DNA of 64,000 nucleotides from Eledone cirrhosa (taxonomy: Eukaryota), in NCBI GenBank assembly GCA_964016885.1, contig OZ024746.1:11656001-11720000 (forward strand), read 5' to 3'. The number at the start of each line of letters is the position of its first letter. The first letter of the stretch is position 1. The notes beneath the pieces are model-generated. The model did not search any database. It saw only the letters and a program-made list of their open reading frames with translations, and was not told the origin of the DNA. Shown in pieces: positions 1 through 64,000 of the stretch. The translations under genes and the position numbers were made by a program.

Positions 1-615
1 CTACTGAAATCTGGCTTAGATACATGGATGACACCTTTATACTTTGGCAACTCCATGAAGACGTCAAAGTTCTTGCAGACAACATATGTCAATGTAATTT
101 GCCCTAGAGAAAGAAATCAACAACCAATTGCCATTCCTTAATGTTTAAGTGCTAAGGGTAGAAACGGGTGTCAGAACATCAGTATACAAAGCCAATAACA
201 ACTGGGCTTCACTTAAACTGTCCATAGTATAATCAGTCTATCAAAAACCAATAACGACACAGTGTTAAGAAACTAATTATGAAATGACTACAGCATCGGG
301 CAATAACAATTTGCATCAATACTTTACTGCAAGATCTGTCAAAATCCAGAGTATTACTACAAGATCTGGCTGTCAAAATCCAGGGAATTACTACAAGACC
401 TGACAAAATTCAGATAATTACTATAAGATCTAGCTGACAAAATTCATAGATCTAGCTGATAAAATTCAGAGAATTACTGCAAGATCTGACAAAATTCAAA
501 GAATTACTACAAGATCTGGCTGACAAAATTCAGAGTAATTGGAAAACATAAACAGTGTTCAAAAGCAACACAATTACACTTTTCAGATTCCTCATCAAAT
601 TTAAGCCAAGTAAAA
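1..615 (+). mobile_element. Penelope-like element reverse transcriptase remnant
   Basis: Frameshifted translation WLRYMDDTFILW...EKEINNQLPFLNV...TSVYK...TG.HLN, then ...DKIQ...VFKSN, matching the PLE RT/thumb consensus (RYVDDTF, LPFLDV, TSVYRKPTHTG.YL). Confidence 0.75.
324..536 (+). repeat. Minisatellite, ~30-34 bp unit (TTACTACAAGATCTGGCTGACAAAATTCAGA), 6-7 degenerate copies
   Basis: Directly visible tandem units with no unique spacers. Confidence 0.85.
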
Positions 616-852
616 AGTGACAGAAGCATATCTATCTGAAGTACATTCAACATTGACAGAAGCACATATCTATGAGAAGTACAATCAGATCAAAATGGTT
701 TTCATTAGTAAAAGATAGAATTAAACAACCAAAATAACAATTGTAAATACACCAGCAGCTTTGTAGATAAATACATTACTAACCTAGTAGTGCACATATA
801 GATATTGTAAATAGACAACTGTAATTAATTGTAGAATGAAAATTAAACTTTA

Positions 853-1200
853 TCATCATCATTTTACGTCCGCTTTTCCCTGCTTGCAAGGGTGGAACGG
901 GAACTGATTCTGGCTTGATTTCTACAGCTGGATGCTCTTCCTAACACCAACCTCATTTCCAGTGAGTGCTGGGTGCTTTTTTCCGCAGCGCCTACATGTC
1001 CACTTTACAGTGTGGGCTGGGTGCTTTTTTGCTGTGGCACCTCCACGACCACTTTGCAGTGGAATGATAGGGACCCCACTCCCTATCATCTCATTTCTAC
1101 AGCTGAGTGAACTGGAGCAATGTGAAATAAAGTGTCTTGCTCAAGGAAATAACACATCACCAGGTCTGAGAATTGAACTCACAACCTTTTGATTGCAAGG
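853..1200 (-). mobile_element. tRNA/CORE-type SINE with RTE tail (5'-truncated copy)
   Basis: Reverse complement of the copies at 34859, 42628 and 61063. Ends in an (ATG)n tail. Confidence 0.85.
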
Positions 1201-1307
1201 AATGCATTTGGGAATGGGTTAATACTACTGATATTGTTTGCTTTTGTTTATTTGCCACAAGAGCAATAACAATAAATAAATAGTTTTTTGTTTTTATTAT
1301 TATAAAT

Positions 1308-1505
1308 GGAGGGCGGTGGATTGGCAGTATCGGTAGAAGGTCGGACGCCATGCTTTGCAGCATAAAGTTACAGCCCTTTACGTCTGAGTTCAAATCCTGC
1401 CGAGGTTAATTTTGCCTTTCATCCTTATGGAGTCAATAAAATAAAGCACCAGTAATGCACTGGAGTAATTGCTGGCCTTGTGCCAAAAGTAGAAACAATT
1501 ATTAT
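1308..1505 (+). mobile_element. tRNA-head SINE with Deu/Nin-like central domain
   Basis: B-box GAGTTCAAATCC, then ..TTTGCCTTTCATCCTT..GTC(G/A)ATAAAATAAAG.ACCAG and an (ATT)n tail. Many copies in the window. Confidence 0.8.
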
Positions 1506-2278
1506 AAATGGAACAATCTTTGAATAAGCCTAGCAATAATAATTTCAAACAATCCTAAGTCAATGCCCATTCAGACAGTATCTTTACTATTTTAGTTTAT
1601 ATAGCAGTCTAGCAATACAAATAAAACCAAAGAAGATAGAGTCACTATGTAGTCAGTCACTCAACCTCCTACACAGAGCAGCCAATTCTCTATCTACTGT
1701 CATAAAAAAAGAAAAGAATAACACATTGAATAATGTTGTCCTGTTTGAAATTATCATCACCACCATTTAACAGTTATTTTCCACACTTACATGGATTATA
1801 GAAAAAAACAAACACAAAGTATGGTCAAAAGTCTTCTCAATCAAAGTGACTCAGGGCTAGATAACAACAGCAGCATGATACATGCAGTATACAGCTGTTT
1901 CACATATTTACTAAACCATTTCAGTTAATTCCCTGCCATATAGAAATTAAGACATAATTTTAGAATTCACATGAGATAAGTTCTACTTCTCATAATAAAT
2001 ACAATGTGTACGGAGGGTTTTAATTCTGTATTTATATGTACAACAGAATATCTTCCTACATTTCCTTACAGTCTTTTGTTCTAATTCTACAAGAGGGGAA
2101 TATATTTCATAATTAATATGGACTAGATGAAGTTAGTAATGATGGTCTGCTATCAACTTAATACCTCTCTCAAACAATTGGCCTTGTCCTGCTTTATCAA
2201 ATTACATCATAGTATAATTCAACTAGTTTATTCTCCAAATATTTCAGGTAATGTATTTTTACACATATATATTATAAT

Positions 2279-2466
2279 TTAACCTTTTAGCATTTACATC
2301 ACTCTATATTTATTAATGTACATAATATTGAATCTATGAGATTTTTATATTATTTATTTTGAGAACAATACCTTAACACCAGTATGAGTGGCCGGTTACG
2401 GCCGGTTTGAACAGAAAGAGATGAGAGAATTCTGGCTGGATATGGCTGGTTTAAATGCTAAAGAAG
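2279..2466. mobile_element. TTAA-type MITE family A (degenerate copy)
   Basis: Inverted homolog of the intact copy at 19468-19683. Confidence 0.7.
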
Positions 2467-2494
2467 TATGTGTTACAAAAAAAATGATGGTAAA

Positions 2495-2943
2495 ATGGGG
2501 GATCAGCTTATATTCAAAGTCAATATTTTGCCAACTTCAAAATTCTATGAGGTGCTAAAATATTTTTGCTTTGGAGGTGAATATTACACCGGTTTCACTT
2601 TTGACACAAAATTCACATTTCCTATTGTTTTTGGTATGTTTTGAATGACTATGACCTTCAAAACGGGGAAATTAGTTTAAAAAATTAAAAAATAAAATTA
2701 TTGTGTAATGGAGTTGTAAAATAAAAACTATAATCTAAAAGACACTTAAAACATTTTAAATATCAAAATATTAAAACTTTATAAATATATTCTCCAGTCA
2801 TGAGAATTTCAAAACTGCCCCATCTAAACATAATGTGTCAATTACCTGCCTTGGCTTATAAACAAGATTTGGATTTTGCCTATTTCTCAGACATAGGAGT
2901 CAACTTATATTTGGATCGGCTAATATTTGAGTATATACCGTAA
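2495..2943. mobile_element. Tc2/pogo-like non-autonomous DNA transposon remnant
   Basis: Terminus related to CCGTATATACTCGAGTATAAGCCG. The body is homologous to 18350-18988 (inverted) and 48720-49015. Confidence 0.6.
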
Positions 2944-3522
2944 ATGAAAATATTAAAGCTCAATGAGAAAGAACAAATAGTTCACAAGATGATATTAAAA
3001 GGTTGAATAAAAAATACTTCCAACAGTTTTCTTTTATTATTTATTTTCATTTCTATCATTTTTTTTATTGAAAGGCACTGAATAGCAAAATCTAAAATGC
3101 AGTGATCAAAATGGCAAACAGAATTTAGTTTATGTTCTGAATTAAAATCATGCTGAGGTCAACTTTGCTTTCCATAATTCTAGATGATGATATAAATGGA
3201 TTACTCAATCCACTAAATTTACTATCTTGTGTCTATGCTAGAAACCATTATTTCCTAAAATAAAGTACCAGTAATGCACTGGGTAATTGCTGGCCTTGTG
3301 CCTAAAGTAGAAACAATTATTTCCTAGGTGAAAAAAAAACACACACAGAATCTATCTAAAATGTAAAAACAAATCACTTTACTATAAGAAAAACGAATTA
3401 CAAAAGAAGAAAACAAAATAGAAATCAAAAACACACAAATCATAAGATATTTGTTTGGCTATAAACCATTTTTTCAATGTACATATCAGACATTTTAAAA
3501 TCTACTGAAGCAGATATTTCTT

Positions 3523-3785
3523 CTTTGCCTACTTATTCCTAGTAGGGTCATAGGGAGAAGAGTCCTCAAGCAAGCCTTCCAGTGGGTCCTGTCAGAAGCA
3601 ACCATCTCCAATTGATCCAGCTGAGCTCATGGATGCTATCCAACCAACTTGCTCTGGATCTACCTCTGGGTCTCCTGCCAGTTGGTTTTAACTGTAAAAT
3701 CTGTCTAGCGATTCTTTCCTGAGACGTTCTAACTTCATGTCCGTAATAACGGAGCTGTGTTCTCTCAATTCAAAGTAATAGCTCT
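3523..3785 (-). mobile_element. RTE-type LINE 3' fragment
   Basis: Translates IERTQLRYYGH..R..QERIARQILQLKPTGRRPRGRSR..W. Homologs at 49945-50200 and 18180-18310. Confidence 0.75.
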
Positions 3786-4227
3786 ACTGACCAGGGTGGA
3801 TATGCTGCATTTTTCATTGAATTAGATGAAATCTTGAAAATAAATTTCTTCTGGGACAAGTCTTGTGTACCGATCACTGTATAAGGAATGGTTCTGTTTT
3901 AGAAATGCTGAGAATATGAGACACCCAGAAAGTATCAATGAAGATACTGTATCTGCATATGATTATCAAAAGAAATGAGGATGTTATGTATTTATTTCTC
4001 CTTTCTAGAAATAGGATTGATGCTTCAGTGAAACACTACCAAATTGTCAGATTCAGGAGGGTACAATAATCCCCTTCATCTATATTGAGAGCAGCTGATG
4101 TAGCATACTGAATTGTTGGTGTTAAAATAAAGAATTGTATCATTTACATTGGAGTGAATAAAGGATTGATCCCTGGAGTTGATGATGTAGCATAATGAGA
4201 GAGGATGTCAGATTAGTTCTTAATATT

Positions 4228-4485
4228 ATCATCATCACCGTTTAACATCTATTTTCTACGCTAGCATAGGTTGTCTTGTGAAACAAGTCAGATCAGGTGA
4301 CCGTGTCTTGTTCATACAGAACTGTTTCTGGCTTGGTTTCTACTGCTGGATGCCCTTCCTAGCACCAACCACATTTACAGGATGGGCAAGGTGCTTTTTA
4401 TCGTATCACCAACACAACCACCTTATAGAGTGGGCTGGGTGCTTTTTGTCATGTCGCCAACATGACCACCTTACAATATACAGTA
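4228..4485 (-). mobile_element. Non-autonomous RTE-tail retroposon fragment
   Basis: Contains the shared module GGTTGGTGCTAGGAAGGGCATCCAGC and an (ATG)n tail, read on the minus strand. Confidence 0.6.
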
Positions 4486-4654
4486 TCTCCTTATAATATA
4501 TAACCAGCAATTTCTGTCTGTCCGACAGTGGAAACACGTGCGCGCGTGCGAATCTTTTTTGCGCACGCGTAGAGAGAGAGTGAGAGTGAAAGAAAGAGAC
4601 AGACTACGAGAGGGGGATAGCGGGAGGGAGAGAGGGGGGAATTGAGGAGTGCTA

Positions 4655-4786
4655 CAGAAACATGTATACATTTCTGTGTGTGTGTAATATATATATATAC
4701 ACACACAGAAATATATATACATTTCTGTGTGTGTGTAATATATATATATACACGCACAGAAATATATATACATTTCTGTGTGTGTA

Positions 4787-4819
<33 letters not shown>

Positions 4820-4845
4820 GAAATATATATACATTTCTGTGTGTG

Positions 4846-4889
<44 letters not shown>

Positions 4890-4969
4890 GCACACAGAAA
4901 TATATATACATTTCTGTGTGTGTAATATATATATATATATATATATACACACAGAAATATATATATATT

Positions 4970-5012
<43 letters not shown>

Positions 5013-5112
5013 CACACACAGAAATGTATATATATTTCTGTGTGTATATATATATATATATTACACACACAGAAATGTATATATATATATACACACAGAA
5101 ATATATATACAT
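4655..5112. repeat. Compound satellite with palindromic unit ACACACAGAAAT(AT)nACATTTCTGTGTGT separated by (TA)n
   Basis: Directly visible. It is the source of the YI-rich ORFs in the track. Confidence 0.9.
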
Positions 5113-5336
5113 CCCTTAGCTACTGTATCTGTTGCTATCTCTCTCCCTCTCTCCAGCTATCCCTCTCTTTTAGTCTGTCTGTTTCTCTCACTCTCACTCT
5201 TTCTCTTTGTAACTCACTAACATTCCTCCCCTCTATCGCTGTGACAAATGGGGAGGAGGAGGAGAGAGTCACTTCGTCACTTCACTTCTGCCTTTCTTTC
5301 TCTCCCCTCTCACTCCCTCATTACGTACAGACATTA

Positions 5337-5491
5337 GGGCGGTGGATTGGCAGAATCTGTAGAGAGTCGGACACCATGCTTCATAGCATGGAGTTACGTC
5401 CCTTTACGGTCTGAGTTCAAATACCGCCGAGGTTAACTTTGCCTTTCATCCTCACGGGGTCAATAAAATAAAGTACCCGTAATGTACTGGT
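5337..5491 (+). mobile_element. Deu/Nin-like SINE
   Basis: Same head and central domain as 1308-1505. Confidence 0.8.
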
Positions 5492-5619
5492 GAAAATTAT
5501 TAGAAACATTGCTTCATTTTTACATATCTAAGCATTAGTAAAATAACTAATAATTTCAAAAGTAATTTTTCAATTCCAATTGTTATGAACAGCAAAACAT
5601 TAATAATAATTTTGTTCTA

Positions 5620-5872
5620 AGAAATATATATACATTTCTGTGTGTGTAATATATATATATATATATACACACACACAGAAATATATATACATTTCTGTGT
5701 GTGTAATATATATACACACAGAAATATATATACATTTCTGTGTGTGTAATATATATATATATATACACACACAGAAATATATATATATATACACACAGAA
5801 ATATATATACGTTTCTGTGTGTGTAATATATATATATATACACACAGAAATATATATACATTTCTGTGTGTG

Positions 5873-5914
<42 letters not shown>
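5620..5914. repeat. Second array of the palindromic CAGAAAT/ATTTCTG satellite
   Basis: Same unit as 4655-5112. Confidence 0.9.
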
Positions 5915-5915
<1 letters not shown>

Positions 5916-5917
<2 letters not shown>

Positions 5918-6291
5918 CCGACCTTACCCAATTACACCTCTCAAAGGCAATGACTCACGACCGTGACCTCTGGCGTCACGCAGTAATACAGAGTACCCGA
6001 CCTCCCATGGGTACAAGCTGAAGCATATAGACAATATGCCCCCACAGCCTCCACCGCAAAAAAGCACCCAGCCCACACTGTAAAGTGGACATGTAGGCGC
6101 CACGAAAAAGCACCCAGCACTCACTGTAAATGAGGTTGGTGTTAGGAAGAGCATCCAGCTGTAGAAATCAAGCCAAATCAGTTCCTGTATGAGCAAGGCA
6201 TGGTCAGCCGACCAGACACTGCCCACAACAGGACAACCCGTTTAACCCATGCTAGCGTGGAAGAACGGACGTAAAACGGTGATGATGATGA
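5916..6291 (+). mobile_element. RTE LINE 3' end (ORF C-terminus plus long 3' region)
   Basis: ADLTQLHLSKAMTHDRDLWRHAVIQSTRPPMGTS*, then the ~45-bp repeat module, AGGAAGAGCATCCAGCTGTAGAAA and a (GAT)n tail. Inserted in (TA)n. Confidence 0.7.
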
Positions 6292-6420
6292 TATATATAT
6301 ATACACACACAGAAATATATATACATTTCTGTGTGTGTAATATATATATATATATACACACACAGAAATATATATACATTTCTGTGTAATATATATATAT
6401 ATATACACACACAGAAATAT
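6292..6420. repeat. Third array of the palindromic satellite
   Basis: Same unit as 4655-5112. Confidence 0.85.
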
Positions 6421-6901
6421 GTCTGTCTGTCCGTCCCTAAAACTCAAATGTAGGTGCTACAGAAATATTACCTTCCCCTTCCTTTCTCCACTTTGGTACT
6501 ACCAAGAGAAACACTGTCGCTATAGAAACATTACCTTCCCCTCTCCACTGACTTTGGTCACTGAGGCCGAAGGAATCGCTGGTTGCTATAGAAACACCTT
6601 GCACGAGCCAGAAGTAACCAGTTCGAGGCAGTTCTGACCTGACACCATGCCAAGGACCATTTGAAGAAGGTTGCCATTGAATTTGTGGTTGTTGTTGCTG
6701 ATAATAAGGACCATTTGAAGAAGGTTGCTGCTGATGAGGTAATTTATTAATCAGATTACGCAGTTCCATAACCTCAGTCTGGAGCTGCGGGATTTGATTA
6801 ATACGTTTGATTTGTTCAATTTCTCATCCAAATCTCAACAATATCAGTATATACACTAGATTTGCTAGCAGAAAACCGCCCACCGGGTGGTTTTCTGCTA
6901 G
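6420..6901 (+). mobile_element. Probable non-autonomous Helitron
   Basis: 5' tgtctgtctgtccgtccctaaaactc resembles the next element. The 3' end has a GC hairpin followed by CTAG at 6898-6901. Confidence 0.5.
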
Positions 6902-7810
6902 TCTATATATATAAAACTGAGGATGTCTGTCTGTGTGTGAGTTTGAATCCCTAAAACTCGAGAACCACCCAACCGACTGTTTTCAAACTTTACACATGTA
7001 ATACTTATGTTTCAGGGAGTGTTCTGAGCAAAAGAAATTTCAAATTTTTTTTACCGCATTAGGCGATTTAGCGATCTCTCTCTATAATTCTTAGTCTTTC
7101 TCTTTTTAGATAGATACATACATATAACGTCGCGCCCTTATAATATCTGTCTGTATGTCTGACTGTCTGCATTACGTCACTTCCCTGAAGATGTGTGTGT
7201 GTGTGTGTCTGTGAGTTTGAATCCCTAAAACTCGAGAAGTCCCCAACCAACTTTTTTCAAACTTTACACGTGTATTACTTATGTTTTAGCGAGTGTTATG
7301 CGCATAAAAAAATTCAACTTTTTGATCCCTTAGGGCACGCATTAGTTGAAAAACTGCGTTTTTTCAGGTTTTTAGGGGTTTTTGAGTCGTTACGTCAGAC
7401 TGATTTCCTTGAAATTGTAACTATGTATTAGTCAGTCTCTTCATACCGTGAGCCAAAAAATCCAACTTTTTTTATGGCCTAGGGCCCACATTAGGTGAAA
7501 AATTTCATTTTTTTTTCAGCTTTTTAGGGCTTTTTTGAGGCGTTACGTCTAGCCGATTTTCCCAAAATTTCAAGGCATATTATGCACATAAAAAAAATTC
7601 ATTTTCTTGATCCCCTAGGGCCCGCATTAGGTGAAAACCTGCATTTTTCCTGCTTCATCAAGGAAAATCTTAAAGATTATCCAACCATCAGACTATTTGG
7701 TTTATTTTCTTTACATATTGTCCATGCATGCAGTTTTTCCACGATTAGGCCTGTTGGCGGCCCACGTTCCAAAATACCTTATCCCGTGCAACGCCGGGTA
7801 CCACTGCTAG
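6902..7810 (+). mobile_element. Non-autonomous Helitron
   Basis: Starts TCTATATATATAAAACTG. Ends with hairpin CCCGTGCAACGCCGGG, a short spacer and CTAG|T. Internal duplicated blocks (6922-7050 vs 7190-7325) and ~150-bp subrepeats. Confidence 0.8.
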
Positions 7811-8760
7811 TAATCTATACAAGAGAAATATAGTCATAACGTTTCCAAATCATACTTGTTTTCACTGACAAGTGCATCAGCTTTTGTTTAGTCACAGGAT
7901 TTTTGTGACATAAATACAAAAACAAGTTACCCATGGATATGGATTTCCATAATTTGTTCTTACAATTACTTGAGCAGCCAATAAGTCCATAATTATATTG
8001 ATACAAAATGCAAGTACATCATACAATACAAGGTCAGTAGTATTCTGTTTCTCTGAGGAAGTCTTCATTAAAAGATGTACAACAACTCAGATATGGAAAT
8101 ACACTATGTTGGGACATAGCTTGATATTGAAAAAAGAAAACCATGTAATATGGTTTCAGCATTATTATGAATATGAAAATTCTAAGAGAACATACATGTG
8201 TCGATAAAAAAAAAAAAGGTGAGAGTGTTGAGAGTGTTTCATGGGAATTGGAGATAGTAGATGAGGATATTCTCAAATATATGATTGTTTTAAGTGGCTA
8301 AGAACAGTATTATATTTTTTTGTTGTTGTTGTATTATTAAAGGCACAAAGTAATCATTAAGAACACCACCTCACCCCCCAGTAAACAAGACTTGTTTATG
8401 TAGTTATTTCGATGACCCTCGTAAATTTTCAAAGAAATAAAAATCACACACAAGTGCAATAAACAGAAACAATTGTTTACCCTTTCATGATCAGAAGTAT
8501 CTGACTTCAGAAATAGGTAATATATATACTGGATTGTCATGACCAAATACTAATGTTTCTCCAAAACATTAGTACTAGTATTTCTAGTTTATCTGTGTAC
8601 TTTTTCCACTTATTATCGCTATCTTCCTCAAATATTTACAATGTAAGAGAATCTATTGATATTATTATCTAAACTATAATAAAGGAAGGTCTGCAGGACT
8701 GCGTACGGTTTTTTGGGTTTTTTATCCCGTTAGTAAAATAAGTTGGATTACTTTGAATAA

Positions 8761-8949
8761 ATAATTGTTTCTATTTTTGACACAAGGCCAGCAATTACAC
8801 AGTACATTACTGCTACTTTATTTTATCGACCCCGTAAGGATGAAAGGCAAAGTTAACCTCGGCGGGATTTGAACTCAGATCATAAAGGGACGTAACTCTC
8901 TGCTTCAAAGCATGGTGTCCGACTCTCTACCGATACTGCCAATCCACCG
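8761..8949 (-). mobile_element. Deu/Nin-like SINE, full length
   Basis: Reverse complement of 1308-1505. Confidence 0.8.
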
Positions 8950-10106
8950 GAATGAATATTACATAATGTATCTACTAAATTTCGTAAAAATAAATAATTT
9001 AAAATTGACTTCTTTTCAAAGTTGCACTTCCGGTATATCGTTGCCCCCACCACTTCAACTACCATATATATAGAAAGAGAGAGTGTGTGATGTCAACACT
9101 TCCGGTGGCGATCATTTAAATAAACATATTAATTTTCTCCTAATGCAGTTTATATATAATATCGTTTTTTTTTAATGTATCATGGATTATGTTACTGATT
9201 ACATAAGACAGTGTTAACAACATCTTCGTTCAATTTCTGTTTATATTGTCAATTACGATTTTATTTGATGTATCATATTTACATGTATATATACCTGCGT
9301 ATAATATCAATATACACACTACACATGCTTCAGTTATTTTAATTAGGCCAGGGAACACAACTGAGAGAAGGCATGTGTCCTTGGCAGTCAGACTAATCCT
9401 GGACCTGTAGGGTTCCTAGATTAAACACTAGGTGACTGTCCCTATTTGTTTTTTGTTTTTTTTTTTGTTTTTTTTGTTTGATTTTTAAATATATCTTTCT
9501 ACAACTGATTGTGTGTCAATCTCCATTTTAGTAAATTGTCCTCGTAATGTTACCTTTGTGACAAATTACTGATATTATAATTGCTGAGTGATTTTGTTTG
9601 ATTTTTTTTACAACCATAGCTAATTATTATAATGAGTTTTGGGTATCAACTATGTTCCCAGAACATATAAATATCCAAATATTTTTATGAGTGAATGTAT
9701 GCAGAGAAATCATCAAAAAAGGAGTCTGTGAAAATATGCACTTCATTTAAGTCTGGTTATTCTCCTTCTGGGAATAGAATCTTACTAAGAATATGGATGC
9801 TACCAAGAAGAACTATTATATAATGTTCTTGGGTGGAGAGATGTTCTGGTAGAATGATTCATGATGTTACAAAGTAAACAAATCTAATCTGTTCATATCA
9901 TTTGGTGGCTAACTTTCACATTACATCAAGCTTGCATTTTAACAAATATGTTACACAAAAGGTTGAGCAAAACCATACTTTCAGTCATCCCTATATATTA
10001 TTTCATATAAAGTTGTTATTAAAATAGAATTAAAACCATTAACACATCTGTTCCCCCATAGAACGGATGTAAAATTGAAATGGAGATAAACTTGAATATT
10101 ATTTAT

Positions 10107-10299
10107 TTAACCCTTTCATTAACGTGTTTTTAATTAAAGAAACTGCTTATTATTTTCTAAGAATTAAGATAGATTTAGTAATATAACTAACTTTTTTCAT
10201 TATTAAGCTGGTGTTTGGAAAACAAAGGTTCTTAAAATTATGATTGAAGGATTTTAGATAATTGTATACACTTAGGTGGCTTGCTATCTAAAGAGTTAA
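10107..10299. mobile_element. TTAA-type MITE family B (degenerate)
   Basis: TTAACCCTTTCATT start. Body TCATTATTAAGCTGGTGTTTGGAA recurs near 14650, 15270, 22450, 52590, 52950 and 53655-53896. Confidence 0.55.
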
Positions 10300-13106
10300 G
10301 AATTTAAATAGATTTAGTAATATAACTAATGTTTTCATTATCAAGTTAGTGTTTGAAATATAAAGGTTCTTACATTTAAAATTTAATTTCAATGGAATTG
10401 TATTCATAAATTTTTATATAACACATATTTGTAAACAGCCTTGTTGGATATTCAAAGTAAAAGAAGAGTGCAATGTTTTTGTTGCCTACTGGTCACTTTA
10501 CAATCACTTTTGTGATATTTAAAGGATATTTTCCAGTTTGTTAAACTGTGCAGTACATGATAAATTCAGCCTCTACACTAGGCTTATGAATTTTGAAAAT
10601 ATGTAAAGTAACCTTTTCTAAATACTATATAACCATACCTCACCTCTACCAAATATAAAAACTGTATAAAACATTTGCTTCAAATTCTTTCCTACATCAT
10701 GTTAAACAGGCATTAAGTCAGAATCGGGTGATAAAAAAAAAAATTATTAAATTCAAATTCTAGAAGAAAATCAGTTATCAATATTTTCAGTTATGTAGTT
10801 CTTTAGTTTGTTATGGCTACGCTGTAACATTGCCTTTAAGTGGATGTTTAACAGTGGAGGCCATACTAAATTCTCAATGATTTAGAATGCTAACTAGTGC
10901 TGTATGTTGCTGATATTACTTAGAGAGGCATCAACATCACAGTTTCCCCAGGTCACAACTGCTAAAAAACAAATCTGTCTATATGTACAGAAATCATTAT
11001 TTTCAATTGTATAAAATTAAAAGAAACAAAAGAAAGCCACGCCAGAATGATAATGGTAATCAATATAAGAGATTCATCAAGTCAAATCCTGTTGGGAACA
11101 CTGTCCTAATAGAAAGTTACAATAAATATCAATAATGATATCATTTGTCTGAAGAGATGGTTGTGAAATAATAAACATTAGCATAAGCATATAGTCGTTT
11201 GTCGGTTTTACAACAGAAAGAGTAAATAAAATTGAAATTAGAAGTATGCTGAATTGCAAATGATACAAGCTAGCAACATGCTTCAATCCTAAAAAAAAAA
11301 CCTATCAAAGATTTATTAAAGATTTCCTTTTCTTTAATAACATTGTTTATAACTTTATGGTCTGGTTGTTTTAATGTTTTTAAAAGCTAAACAGGCAGCA
11401 CTTAAATCTTAATGTCCTGTACCACATGAGACTGCATTAACAAGACACTCTTGAGAAGTACTATGACTGCATCACATTAAAAATTTAAGATGTTCGTCTA
11501 ATACTGCAAATCGTTACAAAGACTTGTACATTAATAACAATAATAATAATAATAATAAATAAGATGGTATAACTTTGTTGTTCGATATTTTCTGCTAAAT
11601 CATTAAAGGATGCTAAGAGTTAAACTTAGTGAGGATCAAAAGAATGTTTATTTACATCACACCACCATATATTCCTTTTACTTTAAGATAGTATGATTTA
11701 AAGGGAAAGACAATAATTATGATCTATATGCCCTGAAGTGGTTTTATGAATAATAATTTAATAGAAATAAGCTTAGAGAAATTACTTAGAGAAATTACTT
11801 AAAAAAAACACAACAAAGAAATGGGGAGCTTATCTTTAAAAAACAACAACATATAAACTCCTCCCTCAACACCACCACCACCATTTACATCAGTGTATTC
11901 ACCTTAGAAGTATAAGTTTCTCAACATACCAATTTAATGTAGTATCAAAAAGGCTCTCTACAACCCACAACTATTAATATTAATACATGTACCTTTGGGT
12001 TTGATTATGTTCCTCACACTCTTCTATACATAAATTAGCTTCCCTCTTTCACTTTATTCATGATAATTCAATCCTTGATCATTTTTCCAACACATGTAAC
12101 ATCCACCTAAATAAAACTTATCTTAACTAACAAACTGTGTACTATCTCCATCAAACCCCAAATGACACATTGTTTTCCTCCAACTGTTAACCTTACCTCA
12201 TCCTCAATGTTAAATACTTTTTAGAACTCTTTCTAGATGTGAGACCATGCGGGACTCCTCCTAGCCCAGACTTTTCTTATATCAACTTAAACAATCTGGA
12301 AGAAACTATAAAATCCCTGTATGTGCATTGTTCCTTTTTTTCTTTTTTTGCACAAAATGTTGTTGAATTAGGCATGTCTGCAAAAAAGACTATTACCTTC
12401 TGTCCATTTTCTACAAAATATTAAATGAAAAAAAAGTACTATTTACAGCTCACACCTATATAGGTTTAGCTGGCCTCCTACATAATTGCATCTTATAGGA
12501 GGTTTTGTGTTTTAATGATAGGAACACCAATCCTACTAGAAAAAGCAACATGAAATGAAGTATCTCAAGAACACAAAGTGCCATCCAACCCATGACCTTA
12601 TAATCATGAGTCCAACACTAAGCCACACACCTTCACTATTAAATGTATATATTGAAACAGCTATATTCTAAAAATTGTTTCTACTTTTGGCACAAGGCCA
12701 GCAATTACCCAGTGTATTACTGGTACTTTATTTTATCGACCCCATAAGAATGAAAGGCAAAGTTAACCTCGGCGGGATTTGAACTCAGAATAATAATATG
12801 CATTATAATGTATGTCAGCTAACCAACCATCCTTTTCATACACAGTTTTAGTAAATCAACCACCTTTTCTTTTTAGAAAGTATTTTTGTTAAAAACTTAC
12901 ACCCTTCATACACTCCTTTCCTAGCTTACTAATTATCACATGACTACAGAATTGGTACACTCAGTTCTATGTCAAAATATCCTTGTTCTGAAGCTGACTC
13001 ACTCAGTTCATACTACATTGAATATATTGGTAAATAGCCAAAAGGTGAAAAATTGAATGTTAAATGATGCTAATGAGATTTTTACTGTCCCCAGTATACA
13101 GGGTCA

Positions 13107-14267
13107 TCTATACATATATATAAAACTGTAGTTGTCTGTCTGTGTGTCCTCATTTTTGCAAAGCCTATACAAATCCACATGTCTACTCCGATTGACTTCG
13201 AACTTGCATTTATATATTCCTTGCGGTCTAAAGATATTAACTGCAGCTTTTATTTTTCAATTTTCTGTTGTTAAAGGGGTGTTAGGCGCCAGTTATCCAT
13301 CTCCGAGCATCCTTATAATATCTGTCTGTATGCCTGGCTGTCTGCATTACAACATTATGACAAACATTGATGACGTATTATGTTCGCTATTTTCCGTTCA
13401 TTGCCAGGGAACGTCTTCACGAACCAAAGTATCGTCTTCCTGTTTTCCTTCAGTTGCAATGTTTTTCGAAATATTTACTTCTGCGTTCACAGATTGATTT
13501 TTTTAGTTTCAGAAGATCCCGTTGTGAAAGCAGCGATTCTTTGCTTAAACTTTAATCTGTTATTTTAATATATAATATAAGCGAGGCAAGCCAGCCTAGT
13601 TGCCACTTCTTGCCAATAAACATTAACCCTTTGGGCGCCATTCATCTAACTGTAGACCAACAAATACCAACTAAATGGAGCGTTGACAAGAACGATGGCG
13701 AATGAATCTTCGAGGTAAGCAGTTTCCTCCCGAGCTGTTCACGCGGGATTCTCTGCTACACCTTTTCGTAATAATACCGAACAACGTACTGCTGGTCACT
13801 CCTTCCTCCAAAAGCCGTACAAAGCGGACATGTGCATCAGGCAGATGGATCGGGTGCAAATCTACACTAGGTCTACGCAAGAAATTCGCAAGGGACTGCA
13901 CTGAGAGGGATAGAGAGAAAGAGTAACTTAGTGACAAGAGTGCAAATGGACTTTTGAGGTAAGTAGCCTATGCCTTACTGCTATTGCACTGGAACCTTCT
14001 GCCAACTTAACCTGTGACTTTCTTTCACATTTACTCCAATAGGCCAAAATAGAGGAGTATGAAAAGAAGGGGCTCAACAATATTTCTATGAACAAAGCAC
14101 ATAGACAGCTAAACTGTACTTTCAACTTCTTAATTTTCTTCAAATAAAACAAGTTTCCTGTCGGTATATTTTCGTGAGTTTTTAACAGGCATTCACAAAT
14201 AAAGGTTTCTCATTGGAGGTGCTATTACCAATGTTCTTACCTGTGCAACGCCGGGATACACTGCTAG
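13107..14267 (+). mobile_element. Non-autonomous Helitron
   Basis: Canonical A|TC ... CTAG|T insertion without TSD. Subterminal hairpin CCTGTGCAACGCCGGG. Termini resemble 6902-7810. Confidence 0.85.
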
Positions 14268-17200
14268 TATGATATAAATCTTTTTTAAACTTTACAATTT
14301 CATAGTGTTTTGAATTTGTTCAGTTGCCTTTTTATCCTACCATTATTTCTACCAGATTCACTAAATTCTTTGCTTAATACTTTTTCAAAAATGCTTCCTC
14401 CTGAAACTTCCTTTATGTTCACATTTTCCTTCTAACCAATCATTAATTTATAAAAAGGAAATCCAAATCAAATATTAACAGTGCATATTTATTACATATT
14501 CCCTACTCTATGAGGAGGGTTGAAAAGGGTTATCAGTGCTAACACTCAAGTAAACAAATAAAAAAATGTTTTTCTCAGATTCTCTATTTCTTTCATTGTA
14601 AGGTTATTTTAAGTGGGAGATTATATTTTATCGTTTATACATGAAAATTAACCCCTTTGATACCAAATAGCCCATGATTCTATGAAACAAAACTACCCAT
14701 TTTAAATAGTCCCTATTTAAATTAAAATCCAACATAATTTGACAAGAATCTTTCATTAAGTTATATTACAAGTGCCATTTTAATAATGAAATAATTAATA
14801 ATCTTTGTGAAACCCTCCAAACTCTTCATTAATTAATTCAAATACTGTGTGTTTCATCAGAAATATGGTAATATGGTTAAACAAATTATGCAGTTTTTAA
14901 ATATGTAAAAAATTCAAAACAAAAATATAATTTCTAAAAAATGCCATTACGAGGCTATTTATTATAACAGAAACAATTGTGAATTAGAGGTGACATTTCT
15001 GTATTTCCACCATACACAACAATAACAACAGGTCAACACAACTTGAATTATTTGTAGTCTGATTTATAAAACATTTGAAATAAGAAAAAATTGATTCTAA
15101 TGAAGCAGCACGACTTGCCATAATCTTTAATTTGTTTACTAACTGGTTATTTTTTTATGGTGGAAAAGAAAATAGTGATATTTCACTGATGCGAGTAATA
15201 TGTATTCTGAAAGTGGTTTGCAAATATCAACATTTTAAAAAATCTTTTTTTTTTTTTTTTTTTGGTTTTACCCTTTCATTACTCTGATTTTAATGAAAGA
15301 CACTGCCTATGATTCTCAAATAATTTTGAAGGGATTTGCTAATATAATTAACTACATATAATTATTAAGTTGGTGTTTGGAACATTATAAAACTATGATG
15401 TAAGGTATTTTAGATAAATATAAACACTTTCAAAGAAAGTTGTGTACTGTAGAACCAGGTGTGGTTTCAGGTGATTCCTTATCAAAATATTATATTAAAT
15501 GTCATTTTCTACTTTCTCAAAAGCTATAGCATCATTTTCACTAAAATGACAAACTATATATGCTACCTCATTGTACATCTTTAAAGTTAAGAAAACTAAA
15601 TTACTGAAAATTGAACATACAGTATGGTAGGCCAAAACACTCTCAACATGCACAGCTGTGTCTTTTTAAATATCTAAACTTTGGTGAATTTACAACAAAC
15701 TTTGAAAATACCTTTTTTACATCCATCATCAGCCATTGTACTATATTCATTTTTTGTTATCACTTTTCTTTCACTTTTCAAAACTAAACACAGTCTTTGT
15801 AAATAAGACTGGAGTTTTAATTAACATTTTACAGTTATGTTTATAGGTGACAGATGAGTTCTAGAAAATTGTTTTTACATAAACACACACTCAAAGGTCC
15901 TCGTTGATAAAAGTAATGCATATGATATTAGCAGTGAACATAAGATTTTAAAAACTGTAAAAGAATAATTAGTTGTGTCCAGAGTTTAATAGTGATTGAC
16001 AGAAAAATCATAACCAAACATGACAAAGCTATTATATGGAGGAATCATAACAGCCATGATTTTCAGTACCTTCAATGGCATTTTCCTGTCAATACACTAT
16101 CCCAAAATATAGAAGTTGAAATGATATAGATAATTGCAGAATAATTCAAATTAACTCATCACAACAAATCTCATGTAATAAAAATCTGTATTTTAACTCT
16201 TTGCATCATTTACCACATGAAACCACATTCTTGAAAAGTACAAAATAGCATTATGGTTGATTTACATTAAAAAAACTCGACTCTTCACTTTGGTTTACTG
16301 CAAATTTTCACAATTTAGTAAAACACTGTTTGAATTAACAACCATAATTTCAGCTCATGTCAAGATGTTAAGAGTTAAAATGATATGCATTCTCACATAC
16401 ATAAAACAAAAATATAGATCTAGGGTTTCTCATAATGTGACATGGATCTCTGCTATGTTTGCAACTGAATATTAATCTATCTTACATATACACACACTTA
16501 TACAATAATGAAAGGGAATAATCTAGTTATCTGTATGGTCTCTACAGTTAAATAAGTGTTCAACCTGTTGCCACACAAGTGTCATTTCATTGAATTGGAC
16601 CATAACATGGATGTAATGAATCAAACAGCTGACAGATACAAGGAAAGATATAGTCTTAATTATTGAAAACCTTCTGCCATTTATTTAATTAACTGATATA
16701 AAGGCCAAGTTATCTTTGGCAAGGAAACTTAAAAGAATTATTTACAATAACAGCTATGAAATTTCTCAGTGCAACTTTACCATAATTATATTTTTTTGAT
16801 TTACCACATTTACTGCTGCATGGGTTATTTACTGTCCTTGTAAATAAAGTAGAGATACATCATGTGTTTGATAACATCATATGGAAATATTTCTTTCCTA
16901 GGTAATATTGATTTCTAATTTCAGCACAAAACCAGCAAATTTGTGGGGAGTCGATTATATCGACCCCCCCCCCCCCTTCCCCCAGTATTTTATTTTATCA
17001 ACCTTTGAAGGATAAAATTGACCTCAGTGGGATTTGAACTCAGAATATAAAGAGTGCAATGGCATTTTATCCAATGCTCCACTAATTCTGGCAATCCATT
17101 CATGAGTAATTCTGAAAACATTGAGTACCAGTGTTACACTATTTCATTTTCTCCCTCTACTTTCTGAGCAGGTTTGTGAAAATAAGACATTCTTTCAACA

Positions 17201-17681
17201 TTCACAGAAGACATAATATGAAGAACTAGAAGACTAATTGGATATAAATAACAGGATATGAGATGTTTCTCATCTCAGTAGTTTTCAAAAACTGGACAAA
17301 AATCATTTTTATCAGTTCCCTTTTATTGTGAGAAATAGTAAGAGGGTATTTATCTATTTACGTAGGATAAAATTCAATGTAGGGAATGCATTCATTAGTT
17401 GGCAACTAATGAATGGGAAAGGAGAGACTGTGTACATAAAAATGCAGTGAGATTTTATATAGATTGACATTGGTGAGCCAAGTGCACATGAGTGTTCAGG
17501 AATAGGAGCATCAGGAAATGATGTTCAAAAACTTTACAAACATCTTAATAGTAGATAGCTTTTGATAAGTGAGTGACCTAATTAGTGCTAGAGGTGGTTC
17601 TTTTAAAAGTGCAGTAAATATACAATTCAGAAAGTTATTAACTGATGTTTTCCTGGGCAATGCCAGGTAGCTGTCTAGTGT

Positions 17682-17734
<53 letters not shown>

Positions 17735-18349
17735 TCATTTTCTTGGAGCAAATCATCTCCATCCTGATTGACATATATCAATCAAACTTCTTAATCACTC
17801 CATCTATATTTTTTTACCAACACATCTGCTTTTTTCTTCCAAAATATAAAAAGAAAATAACTTCCTCTTTAATCTGATAATTAGAAATAATGTAAAAAAC
17901 TGATATTCTACAGTTAGGTGTGTCTACATAAAAATGAATCACCATCATTATTTTACCCTAAATAAAATCATACCAGCCACTCTATAAAGTTAGAGTTATC
18001 TCAGGTGTCAACTATTTATATTTAATATTATTTTTTTACTTTCAAATTTTTTTAGTATAAATTATTTTTACTTTTCAACATGTTCACGGTAACATCCTTT
18101 ACTTTAGTTTCTACATTCTCAAAACATCCTAGTAATCTACTTTAGCTGATTTCTTTTTCTATATTTTTTCTAACCATTGAGAGATCAGCTGGTCTCGCTT
18201 AGGCATCCAGCCAGATCAATTGGAGACAGTTACTTTTGATAGGACCCACTGTAAGGAGTACTTGAGGACCCTTGCCCCACAACCCTTCTAGGAATAAGTG
18301 GCGAAGAAGGTTTGACCTACTAGGAAACAAAAAGGACTGAGATTTTAAG

Positions 18350-18988
18350 CTATATCAAAGATAAACCCCTATTTATGTCTGAGAAATGGGCAAAAATCTT
18401 AACCCCATCTATAAACTGAGGTAGGTAATCAACCCATTGTTTAAATGGTGAAGTTTTGTACATTCTCATAAGCAGAGAATATTTTGAATTGTTTTAATAT
18501 TTTGACATATAAATATTTTAAGTGTCGTTTATAAAGTTTAACAAGTTTCTAGAATTATTGTTTACTTTCTTTTAGCAAACAATAGCAACATCTTCTGAAT
18601 GTAACAAGTTTTATTTAATACACAAATCAAATTAAATACATGTATGCATGCTATAGATATATTGCAGGATACAGACCCCCTTCCCTCTGGACAGACATCT
18701 ATGTAGACCCGTCCAACTCTTGTTAGCAGTGAAAGCAGATGTTAAATGATGATGATGATGATGATGATAATTTCAGATATATTTTCCAAATGTACGCAAT
18801 ACAAATATAATAGTTTTTAAAATATTGTTATTTTCTCTCACAGAAATTACCAAAAGTATCTGTATGTCTCACTCCAGATATTTTGGTGAAAATCGGCCAA
18901 ATATTGACCTTGAATAAAAGCCGACCTCTCATTTAAAGGTGGAGGTGGGGGCACATATTTCCCGGCTTATACACGAGTATATGCTGTA
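18350..18988. mobile_element. Tc2/pogo-like non-autonomous DNA transposon remnant
   Basis: Terminus CGGCTTATACACGAGTATATGCTG-TA. Inverted homolog of 2495-2943, interrupted by an RTE-tail fragment. Confidence 0.55.
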
Positions 18989-19467
18989 ATTCATTTAGAA
19001 GATTACAATACTTAAAATATGTGTAGGCAAGAAATTCAGTGTCTTAAGAAAATGTCAATGGTTACTAATTTAGAAAAATAGATACTGTGAAACAGAAATT
19101 CAGCCTTCATAAAACATTACATGAGAGATATTCTTATTCCATGTCATTGGTGAAATTAGAAAGAATGATAAGCCATATAATATCAATTACAATCAAACAT
19201 ATTTTTCAATCACTAAGCATCAATGGCATGCTAGCAATATTCACGCAAAACTAATTAGTCAATGCTAATATGGAATATTGATTATTAAAACAGTAATGAT
19301 AATATATGTAAACAAAAATTAAAAGGAGGGAAATAAATTAATATTTAAATAAAAAATAAATTCAAATGGTTTCAAATTTATCCATAAATCTTGTAAGTGA
19401 AAATGTCAAACTTTCCCAGAATATCATCCCTTTAGGTTATAATTCAGATTTTGTATAACCCCTTTTT

Positions 19468-19683
19468 TTAACCCTTTAGCATTTAAACCAGCCGTATCTG
19501 GCCAGAATTCTCTCACCTCTTTCTGTTCAAACCGGCTGTAACTGACCACTCGTACTGATGTTAAGGTGTTGTTCTTAAAATAAATAATATCAAAATCTCA
19601 TAGATTCAAGACGATGTGAAATAAAGTGTTTACCATGAAAATATGATAGTAAATATAGAGTAATGTAAATGCTAAAGGGTTAA
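19468..19683. mobile_element. piggyBac-like MITE family A, intact
   Basis: TTAA on both sides and perfect TIRs CCCTTTAGCATTTA/TAAATGCTAAAGGG. Confidence 0.85.
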
Positions 19684-19929
19684 TGTATTATGATCAAGCT
19701 GATATATAAATTATACATATCAAGCGTATTTTGTTTTTTAATTTTAATCCTTTTTATATCAAACCACCGGTAGTTCAATGATACTATGCTGTTTATTTTA
19801 AAGCATTTAAATTTATCTAATGCCACAATTATTTAAATTTATCTAATGCCATCAATGCCACAACTGGGGCATAAGAACAAGCTTTCTTATACTAGTAGGG
19901 GACTGGAATTGCATTTTAGATGCACGCTA

Positions 19930-21480
19930 TGTTTGTGTGCAGTTAGCCCATAGCAGAAAGGAATGTAACAGCATTACAAGCAGAAACAGGCACCCAGTTA
20001 CTGGAAGTTTAATGCCTCTTTCCTGGCATGCATAGACTACATAGCCCAAATTAAACAGAGATTGACAGGAGCAATAGTCAACAACTCGAGATTTGGGTGT
20101 TCTGAAGAGAACAATGAGAGCAAAATCAATACAATTTAGCAAAATAGCTACAGAGACAAATAAATTAGAGGGGGAGCTAGTAAGGGAATGAGAAAAAGTG
20201 ATTAGGAAAGGAATTGCAACTAATATGTTTGCAGTGAGAATGGCCCACGATCACTTCGTCAATGTAAAAAGTGAAGGCTGCATTGTCAGAGCTAAAGTGT
20301 ATGCCCTAAAATACAAGTGATCAAAAGCCATTCAATGGGGCCAGATGGTGGAGTTGCAGTATAGCAACTGGATAAGGATGCCCATGCCATCTGACAGCAT
20401 CAAAATCACTCCCACCCAGAAATGGTCAGAAAAGAAGCTACCCATAAAAATTCAGGGAGAGGTAGTGAATGCTGGTTTTTGTGTTACCAGATTAGAGAGC
20501 CTGCTCTTTTGCTTCTTGTGGAAGATTTTACTGGGCAAGTGGTCCATTTGCTGCCAATATTCTCTTTGAAAAGGGGCATGCTATAGTTATTGATGTGAAG
20601 ATGTGCACCGAGGCTGCAGCATTTGCAAAGATTGGTAAGTAAGCAGCTGTGGTCATCTTTTGTCAGGCATATTTTTCCACAGTTTCTCTCTTTGGCAGAG
20701 CTGAAATCCTGAGTGAAGAAAAGATCAAGACTAGCTTTAAAATGCAGGTGTTCACAGCACTCAATCAGTTGGCCAATGAGATTGGTGGAAGTTTTACGTT
20801 GGTAAACTATAGAGGATTAATGGCAGGGAAGACTGACTACATTCTCAGGGAAACTCTGGGCAACAACAAGAATAAACTGGTTGGTCTGCCCCAAAGGACA
20901 TTCAGCTCAGGGACTATGGTTAAATTCCAAAAATCCTTGGCCTGTTAGTGTACTGGGGGAACAGTACCAGTTTCAGATAAACTCTACAATCTTGGAAGTG
21001 CTATCAGATGAGTCTGTCCAGTATGTAAACAGATAAACAAAACCAATCTGCATGCACCCAATCAGTGTATGAGGATTGCTAACTTGTAAAGTTATTTTGA
21101 ACAACTGTAGGACAGATCCAGTTATCAACCAAGCCCATCATGAAGATTAATTCACCACCTATACACTTTTAACTAGGAAGGTCAGGCAGCTTTCTTCTGT
21201 CTTGTGACTCTGATAAAAGAGGTTGAGTGGTGATGAAGCTAAAAGGACTGTAGACAAATATTTTCTGCTTTGGTCAAGCCCTCACTAACCTTTTCAAGTT
21301 TCCCTTAGAAGGTGAGAGGAAGGTGCTCATCTCCAGTAAATTTGTCAAAAAATGGGTGAAAGTTGCAGCAAAAGTGCAACATGTGTATGTAGACTTGAGA
21401 ATGATAGTTGGATAATGGCACTTAATGGTCAAGATGGCCTTGGATCTGTGGGAATCCTTGATTGGCCTTAGATAGAGGTT
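19930..21480 (-). mobile_element. Highly decayed LINE (possibly CR1/L2-like endonuclease region)
   Basis: GC-richer, formerly coding-like block with only weak motif resemblance. The family is uncertain. Confidence 0.3.
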
Positions 21481-23749
21481 TCCTGTGTCATAAGGTCTTA
21501 ATACCTTATAAACTATGTATACTTTTTACCTTATCTTTTCTAGTTTTTCTAATCTGATTTCTATTCAACCCCAATATTTTATGTAAATTGTCTTTGTAAT
21601 GTTCCTTTCATCTGACATCCATGTGGCAAATAAGAGAAATTGTCATCATGATTAATATTAAGGCAGTGGAGTAGCAAACATAGTGTACTGCACTAAATAC
21701 CATGTAGTATCATAGCATTTAACTTCATACTTCTACCATATAAGTTTAAATCCTATTAATGTTGACTTTACCTTTCACTCCAGGATTGATAAAAAAGGGT
21801 TACCAATTGTGTATTGAGATTGAGTCAACTATCATTCTCATACAAATTTGACATCTTATACCAAAATGAAAATTTATTAACAATATTCCATCATATCATT
21901 ATTATTAATAATAATTATATTTATTAATTATAATAACTATTATCATTATAACAACAACAATAATAGATTTTGCATTATATAAATACAGTAAATATATGCG
22001 GCCAAACATTCACATCAACTTTGGATAGTTTCTACAGCTTCAAGAGCTATGGACAACTCAGGTAATAGTTCTTAACTTTCTAAGTCAACAACCTTATTAC
22101 TTGAACAATTCTAAATACTGAGAAGTATTTTAGATTTGAAGATCAACTGTTACTAAGTAGTCAGCAATACATAAAATCAAGTCAACTAGAAATCTGCAAC
22201 AGTAATAGTCAGTCAGTGAATGGACACATAAAGTGGTCCACTTGTAAACTATCTTTACATTTCCTTTAGAAAAATGTAAACAATCAAATTCAAGGATCCA
22301 CAATTCCTCACAAATATTTTGTTTTAATCTTTCTAGTGTCTCAATGAACCATTTAACATACACAGTAGTAATAACAACAAACATAAATATTGCACATATT
22401 CAAATAAAATTACAGGATATAAACAGGATTAACTTCAAATTAAATCTAACCCTTTTCATATCAACCTAACCAAAACTAGATCTCGTTCTACAAAACAATA
22501 CCTCCCATTTTAAATGGCTCCTACTTATAATAAAATCTCCCAACATGATTTTATATTAGAAACATGTTTGTATCTTAGTTATGGCAGAAAGTAATAACTT
22601 TAGTCAATCCCTCCCTCAAAATTCATTAATTAATTGAAATAAAGTTTGTCATGAGAAATACAGTTACAAATGGGATTTTTTCACTATCATCATCATCATC
22701 ATTTAGCATCCAGACCAAGTCAGTACTTAATTAGAGTTACTGTCCTGTTACTGATGGGCTAGGGTGACCACATCTTGGTATGGTTTCTACAACTGGACGC
22801 TCTTCCTATTACTAAATATTTTACAAAGTGTAATATTTTATCAAGGTATATTTTATCATGGCAACAACACTAGGGAGGTTGTTGTACATTTGACACAACT
22901 GAAGAATCCTCTCAGTCTTATTCGCATGTATATGAACAAATATTGAGTTGTGCCTATATATGCATATAAACAATCAGTATTATTATATGGTAGATACACA
23001 TTTGAATTTTTTAATACTGTTTTTTTTACATATATATACACACACACATAAGATATATACATATTTATTGTGACTATTTTATGCAGTCATATAAAATATA
23101 AATTATTAGTTCAATCTTTAGAGGCAAACACACAAGCATACTTCTCACACTGCAATAACTGAAAAGGCTGAATGAATCCAATAATAATTTTCACTATACT
23201 CAATGTAGACTGGTATCTACCTATCTACAGTAGGACCAATAACACTGTTAGAACTCCATGTAGTACAAAAAGTAATAATTCCAAGATCAGGTGATGAAAG
23301 ATCTTGTTTATGTAGTAGGCTTTCATTATGTTGGATGGATCTATTAGTATCGAGATTAATAATATGGAGCTAGATAACTACTATAGATTAGTCACAATAT
23401 CCATTTATCATTATCAATCAACCTTCTGAAACGATCGTAAAACAATGAACTGATTAAGCACTAAACTTCGCCTTTTGTTCAATGTATTAAAGAATTAAAC
23501 TGTTGGCACATATTAATAGTGTTACACTTCATATATACATTTAACTTGAAAGACGACAGAGATTTGCCTGTCTAACATCGAAACAGTAGCAATTTACTGA
23601 ATCATATATTGAATTACATCCATTAAATTTGCATTTTTACAGTGAATTGGGAATCACTTTTTATATTTAACAATTAATATTTATAGTTTTTGTCTAGGCA
23701 GACAATGCTTACCAAGACTACTTATACACATACAAACATAGATAGTCTT

Positions 23750-24086
23750 TTAATCTTTTACTGGTTTCGGTTATTAGACTGCGACCATGTTAGTGTACCT
23801 TATTAAAGTTATTTTACTGGATTGTATCGACTTCAATACTTATTTTTTCAAGACAGGTACTTATTTTATCAATCTCTTTTTGTTGAACTGCTAATATTAC
23901 ATGACATAAAGATAGACAAAGACACACACACGTATATGACGTATATATATGATGGGCTCCTGCAGATTTCATCTACCAAATTCCACTTACAAGGCATTGT
24001 TCAACCTGAAGCTATAGTAGAAGGCATAGTTCCATAGTAAATGACAAGGTACCATATGGTTGTATCATGAACATCTTAACCACACA
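23750..24086 (-). mobile_element. Old tRNA/CORE-type SINE (second family)
   Basis: Head GTGTGGTTAAGA and a ...CTACTATAGCTTCA... motif shared with 58438-58845. Confidence 0.55.
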
Positions 24087-24464
24087 CTAATTATTCTTGC
24101 ATTGCTTCTTTGAATGTTATGAAACAGTTTTGATGGAAAATCCAGGAAGCTTCTATTTCTCTTAGCTTTAAATTATTATAAACTATCCATATTAAGAAAT
24201 TCCCAGCATGAGTTCCTCAATTACAATCTTTGTTATGCATTGTTTTGGAGTTTGTTTAGGCTACTGCAGAGCAATTCAGATGAAGGAAACAGAATAAAAT
24301 AGAACAAGAAATACAAAAAGAATTTAGATATTAAATTGTAATTTCACAATCCTTAAAAAATATTGAACTGAGACTTAACTTTAAAAGGCTACATATTACA
24401 ATTGCTTTATTATGATCTATATGTATGATGGTAGAAAAATATAAAACTGTAATGTTTTAATACA

Positions 24465-25025
24465 AAAGTACTTAGGTAAGAATAAGCCAGTCTACCTAAT
24501 TTTTGGTGACCTAAAAAAAGCATTTGACTCTGTAGTCTAGTAGTTGCTAAGAAAACTAGGGGCTGATGAATTGCTTGTGAAAGCAGCACAAACCATGCAC
24601 ATAGGTGCCATCAGCAAGGTGAACATTAACAATGAGTTCAGTGAGTAATTTAGCATACAGGCTGGTATACAATAGTGTGTCTCCCTCACTATCCTCCAAG
24701 GAAACGTCTCCTCTATTCTGTCCGCCAGGGCCATGGAGCGGCCAGCACTTGGGCCCCTATTTGCTCATAATAGTGAGAGATGGGGAGAGCAAGAGTGACA
24801 GAGGCAGTGAGAGTTTGGTTCCTTTGTGTTCAGACCTGGTCTTAACATTTTATTCTTGACATCTAAGCTATAACAGGAGATTAAGCTGTCTATGGGAGCT
24901 CTGGTAAACTGGGTCCCTAGTTGTCATAGCTGAATTGATAAAAAAAAATTAGAAGAAAATTAAACAATTTGAAACTTTAAAAAGAAACCATTAAAGAGTT
25001 AAGATGGCTAAAACTAGTTCTTAGT
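24465..25025 (+). mobile_element. RTE LINE RT remnant interrupted by a GC-rich insert
   Basis: YLGKNKPVYLIFGDLKKAFD...LRKLGADELLVKAAQTM matches the RTE RT motif YLAKNKPLYLAFVDLEKAFD. Confidence 0.7.
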
Positions 25026-25703
25026 GTCTCAGTAATTTAACAGTGGCTTGGTTTAATATGTCAAAAATTATAGACAGTTGTTTCAACATTTGTAATACAA
25101 CTGGAAAGAGATTAACAGAATCTATACAAATTCAGAATTGCACTTAATAATTCAGTGAAATAGTAGATTAATCATGCTATGAGGTGACATTATCAATATT
25201 GGTGAATTTAGAATCTTTGTAAAAAGTTTAGAATTATTGCTCATTGTAACGAAGGTATCTTTTCTAATACTAAATAACATTGAAAAACCACTTTCCATGT
25301 TAAGCTCATTAATATTTGCTCTAAGTGCACTAATAACAGGAATTACCCAAGTAGGAAATAAAAGCAATATATACAGCTTGACCTCTGAGCTGGTAGGCAT
25401 GTGACCTACTACCCAAAACATTAGACTGTGATTTTGCTTTAATTTACTTCACTAAGAAATGGGTATCACAATATGCATCCAAGAAAAGTCTGTCACAAAT
25501 TCATAACAAATGTATGAAAAAAAAATAGGAAAATATTTTAATAATAATGCAGATTAATAATTTCAAATCAAAAAGAAAACATTGAGATTTGTAATGAAAA
25601 TGTTTTCAAATGTATTTAGTCATTAAGCTTCAATAGCATTGAATGAGACTTGAAAACAAAATGCTGATTAAAAATCTAATTTGGAAATATAACTATTCAT
25701 TTC

Positions 25704-25913
25704 TTAACTCTTAACATACTGTAATGATTTAGCAGAAAATATTTAAAAGCTAGTTTGTTGATTCAAATGTTTATAGTATCTTTGTAAGTAGAGATTGCTG
25801 AGTAAACTAAAGTAAAAATTAACTTTTTATGTAATGTAGCCATCATGCTGTTTTGTATTTTTCAAAACTCCTTGTTAATGTGGTTTTAAGCTATACAGGA
25901 GGTTAAGAGTTAA
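25704..25913. mobile_element. TTAA-type MITE family C
   Basis: TTAACTCTTAAC...GTTAAGAGTTAA termini. Inverted homolog of 28028-28219. Confidence 0.7.
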
Positions 25914-25999
25914 AGTACAAAACACACACACATATATGTACACATCCTACAATGATAAATATCCTGACCATAGAGGAAAAAACATTTTATAATCTGTTA

Positions 26000-27787
26000 C
26001 TAGGAAGATAAGGTTGTTCAGATGAGTTTCATTGATGAATTGATATGAAGTTTGAAGAGTTGGGAGTTAGTGTATTGCTGGAATATTGTTGGAAATATTT
26101 CTATTTGACACAACAGAATGATAGCAAAACTGATTAGGGACAGAATTAATCTTGATGCGATGCATTTTGGCTTTCTGTCAAGAAGTACAACCAATGCCAT
26201 GTTCCTAGTGAGATAATTGTAGCAGAAGTACTTAGCTAAGAAGAAGCCCCTATACCTAGCATTCTTCAACCAGGAAAAGATATTTGACAAAATCACACAC
26301 TATGTAATTCAGTGGGCTCTTAGGAAATTAGGGATAGATGAATGGCTTGTAAGGGCAGTAAAAGCCATGTACAGGGGGTGCATTCAGCAAAGTGAGAGTT
26401 AACAATGAGTACAGCAATAAATTGACAGTGTGAGAAGTCCAACAAGGTTCAGTCCTCATCCACATGTTTATTATAGTCCTCCTAGCCATAACAGCTGAAA
26501 TCAAGTCTAGTTGTCCCTAAGAGCTCCCATATGTTGGCAATCTAGCCTGCATAGCTGAAACTATAGAAGAACGAGAAAAGTTCCAGACATGGAAGCAAAA
26601 TCTGGAATGAAAGGGCCTCAAAGTAAACCTAGCAAAGTCTGAAGTTTCAGTAAGCAGGAAAGAATATAAAACTCTGCTACCATCAGGGAAATGATTGAGT
26701 TCAATATGTAGAAAAGAGGTAGGTAGGAATTTCATACTGTGTACCCAGATTGTGGACTCAAGAGATGTAGTGGAATCACAGATAAGCTGACAAGGAAGAT
26801 AGACTTTGCATGTGGCAGATGCACATGAATGGTCAACTGTAAAGGGAACTCAAGAAATAAACTCTCTCAAATGTTCAGAAGGCTCACTAGAAGTAGTAGA
26901 AAGCTTTTGTTATCTCGGTGACTGCATTAGCAGTGATGGTAGATGCACTGAAAGTGTTATAGCCTGAGTGAGAACAGATTGGAAGAAGTTCAAGGAGCTG
27001 TTATCTCTACTGGTAACAAAAAGCTTCTCTCTCAGAGTGAAAGGCAGATTATATGATGCTTGCATTTGAACTGTTATGTGGAATGGTTGTGATTGTGAAA
27101 CAGGCCTTGAGTGCAGAAGATCTGCGATAAAAAGAAATGAAGCATGCGTGCTACAATGGGTGTGTAATATTGGTGTATGTTAAGGACACAAGTTACCTGA
27201 GAATAAGAGGAAATGAATGCAGCTTGCAACAGAATAAAATTGTACTGGTATGATCCATGTGTTATGTAAGATCAGGAGTTGTATAGAAAAAGTGCTGAGA
27301 GCTTAAAGTGGATGGAACCTGTAGAAGCAGGAGACCCAGGAAGTTATGGAACAAAATTGTGAAGAATGACCTCCAGAAACTGAACCTCATGATGAAGATA
27401 AACATAGAACCAAGTGCTGACTGTGATATGCCATAATACAAAAGACCTGCCTTTCTGTAGAAGCACTGTGTCAGAAAAAATAAATGTAGTGAGAGATCGG
27501 AAGTTACAGTGTTGGCAATTAAACAGAAACAATATAAGATTTGTGAGGACCTTTAATTTGGACTAGCATGTGACCACCTCTTTAGTGTTTGTGTCATGAA
27601 AACGCACCCAATATATCCTGTAAGGTTAGCACTCAAAAAGGAATCTGATCATAGAAACTATACCAACCAAATATGGAATGTAAGAGCAAGACAAGTTGCT
27701 CTAACTCATCTGATCTTGGACCATGACAACCATTCCAACCCATGCCAGTGTGGAAAGCAGATATAAAATAATGACGATGGTGATGAA
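26000..27787 (+). mobile_element. Decayed RTE LINE (RT through 3' end)
   Basis: KYLAKKKPLYLAF..EKIFD...WALRKLGIDEWLVRAVKAMY, QQGSVL, LEVVESFCYLGD, WKKFKELLSLL..SLRVKGRLYDAC. Ends in an (ATG)n-like tail. Confidence 0.85.
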
Positions 27788-28027
27788 AACAGAATAAAGG
27801 AGTACTTTTAATGTTTAGTGCCCAACTGTATAGAAACATAGTATTAATAGTTATTAAGTGTTAGTAAGTAAATATAATTGCTGATTGAATGTAATCAGAA
27901 ATTTGAGATTATCACTCCCAATAAGTCAAGAAAATGTTGAAGAACATAACCATCAATGACATCATAGGTGAAAGACACAAACAGAAAATCTTGTGGTTGT
28001 ATTGAATATAGGAATGTCATGAGATTG

Positions 28028-28219
28028 TTAACTCTTAACATCCTGTACTGCATGAAACCACATTAGCAAAATATTCTAGTACAAAACATCACTATGACTG
28101 CATCACTTTAAAAATGTTCGCACCAATTAATTCACTAGCAAAAATACTATACATATTTGAATTAACAAAACTGTTTTTAGACATTTTCTGCTAAATAATT
28201 ACAGCATGTTAAGAGTTAA
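28028..28219. mobile_element. TTAA-type MITE family C
   Basis: TIRs TTAACTCTTAACAT/ATGTTAAGAGTTAA. Homolog at 11402-11623. Confidence 0.75.
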
Positions 28220-29647
28220 AGAACAAATCAAGAAAAGAAATCCTAAATGACTAGTGAATATTTTGCCTCTACAGACAAAAAAGTACTTATATGCCTAACA
28301 TTGGAAGGGGGAGGTGATTACCAGGCTAGGAGCTCTTCTGCAACAGAAAAACTCAAGAGCTCAAGAAAAATTATAGCTAAACAAAATTCCCATATCTATC
28401 AAAATGATTTGTCATTTTATGTCCACTTTCTATGCTGGCAAGAGTTAGATACATTGTCACAGGCTGAGATTACACAAGTCAGGGAATCATATCTTGCATA
28501 TGCATTCCATATTTGGCTGGATGCCCTTCCTAATGCCAACCACTTTACAGAGTGCACCAAATGCATTTTACCATGGCACTACCACTTTATATCATGTACT
28601 GGGTCTAATTTTTTATGGCACCAGCACTAGAAAGATTATCACATACTCAACCTGAAGAGTTCTCTCTACCTGAATCACTGACTAAAAAGACAAGACAATG
28701 GATCAATAGGAGAGTCCCAAGTGGAAATTCTGCCATTACTGGAATAATCTCATAAAAATAAGATGAATAAATACAAGTTGCATGTTATGATAAATTAGAC
28801 CTTGTAGCTAATGCTGTATTTGTTTCTCACTGTTAATTTCTTGGTTGATTAACTCCATGCTGTAGGATTGCTCAAGCAGAACTGAGTGGTAATACTACAA
28901 ACCACCAATAATAAGCCTTGTTTATTTCCATGTTAGAATTTATTTTTTTACCATTAAAAACAATGGATCTTATGGAAATAAGCTAAATTAGCAAACCTCT
29001 ATCTACCAATCATTCTCAATATAACAAGTCTGTTTGAACAGAGCTGCCCAACAAAAGTTATAAAGACAAAGCTAATATATATAAAATTAGAAATCCACAG
29101 TAAAAACAGTTCAAGGCTTCTTCAATGCTAGAAAAGCACCAGAAACACTTTTGCAACATATTTTGCACAAGTATGTATTTGTTTAACCCTACGTCAACCC
29201 TGAACAAGCAGACCTATGAATAAAGGCTTTCCAGCTGTGGCTACTGTACATCTTTGTATTAAAACTGTGTACCTAAGATTACATTACCCAATGCCTGCTC
29301 CTATTTTCATTACTAAAAAACATTTTTTTATCTGCTTCTGATTTATCTTATATGGAAAAGACTCAAACTTGGAATTAAAAGCATCCTCATCAATAGAAAA
29401 CATGAAATATTAGCAGTGTCCAAAAAGTATCCAACAATATTTGTGTGCATAAAATTGGGAAGAGATTTAATACTTTTGACTAATTTAAACTGGCTTATTA
29501 AACATACCATAAGATTTTTCCTGAATTGCATTAAGGAAATCAAATGAAGATTAATTCCATCATAATGATACATAGTGAGAGCAGAACAATAAAAGTTTTA
29601 AGCACTCATTTAACATGTGAATTAGGTTACATAGGACTGTAGCTCTA

Positions 29648-30078
29648 GCACGGTAAGTACCTTGAAATAAACAAGGATATGCGACGGCTGGAGAGAAATG
29701 AAGCAAGCATGCTCTGTTGAATGTGTAATGCCAATGTGCGTGAACGACCAAGCATAGATGAGTTGAGAGAGAAACTGTGTATAAGAGGGATAAGTTGTAG
29801 TGTGCGGGAGAGAAGTCTGCGATGGTATGGACATATGATGCGCATGGAGGATGATCGCTAGGTAAAGAAGTGCCAAGAAATCCCAATAGAAGGAAGACGC
29901 AGTAGAGGAAGACCACGAAAAACAATGGGCGGAAGTGGTGAGAGCAGACCTCAGATCGCTGACGCTCACTGAGGAGATGACAAAGGACCATGACAAGTGG
30001 AGAGATGCTGTGCTGAATAGGACCCGTCCCACCCTTGCAAGCAGGAAAAAGCGGACATAAAATGATGATGATGATGAC
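29648..30078 (+). mobile_element. Younger RTE LINE 3' end
   Basis: DMRRLERNEASML..C...ELREKL.IRGI...RERSLRWYGHMMRMEDD..VKKC...EGRRSRGRPRKQW...DHDKWRDAVLNRTRPTLASRKKRT*, plus an (ATG)n tail. Confidence 0.9.
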
Positions 30079-32639
30079 ATAGAATGTCAAAAAAGCAAGA
30101 AATAGGAAACTGAGTGCAAAGGAATATATTCATGAGAAATTATGGATATTTGAAAATTATTAATCAGCTAAAGCAGAAATAGATGAAAATTTAGACAAAC
30201 TAGAAAGTAATATAAACTAGGATCAAGACAACATGAAAATGTAGCCATAACAGGATTTAAAAACAGAAGTAATAATATTGAAATCATTTCCAAAATTTTG
30301 TATTCATTGTAAAACTAAAGTGAAACTTATTTGATCATAGATTTTAGAACAAACTTAATGTGGCAAGAACTATATATATATTTTTTTTTAATAATTCCAC
30401 TCTATTATAATAATATTGAACACTATTGATCACAGTTTACTACTTATATTAGTACTTTTATATAAAAAGATAAAAGTAACAAGTAACATTTCCTCTAAAT
30501 TCTTAACCAGGATAAAGATGATTTTAACTACAAAGACTGAATCCACATTATAAAAAAGCTTTCAAATTACCTTAAACAAGAAGTCAAACAATGAAATTTT
30601 AAAATAATTATGGTATCTTAACACTGAAAAGATACAAATCAATAAACCTAGATTCATTTACAGTTTCAGATTGGCATTGTTTAATCTCATCTGGTGTCCA
30701 AATCTTTGTGTTCCGGAATGTATTAATGAAATAGGATTTTTTTTAAAATTTATCTCTAAATAAAAGATTAACTCTTGGCATTTTGTAATGATAAAGCAGA
30801 ACATTTCTTTAAATGGGTTTGTTGTTTTAAATGTTTATAGCAACTTTACTAATGAAAATTTGAAATAAATGAAAGGAAAGACTTCAATTTTTAATATGTC
30901 ACAATCAAAGTTGTTGCATACTTATCAAGAATGTTTTGCTAATGCAGTTTCATATGGTAAAGATGCAAGATAACAGAAATATTCACTATCATTGGTCAAT
31001 AAATGCTTAATGTCTTTTATATAAATGTTTTGTTCTATTTTCACTGAGTGAAATAAAAATGTCTAATTCAAAGGATTACAAAATTAAAGATAAAAACCAT
31101 TTAATTAAAAATTGTAATACTGTTAAATTCCTATGTAATGAATTACTAAAAGCCTATTCAAATATTAATCTACCAATTTAACTTGAGTATAATAATTAGT
31201 AACATTTCAACATAATAAGCACCTGTGTCCATTTGACTGTAAACAATATTGCATTATTGTACTTAAAAACCCAGTTTTAAATTGTATTTTGCTCAATTTC
31301 TGTATTTGAATGAAGTTTTCAAAAACTACACTTGGGTATTGGAAGTTGAAATATGAATTTCTACAATTTACTGATAAAGCAACACTTAAAATTTCAAGAC
31401 CTAAATTGCAGCATTTCAAACCTAAATTATACAAAAATAATAGAGAGGCCCTTCTATAAACAACACAGCATGTGTATATTCAGTTTGAACTGCTGTAGAT
31501 GAATGTAGACAGAGATGAAACTCCTGAGGAGTGCAACACTGTGGTGGAATTATTGGAAAAGGGATTTAGTGTAGACTCTGACTGCTGTGAAATAGAAGGG
31601 ATAGTGACGTAAGAGAAGAGATGGGTGCATTGGGTGGTAGCTGGATAGTCCATCAGTACATAGTGATGGGAGAATATTGGAGAACATAAAACATTTAAAA
31701 TAATTAAGTGACAAGGTTTTTAGAGGCTATTTGCTTGCAAGATAGACAGTCAAGGAATAAAATGTTAGAGATATATTTTATAATACAAGTAACTACCATT
31801 TTATGAAGACTAATTTGAAATATATTATCTTAGTATGTAATGTAACTCAATAATATTTGGAGTTATACTTGTTTGGCAAGTGACTTGATCTGAGATTCTG
31901 TATTGAAACTATTACACAATGAAAGAGTCATTTTAGTTATTTAAGAACACTCAAAACCTTCATTGCTGTTTATTTCTATTAAAATATAAAGAAAAACTAT
32001 ATGCAACAGAACTAGGTGAGGGAGAGAGACTAGCACACATTACTATTGTCCATTCAGATTACAAGAGTAGATTCATATTCTTGTATGCAAACTGATTGTT
32101 ACCTGCCTCAGTATTAGATCATTGTAGATATGATAGCCAAACTGAGTCTATTGAACAAATCATTGCATGTAAGTGAAATATAGAAGTAGCTTTCTTTTCA
32201 GTATAACTGCTCTACACTGCCTCTCGTATGTAAGATTTGAGGCTTTGTACACACAATTCTTCTTGACACTTTATATATGTAGAATATTTCTTAGTTTGCA
32301 ACTGTAATTCTTTCTACAGGTGAACCTGACAAGAGGGGAGAATTTTTAAATAATAGATCTGATGGAACTGCCTATTTTCCCCCATAACTTTAATATTAAG
32401 ATTAATTTCTGAGATTTTATTAAATCTGTAAGTTATTTTACTTTTGGCATGACATGTATGAACATTAAACTATCAACCTTTTGTTATCCAACTACATATT
32501 GACCACACCTATTCCCTCTTCATTGTTTTCTAGAACATTTTCAACCTTTCCTTGACGCCCTTATACATCCTGGTTCTATCCTTCTCTGTGTAGTTAGATA
32601 ACTATATACAGAAGATAGAGTACAGTTTATACTTCCACT

Positions 32640-33090
32640 GTTCAAGAGGTTGGCACAGGTGTGACACATTCCTCATTACCATTATGAGGTCTGCCATTAG
32701 GATGTTCAGTTTGGTAGTTTGTAACAGTCTTTCGTGATTACTCATGGGTTTGCCATACCTTTTCTATAATGAGAGTGGAGTATGTATGGTTCGAGTGCTC
32801 CATTGAGGGTGATATTCTCCACCTCTTTTTGAGGTTGTCTAGGACAGTTAAGCCTAAGTTTTATACTATTGGGAATGGAATTTTCTATGTGTTTCATATA
32901 GTGCATGTAACATAATCTTCATCCTTCTGTCTATCTGTGTGAGGACTCATTTTAATGATGAAGTTATTATTGTCAATATATTGAGAGTACAGTACTAGCT
33001 CAACACACCATGAGTAAGGTTGGTAGCATCTGCAGGAATTCCAACCCCAATAGCACTGCCTTCCACCAAGATATTAACTACTCTCATGCT
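32640..33090 (-). mobile_element. Penelope-like RT remnant (very decayed)
   Basis: GSAIGVGIPADATNL and QYIDNN resemble GTAMG..AP.YANL and RYIDD. Confidence 0.35.
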
Positions 33091-34477
33091 TAAAGAGGAA
33101 TGTCATTAAGAAAAGAACAAAAAACCCATTTCCTATGCTTTTGCAGTGAAATTATCTCAGTGAATATGCTGTAGAAGTGTGAGGAAGTTGTTTGATACTT
33201 CATAGTACATAATACTATTAAGAAATAAACTAAAATGAAAGAAACAATGTTGTGCACTTAAGAAGTTAAAATGTCTCTTTATGATATCATCATTTAAAAT
33301 AATATTCCTTTAGAAATCCAAAGTCTTGGAAATCAATATTTTATACCAAATTAGTGTCCTTTCCTTAATTAAATACAAAATCACATCACTAGTACTGCTT
33401 ATGAGTAATACTTATATTAGTAGAATATTGTTCAATAAAATAGTATTTCTATGTGCAAATTAGTTCCATTAAAAGTGAATAAATTAAAGGATATTTTCTG
33501 GTAGTTTCCTTTTATGTCATTCAGCTTTGCCAAAAATCACCAGAATATCTTAAATATGTAACATCCAATCTCCATGCTGGCCATGTAAAATTTCCAGTGA
33601 AAGATGTTAATAACAGCAATCCTTATTCTCAAGTGTAATAATTCCAAATGAAAGAAGATCCTGTAAGGAATACTTTTCCAAAAATATCAAGTCATTCATA
33701 GAAACAAACACAAATACTTAACTAGAAAATCTTTTTGATAGGTAGATTCCATATAACATCATAAATATAATAGATCATTTTCAAGATGAATTTGTAAACT
33801 ATTTCCACTTAGAAAGGCAAAATATAATAAAACAAAGCAAAGTTCAATAATTGGAAGCAAAACAAAGTTTAGTGATGACCAAAGTTTGATATTCAGAGAC
33901 AAAAAGTAATGTTGATCTTAGTGAGAATTAAATAGTGAAACTTGTGAGAGGAAACTAAACACTATAAATGTTGTTACATAACTCCAAGATATTTGAAATT
34001 TTCAGATTTTTTAGAGACCTGCTACTGGGTAACCATGTCAACCCAAACTCTACATAGTCAGGTCACAGGTGACTAAATCAGCAACTCCAAACCTGCTTTG
34101 TGAGGAAGGTGTTTATTGGACACTCTGCAGGACAAACACAAAAACTTGTTAAAAGGAGCCTATGAACTCAGAAGAGCCAATGGCTATCTAACAGTAACTT
34201 TACATACATGAGTATATACATGTGTAATTTCATGTATATGTAAAGGCCCATGGGAAAATAATTCTCGCCTTAATGTAGTAGAGTGGTCTTGCATACCTGC
34301 ATAATCCAATGAACTATTCCACTGGGAGTGGACAACTAGCAGGAGTAGTTGAACCATACCAGATAGGGATGTGAGAAGTGATTAAATAAAAGAAAACCAC
34401 GACCACAATAATTTGCTGGTTAGCAGAGAGTTGTGTGGCATGATGATGATAATTACTTATATCTCTCTATATATATA

Positions 34478-34712
34478 TCATCATAATCATCATCGTTTAA
34501 CAGCCATCTTCCTCGCTAGCATGGGTTGGACGGTTTTGTCTCCCTTCAGGCGATATTGGTCAGGAGACCATGTCTCGCTCATACCTAACTGTCTCTGGCA
34601 GGTTTTCTACAGCTGGATGCCCTTCCTAACACCAACCGCATTTACAGTGTGGACTGGGAGCCTTTTTACCGTGTCTCCTACACAACCACTTTACAGTGTG
34701 GACTGGGTGCTT
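34478..34712 (-). mobile_element. Non-autonomous RTE-tail retroposon fragment
   Basis: Same module as 4228-4485 and 6055-6291. Confidence 0.65.
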
Positions 34713-34858
34713 TATACACACATTTTATTTTTGTTCATTTTTTCCATGTATGAACATAAATAAATAATATATTTCTGCTCTCTTCCTGATTGAGCACCGT
34801 TTTCCTTTTCACATCTACAGATATTGCTATATATATTAAATATATATATACATACAAT

Positions 34859-35245
34859 GGAGGCACATGGCTTAGTGGTTAGACCATTGGCCTTGCAATC
34901 GAAAGGTTGTGAGTTCAATTCTCAGACCAGGTGATGTGTTGTTTCCTTGAGCAAGAGACTTTATTTCACATTGCTCCAGTTTACTCAGCTGTAGAAATGA
35001 GATGATAGGGACTGGGGTCCCTATCATTCCACTGTAAAGTGGTCGTGGAGGTGCCATGGCAAAAAAGCACCCAGCCCACACTGTAAAGTGGATGTGGAGG
35101 TGCCACGGCAAAAAAGCACCCACCACTCACTGTAAATGAGGTTGGTGTTAGGAAGGGCATCCAGCTGTAGAAATCAAGCCAGAATGAGTTCCTGTCCCAC
35201 CCTTGCAAGCAGGGAAAAGCGGACGTAAAATGATGATATGATGAT
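34859..35245 (+). mobile_element. tRNA/CORE-type SINE with RTE tail, full length
   Basis: A-box TGGCTTAGTGG and B-box GAGTTCAATTC. CORE-like CCTTGAGCAAG..ACTTT...CAGTTTACTCAGCTGTAGAAATGAG (compare the MIR core). The tail is near-identical to the RTE end at 30022-30078. Confidence 0.9.
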
Positions 35246-35910
35246 AATATACCCATACACATATCATCACTCTTTCACATCTGAGTTCCATGCTCCTTCT
35301 CTCCACCTTAGTCGTCTAACCTACGCTAGCATAGAAAGATAGATGCACCTCTCCAGTGTACTCCTAGGTACTGCTTGCTCACTCTTTCTCCTAGACCACA
35401 ACATAACCAAAACTTACATCCCTGAATTTCCACAATCTTGTCCAACGATGCCAGCATGGAGAGATGGGTGCACCTCAATGTATTATGCCTAATATCACAC
35501 TTTAAGGCCACCTCTTCCTGTCAACTCCACCCACGGCTAGCAACATGTAACCTATCCCCTTCTCTTATCACTGCCTTTTCAAGAACACAACAAGCACGCT
35601 AGTGTTGAAAAATGATGTCACAAAAACATGTACACAGACCATTGTGTAATATGGTAGCACTGGTGCCATAATAAAAAATCACTCAGTCCACACTGTCTGG
35701 CAGTATTAATGCCATGATAAAATGCACCCAGTCCACACTGAGAAGCGCTTGGCAATAGGAAGGACATCTAGCCGATGAAACCATGCCAGAATAGAACATA
35801 TTGGTGAGATGTAGACATCTGATCTGTCTAGCCTGAGAAAATGACAACCTGTCTAACCCATGCAAGGGGCATAAAAAATAAGTGTAAAATGATGACACAC
35901 ACAAACACGC

Positions 35911-35943
<33 letters not shown>

Positions 35944-37406
35944 TACGATTTGGGCATTAGTCCTTAACAAAAAAAAAAACAGACTAAGGAAGAAGTGGGG
36001 CGGGGAAATAAGAAAAACAGCAAAGGGAAGAATGATGGGCATTATTCAAAATGTGAGGAAGATGAAAATAACTGAAGGCTAGGTGAAAATGGTGTCTTCT
36101 CGGGTGGCTTTAGGACGAGGGGGAGGGGATCAATTTTATAGTGCTGGTGTACGGGTGAGAGAATATGTTCAAGTGAGAGGTGCATCGGCTGCATGTAGTG
36201 TGGCAAACTGGTCTCTATCAGGTATGTTGTGCAAATGTTTGTGTATAGTGATGCTGCTATGTGTGTGCTTGTGAATATAAGACGTGTATGTGTGCGCGAG
36301 ATTTTGATTTGTGTATTTTGTCCCGGAACTCTACCCGGAACCCATTTTGTATTACACTATGTGTATATATATATAGAGAGAGAGGGGAGGGGAGAGAGGA
36401 GAGGGGGGGCGTTAATTTTGAGTTGTAGGTTTATAGGTATATAAATAACAAACATCTACTAATGGAGTAACTACATATATATATATAAATAGTAGAGTCG
36501 TCTATATTATATGTACCAATGAACCAACACACACACAATTGAATTCCACAAATTGAAAAATACTTAATGTAGAATTAATGACATTAATTAATTGTTTCCC
36601 TTCAGATCATCGAAACGTTATAATTCATAATTTAGATAATCTATTTTCCTGGAAATATTTCTCAAATGTATTGCATTTTTAAGTTTTAATATGTACAATT
36701 TGAAGTGGAATTCAATAACAAAAACTCTGGAATGTCATCATAAACTAACATAATACTGTAAGCAAAGTTAATTTAATACTACTTTATTTGTTTTTTTAAT
36801 TTATAGCCGTTTAAATGAAGTTTAATATTTTTACAAGATAAAACGCGTCACTTAGAAGTTATCTATTTTTATAACTGTTCCCCCATAAACATTTTTTATC
36901 ATCCATTAAACAAATTTCCATTTAAAAAAAAAAAAGATTGTAAAATGATATAAAAACTCCATAGATAATGTGCTTGAGTGAAAGATATAGATAGAGTGAA
37001 AGAGAGAGCAACCTAGTGATTAAATTAATTGAAATTTAAAGATATTTATCAAAATATTAAAAACAAACGTACACTTGGGAGTAACCAAGATCGAGACCAA
37101 AACAGTGCAAAAACGTTTTAACTCAACGTATAATGCCCTCAACATGGTCTGCTTAGGAGAAAAACCCACGAAATAAAAATAAAAAGAAAGATAAATCCAA
37201 ACTGGCAATGTAATTGCAGCGAATTATTTTTACGTAGATAATCTAGTAGAAATTATATATATACGTTTGTTTAGCGAGCGAGTCCTGAGCAAAATATCAG
37301 GTTTCACTGGAGATAACTGAATATTTTAAGAATAGGAAAATACACAATAACTCGCTAATGATGCAGTAGATTATTTCTACTGGATTTCCAGTAGTTTATT
37401 TATACA

Positions 37407-37423
37407 TATGTGTGTGTGTGTGT

Positions 37424-37477
<54 letters not shown>

Positions 37478-37533
37478 GCATACACACACATTATTTATAT
37501 ATATATATATATATATACATGCATACACACACA

Positions 37534-37576
<43 letters not shown>
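37407..37576. repeat. (TG)n/(TA)n compound microsatellite
   Basis: Directly visible. Confidence 0.9.
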
Positions 37577-37580
<4 letters not shown>

Positions 37581-38456
37581 CAAACCACCTGTATAAAAAT
37601 CTAAACACTCCAAACCTAAGAAAACTGCCATGTTATTCAACTTAGATAATATTTCAAAAGGTTTCATCGAGTATCTCACGTGTAACAAAATCAACAAGTT
37701 CTATACACGCAAAAAATCGAGACAATCAAATTATTTGTGTGAAATTTTATAACTGAAATTACGGGGAAAAAAAAATAACAAAACGCCGCTACAAGGAAAA
37801 AATATAATAGAAAAAAAAATGGGGAGGAAAGGCGAAGAGAAAAAGACATGCATAGCATCAAACGATTACAAGAATAGATGTACGGGTTGTTTACGTCCAT
37901 AGATAACAGTTAAAATGACAATGTAACGTCAAACCGACGCTTCTGTTAACAAATTAGAGCGACCACAAAAATATTTGTTCGATCCTTGCTTACATCGATT
38001 GAATATAGGTCAGGTAAATGATCGGAGTTACTTCTATATGAATATAGTATAAATAACTTAATGACTGGAGACGAAACATGGGTGAATCACGAGTAGGGGG
38101 TGGAGTAGAATTACAACTTTGTCAAAACGGATTCCGTGCTCTTTGATTAACGATTTCTTAGAGGGGGTAACGAATCAGATCTGTGTGTACATTCTCCCTG
38201 GCCCTTTCGATCAATAATTACGAGTCAGGTAAACATCGAAAAAGATTACAACTCAGTCATTCCCACAGACACAACAGTTAATTTGAGATCTATAATCGAT
38301 TCGAAACGTGCGAGTTTTATTATATCCAATAGAAATAACAACAACAAAAAGATAATAAGTAAAAATGGGTGAAAAAATACACATGGAAGTTAGTGGTAGT
38401 AACTTCGTTTGACGAAACTACCAAAAAGATTTGTAATAAAAACTGGGGGATTTTAC

Positions 38457-38525
38457 CTTCTTTACGAAGCTTCATACAGTCATTATCATCTTTACCAATG
38501 TCACCACTTTTAGTATCGGTGCAAC
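38457..38525 (-). CDS. ATXN7: Ataxin-7 family protein, coding exon 2 (69 nt, phase 1-1)
   Basis: Acceptor tctgtttacttgtag| and donor AAG|GTAAAA. In frame with exon 1, giving (G)CTDTKSGDIGKDDNDCMKLRKE, similar to vertebrate GK.REVM.L..ED just before the first zinc finger. The next exon (DMxxFG..P..D.FYLVVC) was not found in the window. Confidence 0.85.
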
Positions 38526-38717
38526 CTACAAGTAAACAGACGATTAAAAGGTAATCACTTTTGGGACAACTAAAGACTTACTAAAGGATGTTGATATCGT
38601 TTTTAGTAAGTACTCCCAAAAAACCAATGTACATGTCTTTAAAAAGGCTGATCGGGAGTTTTAACTTTTCAAAATAGGCATACATCTTGTACGAAAGACA
38701 TTGATATTTAAACTCAC

Positions 38718-38805
38718 CGACATCATCCTTTAAAGGCACGTTTTCGGCCCAAACTGTCCAAGGCTGACCAGCGTATTTTGCAGGACTATCGCCTACAGTC
38801 GCCAT
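38718..38805 (-). CDS. ATXN7: Ataxin-7 family protein (ATXN7/ATXN7L, Sgf73 homolog), coding exon 1
   Basis: aaaATGGCG start. Translates to MATVGDSPAKYAGQPWTVWAENVPLKDDV, matching the ATXN7/ATXN7L1 N-terminal motif MAT...SP...G(Q/K)(P/S)WxxW. Ends in a phase-1 donor G|GTGAGT (intron starts at 38717). Confidence 0.88.
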
Positions 38806-39306
38806 TTTACATGTTTCTTGTTGCATTTCGGAAAGCTGCGGACACTGCCGAGCATGACGTCATATTCGCCCTCTTTCGACAACTCCTCCGAATCTTTTAG
38901 TCGCTTAAATCATTAATAATAGATAATAAATGGTTTATTATCATACTTTCTCGCTGTTTGTTTATATTTATCATAATTATGTATATATATATTAAAACTA
39001 CGATAAAAGTACGCGATTCTTGCTGCAAATTAAAATATAATATAGTTTTGTTTACGGGTTGGTTGATATATTTATGTATGCAGGTTTCCGTGTACATGCA
39101 TGTATGCACGTGCTAACTCGTGTGTACCTTTTATTCTCTCATCATACATAGCACCATTATACAAATAAATCTGAAGTTTATGCATTCCTTTTAACGAATA
39201 TTTGTACAATTTTACCAGCAATTGTTGTGAATGATCGCCTAAGGATCTGTGTGTTTGTATTGAAATATTTTTATTCTTGAAAGCTTAAGCGACTTATGTT
39301 TATAAA
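38806..39306. promoter_or_regulatory. Bidirectional promoter and 5' UTRs shared by ATXN7 and THOC7
   Basis: 501 nt between divergent ATGs, CpG-retaining. Contains CRE palindrome ATGACGTCAT (38854-38863) and E-box GCACGTGC (39106-39113). YY1-like AAAATGGCG overlaps both start codons. Confidence 0.7.
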
Positions 39307-39322
39307 ATGGCGGTTACAGACG
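39307..39322 (+). CDS. THOC7: THO complex subunit 7 homolog, coding exon 1 (MAVTD, phase-1 intron)
   Basis: aaaATGGCGGTTACAGACG|GTAAGT has a perfect donor. The peptide matches the human THOC7 start MGAVTDDEVIRKRLL, and the gene is divergent from ATXN7 as in human. Only 5 codons are visible and exon 2 was not found in the window. Confidence 0.72.
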
Positions 39323-42300
39323 GTAAGTCACATGCATGAGGCATGACTTTCATAAATATTTTGGTTAAACTATAATTTTACAGGCATTTATTTTCCAAAC
39401 TAAGAATTATGTAACATTTTGAAATTACTTTTTACTATATTTACCTTTCGTTTATATGTTTTATTGTTTATAAACATTGCCATAATTCTAGTTGTCATAG
39501 TCGGAGAGGCCGGTTTATATGACAATATATAGCAATGCAACTAAGAATTTTTCGTATTATTAAATTTATCTTGATGACTTTAAGAGTGTCGGTTGATTAT
39601 TTAGTCTCTAAACCTTGGACCAAGATAGAATTTTAAAGAAATCATCAAGACAACACCGTGCATCCCAAGACGCTTAATAGATTTTGTTTGTTTTATAAAA
39701 CAATATATATATATATAAATTCTTGTTGCTCTTGTCGATATTTTCTAACACCTCTTACTCATTTATTTAAATACTACTTTAATTTCAAAATGATTTTATA
39801 TGTTTAATTCTTCGCAACATCACTTTGCATCTTTTTCATAGCATATACTTCACTTGTTTAGCCGCCGATGAGATCTGATTCAACAGATCCATAGAGACGT
39901 TCCAGTCGTGACCAGTCTGTCTGTTTTTAAACATAGTTTATTTAGAGTTGCATTATTCAATTAGTCCTTCCTATTTTAAGACTGATTTAAAGGAGATGAG
40001 ACTGTCATTTTTAGAACATCGAGCGACTGTGTGCGTGCTCTCTTGGCTCCGTATATACATGTCCGGTGATTATTTAGTCTCGCTAGTAAAATGAAAATAT
40101 ATTACTTTCATTTTAACTTAGTATAAAAGCTTTCACTTTTGATTACCGATAACTATTAGGGTGATATATATATATAAAGAGAGAGAGGAGGGCATATGAA
40201 AAGAAAAACATCTTTATTTACGCATGAATGAAATTTGTTCGTTTCGGTAATTCAATAAAATCAAGTTAATTTGTTTTGCGTTATCGTCAAGATTACTATA
40301 TTTTTGTAGTATTATGGGTACAATTTCTCACTGACTGACCAGTTTCATCTGACGGGTGCACACAGCCCGATGATTCTCCACTGTTATGAAACTGGTCAGT
40401 CACTGAAACATTGGACTACTTTAAACCCACAATAAAAATTCATAATCTGTGTATTGAATTTTCTTTCTTAGATTGGTTGCATTTACCAGTATTATTATTA
40501 CGAATTTAAATCCTGCCGTGGTTAGCTTTGCCTTTCTTCCTTACATGGTCGATAAAAAAAAAATACCAGTAATGCACTGAGGTCGATTTAATCGACCCCC
40601 CCCCCCCTAGTTGTTAGCCTTGTGCCTAAATCAGAAACCATTATTGTGTGTGTGTAATTGTGTATATTAACTGCAATTCTGTAAAAACAAATCTTACAAA
40701 AAATCCCAAATAAAAAATTTAAAACTTGAACAGTCGTATTTTTAATATATATATATGTGTGTGTGTGTGGTGAACAATTAGATGGGTTCAGATATTTAAA
40801 AGACTTAATATAGGAATTAACATTTGAAAGTTAATACGTCTTTCTCTGTCAACTTATTTAATGAAACTGAAAGCTTCTAATGGCAAACCAAAATGAGTCT
40901 CGGGGTTTTCATTCATTTTACGTACCTAAACTGAACAATTACCCTAAGTTTTGAAAGCTGAAAGAATCTAGTCCATTAGCTCATTATATTATTACTGTTA
41001 CCTATTTTATTGATTCCTTGAGGAATTTCAACTCTGAGTTTCAGGGAATTCACTATATTGTCAACATCTATTTCCTGTTGTACTTGTTAACACACTGAGT
41101 AACGACTAACTTATTCTCTGTTGAATAAAGCAGTTCACTTCTATAAACATTGTTTATATGTTGTCGGCATTGTTTTGCCAGTGCATCTATCAATTATGTT
41201 GACAGAGTCGTGGAAACGTCTGATTGAATGCCTTCCGATATTCATTCCTTCCCTTTTCGCTCTAACCCTTTCTGGAGACGATAGGGTACCAGTTCAGGAG
41301 TGGAGATGAATTCGTCTCTTTCCTCCTTACTCTCTCTCTCTCTCTCTCGCCGAATTGTCTACGTTATGCTGTGAGAGGGACCGTGGAGGGCCACTGACAG
41401 CATCCTTTTCTTCCAAAATGGGAAGAAGAAAAAATGAACGAGGGTTCTGCAAGGTCCTCATAGGGAAACCGATAAACTACTGAAACCGTCCAAGGGTTGT
41501 CCGATGTTCAGTAAACTCTACGGAACCGAAGTAAAAAAAAGAGATCAATTTTGACAACTTTGCTAGCCGTAGTTACCTTTCTTTAATTTTCCTTAATCAT
41601 TCATGGCAATATTGTGTTTTATGTATATTACATTATATTTTATTTTCCTTCATACGTATCAAATTAATGAACCAACCAACAGCAAAGTTGGTAATATTTA
41701 TAGTTGACATTAATAAAAACTATTCTGAAATACATTTTGGTTTCTGTTTACACTTACCAAACCTTTCATCTGTTCACTAAAAGAATATGTATATATATAT
41801 ATACCATTAAGACTTCCTATTGGAGTGTTTGTTATTTGTGAATATGTGTGGGTGATCCTTTGCTAATATACATCAGTATATACACTAATAAAAACATACA
41901 AAACTGTTGCAGCTACGTTCTTCAACCATTTCAAAATTATTTAGGCTTTATAATAACTTTACTTTCGTTCGGATTCCCCAATCATCCAATCTAAAATAAT
42001 TTCTATATGTTTATTAACTTTTAAGAATCGGTGTAGTTTTCGTTTACTGTTCTATCGAAAGTAAGCAAGGGAGATTAGTGGAATATAACCATTGTTTGGA
42101 TTTCTGTGTTTCAAAGGAATATGTATTTACTTGTAACAACTCGTGGCGATGATAAATAAATAGCCGTAAAATAACAAACAACTAGATTGGTGTTGAGCGA
42201 CAAGCAGACACTGATCGAGCCGACCTGTGATCAAATGCTTTCCTGTTGTGACCATCACATTGACTATATTGTCGATTGCGCCCTTTTTATAAAAGGTGAC

Positions 42301-42627
42301 GTAGAATCGTAGAGACGCCGTCCTGACAGAAACCATCTCTCTCCAAGCTGGAATGCAGCCGATTTATTCCAGAGAAGGAGGCAGACAAAGAAACAACTCC
42401 AGTACTGAACTGGTACTTTATTGATTTCAAAAGGATGGAAGACACAGTTGACCTTAATAGGATTTAAACTCAGTGCACAATGAGCTGAAACAAGTACCGA
42501 GGTACTTTTAATATGACGCCCTTACGACTGCCAATTCATCAACTTAGTGTTGAATAAGAAACTTTTAATTACTATTTGTGAATATCAGAATATCCTATTT
42601 CATTTAGTGGTTAGAGCATTGGGCTAT

Positions 42628-42973
42628 GGAGGCACATGGCTTAGTGGTTAGAGCATTGGGCTTGCAATCGAAATGTTGTGAGTTCAATTCTCAGACCAGG
42701 TGATGTGTTGTTTCCTTGAGCAAGACACTTTATTTCACATTGCTCCAGTTTACTCAGCTGTAGAAATGAGATGAAAGGACTGAGGTCCCTATCATTCCAC
42801 TGTAAAGTGGTCGTGGAGGCGCCACGGCAAAAAAGCACCCAGCACTCACTGTAAATGAGGTTGGTGTTAGGAAGGGCATCCAGCTGTAGAAATCAAGCCA
42901 GAATCAGTTCCCGTCCCACCCTTGCAAGCAGGGAAAAGCGGACGTAAAATGAAATGATGATGATGATGATGAT
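42628..42973 (+). mobile_element. tRNA/CORE-type SINE with RTE tail
   Basis: Near-identical to 34859-35245 but one internal repeat unit shorter. Confidence 0.9.
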
Positions 42974-45329
42974 TGGAAGGATTTGCACCTTCTTGTCAGC
43001 AACCTTTCAACAGAAGGTGTTTATAGATACATGGATTTTTGTCTATAAAAATAACCACCTGAGAAAGAGATACTTCAAGGCTGCAAATTGGCAGTCATTA
43101 GAATGTTGGAGAGAATTTGTATGCATTCTGAGTTCAAATCCCATTACAGTCAATTTTACGTTTCATTTTTTATCTTAATAAATAAAATACAAGTTCAGGG
43201 TGCTGGATCAGTGGATCTGTTAGAGCATAGGGCAGGATGAATAGCAGCATCTGTCTCAACCTTTGTCTTTCTTTGGACAACATCCTTAGCTTGGGGAGAA
43301 TTCCATGCATAAGCAACTGCTATTCTTTCATAAAATCTTTGCCCAAGCCTGCACCTTAAGGAAGGACCTTGCAGCTGCAAATCCACTGTTTGACAAGATA
43401 TGTGGAGCACCCTCTTCCCCAGATTTTCAGAGAAGGGAAACTAAAATTTGGTGAGTTAATTGTATGGGCATTTTCTTTACTAGCTAGTCAGTAAATCTTT
43501 TTTCTTATCAGTACTGCAAGTCTTAGCCCATTGTTTTAATTTCACTCTTTCTCACTATCTCCTTCCTTTAACTATTGCAATTTCTTATACTCTTAACTTG
43601 CTAATTCTCTATATCCATCACTGAAATCAATTCCATAAAGCCATCTCTCTGCCTCACAGAACTGCACCATTCTGAAACTCCCATTTTCCCCATGGTTTTC
43701 GTTGTTGTTGTTTGTTTGTTGTTTTTTTTTTTCTCTAATCTCTGTTCAAACCTAACATTAACCACAATTACATCACCTCATCATTTCTATAGCAACATTT
43801 TCTTTTTCTTTTTTGCTAGTTATCAAAGACATATCAGAAATCACTTTTGCTACTATAAGGCAATTAATCTCCCTATAAATTATGAGAACTATATTTATAT
43901 CACAGTTGTGATAACCTAAAAATAAGAAGTGTAAAAAATTGTTTACTAATCACTTTTATAACATTTGACGAGCATGTAATTCTGTCCTACTCCTTTGGAA
44001 CACCATATATTGCCATTGAATTAAATAACGAGTTTATATATATATATGAAGAGTGAATGCTTATAAGTGTTTGTATGACACAATTATATATATATATTTC
44101 ATATATTAATTTATTTATCTAAGTGTATTTATAAAGATTCAAGTATTTAACTTTTATTTTCAAAATTAGTATTCATTTTATTATTAAATTGATGGTGGTG
44201 GATTAGCAGAATCATACAGACTACTATGAGAAATGTGTTTGTGTCATGTTTCAAATTCTCAAATGTTCATATTATTATTAGGGATCATCAGGCCCATCCA
44301 TTTCCATTAAAAGCTATTTCATTATTTCTTTATGCCTTTTATTTATCTCTACTGCTTTAGTAAGGTTATTTATCTGATCTTATTTTTCTCTATATAGTTC
44401 TTGGTAATTTAAATTCTCATATTTTTTAGTATTCAGCATTTCATATTTAAATGTACTAGTTTCACCTATCTTATAATATCCAGTCTCTATTCAGATACTA
44501 TTAAACTAGAAATATGAAGAACTTTTTTTAACATTTTCCTGGAAGAGGCAATCTCAGTTTAGTGGAATGAATTTTAAAATGTCATGTTTACACTCATAAA
44601 ATTAATTGATTATCAATTTTTATCAACAGTAAGTACAATCTACTAATGTTTTATCTAATAAACATTTGAGCTTATTAGAAAATAAAAATAGATAATTTTT
44701 TTGGAATACTTCATATCTTTAATTGGCAGAATTGGTAGAATGCTGGGATAAAATGCCGTATTTATTCCGGCTCTTTACATTCTTTGTTCATTTCTTGCCC
44801 AGGTCAATTTTGCCCCTCATCCTTCTGGGGTCAATAAAGTAAAGTACCAGTTAAATACTGAGGTTGATATAATCAACTTTGCCCTTCCCCCAAATTTGCT
44901 GATCTTGTGCTTAAATTAGAAATCAATATTGGTAGAGTCATTAGAGCATCAGACATGTTGTCCTCTTTAACACCCCCACCCCCCTGCTCTCTAGCATCAG
45001 ACATGGTGTTTAACTACAACCCTTTACATTCTGAGTCCTAATCCCACTGCAATCAACTTCACTTTTTATCCTTTTAGAGTCAAGTACTTGGGTCAATATT
45101 ATCCACTATACCCCTCCCTCAAATTTTGGTGCCTTGTGCCTTTGTAAGAAATCAATATTTTGCCTTTGATTTCTAACAATGTACAGTGTTAACATTTGAA
45201 ACATTCATATATCATACTTTATCTCTGAAAGAAATTATTTAATGACTTTTCAGTTACTATACATCATTTTATTACTTAAAATAGATTATCATTGATATCA
45301 ACATTCAACACATATTTCAATGCCTTTAG

Positions 45330-46410
45330 ATGTTCAACCTATTTTTGGGGTGTATTTGTGGCGTTGATTCCAAAAATGGCTTCAATTTTGCCCCATCACA
45401 TCTAATTACTTAATGATTTGCTATTTGATAAGAAAATAACATTAATATTAATACTATAAATATATTATATTCTAATAAAACTACCAAATATTATTGAATC
45501 AGTTTATTTCAGCACAAAAGCTTCAAGTGCACTGCAATTAGATTTATAATAATTTAACTAAAAAAGTAAGTCTAAAACGTAAAATGACCAATCATTCAAT
45601 ACATAAGAAACTTCTTTTATAAAACTTTTTAGGTTGACATATATCAAAACAGTCCTGATGAACGTTCCTTCAATAATCTATTATTATGTGTGTATCTCAC
45701 TTTCACTGATACTTCTCTTCCATTGTTTTTAATATATCTTGATGAAAGTTTTCTCCTTATTCTTTGCTGAAATCTCTAAGTTTTGCTGAAAAGCAGTCTA
45801 AATGACTATAGCCCTGTTTAAAATCCAGTTTATTAAGATTGAAGAGAATGTCCTTTACTAATTCGGATTAGTTGCCTACCTTATGATTATCTAGAAAGTT
45901 TTTGACCATTAGAACAAAGACCATGCAGAGGACACAGTATTGCTGATTGAATCTATGAAATATGGATCTTGTATAAGCTCTTGTACCTCAGGGCCATCAA
46001 CAACTGAATTTACTACATAAGGAAGCAAAAGAAACACCTTTGTCTTTAAAGGACTTTAAAAATTGCTTCAATATATAATGGTGGCAGAATGATTTTTCTT
46101 TTTCTCTTTCAATCAAATGTTCATTAATAACATTTTCTTCTACAACTAACATTTTTATCAAAGACCACTTTTTTTCTTATACAGTGGTCATCTTTGACTC
46201 TGCTGGCCAACATAAAAAAAAACATATTTTCTGTGGTCAAATCATTTTATTACTATAAATTGATTTTATGAATGTACACATCACATGAACCCTCTTTTGA
46301 AATCTTTCACTAAAATTCTGAGTGTGTGATTAGGAGGAAAAGGTCAAATAAAATTTTGTCAGTCTGTTGTAGTGAAGTTAACAGATTAAAAAATTTGTGA
46401 ACCCCTGACG
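45330..46410 (-). mobile_element. Decayed DNA transposon, probably Chapaev3/CMC-like transposase pseudogene
   Basis: Minus-strand fragments LKQFLK, DGPEVQEL..D, VKNFLDN.K and SKE*GESFHQDI..MEEKYQ resemble MKQFVK..DGPQIR.L..FLGN.K..SEEQGERFHQDI..ME.RYQ. Confidence 0.55.
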
Positions 46411-46629
46411 TAACTTCTAAATATTGTATGTACTATCACTTACTACTGCTTTCAAACCTTCTACTTATCTACTATAACCTTATCTATTACACACTGTTTT
46501 ATCTGCTTATCTTGTATTCAGCCAGAATACATTAATGACTAATCTATGTTCGGTGACACGTTCCTACCTAATATATAGACATGGTGATCATAGGTTTTAG
46601 TGACACTGAATGGCAGCAGGCCACCTTAC

Positions 46630-47050
46630 ATTGTCAGATATGGCAGCCTTGGTCTCCTGTCTCATTGACCCTGCCTGCTTTTCTTTCATCAGTGACCTCT
46701 TGCCATGTTCTCATCAACAGGGTTCTCCACAACACAACTGAACTTATGTGATCAGAGAACATGAAGCAACCTACGTGACATGGAACCAGCTCGGCCACCA
46801 CCCTGTGAGCGTTCATCCTCCTTTCCTCTCCGTAGACATGTAGTCCCCCACCCCACCCCCAAAATCAAATGGGACGCCCTGCTTTGTAACATGATTTCAG
46901 ACAGGTTGGTGTGCCGGTTGAACCTGACATGTTTCCGCTTGGCCACCCAATGCCATAGTGGTGCCTGGCTCAACATAGTTCCATCACTTGCATCTGGCAT
47001 TCAGCTAGCTTGACAGTGGTGTTTTCCTGAGGCTTACCCTGGTTCATTCA
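46630..47050 (+). mobile_element. CRE/NeSL-like (RLE-type) non-LTR retrotransposon remnant
   Basis: RYGSLGL..LTLPAFLSS, KWDALLC and RLATQCHSGAWLNIVPSLASGIQL match the R.GGLG...LPAFLAS and SGAWL.A.P...GL.L motifs. Confidence 0.6.
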
Positions 47051-48329
47051 GCTACCAGTACAGGCTCTGCTGCCCGCCAAGCTGAGAACTATTAATTCAT
47101 GAGTCTTCTTATTGTTGGGTGTATTGGTATTTCATTCAATATATACACAATGTACACTCTTCTTTCCAAGTTTGGATTCCTCTCAACTAACATTCTTTTG
47201 GCTAAAATTCCTTCCTTGAGATCCAAGTGACTCCTGTTTGAGAATCATTACCCTACAGTCATCTATATCTTCACACATATGATAATGGCGGTTGTGGTAG
47301 CAGAAATGGTTATGTTGTTGGTATGGATAGATCAGAATTTCTGGTTTATTTTGTTGTCTCTGAACAAATGTATTAATTTTACTTGCCATAGTCAAACTAA
47401 CTAGAGAATAGATCCACAGTTATAGATCTGCATTTACTAGGACTCCATTTCTCTTTGTTTAATAATATTATAGTAATCAGTTTCAAAGCATTAAGTTTTT
47501 TATGAGTGTTTGTGTTCCATGGAATGATAAAATATTTAATTTAATATAAATATAGTCCTGACTCAGTCTGTGATAACCCATTGCTAGCAAAAAAAATGTG
47601 ATAACCCTTACTAGCAAAAAAAATGGAATTAAATGATGATGATTTATCAAAAATTAAAAATATAATCGCATTAAGTAAAAAGAATTGTTCTACTCAGAAA
47701 AAGGCCATTAACAACCCATGGCTATGTCCATGAAAATCTTATACATGAATAATATCAGGTGTAGCTCATGATAATATAATATCAACATGGGGAAGAGAGA
47801 GAGAATGAGATATACTATCATCTTAAAATGGTTATATTCAAATGTCAGCCATTTCAGAATAGAAAATTAATGTCATCATTTGCTCCAATTCTTGACATTA
47901 AGTTTACAGTTGATAGTAACATTTCTCTAGCTTTCTATCAGTATCATCATCATCATCATTATTATTAACATCATCATCATCTTCATTAAAAGTATCATTA
48001 TCCATCATTCAGTTTCCATTTTTCCATACATGCGTGGATTAGGTGAGTGTTACTTTACAGTAGCTATCCATATAGTCCAATCCTATGATCTTCCCACTAA
48101 GAAGCTCAATGTACTCATATTTGATTGAGTTACGTTATTTCTGAGCCTTCATTAATCTATCTCTCTAATTACATGTACAGTACATCATTAACTATGACAC
48201 TTTTTTCCCTTACAACTAGCTTGCATATCCATTCACATTATGTCTAAACCAGTATAAATGTTCAGGTACTGGATTCAATATAAAATCAACTATACCCTCC
48301 TACAAGGTTCAATGGCCATGATCCTCATT

Positions 48330-48600
48330 ATTATTATTTTTATATTGCATGTCATCATTGCATTGCCTAGTAGTGTTATTTTCTGTATGTTGTATATATT
48401 TGTAAGTCCTGGGGTTTCAGTTACGTATCTGTCTGTGTTTTTTATCATTCGCAATGTTTCTGTTTTGATCATCCACATTTGAGTCATTTCCGTCTCCAGA
48501 TCTTTATATTTGGGTAATTTCTTCATTTCCTTGATAGACGTATTGTTATCTGTGGGGATTATAGAATTGTTTTTACATCTGCTTTTCCTTGCTGACATGG
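48330..48600 (-). mobile_element. R4/Dong-like LINE C-terminal (restriction-like endonuclease) remnant
   Basis: IPTDNNTSIKEMKKLPKYKDLETEMTQMW...IQKITLLGNA. Confidence 0.75.
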
Positions 48601-48719
48601 GTTGATCATTTCTTCCTGACACCAACCCTTTTAGTTGCCTCTAATGATACATAGAATGCAATGTACCTATTGTAAAAGCCAGGATGTAGAGTGCCAGGCA
48701 AAATGATTTGCAATATTTT

Positions 48720-49015
48720 CCGTATATACTCATATATAAGCCAAGTAAAATGTGAGAAAAAAATTTAAGGGTAAAATGGAAGGACAGGTCGGCTTATATT
48801 TGAGGTCAATATTTTGCCAATTTGTGAAACAAAAGCTATACTTTAAACAACACAAATATTTTAAATATCAAAATATTTAAAAACTTCAAGAGAATTTCAA
48901 AACTGTACCATCTAAACATAATGTGTTGATTACCAGCCTGGCTTATGAATAGGGGTTGAATTTTTGCCTTTTTCTCAGACATAAATAGGGGGTCAACTTA
49001 TATTTAATATATATT
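48720..49015. mobile_element. Tc2/pogo-like non-autonomous DNA transposon remnant
   Basis: Starts CCGTATATACTCATATATAAGCC. Homologous to 2495-2943. Confidence 0.6.
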
Positions 49016-49944
49016 GTAATTATATCCCTTTACATTCTATGTTAAAATCCTTGAAAGATATATGAAAGGGGCAAGCCTGGCTCTATTCAGTGGAGCTATT
49101 CTCTGTATATGCTTGTAGGCTGTAAATTGACATCTGAGAGAGGACACTTACCGTTGGTAGTCAGGATTATTCACAATCTGGAGAGTTCTTTGATAGTTCC
49201 AAAGTGGCAGTCCTTCTCTTAGAGTATTACCATATTTTGTTAACTTATTCCAGTGTAAAGCCCCATATGTTTTTTGTAAGCTGTCTCTGTAAGTCTCCTC
49301 ATCTCTTGTCCTTAAATTTTATGTGTGTATAACATTTTATATTCTAATATGTATTTCTTAAAATATGTAGAATGGGAATAAGCTGTGAGTAGGTTAGTTG
49401 GTTGGCTTGCTCTCGTTGTAGTTTTATTTCAAAGGTGAGGAGGATATTTGTTTTGTTTATTTTATTTTACTATTTGTTTTTATGCATAAGCATGTTGACT
49501 TGTATGTTTGTGGGGGAGGGGGTTGTATTTGCATCAAATTTCTAAGCTTCTTTCACAGACCAACCCTGTGTTTCTCAGCACGCCAACTTGGAACAAAGGA
49601 GAGATAGGCTGAGTAAAGAAATATATACAGAAAGTAAGGTTGGAAGAATGAAAGCAAGCTTCAAGTTGTATGTCGACGTACATTGGCACTTCACCTTCTG
49701 TTTTCAGCTAAATATTATTTTGCTTGCATTAACTTATTTCCAATTGTATCTGCAGTTGTGTTTCAAAGTTTAGATGACTGTTGAAAAATAACTTAGAATA
49801 ATAATAATAACTAACTGACCTGGTAGCAATTCCACAGTTTAATTAGAAACAACCACCAAGTAATAAAGATTTATATAATATTTTTAGTGTTTTATTTATA
49901 AGTTATATATATACAGACACAAATAATATAATAGTCTGGAATTC

Positions 49945-50200
49945 TTCTTTTCCCACCTATTCATGAGAGGGTCATGGGGGCAGAGTCTTCAAACATTCCT
50001 TTCAGGGGATCCTGTCAAAAGCAACCACCTCCAACTGATCCAGCTGGATCCCCAAACAAGACCAGCCAAGTTCATGGATGTAATCCAACCATCTTGCTCA
50101 GCATCTACCTCTGGGTCTCTTGACGGTTGGTTTTGCCCGTAAAATCTGTCTAGCGATTCTTTCCTGATACACTCTAAACACATGCCTGTATGCCCGTAGT
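49945..50200 (-). mobile_element. RTE-type LINE 3' fragment
   Basis: Homolog of 3523-3785 (YGH..RV..ERIARQIL.AKPT.KRPRGR). Confidence 0.7.
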
Positions 50201-50207
50201 CTGAGAT

Positions 50208-50425
50208 TTAACCCTTTAATGTTCAAACCGGCCAGAATTCTCTACCTCTTTCTGTTGAAACTGGCTGTAACTGGTCGTTCAAACTGATGTTAATGAATTG
50301 TTCTCAAAATAAATACTTTCAAAATCTCATAGATTCGATATTATGTGAGATAATTATGCGAGGTAAAGCTTTTACCATGAAAATATAATAGTATATATAG
50401 AGCAATGTGAATGCTAAAAGGTTAA
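50208..50425. mobile_element. piggyBac-like MITE family A
   Basis: TTAA-flanked homolog of 19468-19683. Confidence 0.8.
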
Positions 50426-51427
50426 AAGTCAAATCTGCACATAACTCATGCCATCATTCCCTTTCCATAAAGACTTGTTATAGAATGGGATTTTTTTTAA
50501 AACCCACCACTGTTCTCTCTTTTTCTCACACACACACTCACATGCATATATTCCTATCATCCCCTTTTCAGTGTGACCAACCTTTTACATGACACATACA
50601 CCAGCTTAAATTATAATAGATTCTAATTTAGGCACAATGCCATCAGTTTGGTGGAAGAGGAAAATCAATTAAATTGCCCACAGTACCTGACTTTTATTGT
50701 ATTTTATCAACTCCAAGTGGATGAAAGGCAAAGTTGACTTCAGCGGTATCTGAACTCAGACGGTAAAGAACCAAGACAAATACTGCAAGGAATTTTGTCC
50801 AATGCTCTACCAGGTCTACAATCCACAATTATAATAATAATGGTTTCTGATTTAGGCAGAAGGCCAACAATTTTGGGAGAGGGGAAGTTGATTAAATCAA
50901 CCTCGGTACATTACTGGTACTTTATTTCATTGCCCTCGTAAGGATGAAAGGCAAAGTTGACCATGGCAGGATTTGAACTTGGAATAGTAAAAAGCTGGAA
51001 CAAATACCACAACGCATTTATTTTCCAACCATCAGTTCTGCCTTTGTGTGTGTGTGTGTAAAAGAGGCCTTTACTGAACTGAATTAAATTATATTACTGA
51101 TATATATTGACCCCTGAAATTATTGCTAGCAGAAACACTAGTGCTAAACAAAATTTGCAATATTTAGTTAAGTCCTTTTACATTCTAAGTTCAAATCCTA
51201 ATAGAGTTGACTTTGCCATTCATCATACTTCCAGGTTCAATAAAATTAGTACTTATAAAGTGTTTAGATCAATATAATCAGCTATACACCCTCTCAAAAT
51301 GTGTAGCCTTGTATTTTTGCTAGAAATAATCAATATTATTATACTATGTTTATATTTATTTAAAAACCTTCCATTATAGTTTTTTGTAAAAACCTTTGTT
51401 ATATTATGTTCCAAACACCACCTTAAT

Positions 51428-51617
51428 AATTGTTTCTACTTTTGGCACACAGCAAGCAATTACCCAGTGCATTACTGGTACTTTATTTTATCGACTCCGT
51501 AGGGATGAAAGGCAAAGTTAACCTCAGCAGTATTTGAACTCAGAATGGCAAAAGCAGTAACTCTATGCTGGAAAGCATGGCATCCGACCCTCTACCAATA
51601 CTGCCAATACACCACCT
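51428..51617 (-). mobile_element. Deu/Nin-like SINE with target-site duplication
   Basis: Flanked by the direct repeat ACCACCTTAATAAT, inside a family-B MITE. Confidence 0.75.
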
Positions 51618-53329
51618 TAATAATGAGTTTGTGTTGTTAGCTGTATTACTAAATCCATCCATATTCTTTATTTACAAAATTATTTGAAAATCATAGACAA
51701 TGTCTTTCATGAAAAGTATGATAATGAATGAGTTATATCGCTAAATCCCTATAGAATAACATAAAAGTCCACTGTCCCTTAAAAAAGAATTTAGAGCATT
51801 ATGCCGAGTAAAACGAAAATACTAATAACAGTGATTCCTTTTGAGTTCAAATCCTGCTTGTGTTTACATAACTTATTAATTCCTGCAAATTTGTAAGTAA
51901 ATGTACCAAGTAATATTCTGGAGTCAATTTAATTTATTCTATTTCTTCCCTACAAAATGTTATTAGAAGGTGTTGCAAGTAAGCAGGACTAAATATATCA
52001 TTTTTAACATGTAGATTCTCTCTCTTGCTCCTGGATCCAAAAACTCTTGAAGTCAGCTTTACTCTTTATTTTCTCAGGGTCGATAACTTAATACCATTAA
52101 TATACTAGAGTTGAATCAAACAACTAAAATAGTTCTCTATAAAAGTTTTTGCCTCTTTTCTCAGAAAGTTGCCAACAATAGAATATTTTTATAATTCTTT
52201 TTTTTTTTTTTGTGATAAAAAAGATATTTATCTTTTCCCAGTCAATGGAATGTGATGTATGGTTATTCTATGTGGGGTGGTGGGAGAAGTGCATCTGTTG
52301 TTTGTTTTTAAGTAAGTTTATTAATATTCCTTAACTACAGCCCTCCATCAACTTCTCATTCTGCCTTATCTCCCATCCTTCCCCATACCCCATACATTAT
52401 ATCATACATTATATTGGTTTATAAATTAGTATAAAAACATAAGGAGGCTTTTCCTCAGTAACAAGCTTGCAATGGAAGTGTGTAGTCTAGTGATATTTAT
52501 TTTTTATCTGTGGTAAATGGAGATTAATTTATACTTACGTTTCATACAAATCTCCCTAAACAGGGACGATGATCTTTGATGGAAAGACTTTTGATACCAA
52601 ACTGCCTCTGGTTCTATGAAATAAAACCATCTATTTTAATGGATACCTATTTAAATTAAAACCTTCCAACATAATTTTATAGAGGAACCTTTTGATAAAT
52701 TATGTTAAAAATACCATCTTAATAATGAAATAATAATATTAGTAAATCCCTCCTAATTCTTCAAATTAATAATATTTTGTTAGAAATGCAGTCATAAGAT
52801 GGTTCATTTTTTTTCTCCTGAATATCAGAACCACCTCTGCTCAAAGTTCATTGTATTTAAACTGAGATATAGTTTAATCTTTGATTGCAATAAAACAAAT
52901 GCCCATAATATACTAGGATTTAATTAATCCAACTTTACTTTTTTCAATTAACCTTTTTGATACCAAGTTACCTAAAATCACTGCTGGTCTTATGATAGAA
53001 AACTATTTATTTTAAAGTGTTTATATTTATCTAAATATCTTTCATCATAATTTTATATAAGAACAAACATCAGAAAGTTAATTGTATCATTAAATTCCTC
53101 CAAGTTGTTAGTTATTTTCAAAATAATAGGCACTGTCTTTTTGTTAGAAATATCATAATTGTTTCTACTTTTGGCACAAGGCCAGCAATTAAATCAGTGT
53201 ATTACTGGTACTTTATTTTATCAACTCCGTAAGGATGAAAGGCAAATGAATTCTTCATTATGATATTTCTAACATAATGATCTTTCATTATGTTAGAAAT
53301 ATCATAATGAAGAATCCATTAGAATTATT

Positions 53330-53521
53330 GGTGGATTGGCAGTATTGGTAGAGGGTCGGACGCCATGCTTTGACGTATAGAGTTACGGTCCTTGCAATTC
53401 TGAGTTCAAATCCCGCCAAGGATAACTTTGCCTTTCATCCTTACAGGGTCGATAAAATAAAGTACCAGTAATGCACTGGGTATTTGCTGGCCTTGTGCCA
53501 AACGTAGAAACAATTATTATT
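53330..53521 (+). mobile_element. Deu/Nin-like SINE, full length
   Basis: Same family as 1308-1505. A truncated inverted copy lies at 53157-53245. Confidence 0.8.
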
Positions 53522-54258
53522 AGTAAGGTAATGTTGTGAAAGAGGCAGTAAAGCAACCGAAGTAGATATTTTGGAGTGTTTAGTTTTTTATGTACAAAGT
53601 TCAACTGCCACATTGGATGTCATTGCATTTCATCTATCTGGGTTCAACATTGTTAAATTTTTCCTTACCATATTTCTAATGAAAGATAACATCTATGATT
53701 TTCAAATCATTTTTAAAATAAGAATTTTGTGGGATTTAGTTATATAACTTTCTCATTATTAAGCTGGTGTTTGGAAGATAATTTAACAAAAGTTCCTACA
53801 TAAAATTATGATAGAAGGTTTTTAGATAAATATATACACTTTAGAATAAATATATTAGAATCATCGAATTAGGTAGTTTCATATAAAAAGGGTTAACCTT
53901 GTAACAATTTAAGAAATCATTATTGGAAGAATTGGTAGAGCATTGGACAAAATGTCTTGTGGTATTTAGTTACGGCTCTTTATGCTCTGCATTCAAATCT
54001 CGCTAAAGTTAACTTTGCCTTTCATTCTTTCAGGGTCGGTATAATATAGTACCAGTCAACTAATGGGGTTGATTTAATTGATTTTCCCCTCCTTTCCACC
54101 TAAATAGTTAGCAGTGCCTAAATCAGAAACCGCTATTATTATTATTGTTCATTTTTGTAAATCTCAGACACTTAGATGTTAAACAATCTGGATATTTCAG
54201 TTAGGGAGCAGTCAAAAACAAATTGACAAAGGTCCCTCACTGCATTCTTTCCTATACC

Positions 54259-54610
54259 TTACGTAGACAAGAGTTTTTTTAAAATCCTTGCTGTACCAAA
54301 AAGTGCTGTCTTCTGCATGACCTGTAACCTTGCACCAATTCTGATTCTATTTACGAAATCCTCAAAACTGTCCAATATGCATCTCAATACTCCGATCACC
54401 ACTGGAATCACTAAAACCTTCTTCTTCCCCAACTTTACAACCTCCTCCTTCAGTGGCTTATACTTCCCCATCTTTTCAAGCTCTTTATTCTTCACTCTAC
54501 TATCTCCTATAATAGATATATCAATAATTTGGGCCTCTTTTTCTTCTTGTTCATAACTAAAATGTCTGGCCTTCTTGCCTCAATGGTAAAGTCCCACAAA
54601 AGCTTATTGT
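54259..54610 (-). mobile_element. R4/Dong-like LINE C-terminal remnant
   Basis: KLLWDFTI..RRPDILV...IIDI...KELEKMGKYKPL...VIPVVIGVL...MQKTALFGTARILKK, containing the RLE PD..D..K motif. Confidence 0.8.
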
Positions 54611-56845
54611 TATTATTAAAAACAGGGGTAGGGTCATGAGGACCCTTCAGTTGTGCCAAGGTACAGCAGCCTCTAATGTTGGTGATCTGCACAATAAATG
54701 CACCCAGTACATGCTGTTAAGTGGTTGGTGGTAGGAAGGACATCTAGCTGTAGAAAGCTTGCCGCCAAACAAAGGGTTGGGAGGACTCTTCAGTTGTGTC
54801 AAAAATATGACAACCTCTCCCTGTGCACTTGATGAGATGCAGGTCTCTGGTCTGTATGGGAGATCAATAGCCCTGCTTCGGTACTGACATGGTCTATGTA
54901 GACCAATCCAATCCTTACTAGCAGAGAAAGCAAGCATTAAAGTGATAATGATGAGAGAGTAAAAGATATCTATTTTATGTGAGACATTAATGTAATTAAT
55001 GGAGTGAATTGCTAGATGGGAAGTATCCATCAATGGATGATTGGTTGTATTGATTAAGAGTCAATTACATGATGAGATGCAGCTACTGGTAGGTGATCAG
55101 CCTGTTGATCTTTGGAAACAAAACAAAAAAGTGATTCTCGTGGTTTTCATAAAAGCTATATTAGTAATATAATTGAAATGACTTGGCTACAATTGGGTCA
55201 TAGGCTCAGTTTATGGTGAGCTTAATGTCTGCAATGTTTATAACATACGATATATGTATTCATACATGTACATAAAAAAAGTAATTGTGTATGAACAAGG
55301 AAGAAAAAGAAAAAGAGAGAGACATGTAAATGTATATAAAAACATACACATACATATATACTTAAACAGGGACAAAGACATATATATACATTAGTATTTA
55401 ATCCTTTCCTTTTTTTTTAACCCACTATTGACAGTTAATCGAATCAATTACTAAAATTTCCATGTTCAGAGATATTTATTTATCTGTGGATGGTCAGCCC
55501 TTTTGAAGAAACCAATAGGATTCAGCAAATCTGGCCAATCTTTATGGGAGATGGCATTGAATTCAACACTGCAAACTAATGAAATGTTTGTCGAATTATT
55601 TTCAGTGGTGTATAATACTATCTCATAATTCTTATATACTGCCTATAATGTGTCCTGGAGCAATGAATTGACAGAATTGTTAAAACATCAGATAGAATAC
55701 TTTGCAGTATTCTTTCTGGCTCTCTGCACTCAAAACCTGCCATGGTCAACATTGCCTTTGTCCTTTTGAGGTCTATAAAAATAGTACCTGTCCAGAACTG
55801 AGGTCGATTCGTTTTCTATATCTCTTTTTAACTTCCTCTTTCTCCTTCTCTGAAAAAAAAATCATCTGTGTCCAGACCTAGTGAGAGGTTGGGTTCTGTC
55901 AGGTTTAAAATGCCCAAGTCACTTTAAACTTGACAGAACTCATTCTCTCTCCAGGTCTGGACACATGATTTTTTTCCAGGCAGCACCATTACAACTCCCT
56001 AGGCAGAAGGACTTGATTCAAAGCTGCTGACAAATGAAACCCATGCATTATGCAGTGTTTCCACTGCTCTAAGACATAGTTTGTATTTACCTCATAGCAC
56101 CTATTTATAGTTGACTAGGCCAGCAATTGTTAAGTGTCTTAACTTATACATTGCATAGTGCAGGTGATATGATTTGATTTGAATAATTAACACTTTGATT
56201 GATAGCCCAACATCTAATCACCTAGGCCCTTTACTACATCCTATAAATGTTAGTGTTACATTAGAGATTGTGTGATGTTTATACCTTTCCAGGCTAAGGA
56301 TCAAAGTATTAGCAATGACATACATAGTACTAGTGATGTCATACATAGTAGTAGTGATACAATGACTGTAAGCTGGAAGTGAAACTGGGTCATTGTCAAG
56401 AGCTAACTTCTCTCAGTCAATGGTGCTATCTATATTTATATATTTACATATCAAAATAGTACATTCTCATTTTCTCCCTTACAATGCAAGATTATTTTGG
56501 TGGAGGCAGAATGAGATATTGTGATGTCCCTACTTCTCCTGAAGACATGAGTGACGTAAATAATAAACTTTTTTTTTAATTATGGCAACATTTGTTTGTT
56601 GTTTTTTTTTACTTGGTTCCATTATACATTTTAGTTTCTATTAGTTTACAGAAGTAAGATTTAAAATTGACGTAATGTAATGAAAAATATAAATTCTATA
56701 TGTCATAACAATGGAAACAACTGGTGATGGTGAAGTTTTTTTGTCTCAGCTTTTGCTCAGTTCAAATTCTTGTCTCTTGTTTTTAACTTTGGGCTCACAA
56801 GAAATTATATTTTGTTGAGTTTAGTATATTATAAGGGACAATGTT

Positions 56846-57043
56846 CGAGGGTCAGCTGAAAAGTTCATAGGCTGACTATGAAGGAGTGATGCTGGAGCTG
56901 TGAAATCTTGCATGCATTAATTTTAACCCTTCTTATTAATAACTGCATTGTTTCTGTCCAGGGACTATGTTGAAAAATAAACTTCATTTGGTCATTCCAT
57001 GAGAGTGTCTTGGTCAGCCTGTGAACTTTTCAGCTGACCCTCG
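56846..57043. mobile_element. mariner-like MITE
   Basis: 31-bp TIRs CGAGGGTCAGCTGAAAAGTTCA(T/C)AGGCTGAC with one mismatch. TA on the right flank. Confidence 0.85.
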
Positions 57044-58437
57044 TATAACTGATTGAATTTTCATCAGCCCTAAATAAATTTAAAAAAAAAAGAAACAAAG
57101 TTAATTCTGATAATTTGAACAAAGCAAGATATATCTAAGTACTGTAAAGTATCTAGTGTTGTGCTTTATTGGTTTGGCTCTCTTTCTAGTGTCATAACAA
57201 TGTTTATTTAATGACTCCTCATCCTCGACCTTATAGGGAATGACAGGCCAAGTCAATGCAGCAAATTCAACCTAAATCGGATTTGAACTCATAGTGTAAC
57301 ACTAATCTAAATATTATGAAGCATTTAGTAAAAAATTAACTTTAATAATAATGATTTCTAATTTAGGACCAAGACCAGTAATTGTGGGTGAGGGGAAAGT
57401 CGATTACATTGACCCCAGTATGTGACTGGTACTTTATTTTATCAACCCTATAAAGATGAACAGCAAAGTTAACTTCATGGGATTTGAAATCTGAACGTAA
57501 TGAACCAGAACAAATACTGTTTAACAATTGTCCAACACTCTAAAGAATCTGCCAATAATAGTAATATTGAATTCTTACACATGTTAGCATGGGAAAAATA
57601 GAAGTAAATATCAAAATAAAGATACAGTTGATTGAAAGCTAAGTCATGTTTTGTATGTCAAGATAGCTGCTTAGTTGTGTCAAATGCTTGGCATTTAACT
57701 GACCATGTTGCATATATAGTCTCAACTCCACTTGATTGTTAACAACAGATGTATATTGATTTCTTTTCAATACAAACAAGGTCAAATTTTATAGGGGAGT
57801 ACTGTTGCTTTATAAACTGGTACTCTATTTGCATAGCACTTTTATAATATAACTAGCCAATGGTGTAGTGGCTTGGTAATTAAGGACATTGAAAACATAC
57901 ATTAGAAATAAGGTTCTGAGTTCAGACTAAGTCTGATGAAAATGTATATATCTAGGCATAGAACACCTGAAAATGAGAGCAGATTGGGCTGATAATGTGT
58001 TAAACATAATTCCATGCACATAATTATCAAATTGCTTTTTTTTTTTTTTAATTGTGGTTTAATGAATACTTCTGCTATCAGCTCATACTCTGCATTTCTG
58101 CTCACCAATTGCTCAAGTAGACTAATGGGCAACCAACCATAGAAATCATACCAGAAACAAACATATGAGCAAAATGGAGTCATCAGACCTGTTTAGCCTC
58201 AGAATGTGACGACCCATCTAATTTATGCAAGCATGGAAAATATGTAAAATGATGATGAGGAGGAGGGGGGGGGGGGGTGACCATCATCATGGATAAGTCA
58301 TCATAGTGGAGTCTACAGCTGGCTATTGCAGGTACCAAGATTATGTGTAGAGAAATATTTTGACTAGAAATTAAGCCTGTATTACAGCTTCATATCTCTT
58401 GTTTACTGTCTTTATATAGTAGCCATAATAATAACAA

Positions 58438-58845
58438 CATGGCTGTGTGGTTAAGAAATTTGTTTTACAATCATGTGGTTTCAGTTTGATCCTACTGTGT
58501 TGCACCTTAGGCAAATGTTTTCTACTATAGCTTCATGCTGACTAATACCATGTGAGTGAAAGACTGTTGTGTATATTTGTTTGTGTGTTTGTCTTCACAT
58601 TGATGCCACTTTGGTAGCTGATGGCATTTGTCCATGTTTCACATAAAGAATATATCCCAAGGCTCATCAGTTCAGCATGTGAAGATCAGTGAAATAATTA
58701 TTTTAGATACAAACAAAAAAAATGAGTAAAGGCTGGCATCAGGAAGAGCTTCACTGTAGAATATTGCCTCAAAAACATTTTGTCCAGCCCATACCAACCT
58801 AGAAAAGCTGATGTGAAAACAATGATGAGTATGAGGATGATGTAT
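58438..58845 (+). mobile_element. Old tRNA/CORE-type SINE with RTE-like tail
   Basis: Head CATGGCTGTGTGGTTAAGA, then CACCTTAGGCAAATG and tail module GGCATCAGGAAGAGC...(ATG)n. Confidence 0.55.
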
Positions 58846-61062
58846 AATTAATCAGATGAAGAATGTCAGACTCTCCCAGACAAGTGAAATTGATGCAGCT
58901 AATGCTTAGCCAGAACATCTTTAGGAGAATCATGGGGGTTGGGGAAGATCAGCGATTTGGGTTTGATTGCTTGCAACAGAGTGAAATCCACTAAAGGCAG
59001 CTAAGGATCAGGTGGTGGTGTTATATTCATGCATGAAAATGTGTGCACATACCAAAACAGGAATTTACATTCATTCATTCATTTGTATATATATACATAC
59101 ACTTTCCATAAATAGATACTACTTGTAGACTTTCATAAATGATATTTGCATCCACATATGTATAAATCTATATGTATGCACACACACACATGGAGAGAGA
59201 CAAGCACACTTTTCAAGTATAATTAGTGTAAGAACTACAAATTATAGTTTTGTTTTGTTTTCTTTGAGGCTCTCCTGCAGTCAAGGTTTACAATGTTAAT
59301 GTTCTATTTTAATTTTTATTATTCCTGTTTTTGTTTTTTTAACATGTCTAGAAACTTTAGCTGTCCTCAAGTCGGCCTCTCGATTTAGACTGTTTAACCT
59401 AAATAACATATTGTGTAGAAAAACTACTACTGCTACATAGCTTCTCTAATTAGTATTATTATTTGTAGTTGGTTCAAGTGAATAGTAATCTCATTATAAT
59501 ATCTAGTGGCTACATGAGTAAATATACTTTCTTTATTAAGAAATCTGAGACCAAAAATTTTTTTTTAAATGTTTAAACTTAATGTATATAAACTCACAAA
59601 AATAATTTATTAAAAAAATCTATTGTTTTTTTTTTGTGTTGTTTTAAAATAAATTTCATATAAATCTAATTAATTCTATCTATTTCTTCTTTATATATAT
59701 ATAAAGAACTATCAATTCCAACAGTAAGAATTCATTCTAATTTTCCCAGAGTAGAAATATATATAAATATATATTTACATATATTTATATATTTCTACTC
59801 TGGGAAAATTAGAATAACATCTTACCCTTGGAATAGATAGTCCTTAAGTTTTTCATATCAAACCTGAAAAAGTTCAATGACCTATGAACACATAAGTTAA
59901 AAATATGTTTTCAATGATGTAAATAGTAACAATTAAATTCAAGAAATATCTTTTTACATGTATGACCTTGTATAACCATTATAACAAATAATTTTCTTCA
60001 TCTAGAGACACATTAGGCTCTCTGCACTTCTTCAGATTTGGTGTCAAAAATGTAAAGAATACTGGTAGAGTGTTAGTGAATATGTTTCCATTTACTTTGG
60101 TTGATGATATCTAGATTCTTAAAATTATTTACAATCTACAATTTTTATTTTTATTTTTACTGAACTGATTATTTATCTTTTTGTTTTTGTGTGTATATCC
60201 CAATTTTAGAATTGATACACCATATCTCTACATATTGTAGTTAGTGTAGGAACGGCTATAAATTGTTGTCTCAAACCAACCCATCCAACCCATACCAGCA
60301 TGAAAAAATAGACATAAAAACAATGATAATGATGATCTGCTGTGTGTATATCCCATTTTGTAGAATAGGTGTACCATATTCCTGCATGTCATAAGAGGTG
60401 ATTAAAAGGGTTAGGGCAATCAGCTGTAAAACATTGTCTAACCTATGTTGCATAGAAAAGTGGATGTAAAAATAGATGAGGATGATCTGTTGTATGTATC
60501 CTGTTTAAAACAAGTAAAGTGGTCATTTTGGTGCCACAACAAAAAATGCCCAGCCCACACTGTAAAGTGATCATTTTGGTACCATGACAAAAAAGCGCCC
60601 AGTCCACAATGTAAAATGGTCGTGTTGGTGTCACAACAAAAAACACCCAGTCCACACTATAAATGTGGTTGGCATTAGCAAGGGCATCCAACTACAAACC
60701 AAAAACGGTTCTGTGTAAGCAAGACAGTCATCTGGTCTGACTTGTCTCACAACAGTACAACCTGACTAAGCCATTCTAACGTGGAAAATGGACATTAAAT
60801 GATGATGATGATAAGTACACCATATCCCAGTATATTGTCAGAGGCAACTAAAAGGGTTAGCACCAGGAAAGATATTCAGCTATAAAATATAGCTTCAAAA
60901 AGGGCCCATGATAAGCATGAAGCCTATCACGGAGCCCACAAGGTTAACTCCTGTTTTAGCAGGGAAAATGGCCTGAAAGTGCAAGCTATATCTGTGTCCT
61001 ATTGCTTGAATTGGTCTGCTGATTTTGTAAATTCTTATTGAATCAACTAATATATTATATAT

Positions 61063-61426
61063 GGAGGCACATAGCTTAGTGGTTAGAGCATTGGCCTTGC
61101 AATCGAAAGGTTGTGGGTTCAATTCTCAGACCGGGTGATGTGTTATTTCCTTGAGCAAGACACTTTATTTCACATTGCTCCAGTTTACTCAGCTGTAGAA
61201 ATGAGATGATAGGACTGGGGTCCCTATCATTCCACTGCAAAGTAGTCGTGGAGGTGCCACGGCAAAAAAAAAGCACCCAGCCCACACTGTAAAGTGGACG
61301 TGTAGGCGCCACAGAAAAAAAGCACCCAGCACTCACTGTAAATGAGGTTGGTGTTAGGAAGGGCATCCAGCTGTAGAAATCAAGCCAGAATCAGTTCCCG
61401 TCCCACCCTTGCAAGCAGGGAAAAGT
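61063..61426 (+). mobile_element. tRNA/CORE-type SINE with RTE tail (3' end clipped)
   Basis: Near-identical to 34859-35245. Confidence 0.9.
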
Positions 61427-61735
61427 TTCCCACTTCTAATGCTTTCTAGAACATAATGGAATTAAAAAATTCCGATTAGTGGCATAGCAAAGTTTTAGTT
61501 TGGAATTAAAGAAGTAATATATATATAGATAGATACTTATAGAGCGAGATATTGTGAGTATCTGATTTAGAAAATGTTCACTGTATCCCTGCATGTTGTA
61601 AGAAATTACTACAAGGGTTGGTATCATAGCATCTGACTGTAAAACATTGCCTCAAAAAGTCCCGTCCAACCCATTCCAACTTGGAAAAGTTGATGTAAAA
61701 ATGATGATGATGATAATAATGATATATATATATAT

Positions 61736-62034
61736 ATCATCATCATTTTACGTCCGCTTTTCCCTGCTTGCAAGGGTGGGACGGGTCCTATTCAGCACAG
61801 CATCTCTCCACTTGTCACGGTACTTCGTCATCTCCTCCGTGAGTTTCAGCGATCTACCTCATGCTCTCACTACCTCCGCCCATGTTTTTCGTGGTCTTCC
61901 TCTACTGTGTCTTCCTTCTACTGGGATTTCTTGGCACTTCTTTACCCAGCAGTCATCCTCCATGCGCATCACATGTCCATACCATCTCAGTCTTCTCTCC
62001 TGCATACCACAACTTTCTCAACTCATCTATGCTT
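61736..62034 (-). mobile_element. Younger RTE LINE 3' end
   Basis: Reverse-complement homolog of 29750-30078. Confidence 0.88.
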
Positions 62035-62869
62035 GATGAGTAAGACATGGTCACCTGACTTGGCATTGCTCACAAGATAACTTGTCTAACCCATGCCAGC
62101 GTGGAAAAGTGGACGTTAAACAGTGATGATGGTGATATATAATAGTTCTCTGCTCTGTATATGCTGAACTAATTCACTCTGAAAAGGGTTTTTAAATCAG
62201 ATGAAATATGTGTTTTCTGCACATAATGTAACACCATATACACATTATACATTATTTTAGAAAACAATATTTTACTTATAGTTTTATGCACTCCTTGTTT
62301 CAATAACTTGTGTATCTTGTGTGTAAATATGTGTGGATGTAGGAATGTATATATGCATGTGTATAAAAACACACATGCATATATATATATAAGGACCAGG
62401 AGAACTCTTTGGCTGTGTCAAAGACATAAGTTCCCTAGTGCTGGTGCCACAATAAAATGCATTCTGTAAAGCATGGGAACGTTTGTGAGATATAAAAATA
62501 CCCTCCCCTAGTCTACCTGAGAGGGTTCGTGGCTCTGCTTGAATACTGACTCGGTCTGTGAGGATCCATCCATCCTTTGCTAAGAAGGCAGAATGATGTT
62601 ATGTTATCATCATTTAACATGCTCTTTTCCATGCTGGCATGGGTTGGACTAGTTGTTCCAGACTAAGACAGTACTTAATTGTAATTACTATCCTCCCAGG
62701 TGGGTGAGGGGCCACATTTGTCTTACATGCATTCCAGTTTTGGCATGGTTTCCATGTCTGGATGCCCTTCATATCACCAACCACTTTACAGTATGTACTG
62801 ATTTTATTTTAACCACAGGGAGGGTCACCAAAGTATGTGTATTGAAATGGGTATCTACATTCATCGATA

Positions 62870-63645
62870 CTGGTTGTTTTGTATGTTTTCAGCAGAGGTT
62901 ATAGTTCTCTGAAAATTTTTCCACTCCATTCTTATCCTGGCTACTACGCTTTTGATACATACACTTCCACTATTGACAAGGTCATCCAGGTATCAGAAAC
63001 TGTCAACCACTTTCAGTGTATCCTCTGAGCAACTCAAGGAAGTTTTCCTTTTGTGTGTTCTTACTGCTAACAGTTCCAACAGATCTGCCACAAAGTCTAC
63101 CTTTTCTGTCAATTATACATCTACACCTCTTGTGAGTCCATAGGTCATTCTGGTTACAATGTATAGAATGTCTGCCTACTTCTTTTCTGCACATTCAGCA
63201 AGACCACTTTCTTCCTACTTACTAACACTTTTATCTTCCCTAAATTTACTCTAAGGCCTTTTGATTCCAGGCCTCATTTCCAAATCTGGACTGTCCTCTC
63301 TAGCTCCTGTATTGTTTTGGCTATGAGAACTAGATCATATACACAGGTGTTCCCATGGACAACCTGTTTTAAACTACTCTGATATGACCCGAAGGACTAT
63401 TATATAATAAATAAGGGGGAGTGAGGGGGGAGCATTGATGGACGCCTACCTGCATGCTAATTCTTGGCTCTCACCTTACTGACTGCTTCCATGTACATGG
63501 TTTGTACATCCCTAACAAGCGTCTCATCTAGTCCTAGCTTCTTTAGCATCCACCAGATTATAGTGGGACCCTGTCAAAGACCTTCTTTAGATCAACAATC
63601 CTGAGTATAGGAGGGCTTATTCCTAGCTAGGTACTTCTGTAGAAT
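62870..63645 (-). mobile_element. Decayed RTE LINE RT region
   Basis: QKYLARNKPSY...DL.KVFDRVP...WWMLKKL and KVVDSF*YLDD motifs. Confidence 0.7.
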
Positions 63646-64000
63646 AAATATATATATATATACACATACATACATATATATAGTAATAATAATACATACA
63701 TATATAGAGAGAGATTCAAAATCCCAACCACGGCGCCAAGTGGTTTCGGCTTGTGTGTTCAGCAATATATATGATTTTAACTGACTAAAGCTTTTGGTTA
63801 CTTCCTCTGAAATGAATATATATCACATATGTGTGTGTGTGTAGTAAATAAGTAAATATATATACACTAAACTATAGATAGAACTATTGTTACTCTTCTC
63901 ATCTTTAATGTTTACATTCAGCTAAATTCAGATATTTATATGAGGAAAATTCATACACAGAAGTACAAACACACACACACAAACACTCACACATCCATGC

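Follow-up and report, generated by a model that had tools for sequence, protein, structure and literature searches.

Divergent first exons of ataxin-7 and THOC7

The window, that is the whole 64,000-nt stretch of octopod DNA analysed here, carries the first coding exons of two genes that diverge head-to-head, ataxin-7 (the ATXN7/Sgf73 orthologue) on the minus strand and THOC7 on the plus strand, with a reading of the sequence placing 501 nt between their start codons at 38805 and 39307. The first coding exon of ataxin-7 (38718..38805, minus strand) is 88 nt long, comprising 29 codons plus 1 nt, with a second in-frame ATG upstream at 38826, and encodes an N-terminus that is alignable to invertebrate ataxin-7 proteins. 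It is followed by a GT..AG intron of 192 nt (38526..38717, minus strand), a second exon of 69 nt (38457..38525, minus strand) with its donor GT at 38456, and a second intron of 68,357 nt, the part from 1 to 38456 (minus strand) lying in the window. The splice evidence consists of assembled contigs, presumed to be RNA (none is on record as RNA), which derive from related octopod species rather than from this individual, show 8–11 differences in the 122-nt THOC7 exon 2 and carry neither strand nor expression level. Contigs lay over ataxin-7 exon 1 in all four related-octopod runs, with intron 1 spliced out in each, while loose contig ends past exon 2 matched exon 3 in two of the four (X4 and X8).

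Exon 3, at G000:C6:11626099, encodes the first zinc finger and matches human ataxin-7 residues 132–165 (E=1.1e-9), as an N-terminal ataxin-7 zinc finger should. The SCA7 domain exons lie at C6:11542024 and 11539386, a profile search matching PF08313 at C6:11.54 Mb, and the domain is nearer to ataxin-7 (2KKR, E=6.7e-8) than to ATXN7L3 (2KKT, E=1.8), with the Sgf11-family gene sitting on a separate contig, C4. In the ataxin-7 tree the vertebrate ATXN7, ATXN7L1 and ATXN7L2 rows form one clade (support 100/99), relations among the invertebrates being without resolution, and the octopus gene stands as single pro-orthologue to all three. From orthology, and from passages of a SAGA review (PMC8080568), the octopus protein would anchor the deubiquitinase module in SAGA.

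The first coding exon of THOC7 (39307..39322, plus strand) is only 16 nt long, encoding MAVTD in five codons plus 1 nt, with a donor GTAAGT at 39323. Adjoining its start codon is a 5′ leader (39248..39306, plus strand) over which an X8 contig piece extends from 39248 to 39322 and an X4 loose end matches 39292–39321. Intron 1 is about 49.6 kb overall, with the part from 39323 to 64000 (plus strand) in the window, and a motif scan of the 64,000 nt found no THOC7 exon and no later ataxin-7 exon. Exon 2, which passes the Pfam cut-off for PF05615, lies at G000:C6:11744950 and the last coding exon at C6:11767360; seven further exons on the plus strand match the named Octopus vulgaris THOC7 in order, and named octopod THOC7 proteins share the N-terminus of the MAVTD exon. 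A PF05615 profile search of the genome at the default cut-off gave zero matches, the exons appearing at E≤10, where three of the six matches were better than E=1, all on this contig just downstream, which speaks against the caveat in the preliminary description that THOC7 might map elsewhere in the genome.

The same description had proposed that the donor at 39323 splices to a THOC7 exon, and in the relatives it does so, the target being the DDIIRRRLL exon. An X8 contig leaves 39322 for the start of the exon at C6:11744950, and an X4 contig that covers this exon reaches back to the MAVTD exon. Overall the join of the 16-nt exon to exon 2 was seen in two of six runs (two studies, related species) and a different first exon in none. 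The THOC7 contig starts only at exon 2 in X1, X9 and X13, and X1, X3 and X4 have no piece on the first exon at 85% identity, results that give no verdict on exon 1. Two RefSeq models of octopus THOC7 have alternative N-termini, for which intron 1 gave no convincing match. In this genome a THOC7 leader as long as X8 suggests would include 10 upstream ATGs, such that contig extents may overstate the real leaders. Sequence and the relatives' spliced contigs thus agree with the initial account of divergent ATXN7 and THOC7 first exons about 500 nt apart, and domain, exon and splice matches uphold both gene identities.

The spacer as a putative shared promoter

The 501-nt spacer (38806..39306) holds both 5′ leaders and a putative shared promoter. 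Much of its length lies under contigs, which would put the two transcription start sites less than 501 nt apart; 501 nt is therefore not the length of the promoter. The pair has the layout of a bidirectional pair (head-to-head, starts less than 1 kb apart), with start codons 501 nt apart and contigs entering the gap from both exons, a judgement from start codons and contigs that leaves room for an upstream non-coding exon. Next to ataxin-7 is a conserved non-coding block (38806..38907) with at most one (X4) and two (X8) differences. In X4, at most one difference across these 102 non-coding nt by the ataxin-7 ATG compares with 11 in the 122 nt of THOC7 coding exon 2 (Fisher p=0.007). Within the block is the palindrome TGACGTCA (38855–38862), presumably a site of CRE type, which by itself is not above chance, being present in 28 of 100 shuffles of the window. 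The middle of the spacer (38908..39083) is AT-rich (77%) and unaligned to the relatives at 85% identity, and probably holds or flanks both transcription starts. It is followed by a short conserved block (39084..39118; one difference in 35 nt in X8) containing the palindrome CACGTG (39107–39112), taken here to be of E-box type. Around both first exons CpG is retained (37001..40500), with observed/expected values of 1.02–1.63 in seven consecutive 500-nt bins compared with 0.34 for the entire window. The 0.5-kb spacer stands against flanking, repeat-rich introns of 68.4 kb (ataxin-7) and 49.6 kb (THOC7) in a genome of 3.0 Gb.

The pair in human and in other animals

In human, ATXN7 and THOC7 at 3p14 form a divergent pair with start sites 654 bp apart according to PMC3815023, and a further source describes the promoter as bidirectional (PMC5391602). 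CRISPRi at the ATXN7 promoter inhibits THOC7 too (PMC10053147). The head-to-head arrangement given in the preliminary description is already published as a bidirectional pair. THOC7 belongs to the common essential genes of human cells. At the CAG repeat, human ATXN7 has a further promoter together with the antisense RNA SCAANT1. The survival of the octopus pair suggests that the promoter shared with THOC7 may be the original one of the SCA7 gene, the repeat-proximal promoter and SCAANT1 having been added later. The octopus and human loci are alike in having the same two families head-to-head, at under 1 kb (start sites separated by 654 bp in human, start codons by 501 nt in octopus) and CpG-rich, and in a THOC7 with a very short N-terminal segment ahead of a D-[ED]-[VI]-I-R motif. 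They differ in that the octopus protein is missing the N-terminal extension of vertebrate ataxin-7, and in that PSMD6, which adjoins the pair in vertebrates, is unlinked in octopus, RPN7-family genes being absent from C6 and found on C10 and C19. Likewise MARVEL-family (synaptoporin-like) genes are absent from C6, and POLR1C lies about 140 kb beyond ataxin-7 in a neighbourhood that matches a block published as cephalopod-specific (PMC9023564). As the neighbours on the ATXN7 side differ from those in human (POLR1C here, PSMD6 elsewhere), the pair appears to have moved as a unit, bearing out the earlier proposal that it outlived cephalopod rearrangement, with distal neighbours changed and the pair kept.

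Outside octopus and vertebrates adjacency was read from the order of database gene ids, a proxy that assumes positional meaning and carries no strand. Of the 33 invertebrate species in which both genes were found, 10 had ids that were consecutive or differed by two (snails, mussels, Lingula, Owenia), and in two further species, including a hemichordate (8), the distance was 8–11; for 30 of the 33 the same contig size is listed for both genes. Each amphioxus has the two on one contig, at a distance of 21 ids in Branchiostoma belcheri and 52 in B. lanceolatum, and in the unionid bivalve Sinanodonta the tags are 1,854 apart. Widely separated RefSeq XP numbers (Glandiceps, Lineus, Tubulanus, Liolophura, Patella vulgata) were not counted as separation, since the P. 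vulgata ids are 496 apart while the tags of its congener P. caerulea are consecutive; ids of Pinctada, Ostrea and Dreissena were uninterpretable and left out. At 64 metagenome THOC7 loci, no ataxin-7 was found near THOC7 by BLAST and profile search, with exon 1 of the window as positive control, nearly all of these loci ending too close to THOC7. The sole informative one, the insect-like contig L043, has a same-strand spectrin gene 10 kb upstream of THOC7. A spectrin neighbour suspected in L050 was unconfirmed, and L047 and L048 show retroelement-like DNA. The pair therefore appears broken in amphioxus, Sinanodonta and L043. No adjacency was seen in cnidarians or sponges, THOC7 being absent from the 12 genes given for the block around ATXN7 in Acropora, a weak negative in that this list is incomplete and holds shared genes only. 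The adjacent ids in gastropods, mussels, a brachiopod and an annelid, with close ids in a hemichordate, are in keeping with the claim of an anciently bilaterian linkage, and on such sequence evidence a deep age is likely. Head-to-head orientation is known for this octopus and human only.

Why the pair has been retained

The retention of the pair is probably explained by a housekeeping bidirectional promoter of bilaterian age that is hard to break. A single open-chromatin region would fire both ways, perhaps assisted by orientation-free palindromic sites, and an insertion or breakpoint inside it would harm two broadly needed genes at once, such that the spacer would stay short and both genes would travel jointly through rearrangements. 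The constraint would lie in promoter sharing rather than in the matching of SAGA to THO levels, and lineages in which the two genes gained separate promoters would be free to split the pair, as some apparently did. That it is not absolute follows from the amphioxus ids 21 and 52 apart and the Sinanodonta tags 1,854 apart.

Neutral persistence is conceivable at clearly lower probability, the ancestral pair having two independent side-by-side promoters and its 0.5-kb gap being a tiny target for breakpoints. It accords with a gap of just 501 nt in a 3.0-Gb genome, with the apparent splits in amphioxus, Sinanodonta and L043 and with a spacer made of two separate conserved blocks around a diverged middle, but leaves unexplained why the gap is short beside repeat-rich introns of 50–68 kb. 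Human silencing of one promoter hitting both genes also counts against it, although CRISPRi spread over 654 bp would equally do so.

The preliminary description went beyond promoter sharing to a unit co-regulating two transcription-to-export machines. The corresponding explanation is unlikely. In it, the shared promoter would persist to coordinate production of the SAGA deubiquitinase anchor with that of a THO subunit, and so link the deubiquitination of histone H2B to the packaging and export of mRNA. Ataxin-7 and THOC7 both act between transcription and export, TREX-2 and THO/TREX being different complexes. According to the SAGA review, yeast Sgf73 is required for TREX-2 recruitment and contributes to mRNP surveillance, but what is documented for Sgf73/ataxin-7 is a connection, by way of Sus1/ENY2, with TREX-2 rather than THO/TREX, and the word THO is absent from that review (PMC8080568). 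Ancient pairs are on average more co-expressed than matched neighbours (PMC3514665), whereas human genes that form a divergent pair resemble each other in biological process no more than randomly paired genes do (p=0.062; PMC3815023). Eel and arowana have a second atxn7 without thoc7, and with the pair apparently split in some lineages the co-regulation claim is unsupported. Its fullest form is equally doubtful: that a promoter unit dating back over 550 million years couples the deubiquitinase anchor encoded by the SCA7 disease gene to THO, that the octopod starts abut or overlap, and that the unit reached a new cephalopod-specific neighbourhood unbroken because balance between the two products is important. 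That the genes met independently in vertebrates and spiralians is very improbable, for although amphioxus, between both groups, is without direct adjacency and orientation is established for octopus and human only, 21–52 ids on one amphioxus contig and 8 in a hemichordate fit an ancestral pair loosened locally, and matching orientation with similar spacing would rarely arise by chance.

The pair is a well-supported example of two genes surviving coleoid genome reshuffling as a unit. This survival spans about 550 million years. With a first exon of 16 nt and a ~50-kb intron after it, such a pair goes unseen in ORF tracks and also escapes synteny catalogues requiring blocks of at least three genes. 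ATXN7–THOC7 is likely to be an ordinary case among several hundred ancient pairs with a shared promoter, not a dedicated connection of two export machines, and reveals no new mechanism. Its retention is unsurprising given that hundreds of ancient pairs, mostly head-to-head, and 275 squid blocks are already published. The ATXN7–THOC7 pair was not found reported outside vertebrates in the literature, compared without the pair list of PMC3514665.

The nearest known class is the conserved ancestral microsyntenic pairs (CAMPs), of which about 595 are known, the head-to-head share of ancient pairs being 54.8% in human and 68.6% in Lottia (Irimia et al., 2012, PMC3514665). Like these, ATXN7 and THOC7 are non-paralogous and lie within four intervening genes in at least four major lineages (vertebrates, molluscs, a brachiopod and an annelid), by the id-order proxy outside octopus and vertebrates and with lineages that differ from the paper's set. 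The co-regulated head-to-head CAMPs such as HSPE1–HSPD1 are similarly unrelated genes tightly linked in several major lineages across a short gap, but those two are parts of one machine with high co-expression, whereas the octopus pair is known from sequence only. The ancestral chordate bidirectional promoters likewise serve housekeeping genes; in amphioxus 25% of neighbouring genes lie on bidirectional promoters, often lost after genome duplication (Marletaz et al., 2018, PMC6292497). Losses in that set amount to 54.5% in vertebrates and 5.3% in amphioxus, ATXN7–THOC7 apparently being the rarer case that vertebrates keep and amphioxus lost. Ancient linkage is also kept in the coleoid microsyntenies, with 275 such blocks in Euprymna (Schmidbaur et al., 2022, PMC9023564). 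In the table of that study THOC7 terms had no match and the only block with the SCA7-domain gene is a cephalopod-specific one that also has an Rpb3-family gene, such that at the octopus locus the 5′ neighbour would be ancient and the neighbourhood on the 3′ side new.

The ataxin-7 and THOC7 genes of Eledone cirrhosa

The start codons of ataxin-7 and THOC7 lie head to head in the window (C6:11656001-11720000), on contig C6 of the 3.0 Gb E. cirrhosa genome, and are separated by 501 nt. The minus strand reads as an 88-nt first coding exon of ataxin-7 (ATG at 38805), a 192-nt GT..AG intron 1 and a 69-nt exon 2 ending at 38457, with the intron spliced out in contigs of all four sequencing runs examined from related species. 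In contigs of runs X4 and X8 the loose end past exon 2 corresponds to the beginning of an exon 68,357 nt away that aligns with human ataxin-7 residues 132-165 (E=1.1e-9), while two SCA7-domain exons lie on the same strand at C6:11.54 Mb with similarity to ataxin-7 far above that to ATXN7L3, bearing out the earlier identification of this gene. The Sgf11-family gene is located on contig C4. In a tree of 19 ataxin-7 proteins the six vertebrate rows form a single clade (support 100/99), with the invertebrate branching order lacking resolution, such that by sequence the octopus gene is judged to be the pro-orthologue of ATXN7, ATXN7L1 and ATXN7L2. Its N-terminus has no polyglutamine tract, and the exon after the SCA7 domain continues into a long glycine/serine repeat (L026:3090-3386, minus; C6:11539090-11539386). 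An in-frame upstream ATG at 38826 (minus) would lengthen the protein by seven residues and corresponds to the start of the O. bimaculoides RefSeq model, with other invertebrate proteins beginning at the 38805 position.

On the plus strand, the first exon of THOC7 (ATG at 39307) consists of five codons (MAVTD) and one base followed by GTAAGT. A PF05615 profile search of the genome found three exons downstream on C6, plus strand (E 0.0016-0.58), and elsewhere three weak unrelated matches (E>2). Using a protein named Octopus vulgaris THOC7 as query, tblastn placed seven exons in order from C6:11744950 to 11767392, with 82-100% identity over the cores of six of the seven segments (raw identities of 69-100% include intron run-on) and an intron 1 of ~49.6 kb. 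The preliminary description had proposed that the donor at 39323 splices to THOC7, and this proved correct, with an X8 contig departing from the window at 39322 to run into the start of exon 2 and an X4 contig connecting the MAVTD exon with exon 2. The joint was present in two of the six runs examined, from two studies, with no alternative first exon in any of the six, four of which did not span the joint. Since these contigs, guessed to be RNA, derive from related species, we infer that the joint is used in E. cirrhosa itself. A five-codon first exon (MAVSE) with an identical phase-1 intron occurs in another animal in metagenome loci L092 (position 93) and L094 (position 269), the contigs of which stop 92 and 268 nt upstream of it.

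Linkage and neighbourhood of the pair

THOC7-ATXN7 is among 864 human divergent pairs, its start sites lying 654 bp apart (PMC3815023), in keeping with the divergent human arrangement given in the preliminary description. The two human genes have a common bidirectional promoter, with CRISPRi of ATXN7 also inhibiting the essential THOC7 (PMC10053147), and one CpG-island probe is assigned to both promoters (PMC5391602). Gar, eel and arowana retain the order psmd6, atxn7, thoc7, a duplicate atxn7 persisting in that survey with no second thoc7 found (PMC5645911).

For other invertebrates, database ids were used as a proxy for gene order, on the assumption that they follow the chromosome, and carry neither strand nor distance. 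The survey drew on 120 of 403 THOC7 matches, 120 of 134 ataxin-7 matches and 30 cluster look-ups. Among the matches listed, at least 33 invertebrate species had both genes and comparable records, a count omitting Biomphalaria (no contig data) and two hybrid amphioxus assemblies, with echinoderms, chelicerates and cnidarians outside the comparison. Of these 33, again among the matches listed, 10 species (Batillaria, Nucella, Patella caerulea, Pomacea, four Mytilus species, Lingula and Owenia) had ids that ran consecutively or differed by two, with a difference of eight in Ptychodera and 11 in M. trossulus. For 30 of the 33 a contig of equal size was recorded for both genes, some of these contigs being small scaffolds (Lingula 367 kb, Ylistrum 499 kb, Saccostrea cucullata 627 kb); in Candidula and Plakobranchus the genes are on separate scaffolds, both short. 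Counting against adjacency among these matches are Branchiostoma belcheri (21 apart), B. lanceolatum (52) and Sinanodonta (1,854), and the ids of the remaining species are uninformative on gene order. From 64 metagenome THOC7 loci only L043, which we take from its sequence to be insect, had enough upstream DNA and an identifiable neighbour; ataxin-7 was not found upstream of THOC7 there, the neighbour being a spectrin gene on the same strand that stops 2.5 kb before THOC7. This large gene (L043:42-7490) has spectrin repeats and a PH domain. The pair, head to head in E. cirrhosa and human, is genuine and ancient, and appears patchily retained.

The RPN7-family genes of E. cirrhosa are located on C10 and C19, and therefore the link between ATXN7 and PSMD6 known from vertebrates is missing. 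The gene for POLR1C/RPAC1 (L096, C6:11388015-11388356, plus) lies ~140 kb past the 3′ end of ataxin-7, which fits a cephalopod-specific block described for Euprymna and O. bimaculoides, where an SCA7-domain gene is accompanied by an unannotated gene and an Rpb3-family gene (PMC9023564). As such the pair appears to have moved into a new neighbourhood as a unit: its proposed retention through cephalopod rearrangement holds in that the pair is intact, with the neighbours on the ATXN7 side changed. On the strand opposite to THOC7, ~2.6 kb beyond its stop codon, is an open reading frame of 568 codons that contains many C2H2 zinc fingers (L014:3-1706, minus; C6:11770003-11771706). Fragments in both large introns (L016:7047 and L010:1640, both minus; window ~54200-54600 and 48300-48640) resemble retroelements, presumably LINE/Penelope-type open frames. 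SYNPR lies near THOC7-ATXN7 in human, and no MARVEL-family match was found on C6. A gene labelled SYNPR occurs in the same block as ATXN7 in Acropora millepora (block 908, supplement file 4 of PMC8851819).

The spacer and the persistence of the pair

CpG observed/expected is 1.02-1.63 over seven consecutive 500-nt bins (37001-40500) and 0.34 for the whole window. Within the spacer 38806-38907 is near-identical in relatives (at most one difference in X4, two in X8) and in X4 is better conserved than THOC7 coding exon 2 (11/122 differences; p=0.007, a slightly favourable test since the block edge was defined by alignment). This block contains TGACGTCA, which alone is within chance expectation (present in 28/100 shuffles), a second conserved block of 35 nt contains CACGTG, and the middle of the spacer has diverged and has an AT content of 77%. 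Each start codon lies within a copy of AAAATGGCG (38800-38808, minus; 39304-39312, plus), a motif that occurs nowhere else in 264 kb of sequence. Two copies are reached in 2/100 window shuffles, but Met-Ala coding fixes part of the motif. It resembles a YY1 or TISU element. A comparable context is found ahead of the THOC7 micro-exon in L092 and L094. Assuming that the loose ends are colinear, the contigs of ataxin-7 extend to ~38920-38990 and those of THOC7 to ~38910-39100, so the transcription starts may be 100 nt or less apart or overlap, a hint only because contigs reveal neither starts nor strand and the long THOC7 leader suggested would carry 10 upstream ATGs.

The pair is probably best explained by a shared housekeeping promoter, in which both genes would be served by a short region that is rich in CpG and has orientation-free sites and selection would act against insertions and breaks within it, such that the 0.5-kb gap would persist amid introns of 50-68 kb. 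Neutral persistence of two adjacent promoters is a possible but clearly less likely explanation. The preliminary description viewed the pair as co-regulating SAGA and THO, and such coupling as the reason for their proximity is unlikely and without support: the link on record runs from Sgf73 through Sus1 to TREX-2 (PMC8080568), human divergent partners are no nearer in biological process than random pairs (PMC3815023) and several lineages apparently live without the linkage. Convergent origin of the adjacency is very improbable.

A shared promoter would place the pair in a familiar class. No report of it outside vertebrates was found in titles and the starts of abstracts, nor literature on THOC7 synteny in invertebrates or ataxin-7 synteny in amphioxus, and the accessible supplements of four synteny and promoter papers yielded no THOC7 row, some tables possibly using other ids. 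Bidirectional promoters are common to 25% of amphioxus neighbouring genes (PMC6292497) and Euprymna retains 275 ancient blocks (PMC9023564). ATXN7-THOC7 adds an example to the known ancient head-to-head pairs, of which 595 between non-paralogous genes are described, 593 of them dating to the base of Bilateria and the majority head to head, in a list that may itself contain this one (Irimia et al., PMC3514665).
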